From positions 2,016,001 through 2,080,000 of the forward strand of contig CAVSHF010000003.1 in the NCBI GenBank assembly GCA_963727805.1: a stretch of 64,000 nt of DNA, read 5' to 3'. Source of the DNA: an uncultured Nitrospiraceae bacterium. Its GTDB lineage: Bacteria; Nitrospirota; Thermodesulfovibrionia; Thermodesulfovibrionales; Dissulfurispiraceae. The notes beneath the pieces are model-generated. The model had not been told where the DNA came from. It worked only from the letters and a program-made list of their open reading frames with translations, and ran no database searches. Shown here one piece after another: positions 1 through 64,000 of this stretch; position 1 is the first letter of the stretch; the number at the start of each line of letters is the position of its first letter. The position numbers were made by a program, and so were the translations under genes.

Positions 1-70
1 CTAATTAACAGTTTTGGACGTTTTAAATATTTTCAGCAGGAGTCACTAGGTACAGACCTCCAAAGTTTGA

Positions 71-712
71 TTAAACCGTCGCCTCCCTACTGAAATCAAA
101 CTCATCCATCCTGATAGAAAGCTCCTGCCAGTTGTATAATTGCAGAGCGCGGGCGAGACTGTCGATCACCCTAGTCCGAACAGCGCGTTCAATTTCCCGC
201 TTGCCGGTAACACCGTAGAAAGGGAGCATGATAGAAAAGGCACTGTTGGTGCAATCACGACGCGGAGACAGCACATCTGATCTTCTCGTATAGTACGGGT
301 CCTCGTCGGCCTCGCAGACTTTGCTGAATACATTGAACTGCCTGCAAGCGATGGGTCGCATCGAATGTATTGAGCAGGTGCCGTCGATCAGAAAGGGACA
401 CAGGTCACCCTTGCGATGATCGAGGAGCCTCTTTTTCAGAATACCGCGTAACGGATGAGGAAGTTTTTCGATGACAAACCAGTAAATCCCGACAAGTTCA
501 AGCGGATATACAGGTATATCACGGTGCGTGGTGCAGCAATTCCCGCAGCCTTTTCCGCACGCAAGCCTTACACCTCTTTTTTTCTCCTCCTCATTGATTG
601 CCGCAGAAACCCCGTTGTCGATCACGGCATAGGCATCTAGAAGCTGAGGAAGCCAGGGTAATCTCTTTTCGTCTTCAGGAAAATGAAGACGAAATGGTGT
701 TTTAGTATTCAT
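71..712 (-). CDS. YkgJ-family cysteine-cluster (zinc/iron-chelating) protein
   Basis: CGKGCGNCC motif, CPFL..GTCSIHSMRPIACRQF motif; ATG at 712 preferred over GTG at 718. Confidence 0.85.
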   Translation of the reverse strand: MNTKTPFRLHFPEDEKRLPWLPQLLDAYAVIDNGVSAAINEEEKKRGVRLACGKGCGNCCTTHRDIPVYPLELVGIYWFVIEKLPHPLRGILKKRLLDHRKGDLCPFLIDGTCSIHSMRPIACRQFNVFSKVCEADEDPYYTRRSDVLSPRRDCTNSAFSIMLPFYGVTGKREIERAVRTRVIDSLARALQLYNWQELSIRMDEFDFSREATV

Positions 713-719
713 AGACACA

Positions 720-884
720 TTATGAGTTGCAGTTCCGTCGTTCTATCAACTTCCAAGTCTCCTCGTCAAACGCATCCCGGTATCCAGTCGGACTATATAT
801 ATGGCCGCACCCCGTGCAGCTTAAGATAACGGACGTTCACCCGACGACTAGACTCAATTTTGCATTGCAGCCTCTGCACCGCAA
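720..884 (-). CDS. small dual-CxxC putative selenoprotein (54 aa, in-frame TGA at 837-839)
   Basis: Manual translation MRCRGCNAKLSLVVG-U-TSVILSCTGCGHIYSPTGYRDAFDEETWKLIERRNCNS*; GGAGG RBS 7 nt before TTG; fills the gap between two same-strand genes; hairpin after the UGA. Confidence 0.75.
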
Positions 885-903
885 ATCAACCCCTCCGGAA
901 TTA

Positions 904-1323
904 TTATTCATCGAATGACTTTATCATAGTCCTCATCCTTTTCTTTACTGCCTGGGCAGCCTTGTCGGCAAGCATCTTCTCTTTTGCCCTTTTCGAGCGC
1001 TTCCGCTTCTGTCGACGGATTTTCTCGATCCTCTGAATCTCGTCGCTCTCCAGACCCCTGATCTTCTGCTCGATCTTCTTCACTAGCCATACGCGGGCAA
1101 AATAACGGTTCATAACCTGAGACCGCTCTCTCTGGCATTTCACTTCTATTCCGGTAGGGACATGCTTAAGATAGACGCATGTTGATGTCTTGTTGACATT
1201 CTGACCACCATGCCCGCCCGAGCGCACAAAGGATTCCTCGATATCAGCCTCGCGGATGTTAAGGGCATCCATCTTAGCCTTAAGGGCTTGTTCCTTTGTA
1301 TTTGTAACGGGGAATATGCTCAT
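904..1323 (-). CDS. RF-1 domain peptidyl-tRNA hydrolase (ArfB/YaeJ-like ribosome rescue factor)
   Basis: [22 protein letters not shown] motif, ERSQ..NR motif, basic C-terminal tail, no codon-recognition domain. Confidence 0.85.
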
Positions 1324-1479
1324 TGTACTGGTCTCATCCTAAATCACCTTTTTTTTATAATAACTAAAAACAGGTAAATAATAAAAATATCAACGGCTGC
1401 TGGGGCACCAAATATTTACAGCTAGGCCCGTTTGGAATGAAAATCGTAATACCCTGTTCACAGATTGGTAAGGCCAGGG

Positions 1480-1689
1480 TAAATACCCAGCTACCACCAA
1501 TGTCCAGCCGCTGATTTTGTTGGAGTAAAGCGAAATGTTTTTTAGTCCTTTAGAAGCAATCAAGCTCTCTGCAGTGCCGATCGAGAGCGCGATAACGAAG
1601 ATCAATGCACAGCTGCCGATGATACAGGCAAAAAGAAGAGTGCTACCGCAATGAAGGTCACCTTCTGTCGATGTGCCGTTACCGACCAT
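1480..1689 (-). pseudogene. possible 3' fragment of a CcdA/DsbD-type cytochrome c biogenesis membrane protein
   Basis: GSTLLFACIIGSCALIFVIALSIGTAESLIASKGLKNISLYSNKISGWTLVVAGY resembles the last two CcdA TM helices; no N-terminal part. Confidence 0.4.
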
Positions 1690-1794
1690 AGCGGGAGGTC
1701 ATGCAGTAATCCATGCCAAAGTATTATCCTCTTTTAGGACTATCGCCAGTTTGTTGCTATACTTTTTAATAAAATAAATCCAAGGAGGTTTTAT

Positions 1795-2235
1795 ATGGCA
1801 GCTCCAAAAGCACATGCACGAGATCGTGAATTACTTGCTTTGCTCAGAAAATGGAAAGGTGTTGAAGCAAGTACAATTAAAAGCTGTAATGCGATCCTCA
1901 AAAAGGCGAAGAACCCCATCATGATCACCCTGACAACAGCGATCAGAAACGATTCGGAAAAGCATGCGTCGATACTCCAACTAGTCATCGACAGTATGAC
2001 CAAAATGGCTTATGAACTTTCACCTGACGATCTGGCCGGCGTCTCTTCACTGCTCAACAAGCATATCGATCTCGAGCAGGAATCGATTGATACTGCGAAT
2101 AAGGCGATCGAAATGACACGAGATGGCGTCACAAAACAGCTTCTTAAGCTCATTCTCGAAGACGAAAAGAAGCACAAGATGATGGCAACCCGAATGAGCG
2201 AGCTGAAATACAGGATCACCGCAGCCATTCCGTAA
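1795..2235 (+). CDS. ferritin-like/rubrerythrin-superfamily four-helix bundle protein
   Basis: GGAGG RBS; DSEKH and DEKKH E/DxxH-like motifs in repeated helices. Confidence 0.65.
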   Translation: MAAPKAHARDRELLALLRKWKGVEASTIKSCNAILKKAKNPIMITLTTAIRNDSEKHASILQLVIDSMTKMAYELSPDDLAGVSSLLNKHIDLEQESIDTANKAIEMTRDGVTKQLLKLILEDEKKHKMMATRMSELKYRITAAIP

Positions 2236-2245
2236 ATCATCGCAG

Positions 2246-2275
2246 AACGGGGGGCGGTCCTCAAACCGCCCCCGT
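2246..2275 (+). terminator. GC-rich stem-loop downstream of ferritin-like gene
   Basis: acggggggcggt / accgcccccgt inverted repeat; no clear U-tract. Confidence 0.45.
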
Positions 2276-2364
2276 CACAGTCCTGCCTCGTTATTACATG
2301 TATTTCCTCCATCGGTCTATGCTACAATTAATCAACATCATTTCGTTTGGAGAAAAGACCAATT

Positions 2365-3084
2365 ATGTCACACCGACCGCTAGAGATCGATAAAACAGGC
2401 GGCAAGTCCGTCGACCCGCAGGACAACGCTCGGTCTACACAACCCAATCTATCGAACAGCTCCTTCAACAAAGTCTTCGCCGCGTCATTCAAGCAGATGG
2501 AGAATATGCAGGTTGTCTTCAAGAAGAACCTTTTCAGTCCCGCCGTTTCAACCCCCATTCGCTCGGCCCCTGTTCAGACTCCCACAGATTCTGGATTCAA
2601 GGATATCGTCAAGATCGTCATGAAGCACGAAGGCACCGGATACGTCAAGATGGATGGGGGGAAGGAATCTTCGAAGATGGGCATTCTCCAGTCAACCGCT
2701 GGGGAATACGGATATAGGGGTGATATCAGGAATATTTCAAAGGCCGAAGCAGAGGCAATCTACAAGAAGATATGGGACAAATCGGGGGCGGCCAACCTGC
2801 CTTACCCGCTGAGCGTTGTCCATTTCGATACTTATGTAAATAGTCCCTCTGCCGCGAGGAAAATCCTGAATAAGTCAGGTGGCGATATTGATGCCTACCT
2901 TAAGATGAGGGAAGACCGTTTTATTCGACTTGCATCGGCAAAACCCGAGAAATACGGCAAGTATCTCAACGGATGGATTAACCGAGTCAACAGCCTCAGA
3001 TCAGTGGTTACGGAATACGCGATGACGACCGATGCCGCAAAAAGCAAAATGGCTGCTACGACTAATACGCGCACAACCGCATAG
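2365..3084 (+). CDS. glycoside hydrolase family 108-like N-acetylmuramidase with C-terminal PG-binding segment and N-terminal extension
   Basis: KHEGTGY (EGGY-like catalytic Glu), GILQST, AIYKKIWD, HFDTYVNS, KYLNGWINRV follow the GH108 / PG_binding_3 pattern. Confidence 0.7.
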   Translation: MSHRPLEIDKTGGKSVDPQDNARSTQPNLSNSSFNKVFAASFKQMENMQVVFKKNLFSPAVSTPIRSAPVQTPTDSGFKDIVKIVMKHEGTGYVKMDGGKESSKMGILQSTAGEYGYRGDIRNISKAEAEAIYKKIWDKSGAANLPYPLSVVHFDTYVNSPSAARKILNKSGGDIDAYLKMREDRFIRLASAKPEKYGKYLNGWINRVNSLRSVVTEYAMTTDAAKSKMAATTNTRTTA

Positions 3085-3113
3085 TTTCGCCCAGTCCGAC
3101 AGGGGTATCAAAC

Positions 3114-3620
3114 TTAGACTACGATGATATCCAGCCGTTCAGGCCCGTGCACTCCGATCGCAAGTCCAAGTTCCACATCCACGGTACAACTGGGGCCCGT
3201 TATCAATGTTATGTTTGTTGGCATTGATGCCGAATATTTCTTAAAGAAGTCGTCGAGAGTGACGAATATCTTTTCACGGGGAACAATTGCTATATGACGC
3301 GATGGGAGAAGGCTTGCCTGCACGGCCTTCCCACCGCTACTGTCGCAGACAATACTGCCTGTTTCCGCAATAGCGGCGGAAACTTCTTCTACTGTTATCT
3401 TGGCTGAACCGTAATCAGCGACTATTCTAGAGAGCTTGCCTGCTGCCGCCTTTTCGAGCTTCGTCGACCGCGGACAAAAAACCGATGCTCCTTTAGGCAC
3501 TAATTCCAAGACCTTATCCGCCAGCTTTTCCTTGTCTTTTAGCCGACATGCTCCCGCCGCTGCCCTTGCCGCGTTCGCCAAAAAAAGGGATATCTTGTCA
3601 ATCTTTACAATATCGTTCAT
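3114..3620 (-). CDS. lutC: lactate utilization protein C (LUD domain)
   Basis: AIAETGSIV, SLLPSRHIAIV, ITGPS..DVE...AIGVHGP; last gene of lutABC. Confidence 0.85.
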   Translation of the reverse strand: MNDIVKIDKISLFLANAARAAAGACRLKDKEKLADKVLELVPKGASVFCPRSTKLEKAAAGKLSRIVADYGSAKITVEEVSAAIAETGSIVCDSSGGKAVQASLLPSRHIAIVPREKIFVTLDDFFKKYSASMPTNITLITGPSCTVDVELGLAIGVHGPERLDIIVV

Positions 3621-4981
3621 TCCATCCTTCTCCTGAAGGGCATCTTCACCGGCTCAGGAAGTCTTCCGGTGATGTCTTCACCGCCCAAACTGCTCAAGAC
3701 AGGCCAGAATATTTTTGCGAGCCCCTCTCCTGAAGAAAAGAGAAACGGCGATCTTGCAGCCGCCTCAAATACACGCATCCCGAGCTTTTCCTTCACAGGG
3801 GAAAACCCTTCCGAAACCTTCCGCACACGCAGTTTATGAATAAGTTCTACAATTGGTATTTTCACCGGGCAGACATCATCGCAGGCTCCACAGAACGTAC
3901 TCGCACTTACAAGCGGGTGTGAGTTCGCGAGGCCCGTTAGCAGGGTCGTGAGAATTATCCCCATTGGTCCGGGGTATATCCAGCCGTAGGAATCACCGCC
4001 CACAGTGCGGTACACAGGACAGACATTGATGCAGGCCCCGCACTTAATGCACTTGAGAATGTCCCTGCATTCGCCGGCGAGTATTTCCGACCGGCCATTG
4101 TCAAGAAGAATAATATGAAGCTCTCCGGCACCCGTCATCTCACCGTCTTTTCGGGTGCCGGTAATCATCGAAACATAGCTTGTTATCGCCTGACCCGTAG
4201 CAGAACGGGGTAAAAGCCTAATAAAAGCAGGGAGGTCTTTCAGCGAAGGGAGCAGTTTTTCTATCGAGAGCACGGCAATGTGCAGCGCCGGTACCGTCGT
4301 TACCATACGGCCGTTCCCTTCGTTGCTAAACAGGACAAGACTCCCCGTGTCTGCTATTGCAAAGTTCGCCCCCGATATGCCAGCATCGGCACTCAGAAAT
4401 TTCTCACGTAGTACCTTTCTGGCGATCTTCGTAAGGACCTGTGAGTCTTCGGAATATCCGACGCCAAGCTTGTCTGCAAAAAGTCGTCCGACCTGCCGTC
4501 TGCTCTTTTGGATCGCCGGCACGATCATATGGGAAGGAGCTTCGCCCGCCATCTGTAGTATATAGTCGCCAAGGGCCGTCTCGATGACCTCGACGCCCTC
4601 TTTCCCAAGGTACTCATCAAGTTGCATCTCTTCGGAGATCATCGACTTACCTTTCACCACAGTCTTTGCATTATGATCACTGAGTATGTCTACGATAGTC
4701 CTTCGAGCTGCCGCCGCATCAACGGCATGGTGCACAGTCGCCCCAGCCTTCGTCGCATTAGAAGAGAATATGTCCAGATACATCCCGATGTTGTCTAGCA
4801 CATCCTTTCTCACTGCAGATGCCTTTTTGCGAAGCGATTCGAAATCGGCTATTTCGGAAATTGATATGGTCCTCTTTGAGCTGAATGTTCCGGTAGCCGT
4901 CTTCACGACACTGCGAAGGGAAGAATCGGCAATTGCCCTAACGGCATTTGCCCTGAAGTGCAAACTCGTCTGTCTGCTCAT
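3617..4981 (-). CDS. lutB: lactate utilization protein B (LUD plus 4Fe-4S)
   Basis: VKGKSMISEE, EAPSHMIVPA, NEGNGRM, CIKCGACINVCPVY, CGACDDVCPVKIP; ATG at 4981 overlaps the lutA stop (ATGA). Confidence 0.9.
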   Translation of the reverse strand: MSRQTSLHFRANAVRAIADSSLRSVVKTATGTFSSKRTISISEIADFESLRKKASAVRKDVLDNIGMYLDIFSSNATKAGATVHHAVDAAAARRTIVDILSDHNAKTVVKGKSMISEEMQLDEYLGKEGVEVIETALGDYILQMAGEAPSHMIVPAIQKSRRQVGRLFADKLGVGYSEDSQVLTKIARKVLREKFLSADAGISGANFAIADTGSLVLFSNEGNGRMVTTVPALHIAVLSIEKLLPSLKDLPAFIRLLPRSATGQAITSYVSMITGTRKDGEMTGAGELHIILLDNGRSEILAGECRDILKCIKCGACINVCPVYRTVGGDSYGWIYPGPMGIILTTLLTGLANSHPLVSASTFCGACDDVCPVKIPIVELIHKLRVRKVSEGFSPVKEKLGMRVFEAAARSPFLFSSGEGLAKIFWPVLSSLGGEDITGRLPEPVKMPFRRRME

Positions 4982-5700
4982 ATGCCCTCCGCGATAAGCT
5001 CTGCGATGTGTTTTACCCTCACCGCGCTGCCACGCTTCTTCAGTGCATCGGAGATGTTCATCAGACATCCGCAGTCGCAACCAGTCACCGTATCCGCACC
5101 CGTTGAAATAATGTCCGCCGCTTTTTCGTCAGCAAGAGCATAAGAGATTTCAGGCAGCTTTGCCATAAACATACCCCCAAAGCCACAGCAGCGGGTAGCA
5201 TCAGGAAGTGGAACTAGCTCGAGACCCTGCATGGCCTTAAGAAGCACAAGTGGCTCCCTCCGCACTCCGAGCACTCGCGTAAGATGACACGATGGATGAT
5301 AGGTGACCTTTCCGTTTCGAGTAAGATCGGTTTCATGCACACGCAACACGTGGACCAGAAACTGGGTGAGTTCGTAAACTCGACCGGCAACTTTGTCAGC
5401 AACAGCCCGAAGAGTTGTTTTTTCGCGAAAAAACTCGGGGTAACGATATTTGACCATTGCAGCGCACGAACCGGAAGGGGTGACAATAAGGTCGGCTCCA
5501 GAAAATACCGACAGGAAATGCTCTGCCGCGCCCTTCGCCTCTTCATGATATCCCGCATTATAGGCTGGCTGACCGCAGCAGGTCTGCCCTTTGGGGAAAG
5601 AGACATCGACTCCGAACTTGTTGAAAATACGCAACATCGCCTCACCAACTTCCGGGTAAAAAGAGTCTACGAGGCAAGTCCCAAAAAGTTGAATGCGCAT
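4978..5700 (-). CDS. lutA: lactate utilization protein A (two CCG domains)
   Basis: LFGTCLVD, QTCCGQPAYNAG, PSGSCAAM, YHPSCH, CCGFGG, DCGCLMNI. Confidence 0.9.
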   Translation of the reverse strand: MRIQLFGTCLVDSFYPEVGEAMLRIFNKFGVDVSFPKGQTCCGQPAYNAGYHEEAKGAAEHFLSVFSGADLIVTPSGSCAAMVKYRYPEFFREKTTLRAVADKVAGRVYELTQFLVHVLRVHETDLTRNGKVTYHPSCHLTRVLGVRREPLVLLKAMQGLELVPLPDATRCCGFGGMFMAKLPEISYALADEKAADIISTGADTVTGCDCGCLMNISDALKKRGSAVRVKHIAELIAEGI

Positions 5701-5916
5701 GAGCCTCCTTTCGCTGTGATTGCAGCTATGACTAAGGTGTCTGCTCTAAAAACAGAAAGTCACAATCCTTGTGTCGATATCAGTGTCGGGTAGTATGTTA
5801 GAGAAACGCCCACTTTATAATAACAAAACTGGACATTTCAGATATGAAATTCTTATCGGATTATTTCTGGCAATCATGGTTGTCCCGGGTAAACAATACC
5901 CGGTGCAGCGGCGTTG

Positions 5917-5955
5917 TCAAAAAAAAGAGCCGTGATAAATCACGGCCCTTTTTTG
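5917..5955. terminator. bidirectional intrinsic terminator
   Basis: aaaaaaaagagccgtgat-aa-atcacggcccttttttg stem flanked by A and T tracts. Confidence 0.75.
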
Positions 5956-5971
5956 TCAACATCCTGCGCAG

Positions 5972-6319
5972 CTACTTGCCTTCGCCGACATCAACATTTT
6001 CTTCGTTGTGTTTCTTTTCGTAGATTTTCTTGCTAGCCTTATTCTGCCTTCTTTTCGGTTTTACCCGCTCCTTTTTGGTAAGTTGGCCATCCGATTTCAT
6101 GCGCTCTTCGTCTTGCTTGATCTTGGCTTCCCGAGCCTCAAGTTTACCTGCTTCCTTGGGGGGCAGTTGACCGCTCTTAACGCCCTGATCAATTCTCCTG
6201 TCCTGGATGGCTTCGCTCTTCTGAATGCCCGGATCGTCTGTTGATGCTGCAAACGCAGGCGCGACTGCCAGCATAAATGCAATGCTCCCCGTGAGAATCG
6301 TGGTCATGATCTCTGTCAT
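5972..6319 (-). CDS. small secreted helical-repeat hypothetical protein
   Basis: Signal peptide (APAFA), IDQGVKSGQL..KEA and DGQLTKKER repeats; AAGGAG RBS. Confidence 0.7.
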   Translation of the reverse strand: MTEIMTTILTGSIAFMLAVAPAFAASTDDPGIQKSEAIQDRRIDQGVKSGQLPPKEAGKLEAREAKIKQDEERMKSDGQLTKKERVKPKRRQNKASKKIYEKKHNEENVDVGEGK

Positions 6320-6485
6320 AACAACTCCTTTATGCGGATCTGTTTTTGAGGTGACACCTCGTTGATTATCTCACCTGAAGCTTATCAAATCATTATGAAC
6401 TTATAATGAAAACATTGTGAAAGAGTGTGAGCCAAGCAACACGAGGGGAGAAATACGATATGTGCGAAAATTTGTTATTTCTTTT

Positions 6486-8381
6486 TCAATAAGAAATATT
6501 CTGCTCCGTCGGTATGTCGTCCTCTATCTCTGCAATATATCTTGATCGAGAAGCGAACACCGCATCGCCGTAGCGTCTTCGGTACATTGACGAACTGAGA
6601 TAGAGCCTTTCCTTTGCCCTTGTAACCGCAACATAGAACAGCCTTCGTTCCTCTTCAAGCGCTTGAGGATGGTCCAGCGATCGCGCTGAGGGGAATATAG
6701 CTTCTTCAAGCGCCACGACGAAAACAACAGGGAATTCGAGTCCTTTAGCGGCGTGGATGGTCAGGACCTTAACCGCATCCGACGGCCCGATTCTATCTTG
6801 TTCGGAAGCGAGGATGGTATCTTCAAGAAATTGCGAAAAGAGCTTCCCTTCTGATTCTATCGCCTTGAGCACGTTGGCAAGTTCAGATACGTTTCCCTGC
6901 CGCTCCTCGAAATCCTCCTTATAGTGTAGCGCGAGATATTTCTCATATTGGATGTCTCTCAGGAGCTCCATAAGGACGGTATAGGGCTTATTATCCACAA
7001 GAGAGCAATAGGCATCGATCAGCGAGATGAAGCTGTCGGCCCTGGCCCGCTGCCTCGGCGGCAGTCTAGTGTCGCGCAGCGCCTGCAGCCAGTCCTCGGA
7101 AAAATTGCCCCTGATATTTGCTATAGTCTTCGTACCTATAGACCGGGGCGGAGCATTAATGCTCCTCTCAAAGGCAGCCCTGTCCTTTCTGTTCAGCATC
7201 AGACGGAGATAGGCTAGAAGGTCTTTTACCTCGGCTCTTTCGTAAAAGGCGGCGCCGCCGATGATCTCATAAGGGATGCCGGTATTCATGAACGAATGCT
7301 CAAAACCACGCGACACAAAGGACATCCTCATAAGTATCGCCATATCCGAATACTGGTAGCCTATGTCCACGAGCTTCCTGATCCGAGACGCAATAGAGCC
7401 GCACTCGGCGATGTTATCGCTGTTTTTGGTATACAGAATTTCACCATCATCACACCGGTCGGTCGAAAGTTTCAGGATCTTCCCTTCCCACATCATATCG
7501 GCTTTTGCTATGACTTTATTTGCAACATCAAGAATCGCCTGCGTCGAACGGTAGTTCTTTTCAAGCTTTTTCTCGGCAGCACTGAAGTCCTTCGTAAAGT
7601 TCAGGATGTTGAGTGGATGCGCTCCTCTCCATGTGTAGATGCACTGCTGAGGATCCCCGACCACACAGATGTCGCCTCTCTCGCTGACGAGGAGGTTGAT
7701 GAGGAGGTACTGGATCTTGTTTGTATCCTGGTATTCGTCAACAAGGATATAATCGAACCTCTCCTGCCAATGCCTTCTAATGTCAGGTTTTTTCGAAAAG
7801 AGATCGACTGCGAGATAGATAATATCATCGTAATCGAGTGCGTTGCTCTTTTCCATCTCGACGAGATAATGCGCCGCCACTGGAGCAAAGCCGGACATCG
7901 GATAGGGGAGGCTGCCTATATAATCGACAATGTCGCTACGGTAATCCTGCTTCGCCTTGGAGAGAACCCCCTTAGCCGCATCAGCGTGCTTGATATCCAT
8001 ACCGCCCTCTCGCAGGATATCCTTAATGACTTTTATACTGTCATGCTCATCGTAAATGGCGAAGTTTTTGTCGTAATTTCCCTCAAGGGCGGTGATATTT
8101 TCTCTCAGAACCCTCACGCAGAAAGAGTGGAATGTAGATATCCATTTAGGCTTTACCGAAAGAAGGCGCTCGACTCTCTCTTGCATTTCACGGGCGGCCT
8201 TTTTGGTAAAGGTGATGGCGAGTATCCGGTTCGCCCTGATGCCCTTCTCTTTGATTAGCCATGCGATTTTTGTCGTAATGACCCTTGTCTTGCCGGAGCC
8301 GGCGCCTGCAAGCACCAGGAGAGGCGAGCCGAAATGCTCGACCGCCTCCTTCTGTTGTCTATTCAAACCGTCAGTTATCAA
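6486..8381 (-). CDS. UvrD/PcrA/Rep-family SF1 DNA helicase
   Basis: LAGAGSGKT, TFTKKAAREM, TFHS, VDEYQDTN, VGDPQQCIYTWRGA, NYRST, TIHAAKGLEF, EERRLFYVAVTRAK. Confidence 0.95.
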   Translation of the reverse strand: MITDGLNRQQKEAVEHFGSPLLVLAGAGSGKTRVITTKIAWLIKEKGIRANRILAITFTKKAAREMQERVERLLSVKPKWISTFHSFCVRVLRENITALEGNYDKNFAIYDEHDSIKVIKDILREGGMDIKHADAAKGVLSKAKQDYRSDIVDYIGSLPYPMSGFAPVAAHYLVEMEKSNALDYDDIIYLAVDLFSKKPDIRRHWQERFDYILVDEYQDTNKIQYLLINLLVSERGDICVVGDPQQCIYTWRGAHPLNILNFTKDFSAAEKKLEKNYRSTQAILDVANKVIAKADMMWEGKILKLSTDRCDDGEILYTKNSDNIAECGSIASRIRKLVDIGYQYSDMAILMRMSFVSRGFEHSFMNTGIPYEIIGGAAFYERAEVKDLLAYLRLMLNRKDRAAFERSINAPPRSIGTKTIANIRGNFSEDWLQALRDTRLPPRQRARADSFISLIDAYCSLVDNKPYTVLMELLRDIQYEKYLALHYKEDFEERQGNVSELANVLKAIESEGKLFSQFLEDTILASEQDRIGPSDAVKVLTIHAAKGLEFPVVFVVALEEAIFPSARSLDHPQALEEERRLFYVAVTRAKERLYLSSSMYRRRYGDAVFASRSRYIAEIEDDIPTEQNISY

Positions 8382-9760
8382 CTGTTCCCCTCTTCAACCT
8401 TATCGACGACAAAGCTGCTCCCTCGGTGGGATTTTGCACATTCCTTCAATTCGGCCGCTATTTCTCCGACCTGCAGTGGATCTCTCAGCTCACGTTCGAG
8501 GTTGGTCACAACCCCTATCGAGATCGACATGAGCGGAAAGGCCATCTCGTCGCCCTGGCGCGTCTTGCCCATAATGAAACCCTGCGTCCGGTCTTCAGGG
8601 CTATAGAAATCAGGGACCGTTCTGTCAAAGGCCTCGATTACAGTGCAGCATATTCTTTCGTACCTGGTAGGTCTTGTGATAACGACAAAGTCGTCGCCTC
8701 CGACATGTCCCAAGAAATCCTCTTGTGTGCCGTGCTCGGCAAGGGCCGACTCGATGATTTGCGCCGTTGCCTTGATGACCTCGCTGCCTCGGGCATAACC
8801 ATATTTGTCGCCAAAAGCCTTGAAGTTGTCTAGATCAAAATGGCAGAACGCAATGGGTCCGCCTTCTTCAAGCTTGCTCCTGAGCGTATTCTCTATCGCT
8901 ATATTACCGGGCATCCTTGTGAGGGGGCTCATATCGACTAGTATTTGTTCGAGCTTCCTGAGCCTTCCAGCCATCTCGGAAAAATACATCGAGAGTTCTC
9001 CCAGTTCGTCATGGCTCTTCACCTCCGGGAGATTTTCAAAATCACCCTTTGCCACCCGTTTCGTCGCGATCTTGAGCTTCCGTATCGACCCGGCGATATT
9101 ACGAGTGATCAGACCAGTGGTGACGAGCGCGAGAATAACAAAGAGGATACTGAGGCTTATGATCGACTGATACGCTTTCTCTCCAATCTCGGAAGAGCGT
9201 CGGCTTTGTCTGTTCTGGTTCCTGACAGAGTCATTTGATATCTTTTTGATCGAATCGGTCAGAGCTGCCTGCCTGTTCCGTATAGTATTATCGATTTCCT
9301 GAGAGCGTGGAGATACGGGGCTGCCTTTATATTCAAACATCTTTTGGAAAGCATCGCTATATTCCGCATGGAGTGATATAAGCTTGTCCACTGAATAATC
9401 CTTCTTGCCAAGCAGCACCTTCAGCTCATCGGCGCGAGAATCGAATTCCTCGGTCTTTTTCTGATAGAGATCGAGCAGTTCCGAACTTTGCAAAAGAGCG
9501 TATCGGCGGCCCCAGAGTTCCTGGGCAAGGACAGCGTCGATCATCTTGTCAGAAAGTTCGATAACCTGAACGTCGACTCCTACGATGCCTTTATTGATAT
9601 CATTCAATTTCTTGAGACTCGAAAGGGCTAGTGCTGCGATCAGGACGATCACGACCGAGAGGCCGAGGTAGGCAATGACCATCTTGGCCGCGATGGTGAA
9701 GCGGAAGAAAGGCAGCCGCGATGGAGTCTTATCTAGAGATTTCTTTCCCGGAATATTCAT
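8378..9760 (-). CDS. membrane sensor HAMP-GGDEF (GGDDF) dinucleotide cyclase
   Basis: Two TM helices, periplasmic four-helix sensor, HAMP (DELGELSMYF), SPLTRMPG, DLDNFK, GHVGGDDF, SISIG. Confidence 0.88.
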   Translation of the reverse strand: MNIPGKKSLDKTPSRLPFFRFTIAAKMVIAYLGLSVVIVLIAALALSSLKKLNDINKGIVGVDVQVIELSDKMIDAVLAQELWGRRYALLQSSELLDLYQKKTEEFDSRADELKVLLGKKDYSVDKLISLHAEYSDAFQKMFEYKGSPVSPRSQEIDNTIRNRQAALTDSIKKISNDSVRNQNRQSRRSSEIGEKAYQSIISLSILFVILALVTTGLITRNIAGSIRKLKIATKRVAKGDFENLPEVKSHDELGELSMYFSEMAGRLRKLEQILVDMSPLTRMPGNIAIENTLRSKLEEGGPIAFCHFDLDNFKAFGDKYGYARGSEVIKATAQIIESALAEHGTQEDFLGHVGGDDFVVITRPTRYERICCTVIEAFDRTVPDFYSPEDRTQGFIMGKTRQGDEMAFPLMSISIGVVTNLERELRDPLQVGEIAAELKECAKSHRGSSFVVDKVEEGNS

Positions 9761-9861
9761 GGTCATCACCTCAAATTTTTATTATAACCCAAATCGACCT
9801 TGTGGCTGGCATAAAACGACAAGGCGATCGTTTGACTTTTTCGACGGATTTTGCGGACAAT

Positions 9862-10040
9862 ATATGCTATCAGGTGCTGAAAGCTTAATAGGGAATCCCG
9901 TGAGGGCATAGAGCCCAATCCGGGAGCGGTCCCGCCGCTGTGACCGGGGACGAAAGCCGACTGAGCCACTGTCTTAATTCAGGAGACGGGAAGGCCGGTA
10001 AGTAGGATAATCCGGGAGCCAGAAGACCTGCCTGAAAATA
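9862..10040 (+). ncRNA. cobalamin (AdoCbl) riboswitch
   Basis: caggtgc...taatagggaatcccgtg...aatccgggagcggtcccgccgctgtg...gccactg...gggaaggc...gagccagaagacctgcctg (B12 box), upstream of cob genes. Confidence 0.93.
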
Positions 10041-10178
10041 GAGAAGTCAGAAACCGGTATCAGTTAGCAAAGAATGAGCCTGTCGATCGCAGCCTCATTC
10101 TGTAATATTGATAACGCTTACCGATTCTGATTAACTCCTTCTCGCGGATAGAAGGTGGGGATGAAGGAAACAGGGTGC

Positions 10179-10212
10179 AATCCTCAGGGCTCATTCGCTC
10201 TGAGGATTTTTT
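10179..10212 (+). terminator. riboswitch expression-platform intrinsic terminator
   Basis: aatcctcagggc...gctctgaggatt followed by T-tract, just before the GGAGG RBS of the first gene. Confidence 0.8.
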
Positions 10213-10230
10213 ATTTAATAGGAGGCTTCG

Positions 10231-11532
10231 ATGACACAGATTGAAAGGGCAGCAACAGGAGAGATCACCAGTGAACTCATGAGGGTCGCGACCGATGAAA
10301 TGCTTTCGTCCGAACTGATCAGAAGCCGTGTTGCATCCGGACAGATTATAGTCCCCGCAAACAGCAACAGGCAGACGAAGATTGTCGGAATCGGCATGGG
10401 TCTTAGGACAAAGGTCAACGCATCCATAGGGACTTCGACTGATATCGTCGATCTCGCGATGGAGATCGAGAAGGCACAGATCGCGGAAAAGTATGGGGCT
10501 GACACCCTGATGGACCTGAGTGTCGGAGGTGATATCGGGGCGATTAGGAGGGCCGTCATGAACCAAATCACCCTGCCCGTCGGGACAGTCCCACTTTACG
10601 AGGCCTTCTCCCTTGCCATCGAGAAATACGGTGCCGCAGTGAAGATGCCCGCCGAACTCCTCTTCGAAGTGACCGAAAGACAGTGCGAAGAAGGGGTCGC
10701 GTTTATGGCGATCCACTGCGGCATTAATCGGAGGACTGTCGAGATGCTGAGGAAACAGCACTACCGTTATGGCGGGCTGGTCTCAAAAGGCGGCTCCTAT
10801 ATGGTAGCCTGGATGGAGCACAACAACATGGAGAACCCTCTTTACGAGCATTTCGACAGGGTTGTGGAAATCCTCAAGAAGCATGACGTGGTCCTGAGCC
10901 TCGGCAACGGGTTTCGCGCAGGCGCGATCCATGACGCCAATGACCGGGTGCAGATGCAGGAATTGCTGATCAATTGCGAACTTGCTGAAGTGGGCAGAGA
11001 GAAAGGCTGCCAGACGATGGTTGAAGGGCCCGGCCATATACCGATCAATGAGATCGAGGCGGTCATCACCCTCCAGAAAAAGATGAGTGGCGAGGCGCCA
11101 TTTTATATGCTCGGCCCTATCACTACTGATATAGCGCCGGGATATGATCACATCACCGCCGCAGTCGGCGCCTCGTTGTCATCCGCTTACGGCGCGGACT
11201 TCATCTGTTATGTCACGCCGTCGGAGCACCTCGGCCTCCCATTTACTGAGGATGTAAAGGAGGGGGTTATTGCCTCCCGAATCGCCGCCCACATTGGCGA
11301 TATGATAAAGCTGAAACATACTGAAAAAGACAAATTAATGGCGAAAGCGAGAAGAGACATGGACTGGCACAAGCAATTCGAACTCGCCATAGACCCTGAA
11401 AGGGCGATCGAAATCAAATCAAAAAGGGGCAATGGCGACGAACACTCATGCACGATGTGCGGAAAGTTCTGCGCGAATGAAATGCTGAAAGGCATGTTCG
11501 ATACAGCCATGCAAAAGACCGATAAACTATAA
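10231..11532 (+). CDS. bzaF: ThiC-family radical SAM enzyme, probably 5-hydroxybenzimidazole synthase BzaF
   Basis: ThiC motifs (KVNASIGTS, GADTLMDLS, GTVPLYE, VEGPGH, APGYDHI, YVTPSEHL, CTMCGKFC); context under B12 riboswitch, translationally coupled to cobU-cobT-cobS. Confidence 0.75.
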   Translation: MTQIERAATGEITSELMRVATDEMLSSELIRSRVASGQIIVPANSNRQTKIVGIGMGLRTKVNASIGTSTDIVDLAMEIEKAQIAEKYGADTLMDLSVGGDIGAIRRAVMNQITLPVGTVPLYEAFSLAIEKYGAAVKMPAELLFEVTERQCEEGVAFMAIHCGINRRTVEMLRKQHYRYGGLVSKGGSYMVAWMEHNNMENPLYEHFDRVVEILKKHDVVLSLGNGFRAGAIHDANDRVQMQELLINCELAEVGREKGCQTMVEGPGHIPINEIEAVITLQKKMSGEAPFYMLGPITTDIAPGYDHITAAVGASLSSAYGADFICYVTPSEHLGLPFTEDVKEGVIASRIAAHIGDMIKLKHTEKDKLMAKARRDMDWHKQFELAIDPERAIEIKSKRGNGDEHSCTMCGKFCANEMLKGMFDTAMQKTDKL

Positions 11533-12065
11533 TGAACGGCATGATTACCTTCATACTCGGGGGCTCGCGGAGCGGCAAGAGCAGCTTCGCCCTTGAACGC
11601 GCATCCATGATATCTGGTTCCAAAGCTTTCATAGCAACGGCCCAGGCATTTGATGACGAGATGAGGGAGCGGATCGAGCGCCATAAGCAGGAGAGGTCCC
11701 CTGAATGGATGACCTTTGAAGAACAAGTCGCGCTTCCGAGCCTTATCAGCACAATGCACAGTGAATACGCCGTAGTCCTTATCGACTGCCTTACTCTCTG
11801 GCTCTCAAACCTCATGATGAATAAGGCCGATGTCGAAGCAGAAATTGAATCTTTTTTATCCTCTGCAATCGCTTGTACTGCTTGCCTCTTCGTCGTCTCG
11901 AACGAAGTCGGGATGGGCATTGTGCCGGAGAACGCCCTTGCAAGGGAATTCAGAGATTTTGCCGGCACCCTAAACCGTCGCATGGCGGAAATTGCTGATG
12001 AGGTCTATTTGATAACAGCTGGGATAGCGATGAAGATAAAACAAACAAATAACTCTTTCTATTAA
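11532..12065 (+). CDS. cobU: adenosylcobinamide kinase / adenosylcobinamide-phosphate guanylyltransferase
   Basis: GGSRSGKSSFA, DEMRERIERH, DCLTLWLSN, SNEVGMGIVP. Confidence 0.95.
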   Translation: MNGMITFILGGSRSGKSSFALERASMISGSKAFIATAQAFDDEMRERIERHKQERSPEWMTFEEQVALPSLISTMHSEYAVVLIDCLTLWLSNLMMNKADVEAEIESFLSSAIACTACLFVVSNEVGMGIVPENALAREFRDFAGTLNRRMAEIADEVYLITAGIAMKIKQTNNSFY

Positions 12066-12075
12066 GGAGAATTAA

Positions 12076-13137
12076 ATGCATTTACTAAAAGACACTCTAA
12101 AAACCATTAATCCGTCAAACAAGGAATTCTCCATTGCGGCCCAGCAGCACCTCGACAACCTTACCAAGCCTCTGGGTAGCCTCGGCAGGCTTGAAGAGTT
12201 CGCGCGTAGGCTCGTCGCGATCACCGAAAACAAAAGTCCCATACTTGATAAGAAGGTCATCTTCACCTTTGCCGGAGACCACGGAGTGACAGCAGAAGGT
12301 GTTTCGGCTTACCCGAAAGAAGTGACACAGCAGATGGTCCTAAATTTCCTAAAGGGTGGCGCCGGCATAAATGTTCTAGCCAGGCATGCCGGAGCGGAGG
12401 TCGTCGTCATCGATATTGGCGTGGACCATGACTTCGGAGATATGGCTGGACTTGTAAATATGAAAGTCGTCAGCGGAACAAAGAACTTCACGCACGAACC
12501 CGCCATGACACGAGAGGAGGCGGTCGCGTGCATTGAAATGGGGATTAAGCTCGCAAATGGGTATGCTCAAAAGGGATACAATATCTTCGGCACAGGAGAG
12601 ATGGGCATAGGCAATACCACTCCCTCAAGCGCTATCGCAGCCGTCTTAACCGGACGGTCTGTTGCGGAAGTAACGGGAAAGGGAACAGGCATATCGGACG
12701 AATCGCTACTCAATAAGATCAGGGTCATCGAAGAAGGCATAAGAGTAAATCATCCTAACAAGAATGATGCGATCGATGTCCTTGCGAAAGTGGGTGGAGC
12801 CGAAATCGGGGGGATTGCTGGAATAGTCCTCGGTGCTGCGGCAAATAAGATCCCAGTAATTATCGACGGCTTCATATCGACTGCCGGAGCGCTCATCGCC
12901 TATTGCATCGAACCGAAGACTGGGGATTATATGTTTGCCGCTCACAACTCTGTCGAGATTGGGCACAGATCAATGCTCGAAAAAATGGGGTTGGAGCCGA
13001 TACTTGACCTCGACCTGCGGCTCGGAGAGGGAACAGGTGCAGCACTCGCCCTTCTCCTGATCGAAGGAGGGCTTAAGATTTACAAAGAGATGGCGACCTT
13101 CGGCGAGGCTGGAGTTTCATCAGATGTCATTAACTAA
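12076..13137 (+). CDS. cobT: nicotinate-nucleotide--benzimidazole phosphoribosyltransferase
   Basis: [35 protein letters not shown]. Confidence 0.96.
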
Positions 13138-13156
13138 GAAATAGCGGAAAGGGGCT

Positions 13157-13966
13157 ATGCGCTCTATCATTCTGGCCATACAATTTCTTACCATTTTGCC
13201 CGTCAGGCTCAAAGGAGTCGTCTCGGAGCGTGACATCGCGCGTTCCGCAGCCTTCTTCCCTGTTGTCGGGGTAGTGCAGGGGATTCTCCTGCTCAGCTCC
13301 GCAATACCACTGATCCGCATACTCCCTCCTGACATCGTAAGCGGACTCATTATCACTATAGCGATCATCAGTAATGGAGGGTTTCATCTGGACGGATTGG
13401 CCGACACTTTCGATGCGCTTGCGGTCAAGTCTTCGGGCGATCCGGTAGCTGACAGGGAGAAAAGATTGTCAGTGATGAAAGACAGCTCAACAGGCGCGAT
13501 AGGGGTTGTTTCAATCGTGATGGTACTCCTTCTCAAATTTGTCCTGATCAAGAACGTCCTCCTGTTTCCGGACCCACTGACGGCTGTTCTCATACTCTTC
13601 CTCATGCCGGTCTTCTCAAAATGGATCATGGTGCCGGCTATGTACTTCGGAAAGTCTGCTCGTCATGACGGTCTCGGTAAGATATTCATAGAAAGCATGT
13701 CGTTACAAATAGTAATGTTTTCTTCAGCCCTCGCGATTTTTATTTTTGCGATCATTTATATCACTCATCTGGCCGGTATCTTCGGATTGCAGACACTTCT
13801 TATTTTCGGATTGTTTCCAGCTGGCTACTTATTGGCGCAATTAGCGGTACTTTTCTGCTCAAAGAAGTTCGGCGGCCTTACCGGCGACACGCTAGGAGCA
13901 TTAAGCGAACTATCGGAAATATTATATTTAATGGGGTCATATTTATGGTTACAACACTCTATCTGA
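13157..13966 (+). CDS. cobS: adenosylcobinamide-GDP ribazoletransferase (cobamide synthase)
   Basis: QFLTILP, GGFHLDGLADTFD, MKDSSTGAIG, FGGLTGDTLGA. Confidence 0.95.
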   Translation: MRSIILAIQFLTILPVRLKGVVSERDIARSAAFFPVVGVVQGILLLSSAIPLIRILPPDIVSGLIITIAIISNGGFHLDGLADTFDALAVKSSGDPVADREKRLSVMKDSSTGAIGVVSIVMVLLLKFVLIKNVLLFPDPLTAVLILFLMPVFSKWIMVPAMYFGKSARHDGLGKIFIESMSLQIVMFSSALAIFIFAIIYITHLAGIFGLQTLLIFGLFPAGYLLAQLAVLFCSKKFGGLTGDTLGALSELSEILYLMGSYLWLQHSI

Positions 13967-14562
13967 TACGTCACGGTGCGACAGAGGGGCACGAGGAGAA
14001 GCGGTACAAGGGGAGCATTGACGTCCCACTGTCCGAAAAAGGGATCGAACAGATAAAAAAAGCGGTCCAGTTCATATGCGCGACATTGGGGAGTTCCTCA
14101 CTCGCCGCAGTCTATTCATCACCTCTTTCTAGGGCATACAAGAGCGCAGAGATACTGGCCGCGCCCTTCGGACTGCAACCTTCAGTAGTCGCTGACCTAA
14201 GGGAGCGCCATTTCGGCATATGGGAAGGCATGACATTAAACGAAATCAGTGAAAGATATCCCGATGAGTTCAAGGCATGGGCGAGTAATCCTCTTCAACA
14301 CAGCCCGACCGGCGGGGAAAGCACCCTGCAGGTGAGAGACCGTCTTATCCCCGCTTATGAGGAAATCATTGAGCACCACCCCGGGGAGAGCATCGCCATC
14401 GCGGGCCATGGCGGCGTGAACCGGATTGTCCTTTGCCATGTTCTCGGTATACCCCTTGAGCATATCTTCAGGGTTGAGCAGGACAACGCTGCGGTGAATA
14501 TAGTCAACTTCTATGACAAATACCCGGTGGTGAGATTATTGAACGGAGGGCCCTTTGTCTAA
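13945..14562 (+). CDS. cobC: alpha-ribazole phosphatase (histidine phosphatase family)
   Basis: LIRHG, SSPLSRA, LRERHFGIWEG, HGGVNR; cob operon context. Confidence 0.85.
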   Translation: MVTTLYLIRHGATEGHEEKRYKGSIDVPLSEKGIEQIKKAVQFICATLGSSSLAAVYSSPLSRAYKSAEILAAPFGLQPSVVADLRERHFGIWEGMTLNEISERYPDEFKAWASNPLQHSPTGGESTLQVRDRLIPAYEEIIEHHPGESIAIAGHGGVNRIVLCHVLGIPLEHIFRVEQDNAAVNIVNFYDKYPVVRLLNGGPFV

Positions 14563-16087
14563 ATCGCTGATGATACAAGGGACAGGATCGGGCGCGGGCA
14601 AAAGCCTGATTGTTACGGCCCTCTGCAGGATCGTGCGCGACATGGGGTTGAACGTTGCGCCTTTCAAGGCCCAAAACATGGCACTGAATTCCTTTATAAC
14701 TATGACCGGGGGCGAGATCGGAAGGGCACAGGCGCTTCAAGCTGAGGCCGCACGGCTGGACCCAACGGTAGAGATGAATCCTATATTGCTGAAGGCCCAG
14801 GGAGAGAGCGGGTGCCAGGTCATCATTCACGGCAAGGTGCACAAGAGCATGAGGGCCCGTGAATATTACGCTTTCAGAGACCACGCCTGGGAATCAGCCA
14901 AAGCAGCTTTCAATGCGCTGTCAGAAAAACATGAGGTGATCCTTATTGAGGGTGCCGGCAGTCCGGCTGAGATCAATCTCATGGATGCCGATATCGTGAA
15001 CATGTCCGTCGCTAAGTATGCCAAAGCCCCCGTTCTCCTCGTGGGAGATATCGATAAAGGCGGGGTCTTTGCCTCCCTTTATGGGACGGTAAAGCTCCTC
15101 GGACGTGACAAACGTTACATCAAGGGATTCATCATCAACAAGTTCCGCGGAGACGTGGATATCCTCACACCCGGATTGGAGATGATTCGTGAGAAGACAG
15201 GGATTCGGGTTGTCGGTGTTCTGCCCTACTTCGATCGCTCGGGACTACCGGAGGAAGACGGTCTGTCGTTGTCTCAGGGGGGAGCCGTGGCACGGCCTGC
15301 CGTATTTGTGCCTGGCGTGAAGATAGTTATTGTGAGATTGCAGTACATCTCCAATTTCACAGATTTTGACCCCCTTCTCTACGAACCCGATGTGGAGCTT
15401 GTCTACTCGACAAATCCTGCGGAAATCGAAAATGCAGATATGGTGATCATTCCGGGAACGAAGAATACGGTAAAGGACCTTCTTCATCTGAGGGAGAGAG
15501 GACTCGCTCAAAGTGTCGCAAGGGCTCATGCGAAGGGTGTCCAGATCGTCGGGATGTGCGGCGGCTATCAAATGCTCGGCAAACGCATATACGATCCCGA
15601 CGGCGTTGAAAGTCTCCATCGTGAAGTCAAAGGCCTCGGATTGCTGAATATCGATACTAACTTTAAGGGCACCAAAACGACATGCCGGGTCAAAGCGGAT
15701 TTGGTCCATACCGGTTCGCCGTTTCCCATTGCAGAGAACGGACACGGGGTACTCTTAACCGGATACGAAATCCATATGGGCACGAGCATCGGCGACATCG
15801 GGCTGTTCAGGATGCGACGGTTTCCAACTCACGAACCAGGCCAAGGAGATGAAGTGCTCGACGGTTCGATAAAGGATAATTGCTGGGGTAGCTATATCCA
15901 TGGAATCTTCGAAAATGACTCGTTCAGGCGGGGTATGATCAATGATCTGAGAATAAAGAAGAGTCTGTCCCCCCTGGAAAGCGGGATCAATTGCAGGGAG
16001 ATAAAAGATCGGGCAATCGACAAGCTTGCGTCGATAGTAAAGGATAATATCGATATGGATTTTGTCACGAGGCTCCTGAAATTATGA
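14555..16087 (+). CDS. cobQ: cobyric acid synthase
   Basis: GTGSGAGKS, PFKAQNMALNS, EGAGSPAEINL, ISNFTDFDPL, GMCGGYQMLG, GYEIHMG. Confidence 0.96.
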   Translation: MSKSLMIQGTGSGAGKSLIVTALCRIVRDMGLNVAPFKAQNMALNSFITMTGGEIGRAQALQAEAARLDPTVEMNPILLKAQGESGCQVIIHGKVHKSMRAREYYAFRDHAWESAKAAFNALSEKHEVILIEGAGSPAEINLMDADIVNMSVAKYAKAPVLLVGDIDKGGVFASLYGTVKLLGRDKRYIKGFIINKFRGDVDILTPGLEMIREKTGIRVVGVLPYFDRSGLPEEDGLSLSQGGAVARPAVFVPGVKIVIVRLQYISNFTDFDPLLYEPDVELVYSTNPAEIENADMVIIPGTKNTVKDLLHLRERGLAQSVARAHAKGVQIVGMCGGYQMLGKRIYDPDGVESLHREVKGLGLLNIDTNFKGTKTTCRVKADLVHTGSPFPIAENGHGVLLTGYEIHMGTSIGDIGLFRMRRFPTHEPGQGDEVLDGSIKDNCWGSYIHGIFENDSFRRGMINDLRIKKSLSPLESGINCREIKDRAIDKLASIVKDNIDMDFVTRLLKL

Positions 16088-17100
16088 TTGAAGTGATCAT
16101 CCTCATAGCAGCATTCCTCCTCGATCTTGCTATCGGAGATCCCAGCCGGCTGCCGCATCCCGTAAGGATTATCGGAAAAGGCATAAGCTTCCTGGAAGGG
16201 ATCATCAGGAAGATCGCCAGGACCCAGAGGATCGAAAAGATCGGAGGTTTATTTCTTGTACTCCTGATCGTCATACCCGTCTTTCTGCTGACCTTCGTGA
16301 TAAATAAAATCATCTTACTGGATATAGCAACGGGGGGCATCATTACTGCGGTGGGAATTATTGCCGCTATTATCCTGACCTCGACAACGATTGCCGTCAG
16401 GGACCTCGTTGATTCGTCAAAGGCAGTCATCGATGCTGTCAAGGCCGGTACAACTGACGAGGCAAGACGAAACCTGAGCATGATCGTGGGCCGCGACACC
16501 GAACGCCTTCAGGACAAAGGCATCCTGAAGGCTACGATTGAGACGCTCGCCGAGAACCTCTCCGACGGCATCGTGGCGCCACTCTTCTATTTCGCTCTCG
16601 GTGGGCTCCCGCTCGCAATGACCTATAAGGCAATCAACACTCTCGACTCAATGGTAGGCTATAAGAACAAGAACTATATTAATCTCGGCCGTGCATCCGC
16701 ACGACTTGATGATATCGCCAATTATCTGCCGGCACGTATCACCGGAGTCCTGATAGTATTATCTATCGGTATGTGTCGGACATTTTCCCGGACCATTGGG
16801 AAAACCCGCTATTCATTATTGACTGCCGGCAATGCCTTCACAATTATGATGCGTGACGGAAGAAAACATTCTAGCCCGAACAGCGGCATACCGGAGGCGG
16901 CAATGGCCGGAGGCCTCGGCGTCATGCTAGGAGGCCCTTCAACTTATGGCAACGTGCTTGTTGAGAAGCCCTCGATAGGTGAGGAAAAGAATACAGATTA
17001 TCACGCTGCGGCTGAGAACACCTTAAAAATAGTTCTCCTTGCATCTTTTCTCGGCCTGGGAGTCTCGGTTCTGATAATCCTTCTCAGAGGCTTGATATGA
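16084..17100 (+). CDS. cbiB: adenosylcobinamide-phosphate synthase
   Basis: GDPSRLPHPV, IVGRDT, ETLAENLSDG, NTLDSMVGY, SPNSGIPEAAMAG. Confidence 0.95.
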   Translation: MIEVIILIAAFLLDLAIGDPSRLPHPVRIIGKGISFLEGIIRKIARTQRIEKIGGLFLVLLIVIPVFLLTFVINKIILLDIATGGIITAVGIIAAIILTSTTIAVRDLVDSSKAVIDAVKAGTTDEARRNLSMIVGRDTERLQDKGILKATIETLAENLSDGIVAPLFYFALGGLPLAMTYKAINTLDSMVGYKNKNYINLGRASARLDDIANYLPARITGVLIVLSIGMCRTFSRTIGKTRYSLLTAGNAFTIMMRDGRKHSSPNSGIPEAAMAGGLGVMLGGPSTYGNVLVEKPSIGEEKNTDYHAAAENTLKIVLLASFLGLGVSVLIILLRGLI

Positions 17101-18170
17101 TAGGACATGGAGGAGATATTTACACTGCATCACGTGAACTCGGTATTGCTGCCGACAAGGTCATCGATTTCAGCGCTTCGATCAATCCCCTCGGCGTTCC
17201 GAAGAGTGTCCGCGCCGAAATAATCACTCAACTCGGTAATCTGCGCCACTATCCAGATCCGTCAGCCACGAATCTCAACGGAGAGATATCGCGGTCGATC
17301 GGCGTCAATCAGGAATCAATCTTCTGCGGAAACGGAAGCACCGAATTGATCTATCTCGTGGTCAGGGCCTTGCAGCCCCAAAAAGTCCTCATACCCGCCC
17401 CCACCTTCTCGGAATATGAAAGGGCCTGCAGTGTTAAATCACCTCTTAAAAATTCAGACGCAAAATATTCATCCATAGACCACTTCGACCTTTCCGAAAA
17501 GACAGAATACAGGATAAACCCTCATAAATTTATCAATGCGATGGTCGGGCATGATTTGGCCTTCATCTGCAATCCCAATAATCCTACAGGCGGCCTCATC
17601 AAAAAATCTGACATGCTGCGTATAGCCGAAGCGGCAAGGGAGACCGCGTGTTACCTTGTCGTAGATGAGGCGTTCATTGACTTCATTCTTAATGAATCGA
17701 TCGTAACAAAGGTTAAAAATAACCCTTATTTGATCGTCCTGCGATCTCTGACGAAGTTTTATGCTCTTTCAGGTTTAAGGATCGGATACGCCGTGATTCA
17801 TCCCAAACTGTCCTGCGCAATCAAATGTTTCAAGGAACCGTGGACGGTCAATACCCTTGCTCAGATTTCCGGCGTTGCAGCCCTTAAGGATGCTAACTAT
17901 GCAACCAAAACCTTCAGGATTCTCGAAGAGGAAAAAGCGCATCTGGAAACAGGATTTAAAAAAATGCGGATCAGATATTATCCATCACGTATAAATTTCT
18001 ACTTATTGAAACTGGAGAATGCGAGTAATATTGTGTCACATCTAAGAACAAAAGGCATTCTGGTGAGGGACTGCTCCAATTTCAGGGGCCTCAATAATTC
18101 ACACATCAGGATCGCGGTAAGGTCCAGAAGCGAAAATGCACGCTTGCTCAGGGAGCTTGCAAAACTATGA
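17097..18170 (+). CDS. cobD: threonine-phosphate decarboxylase
   Basis: HGGD, DFSASINPLG, GNGSTELI, CNPNNPTG, VDEAFIDF, RSLTKFYALSGLRIGY. Confidence 0.92.
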   Translation: MIGHGGDIYTASRELGIAADKVIDFSASINPLGVPKSVRAEIITQLGNLRHYPDPSATNLNGEISRSIGVNQESIFCGNGSTELIYLVVRALQPQKVLIPAPTFSEYERACSVKSPLKNSDAKYSSIDHFDLSEKTEYRINPHKFINAMVGHDLAFICNPNNPTGGLIKKSDMLRIAEAARETACYLVVDEAFIDFILNESIVTKVKNNPYLIVLRSLTKFYALSGLRIGYAVIHPKLSCAIKCFKEPWTVNTLAQISGVAALKDANYATKTFRILEEEKAHLETGFKKMRIRYYPSRINFYLLKLENASNIVSHLRTKGILVRDCSNFRGLNNSHIRIAVRSRSENARLLRELAKL

Positions 18171-19606
18171 AAGGCATCGTTATAGCAGGAACGCACAGCG
18201 GCTGTGGCAAGACGACGGTTACCCTCGGCCTGCTTGCCGCGCTGGTGGACAAGGGCATAACCGTCCAGTCTTTTAAGGCCGGACCTGATTTTATCGACGC
18301 CGGCATTCACCGGCTCGCGACTGGAAGACAGGCGATTAATCTCGACCTCTGGATGTGTGGCGAAGAGGGGGTTAGTAATTCGTTCTGCCGTTACGCACGT
18401 CTTGGCGAAATCGCTGTTGTAGAAGGTGTTATGGGCATGTTTGACGGTACTCAGGGGACCGCATCGCTTGCAGCAATGCTCGGCATGTCGGTAGTCCTTG
18501 TCGTCGATGCTTATGGCATGGCCGAAAGCGCCGGAGCACTTATCCGGGGATATGCCGAGTGGGCCACATCCAGCGGGGTCAGGCTAGCGGGTGTTATCTT
18601 CAACCGGGTTGGCTCCGAACGCCATTTCGAGAGGCTAAAGCGCGCTGTTCAGGATGTGGAGGTGCTTGGCTATCTGCCCAGAGATTCTGAAATCGAGATG
18701 CCTTCCCGCCATCTCGGCCTCGCAACTGCTGAGGAAATGCCTATAAGCCGTCAACAAGTCAGTTCGCTTGCAGCGTTAATCGAAAAGCATGTGCTAATCG
18801 ATAGAATCCTCGAACTGGCGACGATCGACGATGAATCATCGTGTGAGCGTTTCATTTCAAGGCCGGGCCGTGTCGCCATAACCATCCGCATCGCCATAGC
18901 CCGAGATATCGCTTTTTCATTCTACTATGATGAGAACCTCGACCTCCTACGCGAGGCTGGTGCTGAGATCGTCACCTTCAGCCCGTTGTGGGACAGCGAG
19001 CTTCCTGCCGGAACCAATGCGGTCTACCTTGGAGGCGGCTATCCGGAACTGCATGCTGAACAATTGTCTTCCAATGATGCAATGCGTTCAGCTATTCGGG
19101 AATGGGCAGCAGCAGGCGGGCCCATCTATGCAGAATGCGGAGGGTTGATGTATCTTTCAAAGGGTATCCGTGATTTCGAGGGACGATTTTTTGACATGGC
19201 AGGCGTTCTTCCTTTTGAAACAGCCATGCAGCGCCGGAGATCAAGTCTCGGCTACCGCGAGATCAAGCTCGGAAAGGACTGCATACTCGGTCGCGCAGGC
19301 GCGGCCCTTCGAGGGCATGAGTTCCATTATTCTGAAATCCTGTCCTGCCAGGATAGGATTTCCTCAGGCATCGAAAAGGTCTATGATGTCGCGGATGCGC
19401 AGGGTATCTCACGCGGAGTTGAAGGATACTATGTCGGTTCGGTCCTTGCCAGTTATGTACATGTGCATTTCGGCAGCAATCAGCGGACAGCACGTCACTT
19501 TGTCAATTTCATTAAAAAGAACGCCTGGACCAAACAGACATCACAACGAGACGGATGCCCCGTTGATCAGCACATTCAAAAAGAATCTAGGGAGGAAACG
19601 ATATGA
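18167..19606 (+). CDS. cbiA: cobyrinate a,c-diamide synthase
   Basis: SGCGKTT, FKAGPDFID, EGVMGMFDG, PSRHLGL, GGGYPE, AECGGLMYL, GHEFHYS. Confidence 0.95.
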   Translation: MKGIVIAGTHSGCGKTTVTLGLLAALVDKGITVQSFKAGPDFIDAGIHRLATGRQAINLDLWMCGEEGVSNSFCRYARLGEIAVVEGVMGMFDGTQGTASLAAMLGMSVVLVVDAYGMAESAGALIRGYAEWATSSGVRLAGVIFNRVGSERHFERLKRAVQDVEVLGYLPRDSEIEMPSRHLGLATAEEMPISRQQVSSLAALIEKHVLIDRILELATIDDESSCERFISRPGRVAITIRIAIARDIAFSFYYDENLDLLREAGAEIVTFSPLWDSELPAGTNAVYLGGGYPELHAEQLSSNDAMRSAIREWAAAGGPIYAECGGLMYLSKGIRDFEGRFFDMAGVLPFETAMQRRRSSLGYREIKLGKDCILGRAGAALRGHEFHYSEILSCQDRISSGIEKVYDVADAQGISRGVEGYYVGSVLASYVHVHFGSNQRTARHFVNFIKKNAWTKQTSQRDGCPVDQHIQKESREETI

Positions 19607-20625
19607 CCCAACCGAATACCGTCAGGACAATACCAGAACGGATCATCATCATAGGGCACGGCAGCCCCCGCAAAGAGGCAAACACCATCGAGTCCATTAC
19701 GGAACTCCTTCATGCCGCATTACATCCGGGCTGTAACAATCATTGCGTCAAGGGGGCCTATCTGCAGTTTTCGGAGCCTGATATTGACGCCGTCATCGAA
19801 AAGAGCATTAATGAAGGGGCTGGACGAATCATCCTGCATCCCTTCTTTTTGAATTCGGGTATGCATGTGACAAAGGATATTCCGGAACTAATCGATGCGG
19901 CACGGAAGAAATATCCAAGGGTCGAATTTATCTATACCGAGCCACTCGGTATGCACGAAAATCTCATCGCGGTCGTGAAGGAGCGCATTGCTGCGAGCGG
20001 CGGGTACGCTCCCTCAGAGATCGAAAAACGGAGCTTTGCGATCATCGGTGACGAAGCAGACCTGAGTGAGATTCCTGCAGACCGGATCCCAGTCATAAAG
20101 CGCGTTATTCATGCAACAGCGGATTTCGAGTTCGCACAGACACTTGCGTTTCATCCCGATGCGATTACAACCGGAATCGATGCAATACGGTCCGGCAAGA
20201 ATATTCTCACCGATGTCGAGATGGTGAGGACCGGAATAAACAAACGACTCATGTCGAAGTGGGGAGGAGAGGTTATCTGCATGATGCCAAGGCCGGAAGA
20301 AGTAAAGTCTGCAGATAACAGAACCAGGGCTGAAAAAGGGATCGAATCGGCCCTGGAAGGTGATCATGCTATTGGCATCATCGCGGTCGGCAACGCGCCA
20401 ACGGCCTTGCTGAAGGTGATTGAGATTTTCAACTCGCCCGCAGCCCCTTCCCCTTTCCCTTTAGTCATCGGCGTGCCAGTGGGCTTTGTGAAGGCGTTTG
20501 AATCAAAGGCACTGCTCGCATCGCAATCGTTCCCCTTCATTACAAATCTAAGCAGAAAAGGTGGCAGCCCCGTTGCTGTAGCAATTGTTAACGCTCTTTT
20601 AAAGATGGCTGCGGAGGGAATATGA
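19603..20625 (+). CDS. cbiC: fused CbiX-type cobaltochelatase and cobalt-precorrin-8 methylmutase (CbiC/CobH)
   Basis: N-terminal GHGSP..., PFFLNSGMHVTKDIP (CbiX); C-terminal IEKRSFAII, RVIHATADF, GNAPTAL, GVPVGFV, RKGGSPVA (CbiC). Confidence 0.9.
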   Translation: MTQPNTVRTIPERIIIIGHGSPRKEANTIESITELLHAALHPGCNNHCVKGAYLQFSEPDIDAVIEKSINEGAGRIILHPFFLNSGMHVTKDIPELIDAARKKYPRVEFIYTEPLGMHENLIAVVKERIAASGGYAPSEIEKRSFAIIGDEADLSEIPADRIPVIKRVIHATADFEFAQTLAFHPDAITTGIDAIRSGKNILTDVEMVRTGINKRLMSKWGGEVICMMPRPEEVKSADNRTRAEKGIESALEGDHAIGIIAVGNAPTALLKVIEIFNSPAAPSPFPLVIGVPVGFVKAFESKALLASQSFPFITNLSRKGGSPVAVAIVNALLKMAAEGI

Positions 20626-21383
20626 AAAGACTGAATCCTGCTATACTTCTGGGCTCTTATGCAGTTGCCGTGTTGATTTTTCTTGTCCCCGGCAACGCAC
20701 TCGCCATGCATATTTCCGAAGGCCTGCTGCCTTTTAACTGGGCAGTGCTCTGGTTTGCCGTCGCCCTCCCCTTCGTTGGTTATGGATTATACCGACTGAA
20801 GAAGACATCAGAGACCGATCTGTCATTCAAGCCACTTGTGGGCTTGATGGCGGCGGTAGTTTTCATCATCTCCTGTATGCCCATACCCGTCCCGACTGCT
20901 GGCACGTGCTCGCACCCCTGCGGTACAGGAATGTCAGGGATCCTTCTCGGACCTGCAATCAGCATTGTTATCACTGCGGCGGCACTGCTTATCCAGGCGC
21001 TCTTCCTCTCCCACGGCGGCCTGACTACGTGGGGTGCGAATATTGTTTCCATGGGGGTAGCGGGTTCTTTTGCGGGATATTTGACCTTTAAGGGACTGCG
21101 ATCAATAAGATTATCGATACCTGTTGCTGGGTTCCTTGCTGGGCTGTTTGCGGATTGGGCAACATACCTCGCTACCTCCGCTGAACTCGCTTCAGGCATA
21201 AGAGGAGACTCTCCGTTCATGCCTCTTTTATGGAATATCCTCGTCGCCTTCATTCCGACGCAGCTTCCCCTTGGTATCCTGGAAGGGGCTATGACGGCAG
21301 GGATGGTCATGCTCCTTTCGAAAAAGAGACCTGATCTTCTAGTGAAAATGCATGTCCTTAAACCGGAGGAAGTAGCGTCATGA
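20622..21383 (+). CDS. cbiM: cobalt ECF transporter S component
   Basis: Signal peptide then MHISEGLLP, GTCSHPCG, LFLSHGGLTT, TQLPLGILEG. Confidence 0.95.
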   Translation: MKRLNPAILLGSYAVAVLIFLVPGNALAMHISEGLLPFNWAVLWFAVALPFVGYGLYRLKKTSETDLSFKPLVGLMAAVVFIISCMPIPVPTAGTCSHPCGTGMSGILLGPAISIVITAAALLIQALFLSHGGLTTWGANIVSMGVAGSFAGYLTFKGLRSIRLSIPVAGFLAGLFADWATYLATSAELASGIRGDSPFMPLLWNILVAFIPTQLPLGILEGAMTAGMVMLLSKKRPDLLVKMHVLKPEEVAS

Positions 21384-21703
21384 AAAAACAACACTCGCCA
21401 GACAATAGACTCTGCTGCCGTACATTTCTCCTGGCGATAGCGCTTGCAGCCTGCTTAGTATCCTCTGTTGTCGCATCCGAAAAATGGCAGGGCGTCGATG
21501 AGTCCGTCGTACAAAAAGTCGCAAAGGAGCACGGCAGGGAAGCATGGGAACCATTCATAAACACCGATCAGGGCGACCTGCTTCTCTTTGTCTTCCTCCT
21601 TGCAGGGTCGATTGGAGGATTTGCGGCAGGATATTACTGGAGAATACTCATGGTTGAAAAAGCACCCAAAAGAAAAAAAGAAGAACAAAAATTTACCGAC
21701 TGA
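21380..21703 (+). CDS. cbiN: cobalt ECF transporter small component (CbiN-like)
   Basis: WQGVDESVV...EPFINTDQGDLLLFVFLLAG; between cbiM and cbiQ. Confidence 0.7.
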   Translation: MKKQHSPDNRLCCRTFLLAIALAACLVSSVVASEKWQGVDESVVQKVAKEHGREAWEPFINTDQGDLLLFVFLLAGSIGGFAAGYYWRILMVEKAPKRKKEEQKFTD

Positions 21704-21771
21704 CTTTAGTGCGAATGTGCAGGCCGTATTCTAATGGTCCTGCATATCCGCCTATGTACAAGGACTACTGA

Positions 21772-22524
21772 ATGGAACTTTTTTCTGAATACTTTAAGAA
21801 AGAGAATCAACTCTCAAGGACCGATGCAAGGATAAAGCTCATTGTCGCTATCATCCTTCTCATGATGGTGGTGAGTTATAAAGGATATGCATTCCCTCTT
21901 TTTGTGGCCCTTTGCGGGCTCATACTGTGCATTAAGATGAAGATTCCTCTCAGGATATTTGCCCTGCGATTTTCGGAGCCGCTGTTGATTGCCCTGGTTT
22001 TGATTGCGCTCAAGTTATTCTTTTCAGGAAACGAAGTCTTATTTTCGCTGCATATTTCCAGCCTGGCGATAACCGCCTATAAAGACGGACTTATCGACGG
22101 TCTGATGATTGCGTGCAGGATAATCGGAGCGGTAACCATTGTGGCAGTACTGGGCTTCGCCACTCCCTTTACTGAACTCATGGCTGGCCTCTCATGGATG
22201 AGGGTCCCCAGGGGCTTCATTGAGATTTTAATGTTTGCATACCGATATATTTTTGTACTCTTTGACGACGCTATGGTGATCTACAATGCGCAGAAAAACC
22301 GCCTCGGCTACTCGTCTATCGGGCGCGGACTAAGCTCTTTCGGCACTCTGGCAGGATCCCTAACGCTGAAGGCATTCGAGAACAGTGAAAATACTACCGT
22401 TGCAATGGTGCAAAGAGGATACGCCGGCAATATTCCCATGCTGAAGCACAAACCCTTCAGGGCCCCGGAAGTGTTCTGCTCAATCCTTATTGTAGTTATT
22501 ATGGGGGCGGTTTGGAAGATATGA
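21772..22524 (+). CDS. cbiQ: cobalt ECF transporter T component
   Basis: DARIKL, TPFTEL, MFAYRYIFVL, AQKNRLGY, AMVQRGY. Confidence 0.92.
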   Translation: MELFSEYFKKENQLSRTDARIKLIVAIILLMMVVSYKGYAFPLFVALCGLILCIKMKIPLRIFALRFSEPLLIALVLIALKLFFSGNEVLFSLHISSLAITAYKDGLIDGLMIACRIIGAVTIVAVLGFATPFTELMAGLSWMRVPRGFIEILMFAYRYIFVLFDDAMVIYNAQKNRLGYSSIGRGLSSFGTLAGSLTLKAFENSENTTVAMVQRGYAGNIPMLKHKPFRAPEVFCSILIVVIMGAVWKI

Positions 22525-23417
22525 ATAACGAACTGATCTCTGATAAAAAAGCCAGCCCTCAAGTCGCCAAACCATATATACGTTTGTCTGTTAAGGTAGA
22601 TTCATTTGCCTATCCTGACAGAACTCAGGCGCTATCGAAAATAGCGCTCGAAATAGAGCGGGGAGAATTTGCGGGAATACTCGGCTCGAACGGCTCAGGG
22701 AAAACGACTCTCCTCAAAGTAATGGATGGACTGGTGAAGGATTTTAAAGGCCGCGTTCTCCTTGACGGCATGGATTTACGAAAGCTCTCCCCGAAAGAAA
22801 TTTACAGGAAGGTCGGCCTTGTATTCCAGAATCCCGATGACCAGCTCTTTGCTCCCACTGTTTTTGAAGACGTTGCATTCGGGCCCACCAACATGGGATT
22901 TTCTGAAAAGGAAGTCGCAGACAGGGTTGGCAATGCCCTTGTCAATGTAGAGATGGAAGGCTATGCCAGGAAATCGATTCATAACCTCAGCTTTGGACAG
23001 AAAAAGAGAATCTGCATAGCCGGTCTCCTTGCGATGGGACATGAGATATTGCTGCTGGATGAACCGACGGCGGGGCTCGATCCCATGGGTGAATACAAAA
23101 TGATGGACCTTCTCCGAAAGCTGAACAGCGAGAATGGAGTGACCATCGTCATGGCCACCCACAGTGTCGATCTGGTCCCTCTTTTTCTGCATAAACTTTT
23201 CATATTGAGCAAGGGCACCGTCGTAAGAGGAGGGACGCCTGAAGCTGTGTTTACAGCACCCGAAGAGATGTCGAGTGTTAAACTCAGATTACCTCATATT
23301 GCCGAATTGATCCACAGCCTCAAGCATCAGGACAAAATCCCCTTCGACAAAATACCCCTTACTGTCGGAGAAGCGAGAAGGGAAATCTTAAAAGTGATCT
23401 CAGAATCAAAAAGATAA
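22521..23417 (+). CDS. cbiO: cobalt ECF transporter ATPase
   Basis: GSNGSGKTT, VFQNPDDQLF, LSFGQKKR, LDEPTAGLDP. Confidence 0.92.
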   Translation: MNNELISDKKASPQVAKPYIRLSVKVDSFAYPDRTQALSKIALEIERGEFAGILGSNGSGKTTLLKVMDGLVKDFKGRVLLDGMDLRKLSPKEIYRKVGLVFQNPDDQLFAPTVFEDVAFGPTNMGFSEKEVADRVGNALVNVEMEGYARKSIHNLSFGQKKRICIAGLLAMGHEILLLDEPTAGLDPMGEYKMMDLLRKLNSENGVTIVMATHSVDLVPLFLHKLFILSKGTVVRGGTPEAVFTAPEEMSSVKLRLPHIAELIHSLKHQDKIPFDKIPLTVGEARREILKVISESKR

Positions 23418-23421
23418 TGGC

Positions 23422-23940
23422 ATGAGGAAAGGATACATTCAAGTTTATACCGGCATCGGAAAGGGCAAGACGACTGCAGCCCTTGGTTTGGCTATGCGTG
23501 CAGCGGGTGCCGGACACAAGGTCTTCTTCGCTCAGTTTGTCAAGAAGACAAAGTGCAGCGAACATAGGGCGCTGGAGCGATTCGCCGACCTCATTACTCT
23601 CAGGCAATTCGGTACCGGCTTTATCAGGGGCGGTAAAACGACAAAGTCCCAGTTGGAAGCTGCGAGACACGGGTTTGAAGAAGTGGATAAAATCATATCT
23701 TCTTCATTGTATGATGTCGTGATTCTGGATGAAATCAACATTGCTGTACATTATGGACTTATCGATGTCCAGGATGTTCTGGATATCCTCGATTCCAAGC
23801 CACCTCCTGTAGAGATCGTCCTTACCGGCCGCTATGCCAATGAACGAATAATCGAGAGGGCGGATCTCGTCACCGAAATGAAAGAGATCAGGCATTATAT
23901 GCATAAAGGCATCAAGGCAAGAAAAGGCATAGAGTTTTAG
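23422..23940 (+). CDS. cobO: corrinoid adenosyltransferase (CobO/BtuR type)
   Basis: VYTGIGKGKTTAALG, ILDEIN, VLTGR, ADLVTEM, ARKGIEF. Confidence 0.93.
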   Translation: MRKGYIQVYTGIGKGKTTAALGLAMRAAGAGHKVFFAQFVKKTKCSEHRALERFADLITLRQFGTGFIRGGKTTKSQLEAARHGFEEVDKIISSSLYDVVILDEINIAVHYGLIDVQDVLDILDSKPPPVEIVLTGRYANERIIERADLVTEMKEIRHYMHKGIKARKGIEF

Positions 23941-25134
23941 ATGCGGAGAAAAGTACTTCGTTCGGGATACACTACCGGTGCTTGCGCTGCCGCCGCCGCA
24001 AAAGCGGCTACGATACTCATACTCAGCGCGGAAATGCGGAAGCGCGGAGGAACGGAAAGACAACTCAGTGCAGCCGAAGTTGATATTCTTCTTCCCAGCG
24101 GAGACAGAGCACTGTTCACAATTCATAATACAGGATATCGCACTCAAGACAATGCCGCATTTGCTTCTGTTATCAAAGATGCGGGGGACGATCCTGATGT
24201 CACCAACGGCGCCGAAATAGTTGCAGAAGCGCGCTTTCTTTATAAGCGCGAGAGACTTGAAGCAATAGGGCCTGTACTTTCCGGACTTACAAAATTCCAG
24301 ACTCCAGAGCTTATTATAAAAGGGGGTAATGGCGTCGGGAGTGTAACGAAGCCCGGGCTTGCCGTTCCAGTGGGAGGCCCCGCAATTAATCCCGTCCCTC
24401 GCAGGATGATACAAAACGCCGTGTATGAAGCGTTATCAGCCATGACTCCACATTCTGAAATCCGAGACTTCCGCGCCTCGGATCATATTGTCGAGATCAC
24501 CATCTCGGTCACTGACGGCGAACTCCTCGCAAAAAAAACGCTCAATGAAAGGCTCGGTATTATCGGTGGCCTCTCGATTCTCGGAACGACGGGCATTGTC
24601 CGGCCTCTTTCATCCGAGGCGTGGACAGCGACGATTGCCTCATCGTTGGATGTGGCTAAAGCGATGGGACGCAGTGAGATCGTGCTCTCCGCGGGGAGGA
24701 CTTCCGAAAGAGCTCACATGAAGCGATACGGCCTGCCTGAGGAATCATATATAATGATGGGGGATTATCTGGAGTTTGCTCTATGCGAAACAGTGAAACG
24801 CGGCTTTTCAAGAATCTATTTATGCGCGCAGTGGGCGAAGATGCTCAAGATCGCGATGGCGACACCGCAAACGCATGTACGGCATGGTGCTATTGATATG
24901 GGGAAAACGGTCAGGTTCCTGAACATACTCGGCATGATAATCCCACAGGACGTTGTGTTCAATACAGCCCGCGAGATTTTCGATTACCTTCGTACGAATT
25001 CAGAGAATCCCGAACAGGAACTAATAAGGGTCTGCCATGCCGCGCATTCTTATGCTGCCGGCATCGCAGACCCCGTTAAAGTCACTGCACTTCTTGTGTC
25101 ATATGATGGAGAGATTATAGCGTGTAGTGTTTGA
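23941..25134 (+). CDS. cbiD: cobalt-precorrin-5B C1-methyltransferase
   Basis: LRSGYTTGACAAAA, KDAGDDPDVT, AINPVPR, TLNERLGIIGGLSILGTTGIV. Confidence 0.95.
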   Translation: MRRKVLRSGYTTGACAAAAAKAATILILSAEMRKRGGTERQLSAAEVDILLPSGDRALFTIHNTGYRTQDNAAFASVIKDAGDDPDVTNGAEIVAEARFLYKRERLEAIGPVLSGLTKFQTPELIIKGGNGVGSVTKPGLAVPVGGPAINPVPRRMIQNAVYEALSAMTPHSEIRDFRASDHIVEITISVTDGELLAKKTLNERLGIIGGLSILGTTGIVRPLSSEAWTATIASSLDVAKAMGRSEIVLSAGRTSERAHMKRYGLPEESYIMMGDYLEFALCETVKRGFSRIYLCAQWAKMLKIAMATPQTHVRHGAIDMGKTVRFLNILGMIIPQDVVFNTAREIFDYLRTNSENPEQELIRVCHAAHSYAAGIADPVKVTALLVSYDGEIIACSV

Positions 25135-25181
25135 CGTCCTGTCAGTATAAGCGCAAAATATCTCTCTCAGTTGCCGCAGAT

Positions 25182-25418
25182 CTATTTGAGCTTCTTTTTG
25201 ACCGTTTTCGTCGCAGCAGAAACCTTCTTCGCTGCCTTTTTCTCAATGGCCTTCACCTTTTTTACAACCTTTTTCTCGGCGGTTTTTGCAACCTTCGTTA
25301 CTTTCTTGACGACCTTTTTTACAGCCTTAACTGCAGGGGCTGCTTTCTTCACTACTTTTTTCTCAGCAGCCTTCACCGTCTTTACCGCCTTCTTTACAAC
25401 TTTTTTTGCTACTGGCAT
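25182..25418 (-). CDS. Lys/Val/Ala-rich histone H1-like basic protein
   Basis: 31 Lys in 78 aa, repeated KKVVKK/AEKK units; GGGAGG RBS upstream. Confidence 0.7.
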   Translation of the reverse strand: MPVAKKVVKKAVKTVKAAEKKVVKKAAPAVKAVKKVVKKVTKVAKTAEKKVVKKVKAIEKKAAKKVSAATKTVKKKLK

Positions 25419-25786
25419 TATGCGCCCTCCCTGATCATTGATGAGATGCTGATGTTATCAAACATCGCTCTAAGCAGAATTATCGCCGAATGTTCCGTCT
25501 CTTGTCAATGAAAATTATGCTTAACTTCAACTGCTTACGCATTTTAATTTCTTGTAGCATCAAAGTCAATCCCTTGACTATCAATGATTCGCGGCCTAAT
25601 TCCTCATCGCGTGATAAAATTAACTATTTCTCACTTCACAAAAAAACCACTAAAAGCTTAAAATAGAATACTCGCGCGCAGACAGCGACATGATCGAAAA
25701 GCATAAGAGACTGCACTTCAGCAGACAGACAGTCTGGGTCAGGGGTGATGTAATGTACCAATAAGTTGTGTAAGAAGGAGTTCTTA

Positions 25787-26215
25787 ATGAAACAAGTGGA
25801 AGACGGAAGCACCATTAAAATTCACTATACGGGAAGGCTTGATGACGGCACCGTATTCGATTCATCAAAGGAACGCGAGCCGCTGGAGTTCACCATGGGC
25901 AGCGGAGGTATTATAAAAGGCTTTGAAGACGCAGTAAGGGGAATGGCAGTCGGCGAGATGAAAACAATTAGGATCATTTCCGGCGAGGCATATGGTCCTT
26001 ACAGGGATGATCTCGTGATGAGCATCAACAAGGCCCAGCTCCCCCCGGACATCGAAGCCAAGCAAGGTGTCGTGCTTTCTCTTAGACATCCAAACGGAAG
26101 GACGATCGATGCGCTAATCGCTGAGGTAACCGCTGAATCGGTGACTCTCGATGCAAACCATCCGCTGGCGGGCGAGGATCTTACTTTTGAACTTGAGCTT
26201 GTCGAAATCGCATAA
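25787..26215 (+). CDS. FKBP-type peptidyl-prolyl isomerase (SlyD/FkpB-like, no His tail)
   Basis: IHYTGRLDDGTVFDSS, EAYG, LDANHPLAG; AAGGAG RBS. Confidence 0.92.
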   Translation: MKQVEDGSTIKIHYTGRLDDGTVFDSSKEREPLEFTMGSGGIIKGFEDAVRGMAVGEMKTIRIISGEAYGPYRDDLVMSINKAQLPPDIEAKQGVVLSLRHPNGRTIDALIAEVTAESVTLDANHPLAGEDLTFELELVEIA

Positions 26216-26263
26216 CTCAGAATATCCCTTGGTTGCGAGGGCGTATTCATACAGTATCTCATC

Positions 26264-27586
26264 ATGTCAAAAATATTTGTTATTGGTATAGGGTATAAGC
26301 CGCTCGGGCAAAGAGCTCGGGGAATAATCCTGAACTCGGTGACCATACTTGCGTCCAACCGGCTTCTTGATGTCTTTGCGCGATATGAAGAATATAGCGC
26401 GGTAAAGGAACGAGTCAAAGTTATCAACAGTGTTAACGGAACGATCGATTTCATAAAGTCTGCGCTCCATGATGATGAGACATCGAACATCATCCTTCTC
26501 GCTTCCGGTGATCCCCTGTTCTTTGGTATCGGGAGGAGAGCAGTCGAAGAGATCGGCAAGGATAGGGTAGAAATCATTCCAGATCTCTCAAGCATCCAGC
26601 TCGCATTTGCGCATATTAAAGAACCCTGGGACGATGCCCTTTTGATAAGCCTGCACGGAGGCCCTGATCCAAATAGGAGAAGAAAGCTCGAATATCAACT
26701 TCGGGACCTGCCGTCGCTTCTCGCGATGAGCAAGAAAATTGCCATCCTAACTGACAAGGTGAATAATCCTGCCGTCATCGCCCAAACTCTTCTCGATGCT
26801 CAGGAACATCCAGAGCACCTCGATTCCACACTCAAAATATATGTCTGCGAAAAACTGGGCTACCCTGATGAGAAGATAACCGAGGGAACTACTTCAGTAG
26901 TCGCTTCACAATCCTTTTCTGACCCCAATGTGGTCATCATTGTAAACGATGCGAAAAATGAGGAGCACGGAAGATCAGAAATTAAAAACCTTAATGCAAC
27001 TGAAATCTGCACAAGTTCCCGCATCAGGTTTGGATTAACCGAAAACGCGATACTCCATTCGCGAGGATTGATCACCAAGGATGAGGTACGAGCGGTGACT
27101 CTACACAAGTTGCAACTCCCTGAGGCCGGGGTGTTTTGGGACATCGGTGCGGGCTCAGGCTCGGTATCGCTAGAAGCCGCCCGGCTTTTTCCTAGACTCA
27201 GCGTATTTGCCGTCGAGCGGGATGAAGAGCAGATTAAAAACATGACTGCCAACCGGGAGAGATTTCAGGTGCTAAACACCACTATACTGCGTGGTTCAGC
27301 TCCTGACACATTGACTGAACTTCCCTCTCCCAACAGGGTCTTCATCGGAGGAAGCGGGGGAAGCATCGGCGCCATAATCGAGATGACCGGGAAGAAAATG
27401 AAAAGCGGCATCATCGTGGTCAACGCCACAACGGTAGAGACCCTCAACCTCGCTATTGAAGCGCTCAAGCGGGCAGACTATTTTGTTGAGGTATCTCAGA
27501 TTTCAGTGTCCCGCATGAAATCAATTGGCGACGGCCATTTCTTTTCAGCGCAAAACCCCGTCTTTGTGATTAAAGGTGAAAAGTAA
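26264..27586 (+). CDS. cbiET: bifunctional cobalt-precorrin-7/6B methyltransferase (CbiE-CbiT fusion, CobL-like)
   Basis: LASGDPLFFGIG, SLHG, ITKDEVRA, WDIGAGSGSV, VFIGGSGG, AQNPV. Confidence 0.92.
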   Translation: MSKIFVIGIGYKPLGQRARGIILNSVTILASNRLLDVFARYEEYSAVKERVKVINSVNGTIDFIKSALHDDETSNIILLASGDPLFFGIGRRAVEEIGKDRVEIIPDLSSIQLAFAHIKEPWDDALLISLHGGPDPNRRRKLEYQLRDLPSLLAMSKKIAILTDKVNNPAVIAQTLLDAQEHPEHLDSTLKIYVCEKLGYPDEKITEGTTSVVASQSFSDPNVVIIVNDAKNEEHGRSEIKNLNATEICTSSRIRFGLTENAILHSRGLITKDEVRAVTLHKLQLPEAGVFWDIGAGSGSVSLEAARLFPRLSVFAVERDEEQIKNMTANRERFQVLNTTILRGSAPDTLTELPSPNRVFIGGSGGSIGAIIEMTGKKMKSGIIVVNATTVETLNLAIEALKRADYFVEVSQISVSRMKSIGDGHFFSAQNPVFVIKGEK

Positions 27587-27654
27587 GCACCGAGAACATG
27601 CCGGGGGGATAGCGGCATCTTTAACCACAAATATTTATGACGAAGGAGAAGGTG

Positions 27655-27850
27655 AGCCTTTGACCAGAGACAATTCTGCTTTGATAGCTTGACTCTTTTC
27701 CTCAGTTCCTAATCTCTGTCCGTTCCTCTTCATATCAGCTATATGCTTTAGCCGCTGCGAAATAGCTTATCCATCCGAAATATTCTCCAATCTCTTTGTT
27801 TGTTGCTCCTGCAGAGTTCTTGTCAAGTACAGATAGCAGCTTTTGTTGGC
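27655..27850 (-). pseudogene. degenerate C-terminal HTH (DnaA-C-like) fragment of a Y1/REP-associated tyrosine transposase
   Basis: Minus-strand reading KNSAGATNKEIGEYFGWISYFAAAKAYS* with flanking stops/frameshifts resembles the 'TNREIGELFGGISYSAV' tail of such transposases. Confidence 0.45.
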
Positions 27851-27940
27851 TCAGCGGACCCATGGTATGCAATTATATCTTTAGATATTATTTAGGCCGT
27901 TGGTATTAGAGCACGAATCTGCTCCATTTCATAAGGCCTG

Positions 27941-28093
27941 TTAAATTCTTTTCATTCCGGCTACGAGCTGAGAAGTTAGTGATTTGCCAGAGCCAGAAAA
28001 CCCGAATAGCACGGCAAGCTTATTGCCTATTTGCCGGGAAACATCCAGCGCGAAACCTTTTACTGCTTTCTTGACCGAAACTGACACGCCTAT
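27941..28093 (-). pseudogene. 5' fragment of ModC-like ABC ATPase
   Basis: VSVKKAVKGFALDV...LAVLFGFSGSGKSLT.Q.VAG Walker A, truncated right after. Confidence 0.6.
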
Positions 28094-28211
28094 CAGAAAA
28101 TCCTCTTGCCGTGAGCGTTGTGGGTGCTTGACCATGGAGAAGGTTGCTAAAGCAATCCACAAATCCCCAGGTTTTTAGACTTGGGGATTTGCTTTTCGTT
28201 TTCACGCAGTA

Positions 28212-29090
28212 TTACCTACCAAATACTGCGGTAACTGAACCGTTATTGCTAATAACGAATGTGCATACAGGATTCCCTCCTGAACACACAGCGCCAGACC
28301 AGGAATGGAATTTCATTCCCGTCACCGGCTTGGCCGTCAAGGTGATCTGCGCACCGCTCGAATAAGTGCCCTTGCAGACACTACCACCTTTTCCACAGTT
28401 GATGCCGTTGCCTGTCACTGTGCCATATGTTGGCTTGTGCACCGCCAGGGTTTTATTGGCTGGAGGCGTATAGGTGCATGATTGAGAGGTGACTGGGGTG
28501 CTCCCGGCACAGCCGGATGGAGAGGAGCTCAATACTGTTCTCGTTTGTGTGCCATCAGACTGACAGGCCTCCCAGGCAGAGTACGCAAACGAACAAGCGG
28601 GCGGGACATATACGCAGGATTGGGTTAATGGCAGCGGGGTGCCAGTGCATCCGGCCGGAACGGCTGATAGAATAGTCATTGTCTGTGTGCCATTGGGTTG
28701 GCAAGCTCCCCAGTTCGAGTAAGTATAGACGCATGAGGGCGTCGAGCAAGCAGAGTTCTTGACCACTTCGTCAGAAAAGGCACTTGTATTAGATGGGTTA
28801 GCGACAACATATGTTTGAGCGACAAAGTAATAATTCACGCCACATGGCAAATTGACGGTATAGGAGAGGGCCGAGCCTAGATCTACAGTCGTGCTATAGA
28901 CACCGGACTGCGTGCCATACAATATTTTATACCCGACCGGGTCGGTAAGCGGAGTGCCATCGGTCCATGTTGTGACCGAATTCCATAATACGGTAACAGC
29001 ACTCGTTGCCGCTGATATATTGCCATTGAATATAAGCACGCACAGTGTGGCCAGAAAAAAACCAATGCTTATCTTTTTAAATTTTCTCAT
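28212..29090 (-). CDS. secreted protein: FN3 domain, two Cys-rich thrombospondin-like repeats, bacterial (InlB-B-like) repeat domain
   Basis: Signal peptide; W...DGTPLTD..GYKILYG..SGVY...YYFV (FN3); 2x CxYxYSxWxACQxxGTQT; GINCG..C...ITLTAKP..G..F.SWSG.C; GGAGGGGG RBS. Confidence 0.75.
   Translation of the reverse strand: MRKFKKISIGFFLATLCVLIFNGNISAATSAVTVLWNSVTTWTDGTPLTDPVGYKILYGTQSGVYSTTVDLGSALSYTVNLPCGVNYYFVAQTYVVANPSNTSAFSDEVVKNSACSTPSCVYTYSNWGACQPNGTQTMTILSAVPAGCTGTPLPLTQSCVYVPPACSFAYSAWEACQSDGTQTRTVLSSSPSGCAGSTPVTSQSCTYTPPANKTLAVHKPTYGTVTGNGINCGKGGSVCKGTYSSGAQITLTAKPVTGMKFHSWSGAVCSGGNPVCTFVISNNGSVTAVFGR
28461..28736 (-). repeat. two tandem 46-aa Cys/Trp repeats within the secreted protein
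   Basis: SCVYTYSNWGACQPNGTQT...GC...TQSCVYVPP / ACSFAYSAWEACQSDGTQT...GC...SQSCTYTPP. Confidence 0.85.
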
Positions 29091-29384
29091 TGTCCCCCTC
29101 CAGATCCTCATCCACAAAGAATATTCGTTACTTTTGGCCTGCTCTGTTTTACAAGAAAGATCAGTGCCTGACCCTTAATACAAAAGACTGTGCTGTCCTC
29201 AGAAGTGTAAGAGGATTGACATGCATAACGCGATGTGCGAAAGTTCTATAAGATCACAGCGAGTGCGAAACTCGGACAGCCCAGCACTCCCCTGTATGAT
29301 GTTGTCTGAAAGCGTCCTGTTTTAATTTTAGACCGACTTAATTAAGACTTAATTAAGAAATGATTAATCTTTCTTCTTTAAGAA

Positions 29385-29400
29385 CGTGATATAAATCACA
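29385..29400. promoter_or_regulatory. CRP/FNR-family binding site (copy 1)
   Basis: cGTGA-tataaa-TCACA, one mismatch to TGTGA-N6-TCACA, upstream of the FN3 gene. Confidence 0.6.
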
Positions 29401-30072
29401 GAAGGCGGATGCTCGCTAGTTACAACGCAGGCAGATACAAATACTTTTCAACTAGTCATTAAATTCCTTATCGAAATGACCATCACTTTTCCTGATTTCC
29501 GCATCTGTTGAAGACGGATTTAGAAATATTAGGGTTTGCATATTTCCAAAACGCAATCTATTTCCCTACTGCGGAAGTGTTAACGTTAAGTTAGAAGTAA
29601 AAGTCAATTCGCCGCGAACGATTCCCTTCTTGCAGGCATCGGTAAACAACACGATTATGGGACTGTCTTAACAGTTTTTATTCGGGTTGAAATGTGAAGG
29701 TAAGATCAGCGACACTGACGCCATCAGGTGGATGGACATTCTTCATGGAAAATAGGAATCCAAGCTAACAAGTGATCACAGAGGTCCGAGGCGTTCAATA
29801 AACAAGCCCTGCGAAATGCTTTTGCACCTTTGTCAAGCGGAAGACTATCGAGAACGGGAAGGGGACTCGGTATCCAAAAATGCAGAGCAGGCCGGACACG
29901 CGTGAATCACTATTGCAAAACTCAGTACCATTCATGAGTCAGCGTGAACGCTGATCTCCTACCTCAGCGCAGAGAAAGAATCCAATTGAAGAATAAAGAC
30001 AATAAGGTCCCGACCGAAATGCCCTATAAAAATACAATTTTGTACAGAGGAATAATTAAGCAGACTGGCAAA

Positions 30073-30768
30073 TCAAGAAACAATCTCCGATTTCAAGAAG
30101 CCGGGGAGTAGAATCACCTTCCTATCCCCTTTTTGTATCTTGATACACTTATCTTTTTGCATTGCATCAAGCGTTCTTGTCACCGTTTCGCGGCTCAAGC
30201 CTATCATGGAAGCCAATGTTTGATGAGTTAACCTGATATTCAATAAAGTCCCTCCTTCAACCGGCTCGCCATGTGTGGTAGATAGTTGCTGAAAAAGCAG
30301 ACTTAACCGCTGCTCTGACTTATTAAAATTAATCATCTGTACTCGTTCCCATAAGTACCGCAGTCTCATACAAAACATTTGAATTAAATTATCAAGCACC
30401 TTTTCCTGCGTGTGAATAATCTTCAGGAAATTCTCCTTGCTTATGATGGCAGCCGAAGTGTCTTTCATGGCCACAACCTTGGCAGGGGAAGTCTCGCGGT
30501 CAAGCAACGACAATTCTCCGAATGAATCTCCAGCCGCATGAATGGCCCTGATAATCTGCTTCCCATCTTCTGTAGTCTGCACAACCTTGACCCGACCAGA
30601 CATTACCAGATAAATATAGGAGCTAGTATCACCTTCCAACAGTATCACTTGGTCTTTCCGATAATTTCTAACCATAATTTTGCCAACAACCTCTCCGATC
30701 TCTGCATCGTTTAATGATGAAAACATCTGCATTTCCCTAAGGTTTTTAGACAATCCTGCGATATTCAT
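30073..30768 (-). CDS. Crp/Fnr-family transcriptional regulator
   Basis: cNMP-binding fold (SGRVKV, GDSFGELSLLD) and HTH LTHQTLASMIGLSRETVTRTL. Confidence 0.93.
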   Translation of the reverse strand: MNIAGLSKNLREMQMFSSLNDAEIGEVVGKIMVRNYRKDQVILLEGDTSSYIYLVMSGRVKVVQTTEDGKQIIRAIHAAGDSFGELSLLDRETSPAKVVAMKDTSAAIISKENFLKIIHTQEKVLDNLIQMFCMRLRYLWERVQMINFNKSEQRLSLLFQQLSTTHGEPVEGGTLLNIRLTHQTLASMIGLSRETVTRTLDAMQKDKCIKIQKGDRKVILLPGFLKSEIVS

Positions 30769-30857
30769 TATGGATCTCCTTTCACAAGCAATTGTTAACT
30801 ACTCACAAGGCTTAGGCTTGTGCGGTTGCTTCCAATTCTTTGATACTGTATCCAGGC

Positions 30858-30895
30858 ACAAAAAAGGCCCGCTCCCTTTTCCGCAGTAGCGGGCT
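30858..30895 (-). terminator. intrinsic terminator in the leader of the Crp/Fnr gene
   Basis: Minus strand GCCCGCT...AGCGGGC then TTTTTT, about 90 nt before the start codon. Confidence 0.75.
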
Positions 30896-30917
30896 CACAT
30901 AAATTTGTCAAAACAGC

Positions 30918-30995
30918 GTATTGCCAGACCGGCAATCCATTGAAACCAAAGGATCCGTATTTTTGTGCCCTATCCTTGCGGGCAGGTAGCCTTTT
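30918..30995 (-). ncRNA. c-di-GMP-I (GEMM-I)-like riboswitch, divergent
   Basis: Minus strand AAAGGCTA-CCTGCCC-GCAA-GGATAGG-GCACAAA-AATACGGATCC...GGATTGCCGGTCTGGCAA follows the GEMM-I layout (GNRA-capped P2, AAA junction, P3) and is followed by a terminator; several mismatches. Confidence 0.55.
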
Positions 30996-31106
30996 CAAAA
31001 CTCAGTTTTCTGAGAGCAAGACTGATTAATCTTGTGATTATGTCCTATCTTAAAGAAACTTTATTAAGAGAAGATTAGTAAATTATTAATTTTTCTTAAT
31101 GGAGCA

Positions 31107-31122
31107 TGTGACACAAATCACA
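31107..31122. promoter_or_regulatory. CRP/FNR-family binding site (copy 2)
   Basis: Perfect TGTGA-cacaaa-TCACA upstream of the Crp/Fnr gene. Confidence 0.7.
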
Positions 31123-31394
31123 AAAAGTGGATGCCCGCTAAGACAGGCTTAGTCAGATACGAATAGTTTCCCGTCGCTCATTTAATTCTTTGCCGAAATG
31201 TTCACCCTTTTTCCACATTTACGTGTCTGGTAACTTTGGTTTGAAGAACTGAAACTAAGTCAACGGGAACCCTTAGACGGAAATAGTAATGCTTGTTTCT
31301 TTATGCATGGTAAACGCTCCGTGTGTCTCAATTTGCGTCCATTCCCGGAAGCGTTAAAGAAAAACGTATTGATTTAGAATCAGAAAGGAGTGGT

Positions 31395-31470
31395 TGGTGG
31401 ACGGTAAGGGGATCGAACCCTCGGCCTCCACGTTGCGAACGTGGCGCTCTCCCAGCTGAGCTAACCGCCC
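31395..31470 (-). tRNA. tRNA-Ala (CGC)
   Basis: GGGCGGTTAGCTCAGCTGGGAGAGCGCCACGTT-CGC-AACGTGGAGGCCGAGGGTTCGATCCCCTTACCGTCCACCA; G3:U70 pair, CCA end. Confidence 0.96.
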
Positions 31471-31604
31471 TCCTAGAGGCTGTTCAGGACTTGAGCAGAC
31501 CGTCTTGAAGCATCTCTATTATAGCATTATTGGGCCCCCATGGGGTCAACCCTAATCGAGAACATTTGTCTTCAACCAGCCCGATCATTTAATATAAATG
31601 TCTT

Positions 31605-32312
31605 ATGGATCTATTTGTTCGCGACTACAAACTGGGCGCATTTCCGCTTATCGCAGGCATTCTGACGGACAGGGACTACCCTCCTGCCGACAGCGATGAA
31701 ATGAATGCTGTCGATATTATCGAGCTGCGTGTGGATATGTTCGGTTCGGCAGAGACTGATCACGTAAAAGACGTGTTCAAGGAAGTGAGGACCCGCTATA
31801 ACAAGCCCGTTCTTGCAACTGTGCGGGATCTGCCTGAAGGGGGCGAGAAAGAGATCACTGGTCGCCTTGATGTTTACCGAGGCATTATTCCATTGTCTGA
31901 CCTGGTGGATGTAGAGATTCAGTCAGGGGAACTCTTTCCCCAGGTCAAAAGACTCTGTTCCACCTTCAAAAAAATCCTCATCGGGTCATACCACAATTTC
32001 CATTCTACGCCTCACGATGGAATCCTTGACGACATTGTAAAACAAGGTGAAGTTCGGGGTGCAGACATCGTGAAAATAGCCGTTAAAGCGACCGGCAAAG
32101 AGGATCTGATCAGGTTTATAGATTTTGCCCTGCGCAATAAGGACAAAGGGCTGATCACGATCTCGATGGGTGATCACGGTCTTCCGTCCAGAATATTCAC
32201 CCCGCTTCTGGGGTCGCCGATTACCTATGGATATATAAAGACCGCGTCGGCGCCGGGCCAGCTTTCGGTTCAGGAGATGATGTCGATGTTCAGGAAGTTG
32301 AAGATGAGGTAA
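31605..32312 (+). CDS. aroD: type I 3-dehydroquinate dehydratase
   Basis: IELRVD, TVR..EGG, VDVE, SYHNF..TP, ADIVKIAV, ISMG, SAPGQ. Confidence 0.92.
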   Translation: MDLFVRDYKLGAFPLIAGILTDRDYPPADSDEMNAVDIIELRVDMFGSAETDHVKDVFKEVRTRYNKPVLATVRDLPEGGEKEITGRLDVYRGIIPLSDLVDVEIQSGELFPQVKRLCSTFKKILIGSYHNFHSTPHDGILDDIVKQGEVRGADIVKIAVKATGKEDLIRFIDFALRNKDKGLITISMGDHGLPSRIFTPLLGSPITYGYIKTASAPGQLSVQEMMSMFRKLKMR

Positions 32313-32346
32313 TTGCAGGGGGCAAATCATGACTTACCCCTGCAAT

Positions 32347-33690
32347 TTACAATTTCAGCTTCTTCTTGTTCCCGACTACAACGAGCACATAATTATCGTC
32401 ATGAAGGTATTTGCGCGCAACGCGGAGGATATCTTCCTTTGTGACCTTCTCAATGTAATCCCTGTATCGGTCGATGTAATCGTCGCCCAGGTTGTAATAC
32501 TGCACCGCGACAAGAAAATCGGCTATTTTCCTGCTTGTCTCCAGCCTTCTGGGGAAACTGCCTATGAGATAATCCTTTGCGTCCTGAAGCTCCTGGTCTG
32601 TTATAGGCTCTTCTTTTATCAGACGTATCTGCTTGAGCATTTCATCGATAACGCGGCCAGCTGATTCATTCTTTGTCTGCACCTCGACCTCGAATCTGCC
32701 CGGATACTTGTTGGCAGCGAAAAAGCTATTGATGGAATAAGTGAGTCCCATTTCATCGCGGATTACCTTCATTAGCCTCGAAGCAAAGCCCCCTCCTCCA
32801 AAAACATAATTCATGACCGCAACGGAATAATAATCGGGATCATCCCTTGAAATGCCTAGTCCACCGAAAAAGATATTCGCCTGGGCAACATCCTTGTCGA
32901 TAGACTCGACTTGGGTCTTTTTGAGTACCGGCGGCTTCTGCAGACGGATCGTTTTGGCATCCTTCTGCTCCTTCTTTGCTTTCCAGAAAGAGAAATAGCG
33001 GTCGATCAATCCTGCGAGTTCATTCTGACTTATATCGCCGACCACGGCGAGTATGGCGTTTTCCGGCCGGTAGAAGGCATCGTAGAAATTAACGACATCG
33101 GCTTTTTCGATGACATTTATGCTCTCGATACTTCCTTCGACGAGCCTCCCGTAAGGATGTTCACCGAAGACTTCCCTGATGAATCTTTTGCCAGCAACAA
33201 AAGATGGCTCTTCCTCTCTCTGCTGCAATGCGCCCTTCACCAGTTCCTTCTTTCGTGTAAGCTCATCGGCAGGAAATGACGGATGCAAAACAACATCCGA
33301 AAAAAGGTCGAAGCCCTTTTCGACATCCTTTTTCAAAACAGAAAGTGAGATTGTTGTGAAATCACTGTTGGTCAAGATTTCGAGTGAGCCCCCGATGAAT
33401 TCGATCTCCTGACTGATGTCAGCTGCCTTTCTCCGCGCCGTGCCTTCATTCAGCATCTTGGCGGTAATATAGGCGGTTCCCGCTTTCAAAGGGTCCTCTT
33501 CAAGCGGAGAAGCCTTCACCAGTATCGTCGCCATAACAATAGGTAGTTCGTGCCTTTCAACATAGAGCACAGTAAGACCGCTGGGAAGCTTCTCCCTTTT
33601 TATCTCGAAGGCGTTGGTGGTGGAAATTGGAAAGAATGTCACACAGAACAGAAGCGCGGCAATGACTACTGCTGACATCCGCTTATTCAT
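32347..33690 (-). CDS. M16 peptidase, non-catalytic partner subunit
   Basis: M16 fold (HPYGR, GGGGFASRL..IRDEMGLTYS) but HxxEH replaced by YITAK; signal peptide. Confidence 0.85.
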   Translation of the reverse strand: MNKRMSAVVIAALLFCVTFFPISTTNAFEIKREKLPSGLTVLYVERHELPIVMATILVKASPLEEDPLKAGTAYITAKMLNEGTARRKAADISQEIEFIGGSLEILTNSDFTTISLSVLKKDVEKGFDLFSDVVLHPSFPADELTRKKELVKGALQQREEEPSFVAGKRFIREVFGEHPYGRLVEGSIESINVIEKADVVNFYDAFYRPENAILAVVGDISQNELAGLIDRYFSFWKAKKEQKDAKTIRLQKPPVLKKTQVESIDKDVAQANIFFGGLGISRDDPDYYSVAVMNYVFGGGGFASRLMKVIRDEMGLTYSINSFFAANKYPGRFEVEVQTKNESAGRVIDEMLKQIRLIKEEPITDQELQDAKDYLIGSFPRRLETSRKIADFLVAVQYYNLGDDYIDRYRDYIEKVTKEDILRVARKYLHDDNYVLVVVGNKKKLKL

Positions 33691-35014
33691 GAGCAGCCCC
33701 GGTTTTTTGGGGAATGAGAAACCCAGTAGTCCTGTTCTCTTTCGTCAAGTACCGCCGGGCAACATCCCTCACATCTTCGGGGTTTACACTTCTGATCCCC
33801 GTGATATATATATCCTTGAGTCTCCAGTTTCCAACGACCTCGAACATACCCGTATACAAGGCCTCCGAATAACTCGAATCTCGTGCGAATATAAACGACG
33901 CTTCGATCTGGTTTTTAGCCTTCTGGACCTCCACAGCTGACGGTGGCTCTTGCGCTATCTTTTCGATCTCTGCAAGAAGTGCCTGTTCGACATCCTTCAT
34001 CTCTTTGCCAGGGGCAACCGTTGCGCCAAAAATAAAAAGGAATGGGTCCCTGTTGAGACCGTTATAGTCGGCGGACGCCTCAAGGGCTATACGTTTTTCG
34101 TATACAAGACTGCGGTAGAGCCGTGAACTCTTACCTTGAGAGAGAACAGTTGACAAGACCTCTAGGGCGAAGCTGTCCTTGTCGGGAAAGCTTGGCACAT
34201 GATGGGCCATGAGGATATAGGGCAATTCAGCGGATTCATTTTCGAGATAGACTATCTTTTCACCCTTCTGAGCAGGCTCGACCGTCTTGATGCGCTTCAG
34301 CTTATTGCCAGCAGGAGGGATTTTGCCAAACTCTTTCTTGATGAGCGGCATCAGTTCACCCGGCTCTACGTCGCCAGAAATAATGATAAAGGAGTTGTCA
34401 GGGGAGTAATAAGTACCGTAATAATCAGCAAGGTCTTCCCGGCTAATCGCGGCAATCTCGGACATCCATCCGATTACAGGTTTGCGGTAGGCCTGTACTT
34501 CAAGGGATGTCGCCATAAGCTCTGCGTGGAGGAGGTTCTGCGGGTCGTCTTCATACCGCATCCTGCGTTCTTCCATTACAACGCTGCGTTCCGACTCAAG
34601 CTCCTTTGAATCCAGGGAGAGGCCCTTCATCCGATCGGCCTCGAGTTCGATGGACAACCGGATCGCGTCGGAAGGGAGTGTCTGATGGTACATCGTATAA
34701 TCCTTGGAGGTATGAGCATTGTCCATTCCTCCCTTGCGTTGTATTAAGTTCGAAAAAACCTTTGATCCATAATGAGGCGTGCCCTTGAACATCATGTGTT
34801 CGAGAAGATGGCTTATCCCCGATTTCCCCGCCGGTTCATCGATCGATCCGACGCGGTACCAAATCTGAAATGTGGCGAGATGTATCTTGTGGTCTTCGAT
34901 AAAAAGTATCTTGAGTCCGTTGTCGAGAGTGAACTCCTCGACCGCGGCGGACGCGACAAGAGGCAAACCGAAGACAAAAATTATAAGAATGGCGAAAATC
35001 CTCACTGCAGCCAT
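33683..35014 (-). CDS. M16 (pitrilysin) zinc peptidase, catalytic subunit
   Basis: GISHLLEHMMFKGT, ERSVVMEERR; signal peptide. Confidence 0.9.
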   Translation of the reverse strand: MAAVRIFAILIIFVFGLPLVASAAVEEFTLDNGLKILFIEDHKIHLATFQIWYRVGSIDEPAGKSGISHLLEHMMFKGTPHYGSKVFSNLIQRKGGMDNAHTSKDYTMYHQTLPSDAIRLSIELEADRMKGLSLDSKELESERSVVMEERRMRYEDDPQNLLHAELMATSLEVQAYRKPVIGWMSEIAAISREDLADYYGTYYSPDNSFIIISGDVEPGELMPLIKKEFGKIPPAGNKLKRIKTVEPAQKGEKIVYLENESAELPYILMAHHVPSFPDKDSFALEVLSTVLSQGKSSRLYRSLVYEKRIALEASADYNGLNRDPFLFIFGATVAPGKEMKDVEQALLAEIEKIAQEPPSAVEVQKAKNQIEASFIFARDSSYSEALYTGMFEVVGNWRLKDIYITGIRSVNPEDVRDVARRYLTKENRTTGFLIPQKTGAAHE

Positions 35015-35019
35015 AGTCC

Positions 35020-35247
35020 CTATTCCTCCCGCCACACCTCAATGGCGATGTCAGGGCATACATGTGCGCATATGGCGCAACCTGTGCACTCTTCGGAGTG
35101 GGCAAAAATAGCGACAAAATATCCGCTGCTATTGAACTGCTCATCCAGGACAATAGAGCCTGTGGGACACGCGGCAATGCAATAACCGCAACCCTTGCAT
35201 CTCTCCGAGTCGATCTCTATTGCGCCAGAAACTTTCTTTTTTATCAT
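35020..35247 (-). CDS. 2x[4Fe-4S] ferredoxin (KorD/VorD-like)
   Basis: CKGCGYCIAACP and CTGCAICAHVCPD. Confidence 0.85.
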   Translation of the reverse strand: MIKKKVSGAIEIDSERCKGCGYCIAACPTGSIVLDEQFNSSGYFVAIFAHSEECTGCAICAHVCPDIAIEVWREE

Positions 35248-35272
35248 TGACTCTTTCACGAATACCTCTTAA

Positions 35273-37012
35273 TTATTTATTGTCACGCGGTTCAAAATAA
35301 AATTTTGACCCTCCTCCTGCCTTTTTGTCAATCCCAAGCATCTCCTCCGCGTGCCTGAGCGAGCGGTCTGTGACCCTGCCCCCCAGCATACGCGCAAGCT
35401 CTTCACGCCTCTTTTTACCATCCAGTGTTTCCACTCTCACCTTAACATTCTTCTGGGTAAGCTCTTTTTCAACCTTGATGTGATGATCGGCTAATGCGGC
35501 TATCTGAGGCAGATGGGTAATACAGAATATCTGATAATTGTCCGAAAGGCCGTGCAGCCTAGCAGCCACATGTTGAGCCGTCACTCCTCCGATACCCGCA
35601 TCCACCTCGTCGAAGATAAGAGTGCAGACCGTTGCGGAATTCTCTCCGCGAGCACCTGCCTTGTGTCTATCGGCACCAGCGTGTTTGCCTATTTCGAGGC
35701 ATTTTAGGCCGAGCATGATTCTCGAAAGCTCTCCTCCCGATGCAACCTTGACGAGCGGCTTCGGCGGCTCTCCGGGATTGGCAGAAAAGAGGAATTCGAC
35801 TTCATCGATTCCCGCGGGTCCGACTTCACGCCGCTTCCTGATTTCGGTCCTAAAATCGGCCTTCTGAAATCCAAGTTCCATTAGTTCATGGTCAGCCAGC
35901 TTCACCATCTGATCCGCGGCAACCCTTCTCTTCTTTGACAATTCCCCGGCCAGCGTCAACAGCTGAGCTTCCCTTGCTGAGAGTTCCCGCTCGCATTCAT
36001 CTTTTTGCTCTTCCGCATGTTCAAGTCCATGCAATTCTTCCTGCGCTATCTCAAAATACTGAAGGATCCCTTCGATACCTTCACCGTATTTATTTTCGAG
36101 CTTCTTTATCAGTTCAAGACGGCATTCAACATTAGTAAGCCTGCCGGGATCGATATCGTAGGTGTCTCGAAGTTTCCTGACTGTGAGAGAGGCATCCTCA
36201 ACAAGAGGTATCGCGGAATCGAGGAGCGAAAGGCCTTCTTCGACGTTGCGGTCTATTTTTGCCATGTCTCTTACATGTGCTGCTGCCTGCAAAATTTTTT
36301 CGAGTGCCGACCCTTCCGAATCGTAAAGTATGGCGTAGGCCATCTCGGCGGATTCCCTGAGTTTATTTGCGTTGAGGAGGATGGCCCTTTCCTCTCCGAG
36401 GGTTTGTTTCTCTCCCTCCTTGAGTGAGGCCGCGTTGATCTCGTTTATCTGGAACCTGAGGAATTCGGACCTCTGAGTCCTCTCGCGGGCTTTTTCCCGG
36501 ACCTGAAAAACCCTCTCGCGGAGGGCGGCCACATCGTTATATAGCGAATGCAGCGAAGCAGCCTCTTCGGAGAGATCGCCAAAAGCATCGACAAAGGCGA
36601 GATGGCTCTCCTTCCTGAGAAGTCCCTGATGCTCATGCTGGCCGTGGATATCAACAAGTACCTTGCCGACAGCCGAGACGGTTTGAAGGCTTACGGGGGT
36701 GTCGTTAATATAGGCGCGACCTTTGCCCTTGCCGATAAGCCGCCGCAGGATGATGCCGTCACTGCCATCGACACCGATTTCCCGGAGGGCGGCGATATCC
36801 GATGGATCGAAACACGCCTCGATGCGAGCTTCGCTGCTCCCCGTTCTAATGAAATCCTGCGATGCCTTTTCGCCGAGGAGGACGCCAATGGCGTCAACGA
36901 TGATCGATTTTCCGGCGCCGGTCTCTCCTGTGAGGACGTTCAGTCCCGGCCCAAAAACGATCGAAAGATCGTCGATGATGGTAAAGTCCTTGATCCTCAG
37001 TTCGCACAGCAT
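35273..37012 (-). CDS. recN: DNA repair protein RecN
   Basis: LTGETGAGKSI, IHGQHEHQ, ASGGELSRIML, IFDEVDAGIGG, ITHLPQIA. Confidence 0.96.
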   Translation of the reverse strand: MLCELRIKDFTIIDDLSIVFGPGLNVLTGETGAGKSIIVDAIGVLLGEKASQDFIRTGSSEARIEACFDPSDIAALREIGVDGSDGIILRRLIGKGKGRAYINDTPVSLQTVSAVGKVLVDIHGQHEHQGLLRKESHLAFVDAFGDLSEEAASLHSLYNDVAALRERVFQVREKARERTQRSEFLRFQINEINAASLKEGEKQTLGEERAILLNANKLRESAEMAYAILYDSEGSALEKILQAAAHVRDMAKIDRNVEEGLSLLDSAIPLVEDASLTVRKLRDTYDIDPGRLTNVECRLELIKKLENKYGEGIEGILQYFEIAQEELHGLEHAEEQKDECERELSAREAQLLTLAGELSKKRRVAADQMVKLADHELMELGFQKADFRTEIRKRREVGPAGIDEVEFLFSANPGEPPKPLVKVASGGELSRIMLGLKCLEIGKHAGADRHKAGARGENSATVCTLIFDEVDAGIGGVTAQHVAARLHGLSDNYQIFCITHLPQIAALADHHIKVEKELTQKNVKVRVETLDGKKRREELARMLGGRVTDRSLRHAEEMLGIDKKAGGGSKFYFEPRDNK

Positions 37013-37022
37013 ACCGCTGACA

Positions 37023-38267
37023 TTACAACAAACCCGTGAAATCCTCTTCCTTTACCGGTCCGAGCACGGAGAGGCTCATGGGGCCACCGTTGATAAGCCT
37101 ACCGGCAAGCTCCCTAGCGTGGTCAAGGGTCACGGCCTCTATCTCCTTCATGATTTCGAGCTGGGTGAAATGCCTGTGGTAATATATCTCCTGCCGAGCA
37201 TTGCTCTGCATCTTACTGCTCGTAGACTCAAGGGCGAGCACGAGATTTCCCTTCAACTGGTCCTTTGCCCTTCTCAGTTCGACTTCAGTAAGTGTCTGAT
37301 CAAGGTTTTTCATCTCCCTGATAATCAGTTCGGCGACAGTAGGGGCCTTCTTTTTCCCAGTGCCCGCATAGACCGCCCAGAATCCTGCATCCATGTACGA
37401 TGAAAGGAAGGAGTAAATGCTGTATGCATATCCCTTCTTTTCCCTGATTTCCTGAAAGAGCCTCGAACTAACGCTCGCCCCCAGGACGGTGTTTAGCAAG
37501 GAGATCGTGAATCGTTCTTCACTTGCGTAGGGAATTCCTTCGACTCCAATGCAGAGATGGGCCTCGGAAAGGTCTTTCGTATAAATATCGATTTTTCTTC
37601 CAAAGGAGGGAGCTGAAAATGCCTCGGGTTCGGATCCGCGCCTTAGGCTACCCAGGTGATGATTAAGCTTTTCCAGAACAGCTTCGGCTTCGAAATTCCC
37701 TGCGCATGATATCACAGTGTCTGCAGTGCCGTAATATTTCCTCACGTGTGCTGTCAGATCATCCCGCCTGAAGTTTTTTATGGTGTCCCTGCGGCCGAGC
37801 ACCGGTTGTCCAAGCCCGGTCTCACCATAGATGGTCTTGCTGAATAGATCGTGGATATAATCGTCGGGCGTGTCTTCGACGAGTTTGATCTCTTCCTTGA
37901 TAACGCCTTTTTCCTTTTCAAGTTCTTCTTCGGCAAAGGTGGAGTGAAGGAATATGTCGGTGAGTAACTCGACTCCCCGGTCGATATATTCATCGAGGAT
38001 CTTCACATAGAACGCCGTATTCTCACGCGAGGTAAAGGCATTCAGGTCGCCTCCCAGGCTGTCGATGTCTATAGCAATGTCCTGAGCGGTCCGCTTTTTA
38101 GTTCCCTTGAAGAACATGTGTTCGAGGAAATGAGAGATGCCGTTTTTATCGGGTGGCTCGTTCCGAGCACCTACTTTGATCCATATGCCAACGATGAAGG
38201 AGCGGGAATTTTTCACCTGCTCCATTACCACTGGAATGCCGTTATCAAGATAGCGTTTAGTAAACAT
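37023..38267 (-). CDS. cytoplasmic M16 peptidase (YmxG-like)
   Basis: GISHFLEHMFFKGT, LNAFTSRE, SSRLFQEIRE; follows pnp as in many genomes. Confidence 0.9.
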   Translation of the reverse strand: MFTKRYLDNGIPVVMEQVKNSRSFIVGIWIKVGARNEPPDKNGISHFLEHMFFKGTKKRTAQDIAIDIDSLGGDLNAFTSRENTAFYVKILDEYIDRGVELLTDIFLHSTFAEEELEKEKGVIKEEIKLVEDTPDDYIHDLFSKTIYGETGLGQPVLGRRDTIKNFRRDDLTAHVRKYYGTADTVISCAGNFEAEAVLEKLNHHLGSLRRGSEPEAFSAPSFGRKIDIYTKDLSEAHLCIGVEGIPYASEERFTISLLNTVLGASVSSRLFQEIREKKGYAYSIYSFLSSYMDAGFWAVYAGTGKKKAPTVAELIIREMKNLDQTLTEVELRRAKDQLKGNLVLALESTSSKMQSNARQEIYYHRHFTQLEIMKEIEAVTLDHARELAGRLINGGPMSLSVLGPVKEEDFTGLL

Positions 38268-38366
38268 ACGTTTTAGAAGAGGTCTGGTGTGTTGGATTAT
38301 GGAGCTTAGAAACAGGCACCCGCCGAAAATACTGACAAGCAAGATGCCCGTTTGCCGTTATTTCGT

Positions 38367-40487
38367 TTAACCCTGGCGCTGCTGATCCTTCAGGACTTCC
38401 TTCCGGCTCAGCCTGATCCTTCCCTGGTTATCGATTTCGATGACCTTCACTAGGATCTCATCGCCCATATTAATTTCGTCGGTGACCTTTGCTATCCTCT
38501 TATCCGAAATCTGCGAGATATGCAGAAGCCCGTCCGTTCCTGGAAGTATCTCAACAAAGGCACCGAAATCAGCAATCCTGACGACTTTGCCCATGTATGT
38601 CTTCCCTACTTCTGCCTCAGCGATGATGCCGTTGATGATCTCGATCGCCTTTTTAGCTGACTCTTCGTCGCTTGAGGCGATATTGATGGTGCCGCTGTCA
38701 TCAATGTCAATCTTGCAGCCGGTCTGCTCGACAATGCTGCGAATCACTTTCCCACCGCTGCCGATGACTTCCCTGATCTTTTCAGGCCTTATATGCATAG
38801 TGTAAATTCGGGGGGCATGAGGTGAAAGATTGTCCCTTACCGCGGGCATGGCATCAGCCATTTTCCCGAGGATGAAGAGCCTGCCTTTTTTAGCCTGATT
38901 AAGCGCATTTTCGAGGATCTCGCGGCTGACGCCTCCGATCTTCAGGTCCATCTGGAAGGCGGTGATGCCCTTGGTCGTGCCGGCAACCTTGAAGTCCATG
39001 TCGCCGAGATGATCTTCGAGCCCCAGAATGTCGGTCAGTACAACCACCTTATCGCCCTCCTTGATGAGACCCATGGCGATTCCTGCCACAGGCGCGCTGA
39101 TAGGAACGCCCGCATCCATCAGGGAAAGTGTTGCTCCACAAACCGTCGCCATAGAGGACGAACCGTTCGATTCGAGGATGTCCGAGACAATACGTATCGT
39201 ATAAGGGAATATTTCTTTCGTCGGAAGCACATATTTTATTGCACGCTCAGCAAGGGCACCATGCCCGATTTCACGCCTGCCAGGTCCGCGCATCGGCTTG
39301 ACCTCTCCGACACTGAAGGGGGGGAAGTTGTAGTGCAGCATGAACGTTTTGAACGTTTCTCCGTCAAGGGAGTCTATTCTCTGCTCATCGTCTGAAGTCC
39401 CCAGGGTCGTGGCCACCAAGGCCTGCGTCTCACCCCTGATGAAGAGCGCAGAACCATGGACTCTCGGGAGCAGCCCCAGATGGCACGTAATCTGCCTGAT
39501 CTCGTCGGGTTTTCTGCTGTCCGCTCTTTTAGCCTGATTCAGGATAGTGTTTCTTACTATCTCATTTTCGTAATCATCGAATGCGTTGGCGATGTCCCTC
39601 GTAAGGTCCTTGTCGGCATTGCCGACGAAGCGGGCTGCATTCTCGGGGGTATTCAACAGCTTCACCGTTTCTGCCAGAATGGCATCTAGAGCTCCCTGTC
39701 TCTCATGTTTTCCGGGGATGTGTATCGCTTCATGAATCGTGCTGGACACCTGTTCCCTGACAGCAGCTGCAAGCTCAGGCTTCTCCTCCACTGGAGCGAC
39801 CGCCCTCTTCTCCTTGCCAACCTTGCCCCTCAGCTCATTCTGGATTCCCACGATCTTTTTGATTTCCTGGTGGGCAAAGTCGATCGCCTCAAGTAGAGAT
39901 GATTCGGAAACTTCGGCGCCTCCTCCTTCGACCATGATCACGGCATCTTCGGTGCCTGCCACAACTAAATTGAGCTCAAGATTCTCAAGCTCGGTTATAT
40001 CTGGATTGATTACGAGCTCTCCCTGGATCTTCCCCACTCTAACAGCGCCGACAGGTCCGCCAAAGGGGATGTTTGAAATATGGATTGCCGCGGATATGCC
40101 GATGATGCCGAGGATATCTGCGATATTTTCCGTGCCATAGGACAGGACCGATGCGATCCCCTGGGTTTCACAGTAAAAACCCTTGGGAAACAGAGGCCTC
40201 ATAGGACGATCGATAAGTCGCGAGGTTAGCACCTCTTTTTCGGTAGATTTACCCTCCCGCTTGAAAAAGCCGCCGGGGATCTTCCCCGCAGCATAGGTCT
40301 TCTCCTGGTAATCAATGGTGAGAGGGAAAAAATCGAGTCCCTCTTTTGGCTTTTTGCTTGCCACCGCCGTCGCGAGGACTATCGTGTCACCGAACTTCAC
40401 AACAACCGATCCGTCCGCTTGTCTCGCCATCTGTCCTGTTTCGATAATCAGTCGCTTGTCCTTAATCTCTAGTTCTACACTTGTCAT
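38367..40487 (-). CDS. pnp: polyribonucleotide nucleotidyltransferase
   Basis: FFPLTIDY, GKIPGGFFKREG, RREIGHG, SNGSSSMA, GDMDFKVAG, KH and S1 domains. Confidence 0.98.
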   Translation of the reverse strand: MTSVELEIKDKRLIIETGQMARQADGSVVVKFGDTIVLATAVASKKPKEGLDFFPLTIDYQEKTYAAGKIPGGFFKREGKSTEKEVLTSRLIDRPMRPLFPKGFYCETQGIASVLSYGTENIADILGIIGISAAIHISNIPFGGPVGAVRVGKIQGELVINPDITELENLELNLVVAGTEDAVIMVEGGGAEVSESSLLEAIDFAHQEIKKIVGIQNELRGKVGKEKRAVAPVEEKPELAAAVREQVSSTIHEAIHIPGKHERQGALDAILAETVKLLNTPENAARFVGNADKDLTRDIANAFDDYENEIVRNTILNQAKRADSRKPDEIRQITCHLGLLPRVHGSALFIRGETQALVATTLGTSDDEQRIDSLDGETFKTFMLHYNFPPFSVGEVKPMRGPGRREIGHGALAERAIKYVLPTKEIFPYTIRIVSDILESNGSSSMATVCGATLSLMDAGVPISAPVAGIAMGLIKEGDKVVVLTDILGLEDHLGDMDFKVAGTTKGITAFQMDLKIGGVSREILENALNQAKKGRLFILGKMADAMPAVRDNLSPHAPRIYTMHIRPEKIREVIGSGGKVIRSIVEQTGCKIDIDDSGTINIASSDEESAKKAIEIINGIIAEAEVGKTYMGKVVRIADFGAFVEILPGTDGLLHISQISDKRIAKVTDEINMGDEILVKVIEIDNQGRIRLSRKEVLKDQQRQG

Positions 40488-40544
40488 GAATTCGCTTTCT
40501 ATCTCCTTGGTCTTAAGTACGTGTCCGTGCAATGAATGAGAATG

Positions 40545-40811
40545 CTACTTTCTCAGGCCGAGACGCCCTATAACGCTGTCATAGCGGGTTTTGTCGCATA
40601 GTTTCAGGTAATTCAGAAGTTTCTTCCTCTGCGCAACAAGCTTCAAAAGTCCTCTCCTCGAATGGTGGTCCTTTGCATGGATCTTGAAGTGGTCCGTCAA
40701 ATAACTGATCCTCTCACTCAGTAACGCAATCTGTACTTCAGGAGAACCGGTATCCTTCTCGTGAGTTTTGAAGGACTCGATGATCTCTTTTTTCTTCAGC
40801 GTGTCAAACAT
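40545..40811 (-). CDS. rpsO: 30S ribosomal protein S15
   Basis: [25 protein letters not shown]; upstream of pnp. Confidence 0.97.
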
Positions 40812-40938
40812 TCGCTCACCACCTTTCCTTTGAGATATCCTCATTTACTACAGACATTAAAAATTATCCGAAAGGACACATTTTTAGTGTAAGTAGGTTA
40901 CCATATGCATTCCTGCTCTGTAAAGGCACCTCAGCCAT

Positions 40939-41256
40939 CTATTCGACAGGGGTGACCACCGCCATCACAACAAGCCTCTCGCCTTTCGTTGCTTTAAAGC
41001 CATGAGGGACTTGGGGGTCAACAAGGATGGCCGTCTTTTCGTCAGCCTCTATCTCTTCCTCTCCTACTGTAAATACCCCTTTCCCCTCAACACAGTACAT
41101 CAGGAGCCTGAGTGGGGCCTTGTGGGGTTGCAACTCCTGACCAGCCTCCAGACACATAAGGGCAACGCGCATCTCCGGGGTCTCCGCGAGCATTTCCCTC
41201 GATATCTTGTCGGGACGAAAGGTAATGAGTTTTTTAAGGTCTAAAATAGTAGCCAT
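40939..41256 (-). CDS. cupin domain protein
   Basis: GQELQPH.AP....YCVEGKG, P.VPHGF; GGAGG RBS. Confidence 0.8.
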   Translation of the reverse strand: MATILDLKKLITFRPDKISREMLAETPEMRVALMCLEAGQELQPHKAPLRLLMYCVEGKGVFTVGEEEIEADEKTAILVDPQVPHGFKATKGERLVVMAVVTPVE

Positions 41257-41398
41257 ATGATCCTCCTCTATAATTATGTATTATTTCCAGTATAGCAAGA
41301 TACTTTCGTCGCCAACATGACATATGTCAAGAATACCTTGAATCGCACTCTCAGCATGAGGTATTATGGAAATGACTTTGCATATCAGGGAGGCTTGA

Positions 41399-42808
41399 GT
41401 GAGCGATTCCGTAAGGGTTAGATTCGCGCCCAGCCCGACAGGGCATCTGCACATCGGCGGCGCAAGAACCGCCCTTTTTAACTGGCTTTATGCTCGGCAC
41501 CATAACGGTGCTTTTATTCTTAGAATCGAGGATACTGATACTACCCGTTCTACCGAGGAATACATCGAAGCGATTAGCGAAGGGATGAGATGGCTCAATC
41601 TCGATTGGGATGAGGGGCCTTTCAGGCAGACCGACCGGTTTGATATCTACCACAACTATGTGGAGCGGCTGTTGCAGGAAGGCAAGGCTTATCACTGCTA
41701 TTGTACACCCGAGGAACTCGAACAGAGAAGACAAAAGGCCTTAGCCGAGGGAAATACCCCGAAATACGATGGCAGGTGCAGGAATTTATCGAGAGCTCTT
41801 CCGGGAAAAACGGCCACAGTGCGCTTCAAAATGCCTGAGAAAGGCACGATAGTGCTCAATGACATGATCAAGGGGCCCATCGAATTTGAAAATACGCTTC
41901 TCGATGATATGATAATCCTCCGCACCGATGGAACTCCTACGTATAATTTCGTTGTCGTGGTTGACGATATCGATATGAAGATAACTCATATCATCAGGGG
42001 GGACGACCACGTCAATAATACGCCTAAACAGCTCCATATCTACAAGGCCTTCGGATGGGAGCCGCCACAGTTCGGGCACCTGCCGATGATCCTCGGCTCC
42101 GACAAGGCTCGTCTAAGCAAGAGGCACGGGGCCACCTCTGTCATGGCTTACAGGGATATGGGCTATCTGCCCGACGCTCTGATCAACTACCTAGTACGGC
42201 TCGGCTGGTCCTATGGCGACCAGGAAGTCTTCACTCGGGATGAATTGATCAAATATTTCTCGCTTGACAATGTGGGCGCGTCAGCTGCTGTATTCAACCC
42301 TGAAAAGCTCCTCTGGCTTAACAGCCAGTATATAATGAACACGCCTCCTGAGAGGCTTGCGGAATTGGTCATCCCGTTCCTCGTAAAAGCAGGCCTGATT
42401 TCAAAGGGACAACGCCTCGATATGCAATGGCTTTCAAAAGCAGTGCTCACTCTGAGGGAAAGGGCTAGGACTCTCGTTGAGCTTGCCCTTTCAATGAAAT
42501 ATTATCTTCTTGAAGAGATCGATATTGATCAGAAAGCCAAAGAGAAATTTCTGAAACCCGAAGGAATAAAGCTTCTGACCGAGCTCAGGGATGCCCTTGA
42601 AGGCCTCGCAGAATTTACTGTACCGGAGATCGAGAAGGCCTTCTCATCCCTCGTTGAAAAACACGGCATTAAACTCGGCAGTCTTGCCCAGCCTGCGCGT
42701 GTCGCAATCACTGGAGGCACTGCTAGTCCCGGCATCTTCGAAGTCTTCGAGGTCATCGGCAAGGGAAAAGTACTAAAACGATTGGCTAAAGTAATCGGAG
42801 GTGAGTAA
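41399..42808 (+). CDS. gltX: glutamate--tRNA ligase
   Basis: RFAPSPTG.LHIGG, RIEDTD, RGDDH, LSKRHG. Confidence 0.97.
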   Translation: MSDSVRVRFAPSPTGHLHIGGARTALFNWLYARHHNGAFILRIEDTDTTRSTEEYIEAISEGMRWLNLDWDEGPFRQTDRFDIYHNYVERLLQEGKAYHCYCTPEELEQRRQKALAEGNTPKYDGRCRNLSRALPGKTATVRFKMPEKGTIVLNDMIKGPIEFENTLLDDMIILRTDGTPTYNFVVVVDDIDMKITHIIRGDDHVNNTPKQLHIYKAFGWEPPQFGHLPMILGSDKARLSKRHGATSVMAYRDMGYLPDALINYLVRLGWSYGDQEVFTRDELIKYFSLDNVGASAAVFNPEKLLWLNSQYIMNTPPERLAELVIPFLVKAGLISKGQRLDMQWLSKAVLTLRERARTLVELALSMKYYLLEEIDIDQKAKEKFLKPEGIKLLTELRDALEGLAEFTVPEIEKAFSSLVEKHGIKLGSLAQPARVAITGGTASPGIFEVFEVIGKGKVLKRLAKVIGGE

Positions 42809-42979
42809 ATGGCGCTAAAAAAAGAACTGCTCGATATACTTGCGTGTCCCAAATGCAAAGGCGATCTAGCTTATAAAGAGCAGGAGAACTTCCTCGTCTG
42901 TGAACAGTGCATGCTCATGTATCCAGTGAAGGACGATATCCCGATCATGCTCATCGAAGAAGCACTGCCGTTGAAATAG
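42809..42979 (+). CDS. Trm112-family protein (YcaR-like), not in ORF track
   Basis: MALKKELLDILACPKCKGDL...CEQCMLMYPVKDDIPIMLIEEA; GGAGG RBS; abuts gltX stop. Confidence 0.92.
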   Translation: MALKKELLDILACPKCKGDLAYKEQENFLVCEQCMLMYPVKDDIPIMLIEEALPLK

Positions 42980-43026
42980 CATGAAATTATGCCATCCACC
43001 TGGTCAGGCCTTGATGCTTGTTTAAC

Positions 43027-43854
43027 TTAAACATTGAATTCGACATCGCTGTTCGAGAACGGACATCTAAACCTCAGCGCATAGGCGACCAGTTTCATCC
43101 CTTCCATGTTCTTGTTACCCTTGCCGTACTTCGGATCGCCCATCAAGGGATAGCCGATCATGTCAAAATGGCGTCGGATTTGGTGGAGGCGACCCGTCTT
43201 AATCGTCACATCAACTGTCGATGTATTAGTTGTAGGACTGAAGTATTCCAACTCATATTTGGTAAACGCCTTTTTCCCATCCAGCGGCAGGTCGATAGTC
43301 CCTTTGGATCCTCTCTCACTTAAATTGCCGAGGACCTCAACACGATATTTCTTGATAACAAGGTTTTTCTGGAAAAGTTCCGAAAGTCGCGCCGCAGCAT
43401 TTTTGGTGTGGGCTATAAGCATCAGTCCGGCAGCCTCCCTGTCGAGACGATGAACGAGAAAGAAATCCCGCGTATTGCCAAATGACTGCTCCACTTGGCG
43501 CAGCAATGAACAATGGTCCCCATACTTTGTTCCTTGGGCCATAAGCCCGGGGGGCTTGAGCCATACGCTATAATCCTTTCGGTCGTCAAGACATCGCGCC
43601 TGAGGCGGCTTAAGGGCGAGCAGCTTTTCATCATAGTAGAATTCGATCCTTATGCGGTCAGTTAGGATAGCTGTTGCCTTGCGGAGTCGTCTCAACTTAC
43701 TCACTCGGCCCGACTCTTTTCCGACCCACAAAGCCCCTTTGTTCATGGCATCCTTAATCCTGCTCTTAGAAAGCCCGGTTCCGGACGCAAGGAAATCGCA
43801 GATAGTACCGCCTATCCCTTTGCCCACACTAAAGAAGAATTTCCCCCTGATCAT
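43027..43854 (-). CDS. RluA-family pseudouridine synthase
   Basis: KPPGL, VHRLDREAAGLML, TGRLHQIRRH, GDPKYG. Confidence 0.93.
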   Translation of the reverse strand: MIRGKFFFSVGKGIGGTICDFLASGTGLSKSRIKDAMNKGALWVGKESGRVSKLRRLRKATAILTDRIRIEFYYDEKLLALKPPQARCLDDRKDYSVWLKPPGLMAQGTKYGDHCSLLRQVEQSFGNTRDFFLVHRLDREAAGLMLIAHTKNAAARLSELFQKNLVIKKYRVEVLGNLSERGSKGTIDLPLDGKKAFTKYELEYFSPTTNTSTVDVTIKTGRLHQIRRHFDMIGYPLMGDPKYGKGNKNMEGMKLVAYALRFRCPFSNSDVEFNV

Positions 43855-43948
43855 ATTCTTTATTGTAACATTCCGAGCACCAACCCCTTTGACAACTTCT
43901 TCCCGTTCAATTTAAATTATCATTCATTCTTTTTTTGAGGAGGCAGAT

Positions 43949-45175
43949 ATGGCTGACAAGATAAAAGTGAAGAACCCCATCGTTGAAATGGACGGGGACG
44001 AGATGACTCGGATTATCTGGCATCTAATCAAGGAGAAGCTGATTTCTCCCTTTCTTGACATAGACCTGAAATATTATGATCTCGGCATTAAGCAACGCGA
44101 TGCGACCGATGACAAGATAACCGTAGAGGCGGCGTATGCGATAAAGGAATATGGCATCGGCGTCAAGTGCGCGACAATTACGCCGAATGCAGCCCGTGTA
44201 CAGGAATATGATCTTAAGCACCAATGGAAAAGCCCTAACGGGACAATCCGTTCTATCCTTGACGGGACGGTCTTTAGAAAGCCGATCATCATCAAGAATA
44301 TTCCGCCCGGTGTCAAGTCGTGGAAGAAGCCTATCATTATCGGCCGTCATGCCTATGGCGACATTTATAAAAATACGGAATGCGTCGTTGACAGGCCCGG
44401 CATTGCAGAGATCGTCTTTACTCCCTCTGACGGTGGCAAAAAGACAGTCCTGAAGATACACACCTTTGACGGTCCGGGAGTTGTCATGGGGATGCATAAC
44501 ACCGAGAAATCGATCAGAAGTTTTGCACGGTCCTGCATCAATTACGCCCTAGCTGAAAAAGTCGACCTTTGGTTTGGCGCAAAAGACACGATATCAAAGC
44601 AATATCACGGTTTTTTCAGAGATATCTTTGCCGAGGAAATCGAAAAGGTTAGGGACAAGTTGTCGGCAGCAGAGATCCAGTATCGCTATCTCCTCATCGA
44701 CGATGCTGTCGCACAGGTGCTCAAGTCAGCTGGCGGCATGCTCTGGGCCTGCATGAACTATGACGGCGATGTCATGTCCGACATGGTGGCCACCGGATTT
44801 GGCAGCCTCGGTCTTATGACATCTGTCCTCGTTTCTCCAGACAATAAATACGAATTCGAAGCTGCCCACGGCACCGTGATGCGACATTATTATGCCCACC
44901 TCAAGGGCCATCCCACGTCGACTAATTCCATCGCCTCAATCTTTGCCTGGACCGGAGCGATTGCGATGAGGGGAGAACTCGACAACACCCCCGACGTTGT
45001 GAATTTTGCGCACAAACTCGAAAAGGCCGTAATCGAAACAGTTGAAGCCGGCATCATGACTAAAGACCTGATGCTAATTGCCGAACCACGCGTCACGAAA
45101 TACGCTCTTACGGACGAATTCATCGATGCAGTGACAGAAAGGCTGAAACTCCCCCTTAGTCCGTTGTTGCAATGA
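43949..45175 (+). CDS. icd: NADP-dependent isocitrate dehydrogenase (eukaryotic-like subfamily)
   Basis: [48 protein letters not shown]. Confidence 0.95.
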
Positions 45176-45261
45176 ACTCCTGTTTAACATTAAACATATC
45201 CCTACTGCTGCGTCATTTCCATGTTCGCTGACGTTCTGTATAGTTTTACTGTTGGCGAATC

Positions 45262-46971
45262 CTATTTTTTCCCGGTCTTCTGTATCTTCGCCCATTCGTC
45301 CTTAAGCGTCACGATCCTGTTGAAGACGGGATTGCCCGGACTCGAATCCACAGGATCAACATTGAAGTATCCTATTCTTTCGAATTGGTAACGATCTCCC
45401 CGGAAGGCCCCCGATAAAGAAGGTTCCAGTCTTGCAGTAAGAATTTGGAGTGATTTTGGGTTAAGACAACTAATGAAATCCTCTCCCTCTTCGGTATCAT
45501 TCGGATTCGCGTTGACGAAAAGAAGGTCATAAAGTCGCACTGTCGCCGGAATCGAGTGTTCAGAGGAAACCCAGTGGAGCGTAGCCTTGACCTTCCTTCC
45601 ATCCGGTGAATCGCCGCCGCGCGTGGCAGGATCATAGGTACAATGTAGCGCCGCAATCTCGCCGGTATCTGTTTTTTTCACAACTTTTTCGCATTTGATG
45701 AAATAGGCATATCTGAGTCTCACTTCTCGCCCTGGGGCAAGTCGGAAGAACTGTTTCGGGGGGACTTCCATGAAGTCCTCCTGCTCGATGTAAAGTTCAC
45801 GAGCGAAGGGGACCTTGCGCGTCCCAGCATCGGGATCTTCCGGATTATTGACCGCGTCGAGGTATTCAATCTGTCCTTCTGGATAATTGTCTATGATCAC
45901 CTTCAATGGCCTCAACACGCCCATCACCCTTGGGGTCTCTTTATTCAGGTCTTCCCGCACACAAAATTCAAGGAGTCCCATATCGACGAGACTCTCCTTT
46001 TTGCCGACACCAATACGCTCACAGAAATTTCTGATCGCCCCAGGGGAATACCCGCGTCTTCTCATACCGGCGAGGGTCGGCATGCGAGGATCGTTCCACC
46101 CGGTCACATGCCCGTCATTGACGAGCCGCAGAAGCTTCCTCTTACTCAAAACAGTATGGCTCAAATTAAGCCGAGCGAACTCGTATTGCCTGGGATGGTA
46201 GATGCCAAGTGCATCGAGATACCAGTCATACAATGGCCGGTGGTCTTCGTATTCCATCGTGCAGATCGAATGGGTGATACCTTCGATCGAGTCGCTCTCA
46301 CCATGTGCGTAGTCGTACATCGGATAAATACACCATTTGCCGCCCGCCCTGTGATGGTCTTCATGCTTGATCCGGTACATAACCGGATCGCGCAAGTTGA
46401 TGTTGCCGGAAGACATATCAATTTTGGCCCTGAGCGTCTTCGAACCGTCTGGGAATTCGCCTGCACGCATACGGCGGAAAAGATCCAGATTCTCCGCAAC
46501 CGACCTGTTGCGGTAGGGGCTCTCCTTGCCGGGTTGGGAGAGCGTGCCTCTATATTCTCGCATCTGCTCGAAAGTAAGGTCGCAAACAAATGCCTTGCCC
46601 TCCTTGATCAAGACCTCAGCGAATTCATAGAGCTGTTCAAAATAATCCGAAGCATAATAGAGACGACCGCCCCAGTTGAAACCGAGCCACCGAATGTCTT
46701 CCATGATGGAGTCGACATACTCCTGCTCCTCTTTACTCGGGTTTGTGTCGTCGAACCTTAGATTGCAGTGGCCGCCGAATTCTGCTGCAATTCCAAAATT
46801 GAGGCAGATAGATTTCGCATGGCCTATATGCAGATAGCCGTTAGGCTCGGGGGGGAAGCGGGTGATGACTTTGCCTCCATTCTTGCCCGCTTCGACATCT
46901 TCAGCAACAATAGTCCGGATAAAATTAGACGGCTGATTTAAAGCTTCATTACCGGCTGCAGGTGTTTTCAT
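45262..46971 (-). CDS. glnS: glutamine--tRNA ligase
   Basis: [55 protein letters not shown]. Confidence 0.96.
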
Positions 46972-47097
46972 GGCATTATTACCTCACGCTTCTATCGTAA
47001 TCAGGGTGTATTTTACCATATAGAGGTATTCAATACTGTTTGAAAGCCGGATTGGCGATGTCCTTTGAGAGAGCACTTGTGCTAAAATATACGGCAT

Positions 47098-47184
47098 GCC
47101 GAAGTGGCGGAACTGGCAGACGCGCTAGGTTCAGGGTCTAGTGGTCGCAAGGCCGTGCGGGTTCGAGTCCCGCCTTCGGCACCA
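47098..47184 (+). tRNA. tRNA-Leu (CAG)
   Basis: GCCGAAGTGGCGGAACTGGCAGACGCGCTAGGTT-CAG-GGTCTAG, long variable arm, GGTTCGAGTCC, CCA end. Confidence 0.96.
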
Positions 47185-47418
47185 TTTTTAGTCTTATTGT
47201 CAATTAGATTTCCTTCATATCTTTCTCTTGACGCTCAATAAACTTGAATGCCAATTTCTTTTAGTACGCCTCAATTTTCTCGAGAATGTTCTTTTGTGGA
47301 AATTTGAGCAATGCCGACATCACGTTATCCTTCTGCTCCATGAATTCTAGACTGCTGAGTTTTATCACCTCCTTTTCTTTTATACCGGCTGATATGTGCA
47401 GTCAAACTCTTCCCGGGC

Positions 47419-48378
47419 TCATTTCGCCGGTTTCCATGTTTCGTCAGGGTCATACTTTTTCACAGCTTTTGCAATCTCTTCTGTTTTTGGCCCCAGGTCT
47501 TTCTCATAGACAATACCCTGTTGGTTTACCATAAAGGTCATGACGCCGGACGCCCCATACTCCGCGGGGTATGCCAGCAGGCCAAACCCGGCTGTCATCT
47601 TGCCGTTTACTATATAATCAACTTCGCCGCCTGCAGCCTTGCTCCCCTGGCTTTTCAATATATTGAAATAATAACCATGGTATGGCTTATGCTTCTCACC
47701 AGGTTTTCTGGCCGTGTATCCTTCATCCGTGGCTTGCGCTACTAACGGCCCCAAAGGACTGCTTTCCTCTCCTGCTGAAGCCTTCCAGTATAGACCGTCT
47801 TTCTTGCCTTCATGGCTCCTAAATCTCTGTGCGTATTGCACCGCTCCGCTGCCATCACGGTCCTTACTGGCATATTCACGCTGCGCATCCACATAGGACA
47901 GCGCAACCTCGATAGTGCTTAATTCATTCTTGCCTATCCTCCGGTTTATGATTTCCTGCTTGCCATCGTCCGTCGAAAAGACCCATTCCTGACCTGATCT
48001 CACAATAGGAATAGGAAAACTACAAGCGTCCTTCCCGATTACAGCCAATACCGTATTGTCGTCTAACTTTGAAAATTTAACCGTCTCTCCGGCGGCTTCA
48101 ACGAACCGTTTACGGGCATTTCTGTCTGCAACAGCATCGCCAGATGATATGATATATTTTCCCTGCGGGCCGAAGATGGCCATTAATCCCACTGTATCAT
48201 TGGTCTTTGCGGCCTCTATGAGCGCCCCAAATGCATCTTCAGGTGATTTGAACTTCTCCTGCTTTGCGTCCTGGGCAGACACTGATAAGCTAAAGGCAAT
48301 CACTGCACTTATTGCGATTATGAACCCCACTATTCGCTGTCCGTACAGGTTTCCAAGCTTTTTTATATAGTTAGACAT
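47419..48378 (-). CDS. DUF2950-family periplasmic protein
   Basis: FKSPEDA, FPIPIV, RRIGKNEL, YVDAQREY, GKKDGLYW, SPLGP, PYHGYYF, PAEYGASGVMTF. Confidence 0.85.
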   Translation of the reverse strand: MSNYIKKLGNLYGQRIVGFIIAISAVIAFSLSVSAQDAKQEKFKSPEDAFGALIEAAKTNDTVGLMAIFGPQGKYIISSGDAVADRNARKRFVEAAGETVKFSKLDDNTVLAVIGKDACSFPIPIVRSGQEWVFSTDDGKQEIINRRIGKNELSTIEVALSYVDAQREYASKDRDGSGAVQYAQRFRSHEGKKDGLYWKASAGEESSPLGPLVAQATDEGYTARKPGEKHKPYHGYYFNILKSQGSKAAGGEVDYIVNGKMTAGFGLLAYPAEYGASGVMTFMVNQQGIVYEKDLGPKTEEIAKAVKKYDPDETWKPAK

Positions 48379-48443
48379 TGTCCCTTCCTCCATATATCGT
48401 TGGCATCATGATGCTCCCTCAATAATGCACCGCAGAGCTGCTC

Positions 48444-49505
48444 TTATCGCCGCCCTCCGCCATGGAATCCTCCACTCGGCGCGCCGCCGCGGGGAACTCC
48501 AGCACCGCCCCCATGAGGTACTCCTCCGCCCCCGTGGCCTGCAGTAGGGAGCTGGCCGGCACTCGAGCGGCTTTGGAACCCCCGGTCGCTAGCAGCGTGC
48601 TCACTCTGCCTGTCCACAGAATGATGAAAGGCGCTTGAACGAGCTCCTTCAGTGCTCGTGGGTGATCCATAGCCCCGAAATTCTTTGACCGGTGCCGGCC
48701 CGCTCAGTCCCCGGCTTCTCTGGAACACTGCCTCTGCTCCGCCCCGTGCGCTAGGATTGGTCCCTCCCGTGCGCCCTCCAGCCGACAAATTAGCGCCGCC
48801 AAATCTGTTTGCCGGTGAGATGCGGGATATCCCACCCGTCCTGGCATCACGGAAATGATTGGTAACAAATCCTTCGTGGTCATGCCCATCATGATGCCAA
48901 TGCACCCTCACATGAAAGTCTGTCAATACAAAAAAGCCGGGAAACCAGAAGTCTGACCACCAAAATGGATACGGAACCCAGTCATAAAGGTATGCATAGT
49001 CCGGAGGTGGAGCATAGTAGGTGACTGCCGGTGGGCCCTCATTATCGTAATAATCGTTTCCCCCTGTGGAATCAGGATAAGTTGGTGCAGACATGTCATT
49101 GGCAAACCTGCCTGAGGTATCAGCAGTTACTGGTAAACTAAAGCTGCTTATCGCATCCTGAAATACTTGCAGGGCCGCATTTTTTGCGATGCTTACTTTG
49201 CCCGAGTCGGCAGACTCGCCTATAGCCGCCTCTAATTCTCCAACGATGTCGGGCGTAACAGGGTAATCGGCAATCCAGCCATTACGCGGCGCTATGCCGG
49301 CCGTGCTTAGTAAGTCTTCAGCTTCAGCCTCGTTTTCCGCTATCCCCAGCTTGAAATCTCCGGCAAGTTTGACTGCCAGGGTTCCTTCCCGGATCAGAGG
49401 CTGCGATATCGCAGAACTCGTTGTCCCCGCCGGCGGGCCTGTCTGCGCATGCACTATGAAAGGTATCATAACGAAAGCCATTAATATCATCAGCAGGCTT
49501 CTCAT
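48444..49505 (-). CDS. secreted hypothetical protein with Pro/Tyr/Trp-rich middle and Gly/Arg-rich tail
   Basis: Signal peptide; GIAPRNGWIADYPVTPD; YYAPPPDYAYLYDWVPYPFWW; Gly-rich C-terminus; GGAGG RBS. Confidence 0.65.
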   Translation of the reverse strand: MRSLLMILMAFVMIPFIVHAQTGPPAGTTSSAISQPLIREGTLAVKLAGDFKLGIAENEAEAEDLLSTAGIAPRNGWIADYPVTPDIVGELEAAIGESADSGKVSIAKNAALQVFQDAISSFSLPVTADTSGRFANDMSAPTYPDSTGGNDYYDNEGPPAVTYYAPPPDYAYLYDWVPYPFWWSDFWFPGFFVLTDFHVRVHWHHDGHDHEGFVTNHFRDARTGGISRISPANRFGGANLSAGGRTGGTNPSARGGAEAVFQRSRGLSGPAPVKEFRGYGSPTSTEGARSSAFHHSVDRQSEHAASDRGFQSRSSAGQLPTAGHGGGGVPHGGGAGVPRGGAPSGGFHGGGRR

Positions 49506-50269
49506 CTTTAAACCTCCTTGATCCGTCCATAATCCAGAACCAACCAACTATTTATAGTATGATTAAAAATTTACTAATGCACAACTTCTCAGTCCGTTCA
49601 CGGCCCGTAGTGTGTGCGCACTGGTACATTTATTAGAGTTACTTTCTTTTGAAAATTAATATTTTTCAGACTGTTGCCAGCATAGTGTTAACTATCTAAC
49701 AAACGCATGGGCTTTGCTCGAACAGCATCGTCTTTATCAAGCCCGTCTTAAGTCCGATTTTAGAGGATACACCATTAATTGCATCACAATGCATAGCGGC
49801 GGCGAAGTGCCTCATTCTAACTTATTTTGTTCAACTCTCTTTTTCTAATGTTTTCACTGTGTCGGTAGTAAAAAGGCAACTAAGCATCTCGTGTTGTCAC
49901 GAATTAGCTAATTGAAATCACTGCCGGCCTTGATCGTACGGCCCTCTGCATGGCTTATCGCGACTCACTGCCTGATGTAAACTAACGACGGGCCCTATGG
50001 CAGGAGGCACACTTCCACCAGCACTATCCTCCATAGGACGTCGTAATACGATGCACCCTGATTGTACCTGCCTGCAGCTTTTTTCGCAGTTTTGACCCAA
50101 CGTCATCGTGCCGACCTCGACAAGAGTAGTGTAATAGTTTAAGCATTGAATAGATACCGTGAGTGAGAGCCTATTCACCCAAGCATGATAAAATTATTAT
50201 TGAATGCAACGAAAAGATGATTGCTAAATTCAAGTAATATTGGTAGAGTAGTGCTCGGGCAATAGCCTA

Positions 50270-50715
50270 AGGGGCTTCTGGAGGGACGTGGGCACAATTG
50301 AAACTCATACCCGATAGGAATTTTGTGAACGTAACACCTCAATTGAACCTCTACACTTATATGTGGTCAATAGTGACAAAGCATGGGAATCTTCCCCCTG
50401 TAAAAACCATTTTTGATCACAAAGGTCGACGAAGACAAAATGTTGACTCTATGAGTGTAGGGGGAGGCTTAAACAACCGCACGGCAAGGGGATCTATCTG
50501 TAGTCCCTGCTACAAAATTAGAGGATATAGCCTTGGCGACAGCGCGATTCTCTTTGAGAACGTTGAAATAGGCAGAAACGCTTAGATCAAAGAAAACAAT
50601 AATAGACGAAAACGTAAAATTCCTCGACTGGGTGGAGATGGTTGATAACCATGGAATTGACAGAAATAGAGGATTCACAGTCACAGACTCCCTAATGATA
50701 GTGGTTACAAAAATA
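50270..50715 (+). pseudogene. glgC: degenerate 3' half of glucose-1-phosphate adenylyltransferase
   Basis: Across frameshifts and a stop: GFWRDVGTI.., VTPQLNLY..W.I.T..NLPP.KTIFD..GRR, ILFENVEIGRNA, TIIDENVK, RGFTVTDS..IVV. Confidence 0.75.
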
Positions 50716-50761
50716 AAGTTAAAGCTGAAACAATCAGCCTCAGCGCACCATAGCAAAAAAA

Positions 50762-52630
50762 ATGAAAAATAAGCACAGGGATAAGCTTAGCATTCTTGTC
50801 ATGGGATCACTCGGAGTTGTTTTTGGTGACCTGGGTACTAGTCCTTTGTATACGTTAAGGGTTTGCTTCTCAAGCTTTTTTGCAATTCCTCCCACGTCAG
50901 AAAATGTGCTGGGACTTGCCTCTCTTATATTCTGGGCATTGACTCTTGTTGTCAGTACCAAGTATGCACTATTTATTCTGCGTGCCGATGACGAGGGCGA
51001 GGGTGGTATTTTCGCCATGTTGTCGCTGCTGCACAAGAACATGGGAGCTAAACTTAGCCGACATATCATTCTAGTAATGTGTTTCGGCTCAGCATTGCTT
51101 TATGGCGATGGACTCATCACCCCAGTTATTTCTGTACTTTCTGCCTTAGAGGGTTTGGAGGTGGCTACATCTCAGGCACAGCCGTTTGTCCTACCGATCA
51201 CATGTCTTGTACTTTTTTTACTTTTCTTTTTGCAAAGCCACGGTACGGGACGCATCGGCAAATGCTTCGGTCCAATCATTATCGTCTGGTTCGTCTCCAT
51301 TGCCGCACTGGGAATCAACGCAATCTTAGCCCGGCCTGAGATACTTTCGGCAGTTAATCCTATGCATGCGATTCGATTTTTCATCGGTAATGGTTGGCGC
51401 GGATACCTCATCCTGGGAGCGATAGTATTGTGCATCACCGGCTGTGAAGCTCTATATCTGGACATGGGCCATTTTGGGAGTAAAGCCATTCGCATTTCTT
51501 GGTATGGATTAGCGCTGCCTGCTCTGTTGTGCAATTATTTCGGACAGGCTTCACTGATTCTTGCGAATCCAAGGAATATCGAGGATCCCTTTTATGGGCT
51601 GGTACCCCAACCCTTGCTCTATCCTATGGTGGGTCTTGCCACAGCGGCTACGGTCATTGCTTCGCAGGCCATTATTTCGGGAGTCTTTTCGATGACTAAG
51701 CAGGCGATGCAACTAGGCTACATCCCTCGCATGAGAATCATTCATACCTCCGAGATGGCTGAAGGCCAAATCTACATCCCAGTGGTGAATTTCCTGATGC
51801 TTTTTGCTGCTATTGCCTTAGCGCTTGGCTTCAGGCAGTCCGAGAACTTAGCGGACGCTTATGGTATTGCGGTCACAGGGGACATGTTCATCACGTCTAC
51901 GATCTTTTTTATTATCACCCGGAAAATCTGGGGCTGGAGTCTATGGAAAGCCCTTCCTCTTGCAACGGCTTTTTGGGTGATCGATGGTTCCTTTCTAACC
52001 TCCTGCTTGCTCAAGTTCTTGACTGGCGGATGGTTTCCAGTGGTGACTGCCGTTTGTATACTTTTGCTCATGGTCACTTGGCGAGACGGATGGGATACAC
52101 TAGCCGATAAGATTTACAGCATGCAGATGCGCATAGATAGTTTCATCAGACTTATCTCGACTGACAAACCTGTGCGCCTTCCTGGTACGGCCGTTTTTCT
52201 TTCCACATTTCAGACCGAGGTGCCACCGATGCTCCAATATCACTTGAACCACATCGGAGCTTTGCATGAAAAGGTCATAATCCTGTCAATCCTCACCACT
52301 GATATACCGGAGGTTCCAGATAAGGATAAACTGGATATTCGAAGTCTCGGTCAGGGGGTATACCGTGTTACCGCTCAGACAGGATTCATGGAAACTCCCG
52401 ATGTGCCAGCTCTACTGGCCTTGGCCAAGTTCAAGATTCCAGCCCTGGACCCGGAGAGTACCGTCTATTATCTTGGAAAAATTTCTCTAGTTCCAGCCAA
52501 AGAACGAAGCATGGATCCTATACGCAGGTTTTTATTTTTCTTTATGCATCGTAATGCTGTGAGTCCAGTAATCTACTACAACATCCCTCCGGACAAGATT
52601 TTGGAACTGGGCGTACAGCTAGAATGGTAG
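50762..52630 (+). CDS. kup: KUP/HAK/KT potassium transporter
   Basis: GVVFGDLGTSPLY, EGEGGIFA, GDGLITP.ISVLSA.EG, TGCEALYLDMGHFG, GQIYIP, AYGIAV. Confidence 0.96.
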   Translation: MKNKHRDKLSILVMGSLGVVFGDLGTSPLYTLRVCFSSFFAIPPTSENVLGLASLIFWALTLVVSTKYALFILRADDEGEGGIFAMLSLLHKNMGAKLSRHIILVMCFGSALLYGDGLITPVISVLSALEGLEVATSQAQPFVLPITCLVLFLLFFLQSHGTGRIGKCFGPIIIVWFVSIAALGINAILARPEILSAVNPMHAIRFFIGNGWRGYLILGAIVLCITGCEALYLDMGHFGSKAIRISWYGLALPALLCNYFGQASLILANPRNIEDPFYGLVPQPLLYPMVGLATAATVIASQAIISGVFSMTKQAMQLGYIPRMRIIHTSEMAEGQIYIPVVNFLMLFAAIALALGFRQSENLADAYGIAVTGDMFITSTIFFIITRKIWGWSLWKALPLATAFWVIDGSFLTSCLLKFLTGGWFPVVTAVCILLLMVTWRDGWDTLADKIYSMQMRIDSFIRLISTDKPVRLPGTAVFLSTFQTEVPPMLQYHLNHIGALHEKVIILSILTTDIPEVPDKDKLDIRSLGQGVYRVTAQTGFMETPDVPALLALAKFKIPALDPESTVYYLGKISLVPAKERSMDPIRRFLFFFMHRNAVSPVIYYNIPPDKILELGVQLEW

Positions 52631-53225
52631 AGGGGTATATGCCAGAGGAGATGTTGCCCTTGCATTTCCGAATATTGCCCTTCTCGACCGCTCCTCCTTT
52701 GGTGTTTCCAGGACGATGACTCCTTCAGTTCCAGGAGCAATCTGCACAATCAGATCATGGAATAACCATAACGCGTGCATTACTTATTTGATAATGTTAT
52801 GTTGGCATCTTCCTCTGGAATTTCTCATTTCATGGGTCTATTTTTGTGTGTAGGAAGAGGTGTAGTCGATTGTCTCGTCATGTTTCCATATTTCGGATTA
52901 TGAGGTCACGAATTTGGATAGCGCGAAGTATCTTGGTCTTAGCTGGATTGCCTTACCCAATCATCGCTGTTATTAGTGGCCCAGTCAACTCCAGCTGCTA
53001 TACGATACCGAATAATGTTGACTGTATTCCTCGAGCTTGAATTGTTACATCAATGTTGTCGAAGCGCGAGCATGCCAGCATAATTAGATTGCATTGCCAT
53101 GGCAAGACACCTACCATAAGGCTTATCTTTCGGCTCGTGCTTACTGAAATGATATTTTAGGTGGCAGGATCCTTTCACAACCACCACGGGGAAACAAGCT
53201 TTGAACGGATAGTGCTCGTTATGAT

Positions 53226-53585
53226 TTATATGTATTGTATTGCAACTTCGTAGACGATGGCCGAGTGATCTGCAGCAGGACCGCCTTCGCAGCCGAGTTC
53301 TCCTTTTGATGCTTCCTTGCGGTTGCTGACCATTGCGGTTATTATCCGTGAGAAATCGAACCCGCCTTCAACACACTCCTTGCTCAAACAGTTTACTTTG
53401 AAAAAAGCATAACTGCTGGGAAAGAAATTAACGGTGCGCGGCAACGATTGCATTATCCCTTTTTGACTGTACATCATGCTGATGATAATGCTTTGAACCT
53501 TTGGAAAGAGTGAAGCCATGAAACCTGCTTCAATTTTCTGCTGCTTTCTTTCTGCCCTTGCTGCCTGCTTCTCTCTGTTGTTCAT
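53226..53585 (-). CDS. conserved hypothetical protein downstream of cold-shock gene
   Basis: AGGAG RBS; CLSKECVEGGFD and terminal Cys/His suggest metal binding. Confidence 0.65.
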   Translation of the reverse strand: MNNREKQAARAERKQQKIEAGFMASLFPKVQSIIISMMYSQKGIMQSLPRTVNFFPSSYAFFKVNCLSKECVEGGFDFSRIITAMVSNRKEASKGELGCEGGPAADHSAIVYEVAIQYI

Positions 53586-53638
53586 GTTTCTCCTAAATGA
53601 CAAGGCCCCTCCGCTGCGAAGGAGCCTTTCGTGTTTAA

Positions 53639-53839
53639 CTACATTTTGACAACGTTGATTGCCTTGGGCCCTTTTGGCCCTTTTTCAGTATCAAAGCTGA
53701 CCTTGTCGCCTTCGGCAAGGCTCTTAAAGCCATTGCCTTGGATTGACGTATGGTGGACAAAAGCATCAACTTCATCTTCACCAGTAATAAAGCCGAACCC
53801 TTTGCTGTCGTTGAACCACTTCACTGTTCCTTGTGCCAT
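53639..53839 (-). CDS. cold-shock protein (CspA family)
   Basis: [15 protein letters not shown] (RNP1), FVHH (RNP2), KGPKA. Confidence 0.96.
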
Positions 53840-53895
53840 TTCTTGTTTCTCCTTGTATTTAAAGTCTGTAAACTCGAACCTTAAAAGATTTCGAT

Positions 53896-53934
53896 AAAAA
53901 GAGGCCACAAAGTTAAAAGTCTTTGTGGCCTCTT
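53896..53934 (-). terminator. terminator-like hairpin in csp 5' leader
   Basis: 14-bp perfect stem aagaggccacaaag/ctttgtggcctctt running into a U-tract on the minus strand. Confidence 0.65.
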
Positions 53935-53965
53935 ACGAACGCAAATTCCTTTAAAGTACTTTTTT

Positions 53966-53994
53966 ATATTAGCACATTCTATGCAATACGTCAA
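53966..53994 (-). promoter_or_regulatory. sigma70 promoter of csp
   Basis: TTGACG-N17-TAATAT with TG extended -10 on the minus strand. Confidence 0.7.
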
Positions 53995-54339
53995 TGCAAT
54001 TCGTCTTATGTAATTCAGACATCATAATTATGCGCTTACATCTCTCGATAATCCCCTAACTACCCATCTCAGTTCTTCGAGTTTCTTGCCTGCTTCCAAA
54101 ATAATTCGGCCCTTGCAGTACCGGGTATTTGTCTAATGTCCACGCCATCTTGCTGATAAGCTCTGGATTGCCAGCTGCCACCTCTGTCTTTGTACCTGAT
54201 GCATTTTCTGAAAGAACCTGGCTACCTGTGATGTTGGAAATGGAATCTTCGAAGAGTGATTCGAATCTAAGCTTTTTTGTCCGGCGATATGCTCACTCTT
54301 TTTGATACAGGCATCTTCCCAGCGGGGCAAAATGGCTTA

Positions 54340-54480
54340 TGATTACATTGCCAGGATGACCTAGAAAGAGAAAGCTGATCGCGTAAGGGAATGGCGCCTT
54401 TGTAAGAAGAGGGTATCTCAAGCCAGAAGAGGCCGAGTTGAAGCGTCTGCAGAAGGAATTACAAGAGATCAAGAAAGATT
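54340..54480 (+). mobile_element. IS3-family transposase OrfA relic
   Basis: GNGAFVRRGYLKPEEAELKRLQKELQEIKKD resembles the IS3 OrfA 'AFPGKGxLKPEEEELRRLRKEL' segment; no intact ORF. Confidence 0.55.
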
Positions 54481-54640
54481 CATTCTACTGCAAATCTGCC
54501 GAGAGACTCATGAAGAACTTATCCGCTGCACTGACTTAGATGACAATGCGCTCGGCGGAGGGTCACTCCATGTTCCTCGAGTCAGGAATCGTCCCTTCGG
54601 CACCCTATCTTGCCCCAGCCTAACCATTTGCAATTCATAA

Positions 54641-55033
54641 TCAGTTGTCGCCAGTAATCTCATGGATTGCGTCGCCGATAATTTCCCGGGCGAATCTGTT
54701 TTTATCATTTTTCGCATTGAGAAGGAAAGGGAGTGCCTCGGCATGCCCAATAATGCCGAGTACATAAGCAGCATCGCCCCGTAACGTGGGACTGGGGTCT
54801 TCAAGGAGCCTGCCAATTGCGGGGACAAGCCTCACGAGAGATTCCCGGTTATTCTTAATAAGTTCTTCGACAAGGGCGACGGCACCCAGCCTCACCCTAA
54901 CCCGTTCGTCACGAATCATATCGATGACCAGAGGATAGAGGCTTTCGTCGTGCTTGAACATATCGATGATGTTTTCAAGATAGCCATTGTTCATATAGTC
55001 GAGGACCATCGTTTTCATTTCGTCATCAGTCAT
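54641..55033 (-). CDS. HEAT-repeat protein
   Basis: DERVRVRLGA, LLEDPSPTLRGDAAYVLGIIG..EALPFL. Confidence 0.8.
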   Translation of the reverse strand: MTDDEMKTMVLDYMNNGYLENIIDMFKHDESLYPLVIDMIRDERVRVRLGAVALVEELIKNNRESLVRLVPAIGRLLEDPSPTLRGDAAYVLGIIGHAEALPFLLNAKNDKNRFAREIIGDAIHEITGDN

Positions 55034-55081
55034 CGCACACCATATTTTTGTATTTTGTTTATTGTGTTGTGAATCTTTGTA

Positions 55082-56020
55082 TCAGTGCCAGTCGACCTTC
55101 GCCTTTTTCCGGCCAAAAATATGCTTCTCGGCCGAAAGGGCTGCAAGGCATCCATGGGCTGCAGCAACAATGACTTGTCGTGCCTCGGTACAGGTCACAT
55201 CGCCGGCGGAAAAGACACCTGGGATATTGGTCTCCATCGTTCGACTTGTAATAACACAGCCTTCTTCGGACACTTCAACAGCTCCTTGGAGAAAGTCGAT
55301 TATTGGCTTGCTGCCGCGCAAGTAGACAAAAACCCCATCGAGGAGTAGTTCACTTTCGCCTCCTGCACCTCTCATCCTGACACGCTCAACAGCGTCGCCG
55401 CCTTCTATGGCGATAACCGTTTTACCGAGAAGAAGCTTAACATTCTGGATTTGAAGTGAGGGGTGATCGTCTTCCACCTTCAGCTTTGAAGCTGGACAGA
55501 TGACATAGACCGTTTCAGCAAAACGGGAAAGGACTCCAGCCTCCTTGGCTGCCTCTTCAGAATCGCCGAGCACGCATACCGTCTTCCCCTTAAAAAATGC
55601 CGCATCGCAAATAGCACAGTAACTCACGCCTCGTCCGAGGAACTCTTCTTCTCCCTTGATCGTTGCCTTTCTTCCCATGGAACCGGTGGCGATAATTACC
55701 GTTTTGCCCTGATAGGTCGCTTCCATAGTGACGACCTCTTTGACCTCGCCCGAAAGAGATACGCCGATTACCTGCTCCTCCTTGTAATCTGCGCTGAAAC
55801 TTTCCGCCTGTTTACGAAAGATATCGAGCAATTCACCGCCTGTCAATGGCTTTTCGAGACCGGGATAATTCTCGATCAAACTCGCGTAGGCAAGGGATCC
55901 GGCAGTCTTTGACTTGTCGAGCACGACCGTTTTCAGCTTTGCGCGTGAAGCATAGAGCGCTGCAGTCAGGCCCCCAGGACCGCCGCCGATAATGATAACG
56001 TCGTAAAGGGAATCAGTCAT
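55082..56020 (-). CDS. trxB: thioredoxin-disulfide reductase
   Basis: IIGGGPGGLTAA, IENYPG, GRGVSYCAICD, TNIPGVFSAGDV. Confidence 0.88.
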   Translation of the reverse strand: MTDSLYDVIIIGGGPGGLTAALYASRAKLKTVVLDKSKTAGSLAYASLIENYPGLEKPLTGGELLDIFRKQAESFSADYKEEQVIGVSLSGEVKEVVTMEATYQGKTVIIATGSMGRKATIKGEEEFLGRGVSYCAICDAAFFKGKTVCVLGDSEEAAKEAGVLSRFAETVYVICPASKLKVEDDHPSLQIQNVKLLLGKTVIAIEGGDAVERVRMRGAGGESELLLDGVFVYLRGSKPIIDFLQGAVEVSEEGCVITSRTMETNIPGVFSAGDVTCTEARQVIVAAAHGCLAALSAEKHIFGRKKAKVDWH

Positions 56021-56029
56021 AGTGCCTCC

Positions 56030-57091
56030 CTAGAATTTTCTGATTATATTATAGTACGTGTCTCTCTGCGCAACGTCGAACCTTGCCGCTTTGATAGCTT
56101 TGACAATGTCCTCTTTCGTAACAAAATAACTCACGCCCGCCGCGCGGACAACATTCTCTTCGATCATAGTGGAGCCGAAATCGTTTGCACCGAATCTGAG
56201 GGCAACCTGCGCGAGTTTTAATCCCTGCGTGACCCAAGAAGCCTGAATGTTTCTTACATTATCGAGATAAATCCTTGAAAGCGCAAGAACGCGCAGGTAA
56301 TCTATCGCCGTTGCTGACTTGACTGCTGACCGCTGATCTCCGGCTGCCGACTCTTTACTTAACTTTGTATTTCCAGGCTGAAACGACCACGGGATAAAGG
56401 CCGTGAAGCCGCCAGTCCTGTCCTGAAGCGATCGGATTACATCGAGATGCTCAACTATATCCTCAGACTCTTCGACGCTGCCAAACATCATCGTCGCTGT
56501 CGTCCGCATACTGAGCTCATGGGCTTCTTCCATGACCCTGAGCCATTCGCCGGACTTTATCTTTTTCGGGCTCAGCACTTCACGAATGCGGTCCGAGAGT
56601 ATCTCTGCTCCGCCACCTGGGATGGAATCGAGTCCCGCCTGCCTGAGAATTTGAATAGTTTCCCTGATCGTCAGATTATGCTTTTTGGCAAGATAACAGA
56701 CCTCAGGCGGCGAAAAACCATGAACATTGATTTCGAAGCGTTCCTTGATCGACCTCAAAAGATCGGTATAATAATCGAGTCCGAGGCCGGGATGCAGCCC
56801 ACCTTGCAAAAGGATCTGAGTCCCGCCAAGCACTATAGTTTCTTCAATTTTTTTGAAAAGCTCGTCTTCTGATAAAACATATGCCTCTGGACTTTCAGGA
56901 TCACGATAAAAAGCACAGAACTTGCATTGATTAATGCAGACATTAGTGTAATTGATATTCCGGTCGACAACGAATGTAACAATGCCTTCGGGGTGAAGGA
57001 ATTTTCTCACCCTGTCCGCCGCCTCACCGAGATCGAGAAGATCGGCGGATGTGAGAAGATCGAGCGCTCTTTCCTTCGTTATCCTTTCCAT
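56030..57091 (-). CDS. mqnC: cyclic dehypoxanthine futalosine synthase
   Basis: VDRNINYTNVCINQCKFCAFY, SIPGGGAEIL, FIPWSFQ, QASWVTQG, GANDFGSTMIEENVV. Confidence 0.92.
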   Translation of the reverse strand: MERITKERALDLLTSADLLDLGEAADRVRKFLHPEGIVTFVVDRNINYTNVCINQCKFCAFYRDPESPEAYVLSEDELFKKIEETIVLGGTQILLQGGLHPGLGLDYYTDLLRSIKERFEINVHGFSPPEVCYLAKKHNLTIRETIQILRQAGLDSIPGGGAEILSDRIREVLSPKKIKSGEWLRVMEEAHELSMRTTATMMFGSVEESEDIVEHLDVIRSLQDRTGGFTAFIPWSFQPGNTKLSKESAAGDQRSAVKSATAIDYLRVLALSRIYLDNVRNIQASWVTQGLKLAQVALRFGANDFGSTMIEENVVRAAGVSYFVTKEDIVKAIKAARFDVAQRDTYYNIIRKF

Positions 57092-58182
57092 ATCTCGTTA
57101 TATAGCCCATCACGTTCGACAGGTGTCTTGCCGGCCTTTCTTATCAGATAGATCAGATCGTCTCTCGTCATCCCCTCTCCGGTCATTGCTCCGGCAGAGT
57201 GGGTGATCTTTTCTTCGATGATAGTACCATCGAGGTCGTCCGCGCCGAAAAGAAGCGCGGTCTGCGATATCTTTTCACCGAGCATGATCCAGTAGGCCTT
57301 GATGTGGTCAAAGTTGTCGAGGATGAGTCTGCTTATCGCAATAGTCTTCAGATCATCAATCCCCGATGAATAGAAGCCTCCTATTTCGGTGTTCTTCGGG
57401 TGATACGCGAGAGAGATGAAGGCCTGAAAACCTTCGGTCTTGTCCTGAAGGTCACGTAATTTCAAGAGGTGGTCAACCCTGTCTTCAGAGGTTTCGACAT
57501 GGCCGTAAAGCATCGTAGCATTAGTCTTGATGCCAACACGGTGAGCGATTTCCATCACCTCAAGCCAGCGAGTTCCCGAAATTTTTTCCGGGCATACCAG
57601 GTTCCTTACGCCCTCAGCGAATATTTCAGCCCCTCCGCCCGGCATGATCTGGAGGCCGCTCTCCTTGAGCTTGATGAGTACTTCTTCGAGCCCCAATCCG
57701 CTGATCCTCGAAAAATAATCGATCTCGACGGCTGTGAATGCCTTTATATTGAGACGCGGGAAACTCTGATGTATGGCAGCTATCATTTCAACGTAATGCT
57801 CGAAGGGCCAGTCTGGATGGAGCCCGCCGACAATGTGGACCTCGGAAAAACCGCAGCCCTGTTTCAATGATCCATAAGTGGTTTGTGAGTTTTCACAGCC
57901 CGCGGACAGTCGCTGAAGTATCTGATCGATAGTGAGTTCAAATGCGCCTTCTTCATTCTTTGAACGGCTGAAAGCGCAGAACTTGCACCGATTCACGCAG
58001 ATATTGGTGGGGTTGATGTGCCGATTGACAATAAAATACGCGTTTTTGCTGTTCCTGCGTTCAGCAACCTCTGCTGCGAGCTTGCCGATGATAAATAGAT
58101 CGTCACTCTTGAATAGCTCGACAGCCTCGTCGCGCGTTACCCTCCCGCCGTTTTTAATTCTATCTATTATTCCATGACGCAT
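57079..58182 (-). CDS. mqnE: aminofutalosine synthase
   Basis: NRHINPTNICVNRCKFCAF, EVHIVGGLHP, KAFTAVEI, NATMLYGH, HIKAYWIM, GADDLDGT..EEKI.H. Confidence 0.92.
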   Translation of the reverse strand: MRHGIIDRIKNGGRVTRDEAVELFKSDDLFIIGKLAAEVAERRNSKNAYFIVNRHINPTNICVNRCKFCAFSRSKNEEGAFELTIDQILQRLSAGCENSQTTYGSLKQGCGFSEVHIVGGLHPDWPFEHYVEMIAAIHQSFPRLNIKAFTAVEIDYFSRISGLGLEEVLIKLKESGLQIMPGGGAEIFAEGVRNLVCPEKISGTRWLEVMEIAHRVGIKTNATMLYGHVETSEDRVDHLLKLRDLQDKTEGFQAFISLAYHPKNTEIGGFYSSGIDDLKTIAISRLILDNFDHIKAYWIMLGEKISQTALLFGADDLDGTIIEEKITHSAGAMTGEGMTRDDLIYLIRKAGKTPVERDGLYNEIWKG

Positions 58183-58225
58183 TCTGAATTATAAAACAAA
58201 GGAATCAAAATGTTAAAATATTAAA

Positions 58226-60988
58226 ATGTCGACCAGAGAATTAATCATCGAAGGTGCCCGGCAAAATAACCTCAAGAATCTGAACCTGCGGCTGCCTCAC
58301 AACACGGTTATCGCCATAACGGGCGTTTCGGGTTCGGGGAAGTCTTCTCTCGCTTTCGATACGATCTTTGCGGAAGGCCAGTGGAGGTTCATAGAATCGC
58401 TCTCAACCTATGCGCGCCTTTTTCTCGAAAAGCTCGACCGCCCAGATGTCGACAGCATACGCAATATACGGCCTGCGATCGCCCTCGAACAGAAAAACCC
58501 GGTTAGAGGATCGCGCTCAACCGTCGGGACTCTTACCGAACTCTACGATCTTTTCCGAGTCCTCTATGCCAGGGTCGCGATCCCCTACTGCCCAAAATGT
58601 GAAAAAGAAATACGCAAATGGGATGCCTCTCAAGTGGTTGCCGAATTGCTCGAACATTACAGGGACGATCGGGCACTCATCACCTTTGAGACCGAAGAAT
58701 CTCCTGAATCTCTCGCCAGCCGTGGCTTTCACCGTCTGCTCATAAACGGCGAAGTCAAAGAAATCGATGATTTAAAATCCGAGCCTTTACCTTTGAACTC
58801 TTTATGTGTTGTCCTCGACAGACTTGTGATTCGTGACGAGGCGCGGCTTTCCGACTCTGTCGAAACAGCGTGGTGGGAAGGCAAAGAGAGCATCTCAATT
58901 GTGATCGTCCGGACTGATGCACGTGGAGCACCTACCATGAAGCCACTCGTGTTTTCTTCAAAAAATGTCTGCGACGATTGCGGCATCGTTGTTCCCGAGC
59001 CATCGCCCATTCTATTTTCCTTCAACCACCCCCTCTGCGCGTGTCCGGAGTGCAAGGGGTTCGGGAACATTCTCAAGTATGATGAAGATTTAATCGTGCC
59101 AGACAAGCACCGCTCTCTTGCAGAAGGTGCTATTGAATTATGGGAGAGACCTGGCTACCACTGGTGGAAATTACAGCTAATAAAAGGTGCAAAGAAGGCC
59201 GGGATAGATGTTGCAAAGCCTTATTATCAGCTCAGCGACTCCGAGCGTGAGTTCGTCTTTAAAGGTAACGGGAAATTTAATGGCGTTAACAACTTTTTCG
59301 AAGAGCTCGAATCTAGGCGTTACAAACTTCACGTGCGGGTGCTTCTGAGCAGGTTCAGAACTCCCGTTGCCTGCCCAAAATGCCACGGCAAAAGGCTTTG
59401 TGAGGACGCCCTTGCTTACAAGATAGAGGGACTTGATATCGCCGATGTTTCCCTGAAACCAATTGCACATCTCTCGAAATGGGTTGCCGGCATCGAGCTC
59501 TCCCCGATGCAGCGCGACATTGCAAAAGAAGTCTTACGGCAGATTACGCTAAAGCTTGATTTTCTCATGAAGGTAGGGGTCGACTATCTTGCACCGGCTC
59601 GACAGGCCAAGACTCTTTCAGGCGGTGAATACCAACGGGTGAATCTCTCAAATCAGCTCGCCTCAGCCCTCACTGGAACTCTCTACGTTCTTGATGAACC
59701 CACCATAGGGCTCCATCCACGTGATACAAGGAGGATTGCAGAGATAATGTGCCGGCTCTCTTCTCAGGGGAATACCATCATCGTAGTCGAGCATGATAGG
59801 GATATTATTTCTTCGAGCGATTGGGTCGTCGAACTCGGCCCTGGCGGGGGCCACCTCGGCGGTGATATTGTTTTTTCAGGACCAATGGAGGAATTCCTAC
59901 AGGCAGACACGCTCACCGCAAAGTATCTGAGGGGCGAAAGTCCGAAAGAGAGGTCCGGGTTTTATGGGCTTAAGAAACAAGCGACCCTCTCGCCAAACAG
60001 ATTCATCACTCTGTATGGTGCTTCGGGAAACAATCTTAAAGACATTACAGTCATGTTCCCGATTGAATCCCTAACTGTAGTGTCCGGGGTGTCCGGTTCG
60101 GGAAAGAGCAGTTTGATTGTTGAGACGTTATTCAATGCCGTTGCCCGTCATTTAAGGGTAGATTCCGACCCGTCCCTCACATTTCAGCGCATCGAGGGCC
60201 TCGAACAAATAAAAGGCGTGAGGCTCATCGACCAGAGTCCAATCGGCAGGACACCGAGATCAAATCCTCTCACCTACCTCAAGATATTCGAGCCGATCAG
60301 GAAGCTTTTTGCCCAGCAGCCTGAAGCCAGGGCGCACGGTTACACTCCGGGTTTTTTTTCCTTTAATGTACCGGGTGGCAGATGCGAGACCTGCAAAGGC
60401 GAAGGATACCAGAAGATGGAGATGTATTTCTTCGAAGATATCTTCGTAAAGTGTGAGGACTGTAAGGGCAGGAGATACAAGGAAGATACTCTGCGTGTAA
60501 CATACAACGGGAAAAACATCCACGATGTGCTCGGCTTGACTGTTGACGAGGCATACGAGTTCTTCTCCGCAATTCCCGAAATATATTCCCGGATGGAACT
60601 CCTGCAGAGCATCGGTCTCGGTTACCTCGTACTCGGACAGCCCGCTACTACCCTCTCTGGAGGTGAAGCCCAGAGGCTCAAGATCTGCGCCGAATTGTCG
60701 CACACCTCTTTGCGCGGAGTGCTCTATATCCTGGACGAGCCCACAGTAGGGCTACACCATAACGATGTACTTATGCTCGCTGGGATTATACGCAGGCTGG
60801 TCGTTTCTGGAAACACCGTGGTTATTATCGAGCATAATCTTGATATTATAGAAAGAGCGGACTGGGTCATTGACCTTGGTCCGGAGGGAGGAGACGAAGG
60901 CGGTTTCGTTGTCTTCGAAGGAACGCCCGAAGCCATGAAGGATGCTCCTCTCTCACATACAGGACGGTATCTTAAGGAGTACTCATAA
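58226..60988 (+). CDS. uvrA: excinuclease ABC subunit A
   Basis: GARQNNLKN, TGVSGSGKSSLAFDT.FAEGQ, two LSGGE/LDEPT ABC modules, zinc-finger CxxC pairs. Confidence 0.95.
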   Translation: MSTRELIIEGARQNNLKNLNLRLPHNTVIAITGVSGSGKSSLAFDTIFAEGQWRFIESLSTYARLFLEKLDRPDVDSIRNIRPAIALEQKNPVRGSRSTVGTLTELYDLFRVLYARVAIPYCPKCEKEIRKWDASQVVAELLEHYRDDRALITFETEESPESLASRGFHRLLINGEVKEIDDLKSEPLPLNSLCVVLDRLVIRDEARLSDSVETAWWEGKESISIVIVRTDARGAPTMKPLVFSSKNVCDDCGIVVPEPSPILFSFNHPLCACPECKGFGNILKYDEDLIVPDKHRSLAEGAIELWERPGYHWWKLQLIKGAKKAGIDVAKPYYQLSDSEREFVFKGNGKFNGVNNFFEELESRRYKLHVRVLLSRFRTPVACPKCHGKRLCEDALAYKIEGLDIADVSLKPIAHLSKWVAGIELSPMQRDIAKEVLRQITLKLDFLMKVGVDYLAPARQAKTLSGGEYQRVNLSNQLASALTGTLYVLDEPTIGLHPRDTRRIAEIMCRLSSQGNTIIVVEHDRDIISSSDWVVELGPGGGHLGGDIVFSGPMEEFLQADTLTAKYLRGESPKERSGFYGLKKQATLSPNRFITLYGASGNNLKDITVMFPIESLTVVSGVSGSGKSSLIVETLFNAVARHLRVDSDPSLTFQRIEGLEQIKGVRLIDQSPIGRTPRSNPLTYLKIFEPIRKLFAQQPEARAHGYTPGFFSFNVPGGRCETCKGEGYQKMEMYFFEDIFVKCEDCKGRRYKEDTLRVTYNGKNIHDVLGLTVDEAYEFFSAIPEIYSRMELLQSIGLGYLVLGQPATTLSGGEAQRLKICAELSHTSLRGVLYILDEPTVGLHHNDVLMLAGIIRRLVVSGNTVVIIEHNLDIIERADWVIDLGPEGGDEGGFVVFEGTPEAMKDAPLSHTGRYLKEYS

Positions 60989-60991
60989 GAT

Positions 60992-61384
60992 ATGCTATTG
61001 AGAAAACTTACCCCTGCACTGACCGTAGATGATATAAAAAGCACGATTGCATTTTATCAGGACATGCTCGGCTTTGAAACCATCCTTACTGTTCCCACTA
61101 AAGACCAGATCGACTGGGCACTCATGAAATGCGGCGATATAGAGATCATGTTCCATGCGAAGGTCAACCACACCACCACGAAGCACCATATTGAAGGCAC
61201 TCTCACTTTTCATTTCGAAGGTGAAGGAGTGAAGGAGTTATATGAAGCTGTGAAGAACAAGGTCCGCATAGAGCGGCATCTCTATCCCACTTTTTATGGG
61301 ACGAATGAATTCTCGATGGAAGATTGCAATGGCTGCATACTCGTCTTTGCGGAGAAGCTCAAACAAAATGAGACCGTTGACTAG
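60992..61384 (+). CDS. VOC/glyoxalase/bleomycin-resistance family protein
   Basis: LTVDDIKSTIAFYQDMLGF, FYGTNEFSMEDCNG. Confidence 0.85.
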   Translation: MLLRKLTPALTVDDIKSTIAFYQDMLGFETILTVPTKDQIDWALMKCGDIEIMFHAKVNHTTTKHHIEGTLTFHFEGEGVKELYEAVKNKVRIERHLYPTFYGTNEFSMEDCNGCILVFAEKLKQNETVD

Positions 61385-62376
61385 CTTTCTGTCTTTTTGA
61401 AGACCTCGTCATAAAATCCCTTGTCCACGCTGAACCCGATTTCGAGTGAGAGAAGATTCGAAGGAACTCGCGGTAATTCCCTTATTTTCACCATGTCCTT
61501 CTCGGTAGTAATTAGAAAGTCGACCCCCAGCTTCATCCCGCAGTCCTCAAGGTCTGTCATGTCTGCTTGAACATAGCGGTAATGGTCGCTATAACTCTTA
61601 AATTTAACAATTGTGCAAGCGAGTGCCGACAGCGTTTTTCTGAAAGAGACTGGATTGGCAATGCCACAGAAAGCAAAGATATTCTTGTCTTTCATCAGAT
61701 CCATGTCCACATTGCCGTCGGGACCCCGCAACCCTGTGACTTCATGCGAAGCGAAATAGATAGGCGCTTTCTTATTAATCAATTTAATCTCACTTGCCAA
61801 GGCCTCATTTCTCACTTTTGTGATAACTATTATATCCGCATCCTTTAACTCACTGACGGGCCCGCGCAATCGCCCGACAGGCAACAGCTTTCGGTTGCCG
61901 AAAGGATCAAGACCATCGACCAAGACGACATCGACATCCCTGCTCAACTGCCAGTGCTGAAAGCCGTCATCGAGGATAAAAAGAAGTGGCAGCCCATCAT
62001 TGCCAAGATGCCGGGCAGCAAAGATGCCCCCCTGATAACGGTCCGCCGTTTTTACAACAGGCACATCTTTCAATCTTCCGGCCATTACCGCCGGTTCATC
62101 TCCGACATCTTCAACGGAGAGGCCTGCGCCGCTCCCCGCATACACAAAGCAGGGTCCTTTTGCCTTGCCCCTGTAACCCCTCGTCAGAATCACTGGTCTG
62201 TAGCCTCTTTTCTTCGCCTCTTCAGCCAAGGCGATGGCAGCAGGTGTTTTGCCGGTACCTCCGACCGTAATGTTGCCGACACTGATCACCTTATGAGGAA
62301 GCCTTTTCTGCTTACGGCGGGAACGCCATTTTTTGAATGAATAGCCTAAATAGTAGAACAATGGAATTGGCGTCAT
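61381..62376 (-). CDS. lpxK: tetraacyldisaccharide 4'-kinase
   Basis: VISVGNITVGGTGKTP, LTRGY, GDEP, LDDGFQH, LLPVGRLR, DHYRY, TTEKDMVK. Confidence 0.95.
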   Translation of the reverse strand: MTPIPLFYYLGYSFKKWRSRRKQKRLPHKVISVGNITVGGTGKTPAAIALAEEAKKRGYRPVILTRGYRGKAKGPCFVYAGSGAGLSVEDVGDEPAVMAGRLKDVPVVKTADRYQGGIFAARHLGNDGLPLLFILDDGFQHWQLSRDVDVVLVDGLDPFGNRKLLPVGRLRGPVSELKDADIIVITKVRNEALASEIKLINKKAPIYFASHEVTGLRGPDGNVDMDLMKDKNIFAFCGIANPVSFRKTLSALACTIVKFKSYSDHYRYVQADMTDLEDCGMKLGVDFLITTEKDMVKIRELPRVPSNLLSLEIGFSVDKGFYDEVFKKTES

Positions 62377-63785
62377 GGGTATGCATCAAGGAGGTAGTCA
62401 GCTAGATTGATCTTGTATTTATTGTAATCGAGTGTTTTCTTGACAGTCCTACGATAGTTTCCGTCAGGCCCTTTTTCTGAGAGGTCTATGAGGCTGTTTT
62501 TGACTTTTTTACCATTGTGATCAACGAGCAGCACGATCACCGGTCTTTCGGGATAATCCGAGTTGCCCCGGTATACAACTCCCAGTTCACGTGTATCGAG
62601 CACTACAAGCGTACCAATGGGATAGACCCCCATCATCTTGATGAATATTTTCAGCAGAACCGGGTCGACATGCTTGCCCGCATTGTCGATAAGGATCTGA
62701 AGTGCCACTTCAGGCGATTTCGGGACGCGAGAATATACCCTTGCCGAGGTCATTGCATCAAACCGGTCAGCAATCGTTACTATGTTTGAATAGAGATTGG
62801 TCTGCCCCGGTCGTTTTACTGCGGGATAACCCGACCCGTCGAAGTTAAGATGATGTTCGTATGAGACAACGGCACTCCTTATCGTTACCTGGTCAATTTT
62901 CATGGTATTCAAGATCGTTTTGACTCCCTCAACGGGATGGAGCTTCATTGTCTCCCATTCTTCATCGGTAAAAGGTGTTGCCTTATTCAGAATTTCATCC
63001 GGTATTAGGACCTTTCCGATGTCGTGAAGAAAGGCGGCGATCCCCAGTTCTGATAGTCTTTTTTTATTGAGTCCTAATTTCATGCCGAGGGCGAGAGAAA
63101 GAATACTTACGTTGACTGAATGGTGAAAAGTATATTCATCATAGTCCTTTATCGCCGTCATACTTATCATCATCTGCTCTTCCTGCAGCATGAGATCAAT
63201 CAGTGTATTGACGACCAGCTTAGCCTTCTTTATTTCAATACTCTCTTTTGCTTTTGCCTTACCGGTGACTGCCTTGAACTGGTATATAGCATTGAAATAG
63301 GTCTTTCTCATAACCTGTCGCTTATTGAGGATATTATCTTGCCGCGCATGCTTCAAAGTCCCGATAGCAATCGATTCGATAGTCTCAATTCCTCCCATCA
63401 GAGTGACATAAGGTGAATCGGATGAAAGGCATGAAAAGAAAGCCTTTATAAAGTCCTGCTGGTCACGACGAGAAATCCTGTCAGTATAAGTTATACTGCC
63501 CAGCCCCCGTTTCCGAAATTCGCTGATAAGAAAATCAAAGTTGAGATAGTACTGCACAGCATACCTCACCCTTGCCTGATTGAGATAGAAATATTCGCCC
63601 AGAAGTTCAAGCGTAAGCGTCTTTTCGGAGAGCAGCACCAGATTGACGGCCTCGATAAACGTATCGACAGCCTTGATGACAACCTCATTGTCGATACTGT
63701 ACGTTTGGCCTATCCTGAGCAAAATGGCCAGCCTGTTCACAATATCTTTTGCGTTCTTAATAGCAGAAACGTCTGGTTTATTCAT
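62373..63785 (-). CDS. HD-GYP domain protein
   Basis: YTFHHSVNV, LHDIGK, HPVEG, HHLNFDGSGYP, IADRFDAMTS.R, G.YPIGT.V. Confidence 0.88.
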   Translation of the reverse strand: MNKPDVSAIKNAKDIVNRLAILLRIGQTYSIDNEVVIKAVDTFIEAVNLVLLSEKTLTLELLGEYFYLNQARVRYAVQYYLNFDFLISEFRKRGLGSITYTDRISRRDQQDFIKAFFSCLSSDSPYVTLMGGIETIESIAIGTLKHARQDNILNKRQVMRKTYFNAIYQFKAVTGKAKAKESIEIKKAKLVVNTLIDLMLQEEQMMISMTAIKDYDEYTFHHSVNVSILSLALGMKLGLNKKRLSELGIAAFLHDIGKVLIPDEILNKATPFTDEEWETMKLHPVEGVKTILNTMKIDQVTIRSAVVSYEHHLNFDGSGYPAVKRPGQTNLYSNIVTIADRFDAMTSARVYSRVPKSPEVALQILIDNAGKHVDPVLLKIFIKMMGVYPIGTLVVLDTRELGVVYRGNSDYPERPVIVLLVDHNGKKVKNSLIDLSEKGPDGNYRRTVKKTLDYNKYKINLADYLLDAYP

Positions 63786-64000
63786 GTTTGATCATGTGCA
63801 GGGCTGCAGCAACGTGCTCCCGCAGGAGAGGCTCGGAAGCGTTGCCCAGCTTCTCAAGAAGTGGAAGCGCTTTACTGCTGCCGGCCAATCCGAGATAATG
63901 TGCGGCACATGCCCTAGATTCAATTCTCTTTCTGCTGCTGAAGATATTTTTTTTCTTCAATAAACTGATCATATATTCGTCCACTTCACCATCGTTTAAT
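63778..64000 (-). CDS. HEAT-repeat protein, C-terminal part (runs off window end)
   Basis: RACAAHYLGLAGSSKALPLLEKL...LLREHVAAAL; overlaps the HD-GYP start. Confidence 0.6.
   Translation of the reverse strand, partial: LNDGEVDEYMISLLKKKNIFSSRKRIESRACAAHYLGLAGSSKALPLLEKLGNASEPLLREHVAAALHMIKHE

Follow-up and report, generated by a model that had tools for sequence, protein, structure and literature searches.

The locus studied here raises the question whether a small reading frame that is interrupted by a TGA is a selenoprotein gene and, if so, what such a protein could do. It covers positions 720-884 on the minus strand of the window, i.e. the whole stretch of 64,000 nucleotides from an uncultured Nitrospiraceae bacterium that was analysed, and represents a tiny gene between an RF-1-domain gene and a CxxCxxCC/YkgJ-type gene (Table 1). 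The first-pass annotation had described a ribosome-binding site, a TTG start, two CxxC motifs around the TGA, a TAA stop and a hairpin behind the TGA, and every one of these elements was found in its place. A G-rich motif resembling GGAGG also precedes the start in four of the five same-genus orthologues. The reading frame is open from ATG 911 as well, which would give a product of 63 instead of 54 aa; the closest orthologue (L013) has the upstream start only, i.e. the counterpart of ATG 911, whereas in the other four a proximal ATG follows the G-rich motif. The start codon of the next gene is GTG 718 or ATG 712, 1-7 nt from the stop of the small gene, and in the same-genus orthologues this stop overlaps the predicted start of the downstream gene. 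A promoter and terminator scan of the locus returned consensus-level matches only.

Table 1. Features of the selenoprotein locus, in positions of the window.
Feature	Position	Strand	Remarks
Upstream neighbour, 139-aa RF-1-domain (ArfB-like, GGQ) protein	904..1323	-	Pfam PF00472, 85 bits; below every NCBIfam cut-off
Possible 9-codon N-terminal extension from ATG 911	885..911	-	overlaps the stop of the upstream gene
Shine-Dalgarno-like GGAGG	892..896	-	sequence; spacer of 7 nt to TTG
Dual-CxxC (seleno)protein gene, 54 codons, NF041197 member (almost certain)	720..884	-	TTG start 884-882, TAA stop 722-720
First CxxC (C3, C6)	867..878	-	invariant, 61/61 full-length rows
In-frame TGA, codon 16, predicted selenocysteine	837..839	-	TGA in 60/62, TGC in 2/62 homologues
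SECIS-type hairpin, 7-bp stem, GGG loop at +24 to +26	804..820	-	overlaps the codons of the second CxxC
Second CxxC (C23, C26)	807..818	-	invariant, 61/61 rows
Downstream neighbour, YkgJ-type CxxCxxCC protein	71..718	-	Pfam PF03692, 26.7 bits, cut-off 23

The TGA is not a sequencing error, since it is also present in two assembled contigs from sequencing runs. One of them (run X1, possibly the source sample) spans 389-948 with zero differences, and the other (RNA-library run X18) spans 804-954 with two differences, neither of them in the TGA. Part of the gene is represented in contigs from the RNA libraries X18 and X19, although contigs of this kind cannot prove transcription. In the further surroundings, about 4-6 kb ahead of the window (L039:1-1768), a resolvase gene precedes a Cas12f/TnpB-like gene, an arrangement reminiscent of an IS607-type element. 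Inside the window, there are genes for a ferritin-like protein (1795-2235) and a glycosyl hydrolase 108 protein (2347-3084), and a three-gene LUD/4Fe-4S/CCG set (3114-5700), which we take to be LutABC-like lactate utilisation genes. No link between these genes at 1795-5700 and the selenoprotein was seen.

The machinery for selenocysteine (Sec) incorporation is complete in this organism. Its genome (100% complete) contains selA, selB, selC (tRNA-Sec) and two selD genes, all scoring over the respective cut-offs, and both selD genes carry an in-frame TGA themselves. In-frame TGA codons with a hairpin were also noticed in three formate-dehydrogenase-type genes (C3:1813008, 770582 and 499185, minus strand) and in two MvhD/FlpD genes (C3:2180413 and C5:930831, plus strand); the genome has a large selenoproteome.

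The homologues carry either TGA or a cysteine codon at position 16. Searching with the single protein gave 60 matches in 53 of 61 genomes of the organism and its relatives, each with one TGA. A family model applied to 251 genomes of the same phylum found 123 places in 117 genomes, 119 of them with one stop and four with none. The stop is TGA in 118 of the 119 cases, the exception being one weak match with TAA, and two of the four stop-free places are full-length with TGC at the site. Two weak 31-residue matches inside long frames were dropped, which leaves 115 own-phylum carriers, and 110 of these possess selA. Database homologues of at most 120 residues with a matching spacing pattern number 66, of which 61 have Cys, four Trp and one Arg at position 16; the four Trp are probably TGA codons called under code 4. 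Moreover, the coding sequence behind the UGA is under constraint. The six window-type copies show a pN of 0.14 and a pS of 0.69 after the UGA (15 pairs), and a pN of 0.14 versus a pS of 0.84 after the SECIS, with W44, Y35, D40 and R50 among the conserved residues. The TGA is kept in all six, with synonymous sites near saturation. The suggestion of the first-pass annotation that this UGA is read as Sec is thus borne out by the complete Sec machinery and by the TGA or Cys codons at position 16, and the comparison of homologues makes it almost certain that we are dealing with a real Sec-recoded gene.

The assignment of the product to a protein family is equally firm. With U read as C, it scores 47.2 bits (E 1.8e-12, profile positions 1-51 of 53) against NCBIfam NF041197, for which the curated cut-off is 40 bits; in the genome search, with the stop scored as a stop, the score is 36 bits. 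The residues C3, C6, U16, C23 and C26 align without gaps with 30 homologues and match the family spacing CxxC-x9-U/C-x6-CxxC. The protein is a stand-alone one of 54 or 63 aa with an acidic helical tail, and full-length database matches mostly have 54-80 aa. The small dual-CxxC (seleno)protein family invoked in the first-pass annotation therefore exists and the product passes its curated cut-off, so that there is next to no doubt about the membership. The family entry (NF041197.2, CxxC_Se_CxxC, 'dual CXXC motif small (seleno)protein') shares with the window copy the size, the CxxC spacing, the acidic helical tail and a predicted SECIS just 3' of the UGA. The window copy differs in having Thr after the Sec instead of Arg/Lys, in being without the usual Pro and the terminal Arg-Ala/Val, and in its placement between an RF-1-domain and a YkgJ-type gene.

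Hence, the gene adds a slightly divergent new member to a family that is itself not new: it was published in 2007 and has a curated NCBI entry. A table in a 2026 review equates NF041197 with OS_HP3 and lists a representative with the motif RxU, whereas the window copy has VGU (PMC13188914). The 2007 report of OS_HP3 presented it as a new selenoprotein on the basis of two sequences, with no Cys homologue in that data set (PMC1976440). The review table also places under NF041197, with the motif GxU (PMC13188914), 'Hypothetical protein DW', which was described from Desulfosarcina in the deep-Sep work (PMC12013277); it is likewise a predicted selenoprotein with Cys homologues, and the likeness is one of family listing. 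In the titles and abstracts found, the OS_HP3 papers are computational studies or reviews, and experiments on any NF041197/OS_HP3 member did not turn up there. The family is neither named in the main text of BSepDB nor mentioned in the available passages of the Haft and Gwadz preprint.

The poor visibility of the family in databases agrees with the expectation that gene callers miss this gene, as TGA-type relatives appear in protein collections mostly as fragments of 32-38 aa that start after the TGA. A word-indexed search with the single protein gave no match, and an alignment-based search gave six, four of them 32-aa fragments. Pfam yielded no match over the cut-off for the selenoprotein. 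Two other affiliations were considered and rejected. The similarity to ribosomal protein S27e is weak (NF001629, 16.2 bits against a cut-off of 70, E 0.0055), and a thioredoxin-fold redox selenoprotein of the CxxU/UxxC type does not fit, because Sec16 lies 10 and 7 residues from the nearest Cys and no thioredoxin-family match was obtained.

The genome holds a second member of the family 150 kb from the window copy. This canonical copy (G000:C3:1867136-1867300; L038:5137-5301, minus strand) is flanked by a Cys-rich gene in divergent orientation, which had no Pfam or NCBIfam match, and by a gene for a YacP-like NYN RNase. The window copy and five others, all from the same genus, form a long branch (length 1.18, support 100/99) that is separate from the canonical copies of the same genus in a tree of 52 columns, in which the deeper forks are unresolved. 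The window copy is off-consensus at T17 (found in 1 of 61 rows, with Arg/Lys in 50 of 61) and at G34. The order RF-1-domain gene, selenoprotein gene, YkgJ-type gene is confined to the six genomes with these copies, and both neighbours occur elsewhere without the selenoprotein. By tree and gene order, the window gene appears as a divergent second paralogue, seen only in this genus. We rejected both a functional link with the RF-1-domain gene upstream, which adjoins the selenoprotein gene in 6 of 30 loci, all of the window's genus, and an obligate tie of the window copy to the downstream YkgJ gene, of which none of the 19 orthologues outside the genus adjoins a selenoprotein gene. At the level of titles, a functional study on YkgJ was not found. 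As a separate observation, three relatives have an RF-1-domain (ArfB-like) gene about 4-5 kb from selA (G015:C1, G027:C3 and G034:C39, L113).

In bacterial recoding, SelB and Sec-tRNA act via the loop of a SECIS hairpin. The hairpin of the window gene begins 16 nt past the UGA, with 820-814 pairing with 810-804 around a GGG loop at 813-811. Compared with shuffled sequence, its z-score is -2.28 in a segment of 28 nt, 0.20 and 0.02 in segments of 50-57 nt, and +1.42 in one of 76 nt. The hairpin alone is no more stable than chance except in the narrowest segment, and the support for it comes from conservation. The stem cells are paired in 94% of cases versus 20-50% when the partners are slid (31 sequences), a percentage that is weak by itself because the stem overlaps conserved Cys codons. 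More telling is the choice of these codons: after removal of one spurious row and two duplicates, TGC encodes C23 in all 62 rows and C26 in 60 of them, in comparison to only 43 of 63 counted rows for C6. Likewise, synonymous divergence (pS) among 59 TGA rows is 0.16 in the hairpin codons versus 0.74-0.83 elsewhere. Folding energies also separate the two Cys forms (-2.7 kcal/mol) from the 59 canonical TGA forms (-6.9 to -16.9 kcal/mol). Loci of the Desulfobulbales type (the best 80 of 240 in a ranking against a Cys query) have Cys in 80 of 80 cases, fold at about -5 kcal/mol on average and show relaxed codons. The TGA copies are not uniform, however, as a divergent subgroup of them (L072, L248-L254) folds weakly in the same segment (-3.3 to -6.2). 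Furthermore, seven other TGA-bearing genes of the genome were folded, of which two have a G-bearing loop at +24 (mvhD and an fdh-type gene), three have one at +18 to +20 and two are less clear. Judged by these codon comparisons, the hairpin is under selection.

An AlphaFold2 model from 31 sequences (pLDDT 82.9) predicts strands at residues 9-14 and 19-23 and helices at 32-38 and 41-50. Residue 16 is predicted to sit where a turn joins the two strands, at a distance from the CxxC knuckles; given this position in the secondary structure, it is probably exposed and no metal ligand. A four-cysteine zinc-ribbon fold is very likely on this prediction. The fold searches pointed to zinc ribbons without a significant match, all scores being at background (Foldseek E at best 0.065; VIA Z at best 3.4, with an rmsd of 3.2 over 40 residues). 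The top weak matches are RPB9/TFIIS-type ribbons, ZifS, and the N-domains of MqsA and NrdR, and Rieske-domain fragments are also among the weak matches. An atlas search with a natural Cys homologue found the same family and generic zinc ribbons. The RPB9/TFIIS-type ribbons and ZifS of T. thermophilus (PDB 8yoz) resemble the predicted fold in the four-Cys ribbon and the beta-hairpin, at an E of 0.065 or worse and a Z of at most 3.4. A literature search on ZifS returned materials papers only. We know of no ribbon of the RPB9/TFIIS type or ZifS with a Sec at the hairpin tip. The C-terminal half of the protein is acidic and conserved (E/D-Y-x-D-E-x-D-E-E). A C-terminal Cys as general resolving residue was rejected, because it is found in only 44 of 61 rows and is missing from the Desulfobulbales-type alignment.

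The distribution of the family follows dsrA closely. In the own phylum, 113 of the 115 carriers have dsrA, and none of the 104 genomes without both selA and dsrA carries the gene. Seven genomes there are selA-positive and dsrA-negative; five of them are without the gene, and of the remaining two, one carries it in the Cys form and the other in the TGA form. A second sample came from Desulfobacterota, the phylum to which a Desulforhopalus genome belongs, and consisted of 251 genomes, with up to 25 candidates scored per genome. All 59 genomes with a match are among the 131 with dsrA, and none is among the 120 dsrA-negative ones. Pooling the two phylum samples, 172 of 174 carriers possess dsrA. 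The gene is not required for Dsr, since many dsrA-positive genomes are without a match: at least 59 of the 131 dsrA-positive Desulfobacterota have one, which is fewer than half, and it is found in no genome of family f19, in which dsrA is present in eight of nine genomes and selA in none.

The gene neighbourhoods give a more mixed picture. In the Desulfobacterota sample, 5 of 72 places lie less than 6 kb from dsrA. Two of the five immediately precede dsrA-dsrB and two adjoin dsrP, while in the fifth a single gene separates the copy from a dsrP-like gene. These copies (L235-L239; genomes G307, G495, G519, G345 and G376) belong to a divergent TGA-bearing subgroup and are all divergently oriented from genes of the TPR type and of the DVU0298 family; because of this shared neighbour they probably go back to one event, and related copies do not count as independent. 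We inspected these five places and 15 more of the 27 places below the cut-off; all 20 show the motif with TGA, and six of seven scanned pass the cut-off after read-through. Of the 37 own-class loci, 19 have a CxxCxxCC gene as immediate downstream neighbour, and four of the 20 Desulfobacterota loci have one immediately upstream; the two neighbour types are 33% identical. A gene for a Mrp/NUBPL Fe-S-carrier-like protein is directly upstream in 4 of 20 Desulfobacterota loci and in L072; the one scanned reached 422 bits against a cut-off of 450. The divergent TGA subgroup L250-L253, together with L072, sits between such a Mrp/NUBPL-like gene and a phosphoglycerate-mutase-like gene. Most neighbourhoods consist of unrelated housekeeping genes. 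The gene follows aspS in 24 of 24 f21 loci and pyrE in 69 of 80 Desulfobulbales-type loci (again the best 80 of 240), and 25 other loci have mixed neighbours. Neither copy in the genome of the window is near its dsr cluster, which is on C5. Two further observations concern single loci and neighbours. Genome G212 has three copies (L052, L111 and L112), each after aspS; with 6% contamination, it probably represents mixed strains. An unnamed family of about 180 aa with a Cys-rich motif (L031:899-1429; L038:5360-5908) is encoded divergently before the canonical gene in 18 of 37 own-class loci and had no meaningful Pfam or NCBIfam match.

What the protein does has to be read from this context. The function that we favour over its rivals, with a probability of just under 0.4, is that of a dispensable accessory helper, acting in redox reactions or sulfur handling for Fe-S proteins of sulfite-respiring (Dsr) bacteria. 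By analogy to established bacterial recoding, SelB with Sec-tRNA would bind the hairpin loop at +24 and decode the UGA. The resulting four-Cys zinc ribbon, with an exposed selenol at Sec16, would serve iron-sulfur proteins as a redox or sulfur-handling helper, and the two acidic helices after the ribbon are predicted to form a docking surface. Alternatively, the real selenoprotein could have a regulatory role, in which its zinc ribbon would contact nucleic acid, RNA polymerase or the ribosome and the Sec would act as redox switch. Such a role is suggested by the best structural neighbours (RPB9/TFIIS-type ribbons, ZifS, MqsA and NrdR N-domains), by the weak S27e match and by frequent neighbours from translation and RNA handling (aspS, the RF-1-domain protein, the NYN RNase, hflX and an RNase II-type gene). 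However, all fold scores are at background, the acidic and conserved C-terminal half would make a poor nucleic-acid surface and the restriction to dsrA genomes is left unexplained, so that we regard it as rather unlikely. A role as metal carrier or as one-iron electron carrier similar to rubredoxin, in which the Sec/Cys would provide an additional site for soft metals or for electron entry, would accommodate the four invariant Cys in two CxxC pairs, the Rieske-domain fragments among the weak fold matches and the Fe-S and metal genes in some neighbourhoods (for instance Mrp-like, feoB, Fur and those of molybdate-type binding proteins). But the model puts the Sec in the hairpin turn away from the knuckles and the metal-gene neighbours are scattered single cases, which makes this function unlikely.

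Two other explanations deny the window copy an ordinary protein function. It could mainly be a cis-acting, selenium-sensing leader in which read-through couples translation to the downstream YkgJ-type gene. The tight packing of the two genes, with overlap in the same-genus orthologues, would suit such a device, as would the loss of the basic residue after the Sec and of the conserved terminal motif. The strong conservation of amino acids after the SECIS is not expected for a leader and most family members are without a coupled downstream gene, hence we consider it quite improbable. That the gene is a nonsense pseudogene or a decaying duplicate, with UGA as a plain stop, might be read from its long branch, its several off-consensus columns and the canonical copy in the same genome; it is hardly credible in view of the TGA kept in all six copies, the purifying selection past it, the intact hairpin and the Sec machinery.

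Returning to the favoured role as accessory helper, a more specific version of it can be formulated for the whole family. NF041197 might be an unrecognised accessory component of dissimilatory sulfite reduction, confined to dsrA genomes and in one lineage built into the dsr cluster, namely a Sec/Cys zinc ribbon which services DsrAB, DsrC or Fe-S partners (YkgJ-type, Mrp-type) and which was duplicated in this genus with a different active-site surround and partner. We put this forward as a doubtful yet possible proposal, and the co-occurrence with dsrA may only be a mark of an anaerobic lifestyle. A dsr link of NF041197 was not found in the publications covered here.

As annotation, the present case is correct yet routine, in that it recovers a gene missed by gene callers, and its useful part concerns the family, which has been without a function since 2007. 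It also offers a clean case of dual coding, in which the SECIS is written in the CxxC codons and decays once the UGA becomes a Cys codon. Since the gene occurs in a Cys form among Desulfobulbales-type and other sulfate reducers, knocking it out needs no selenoprotein expression.
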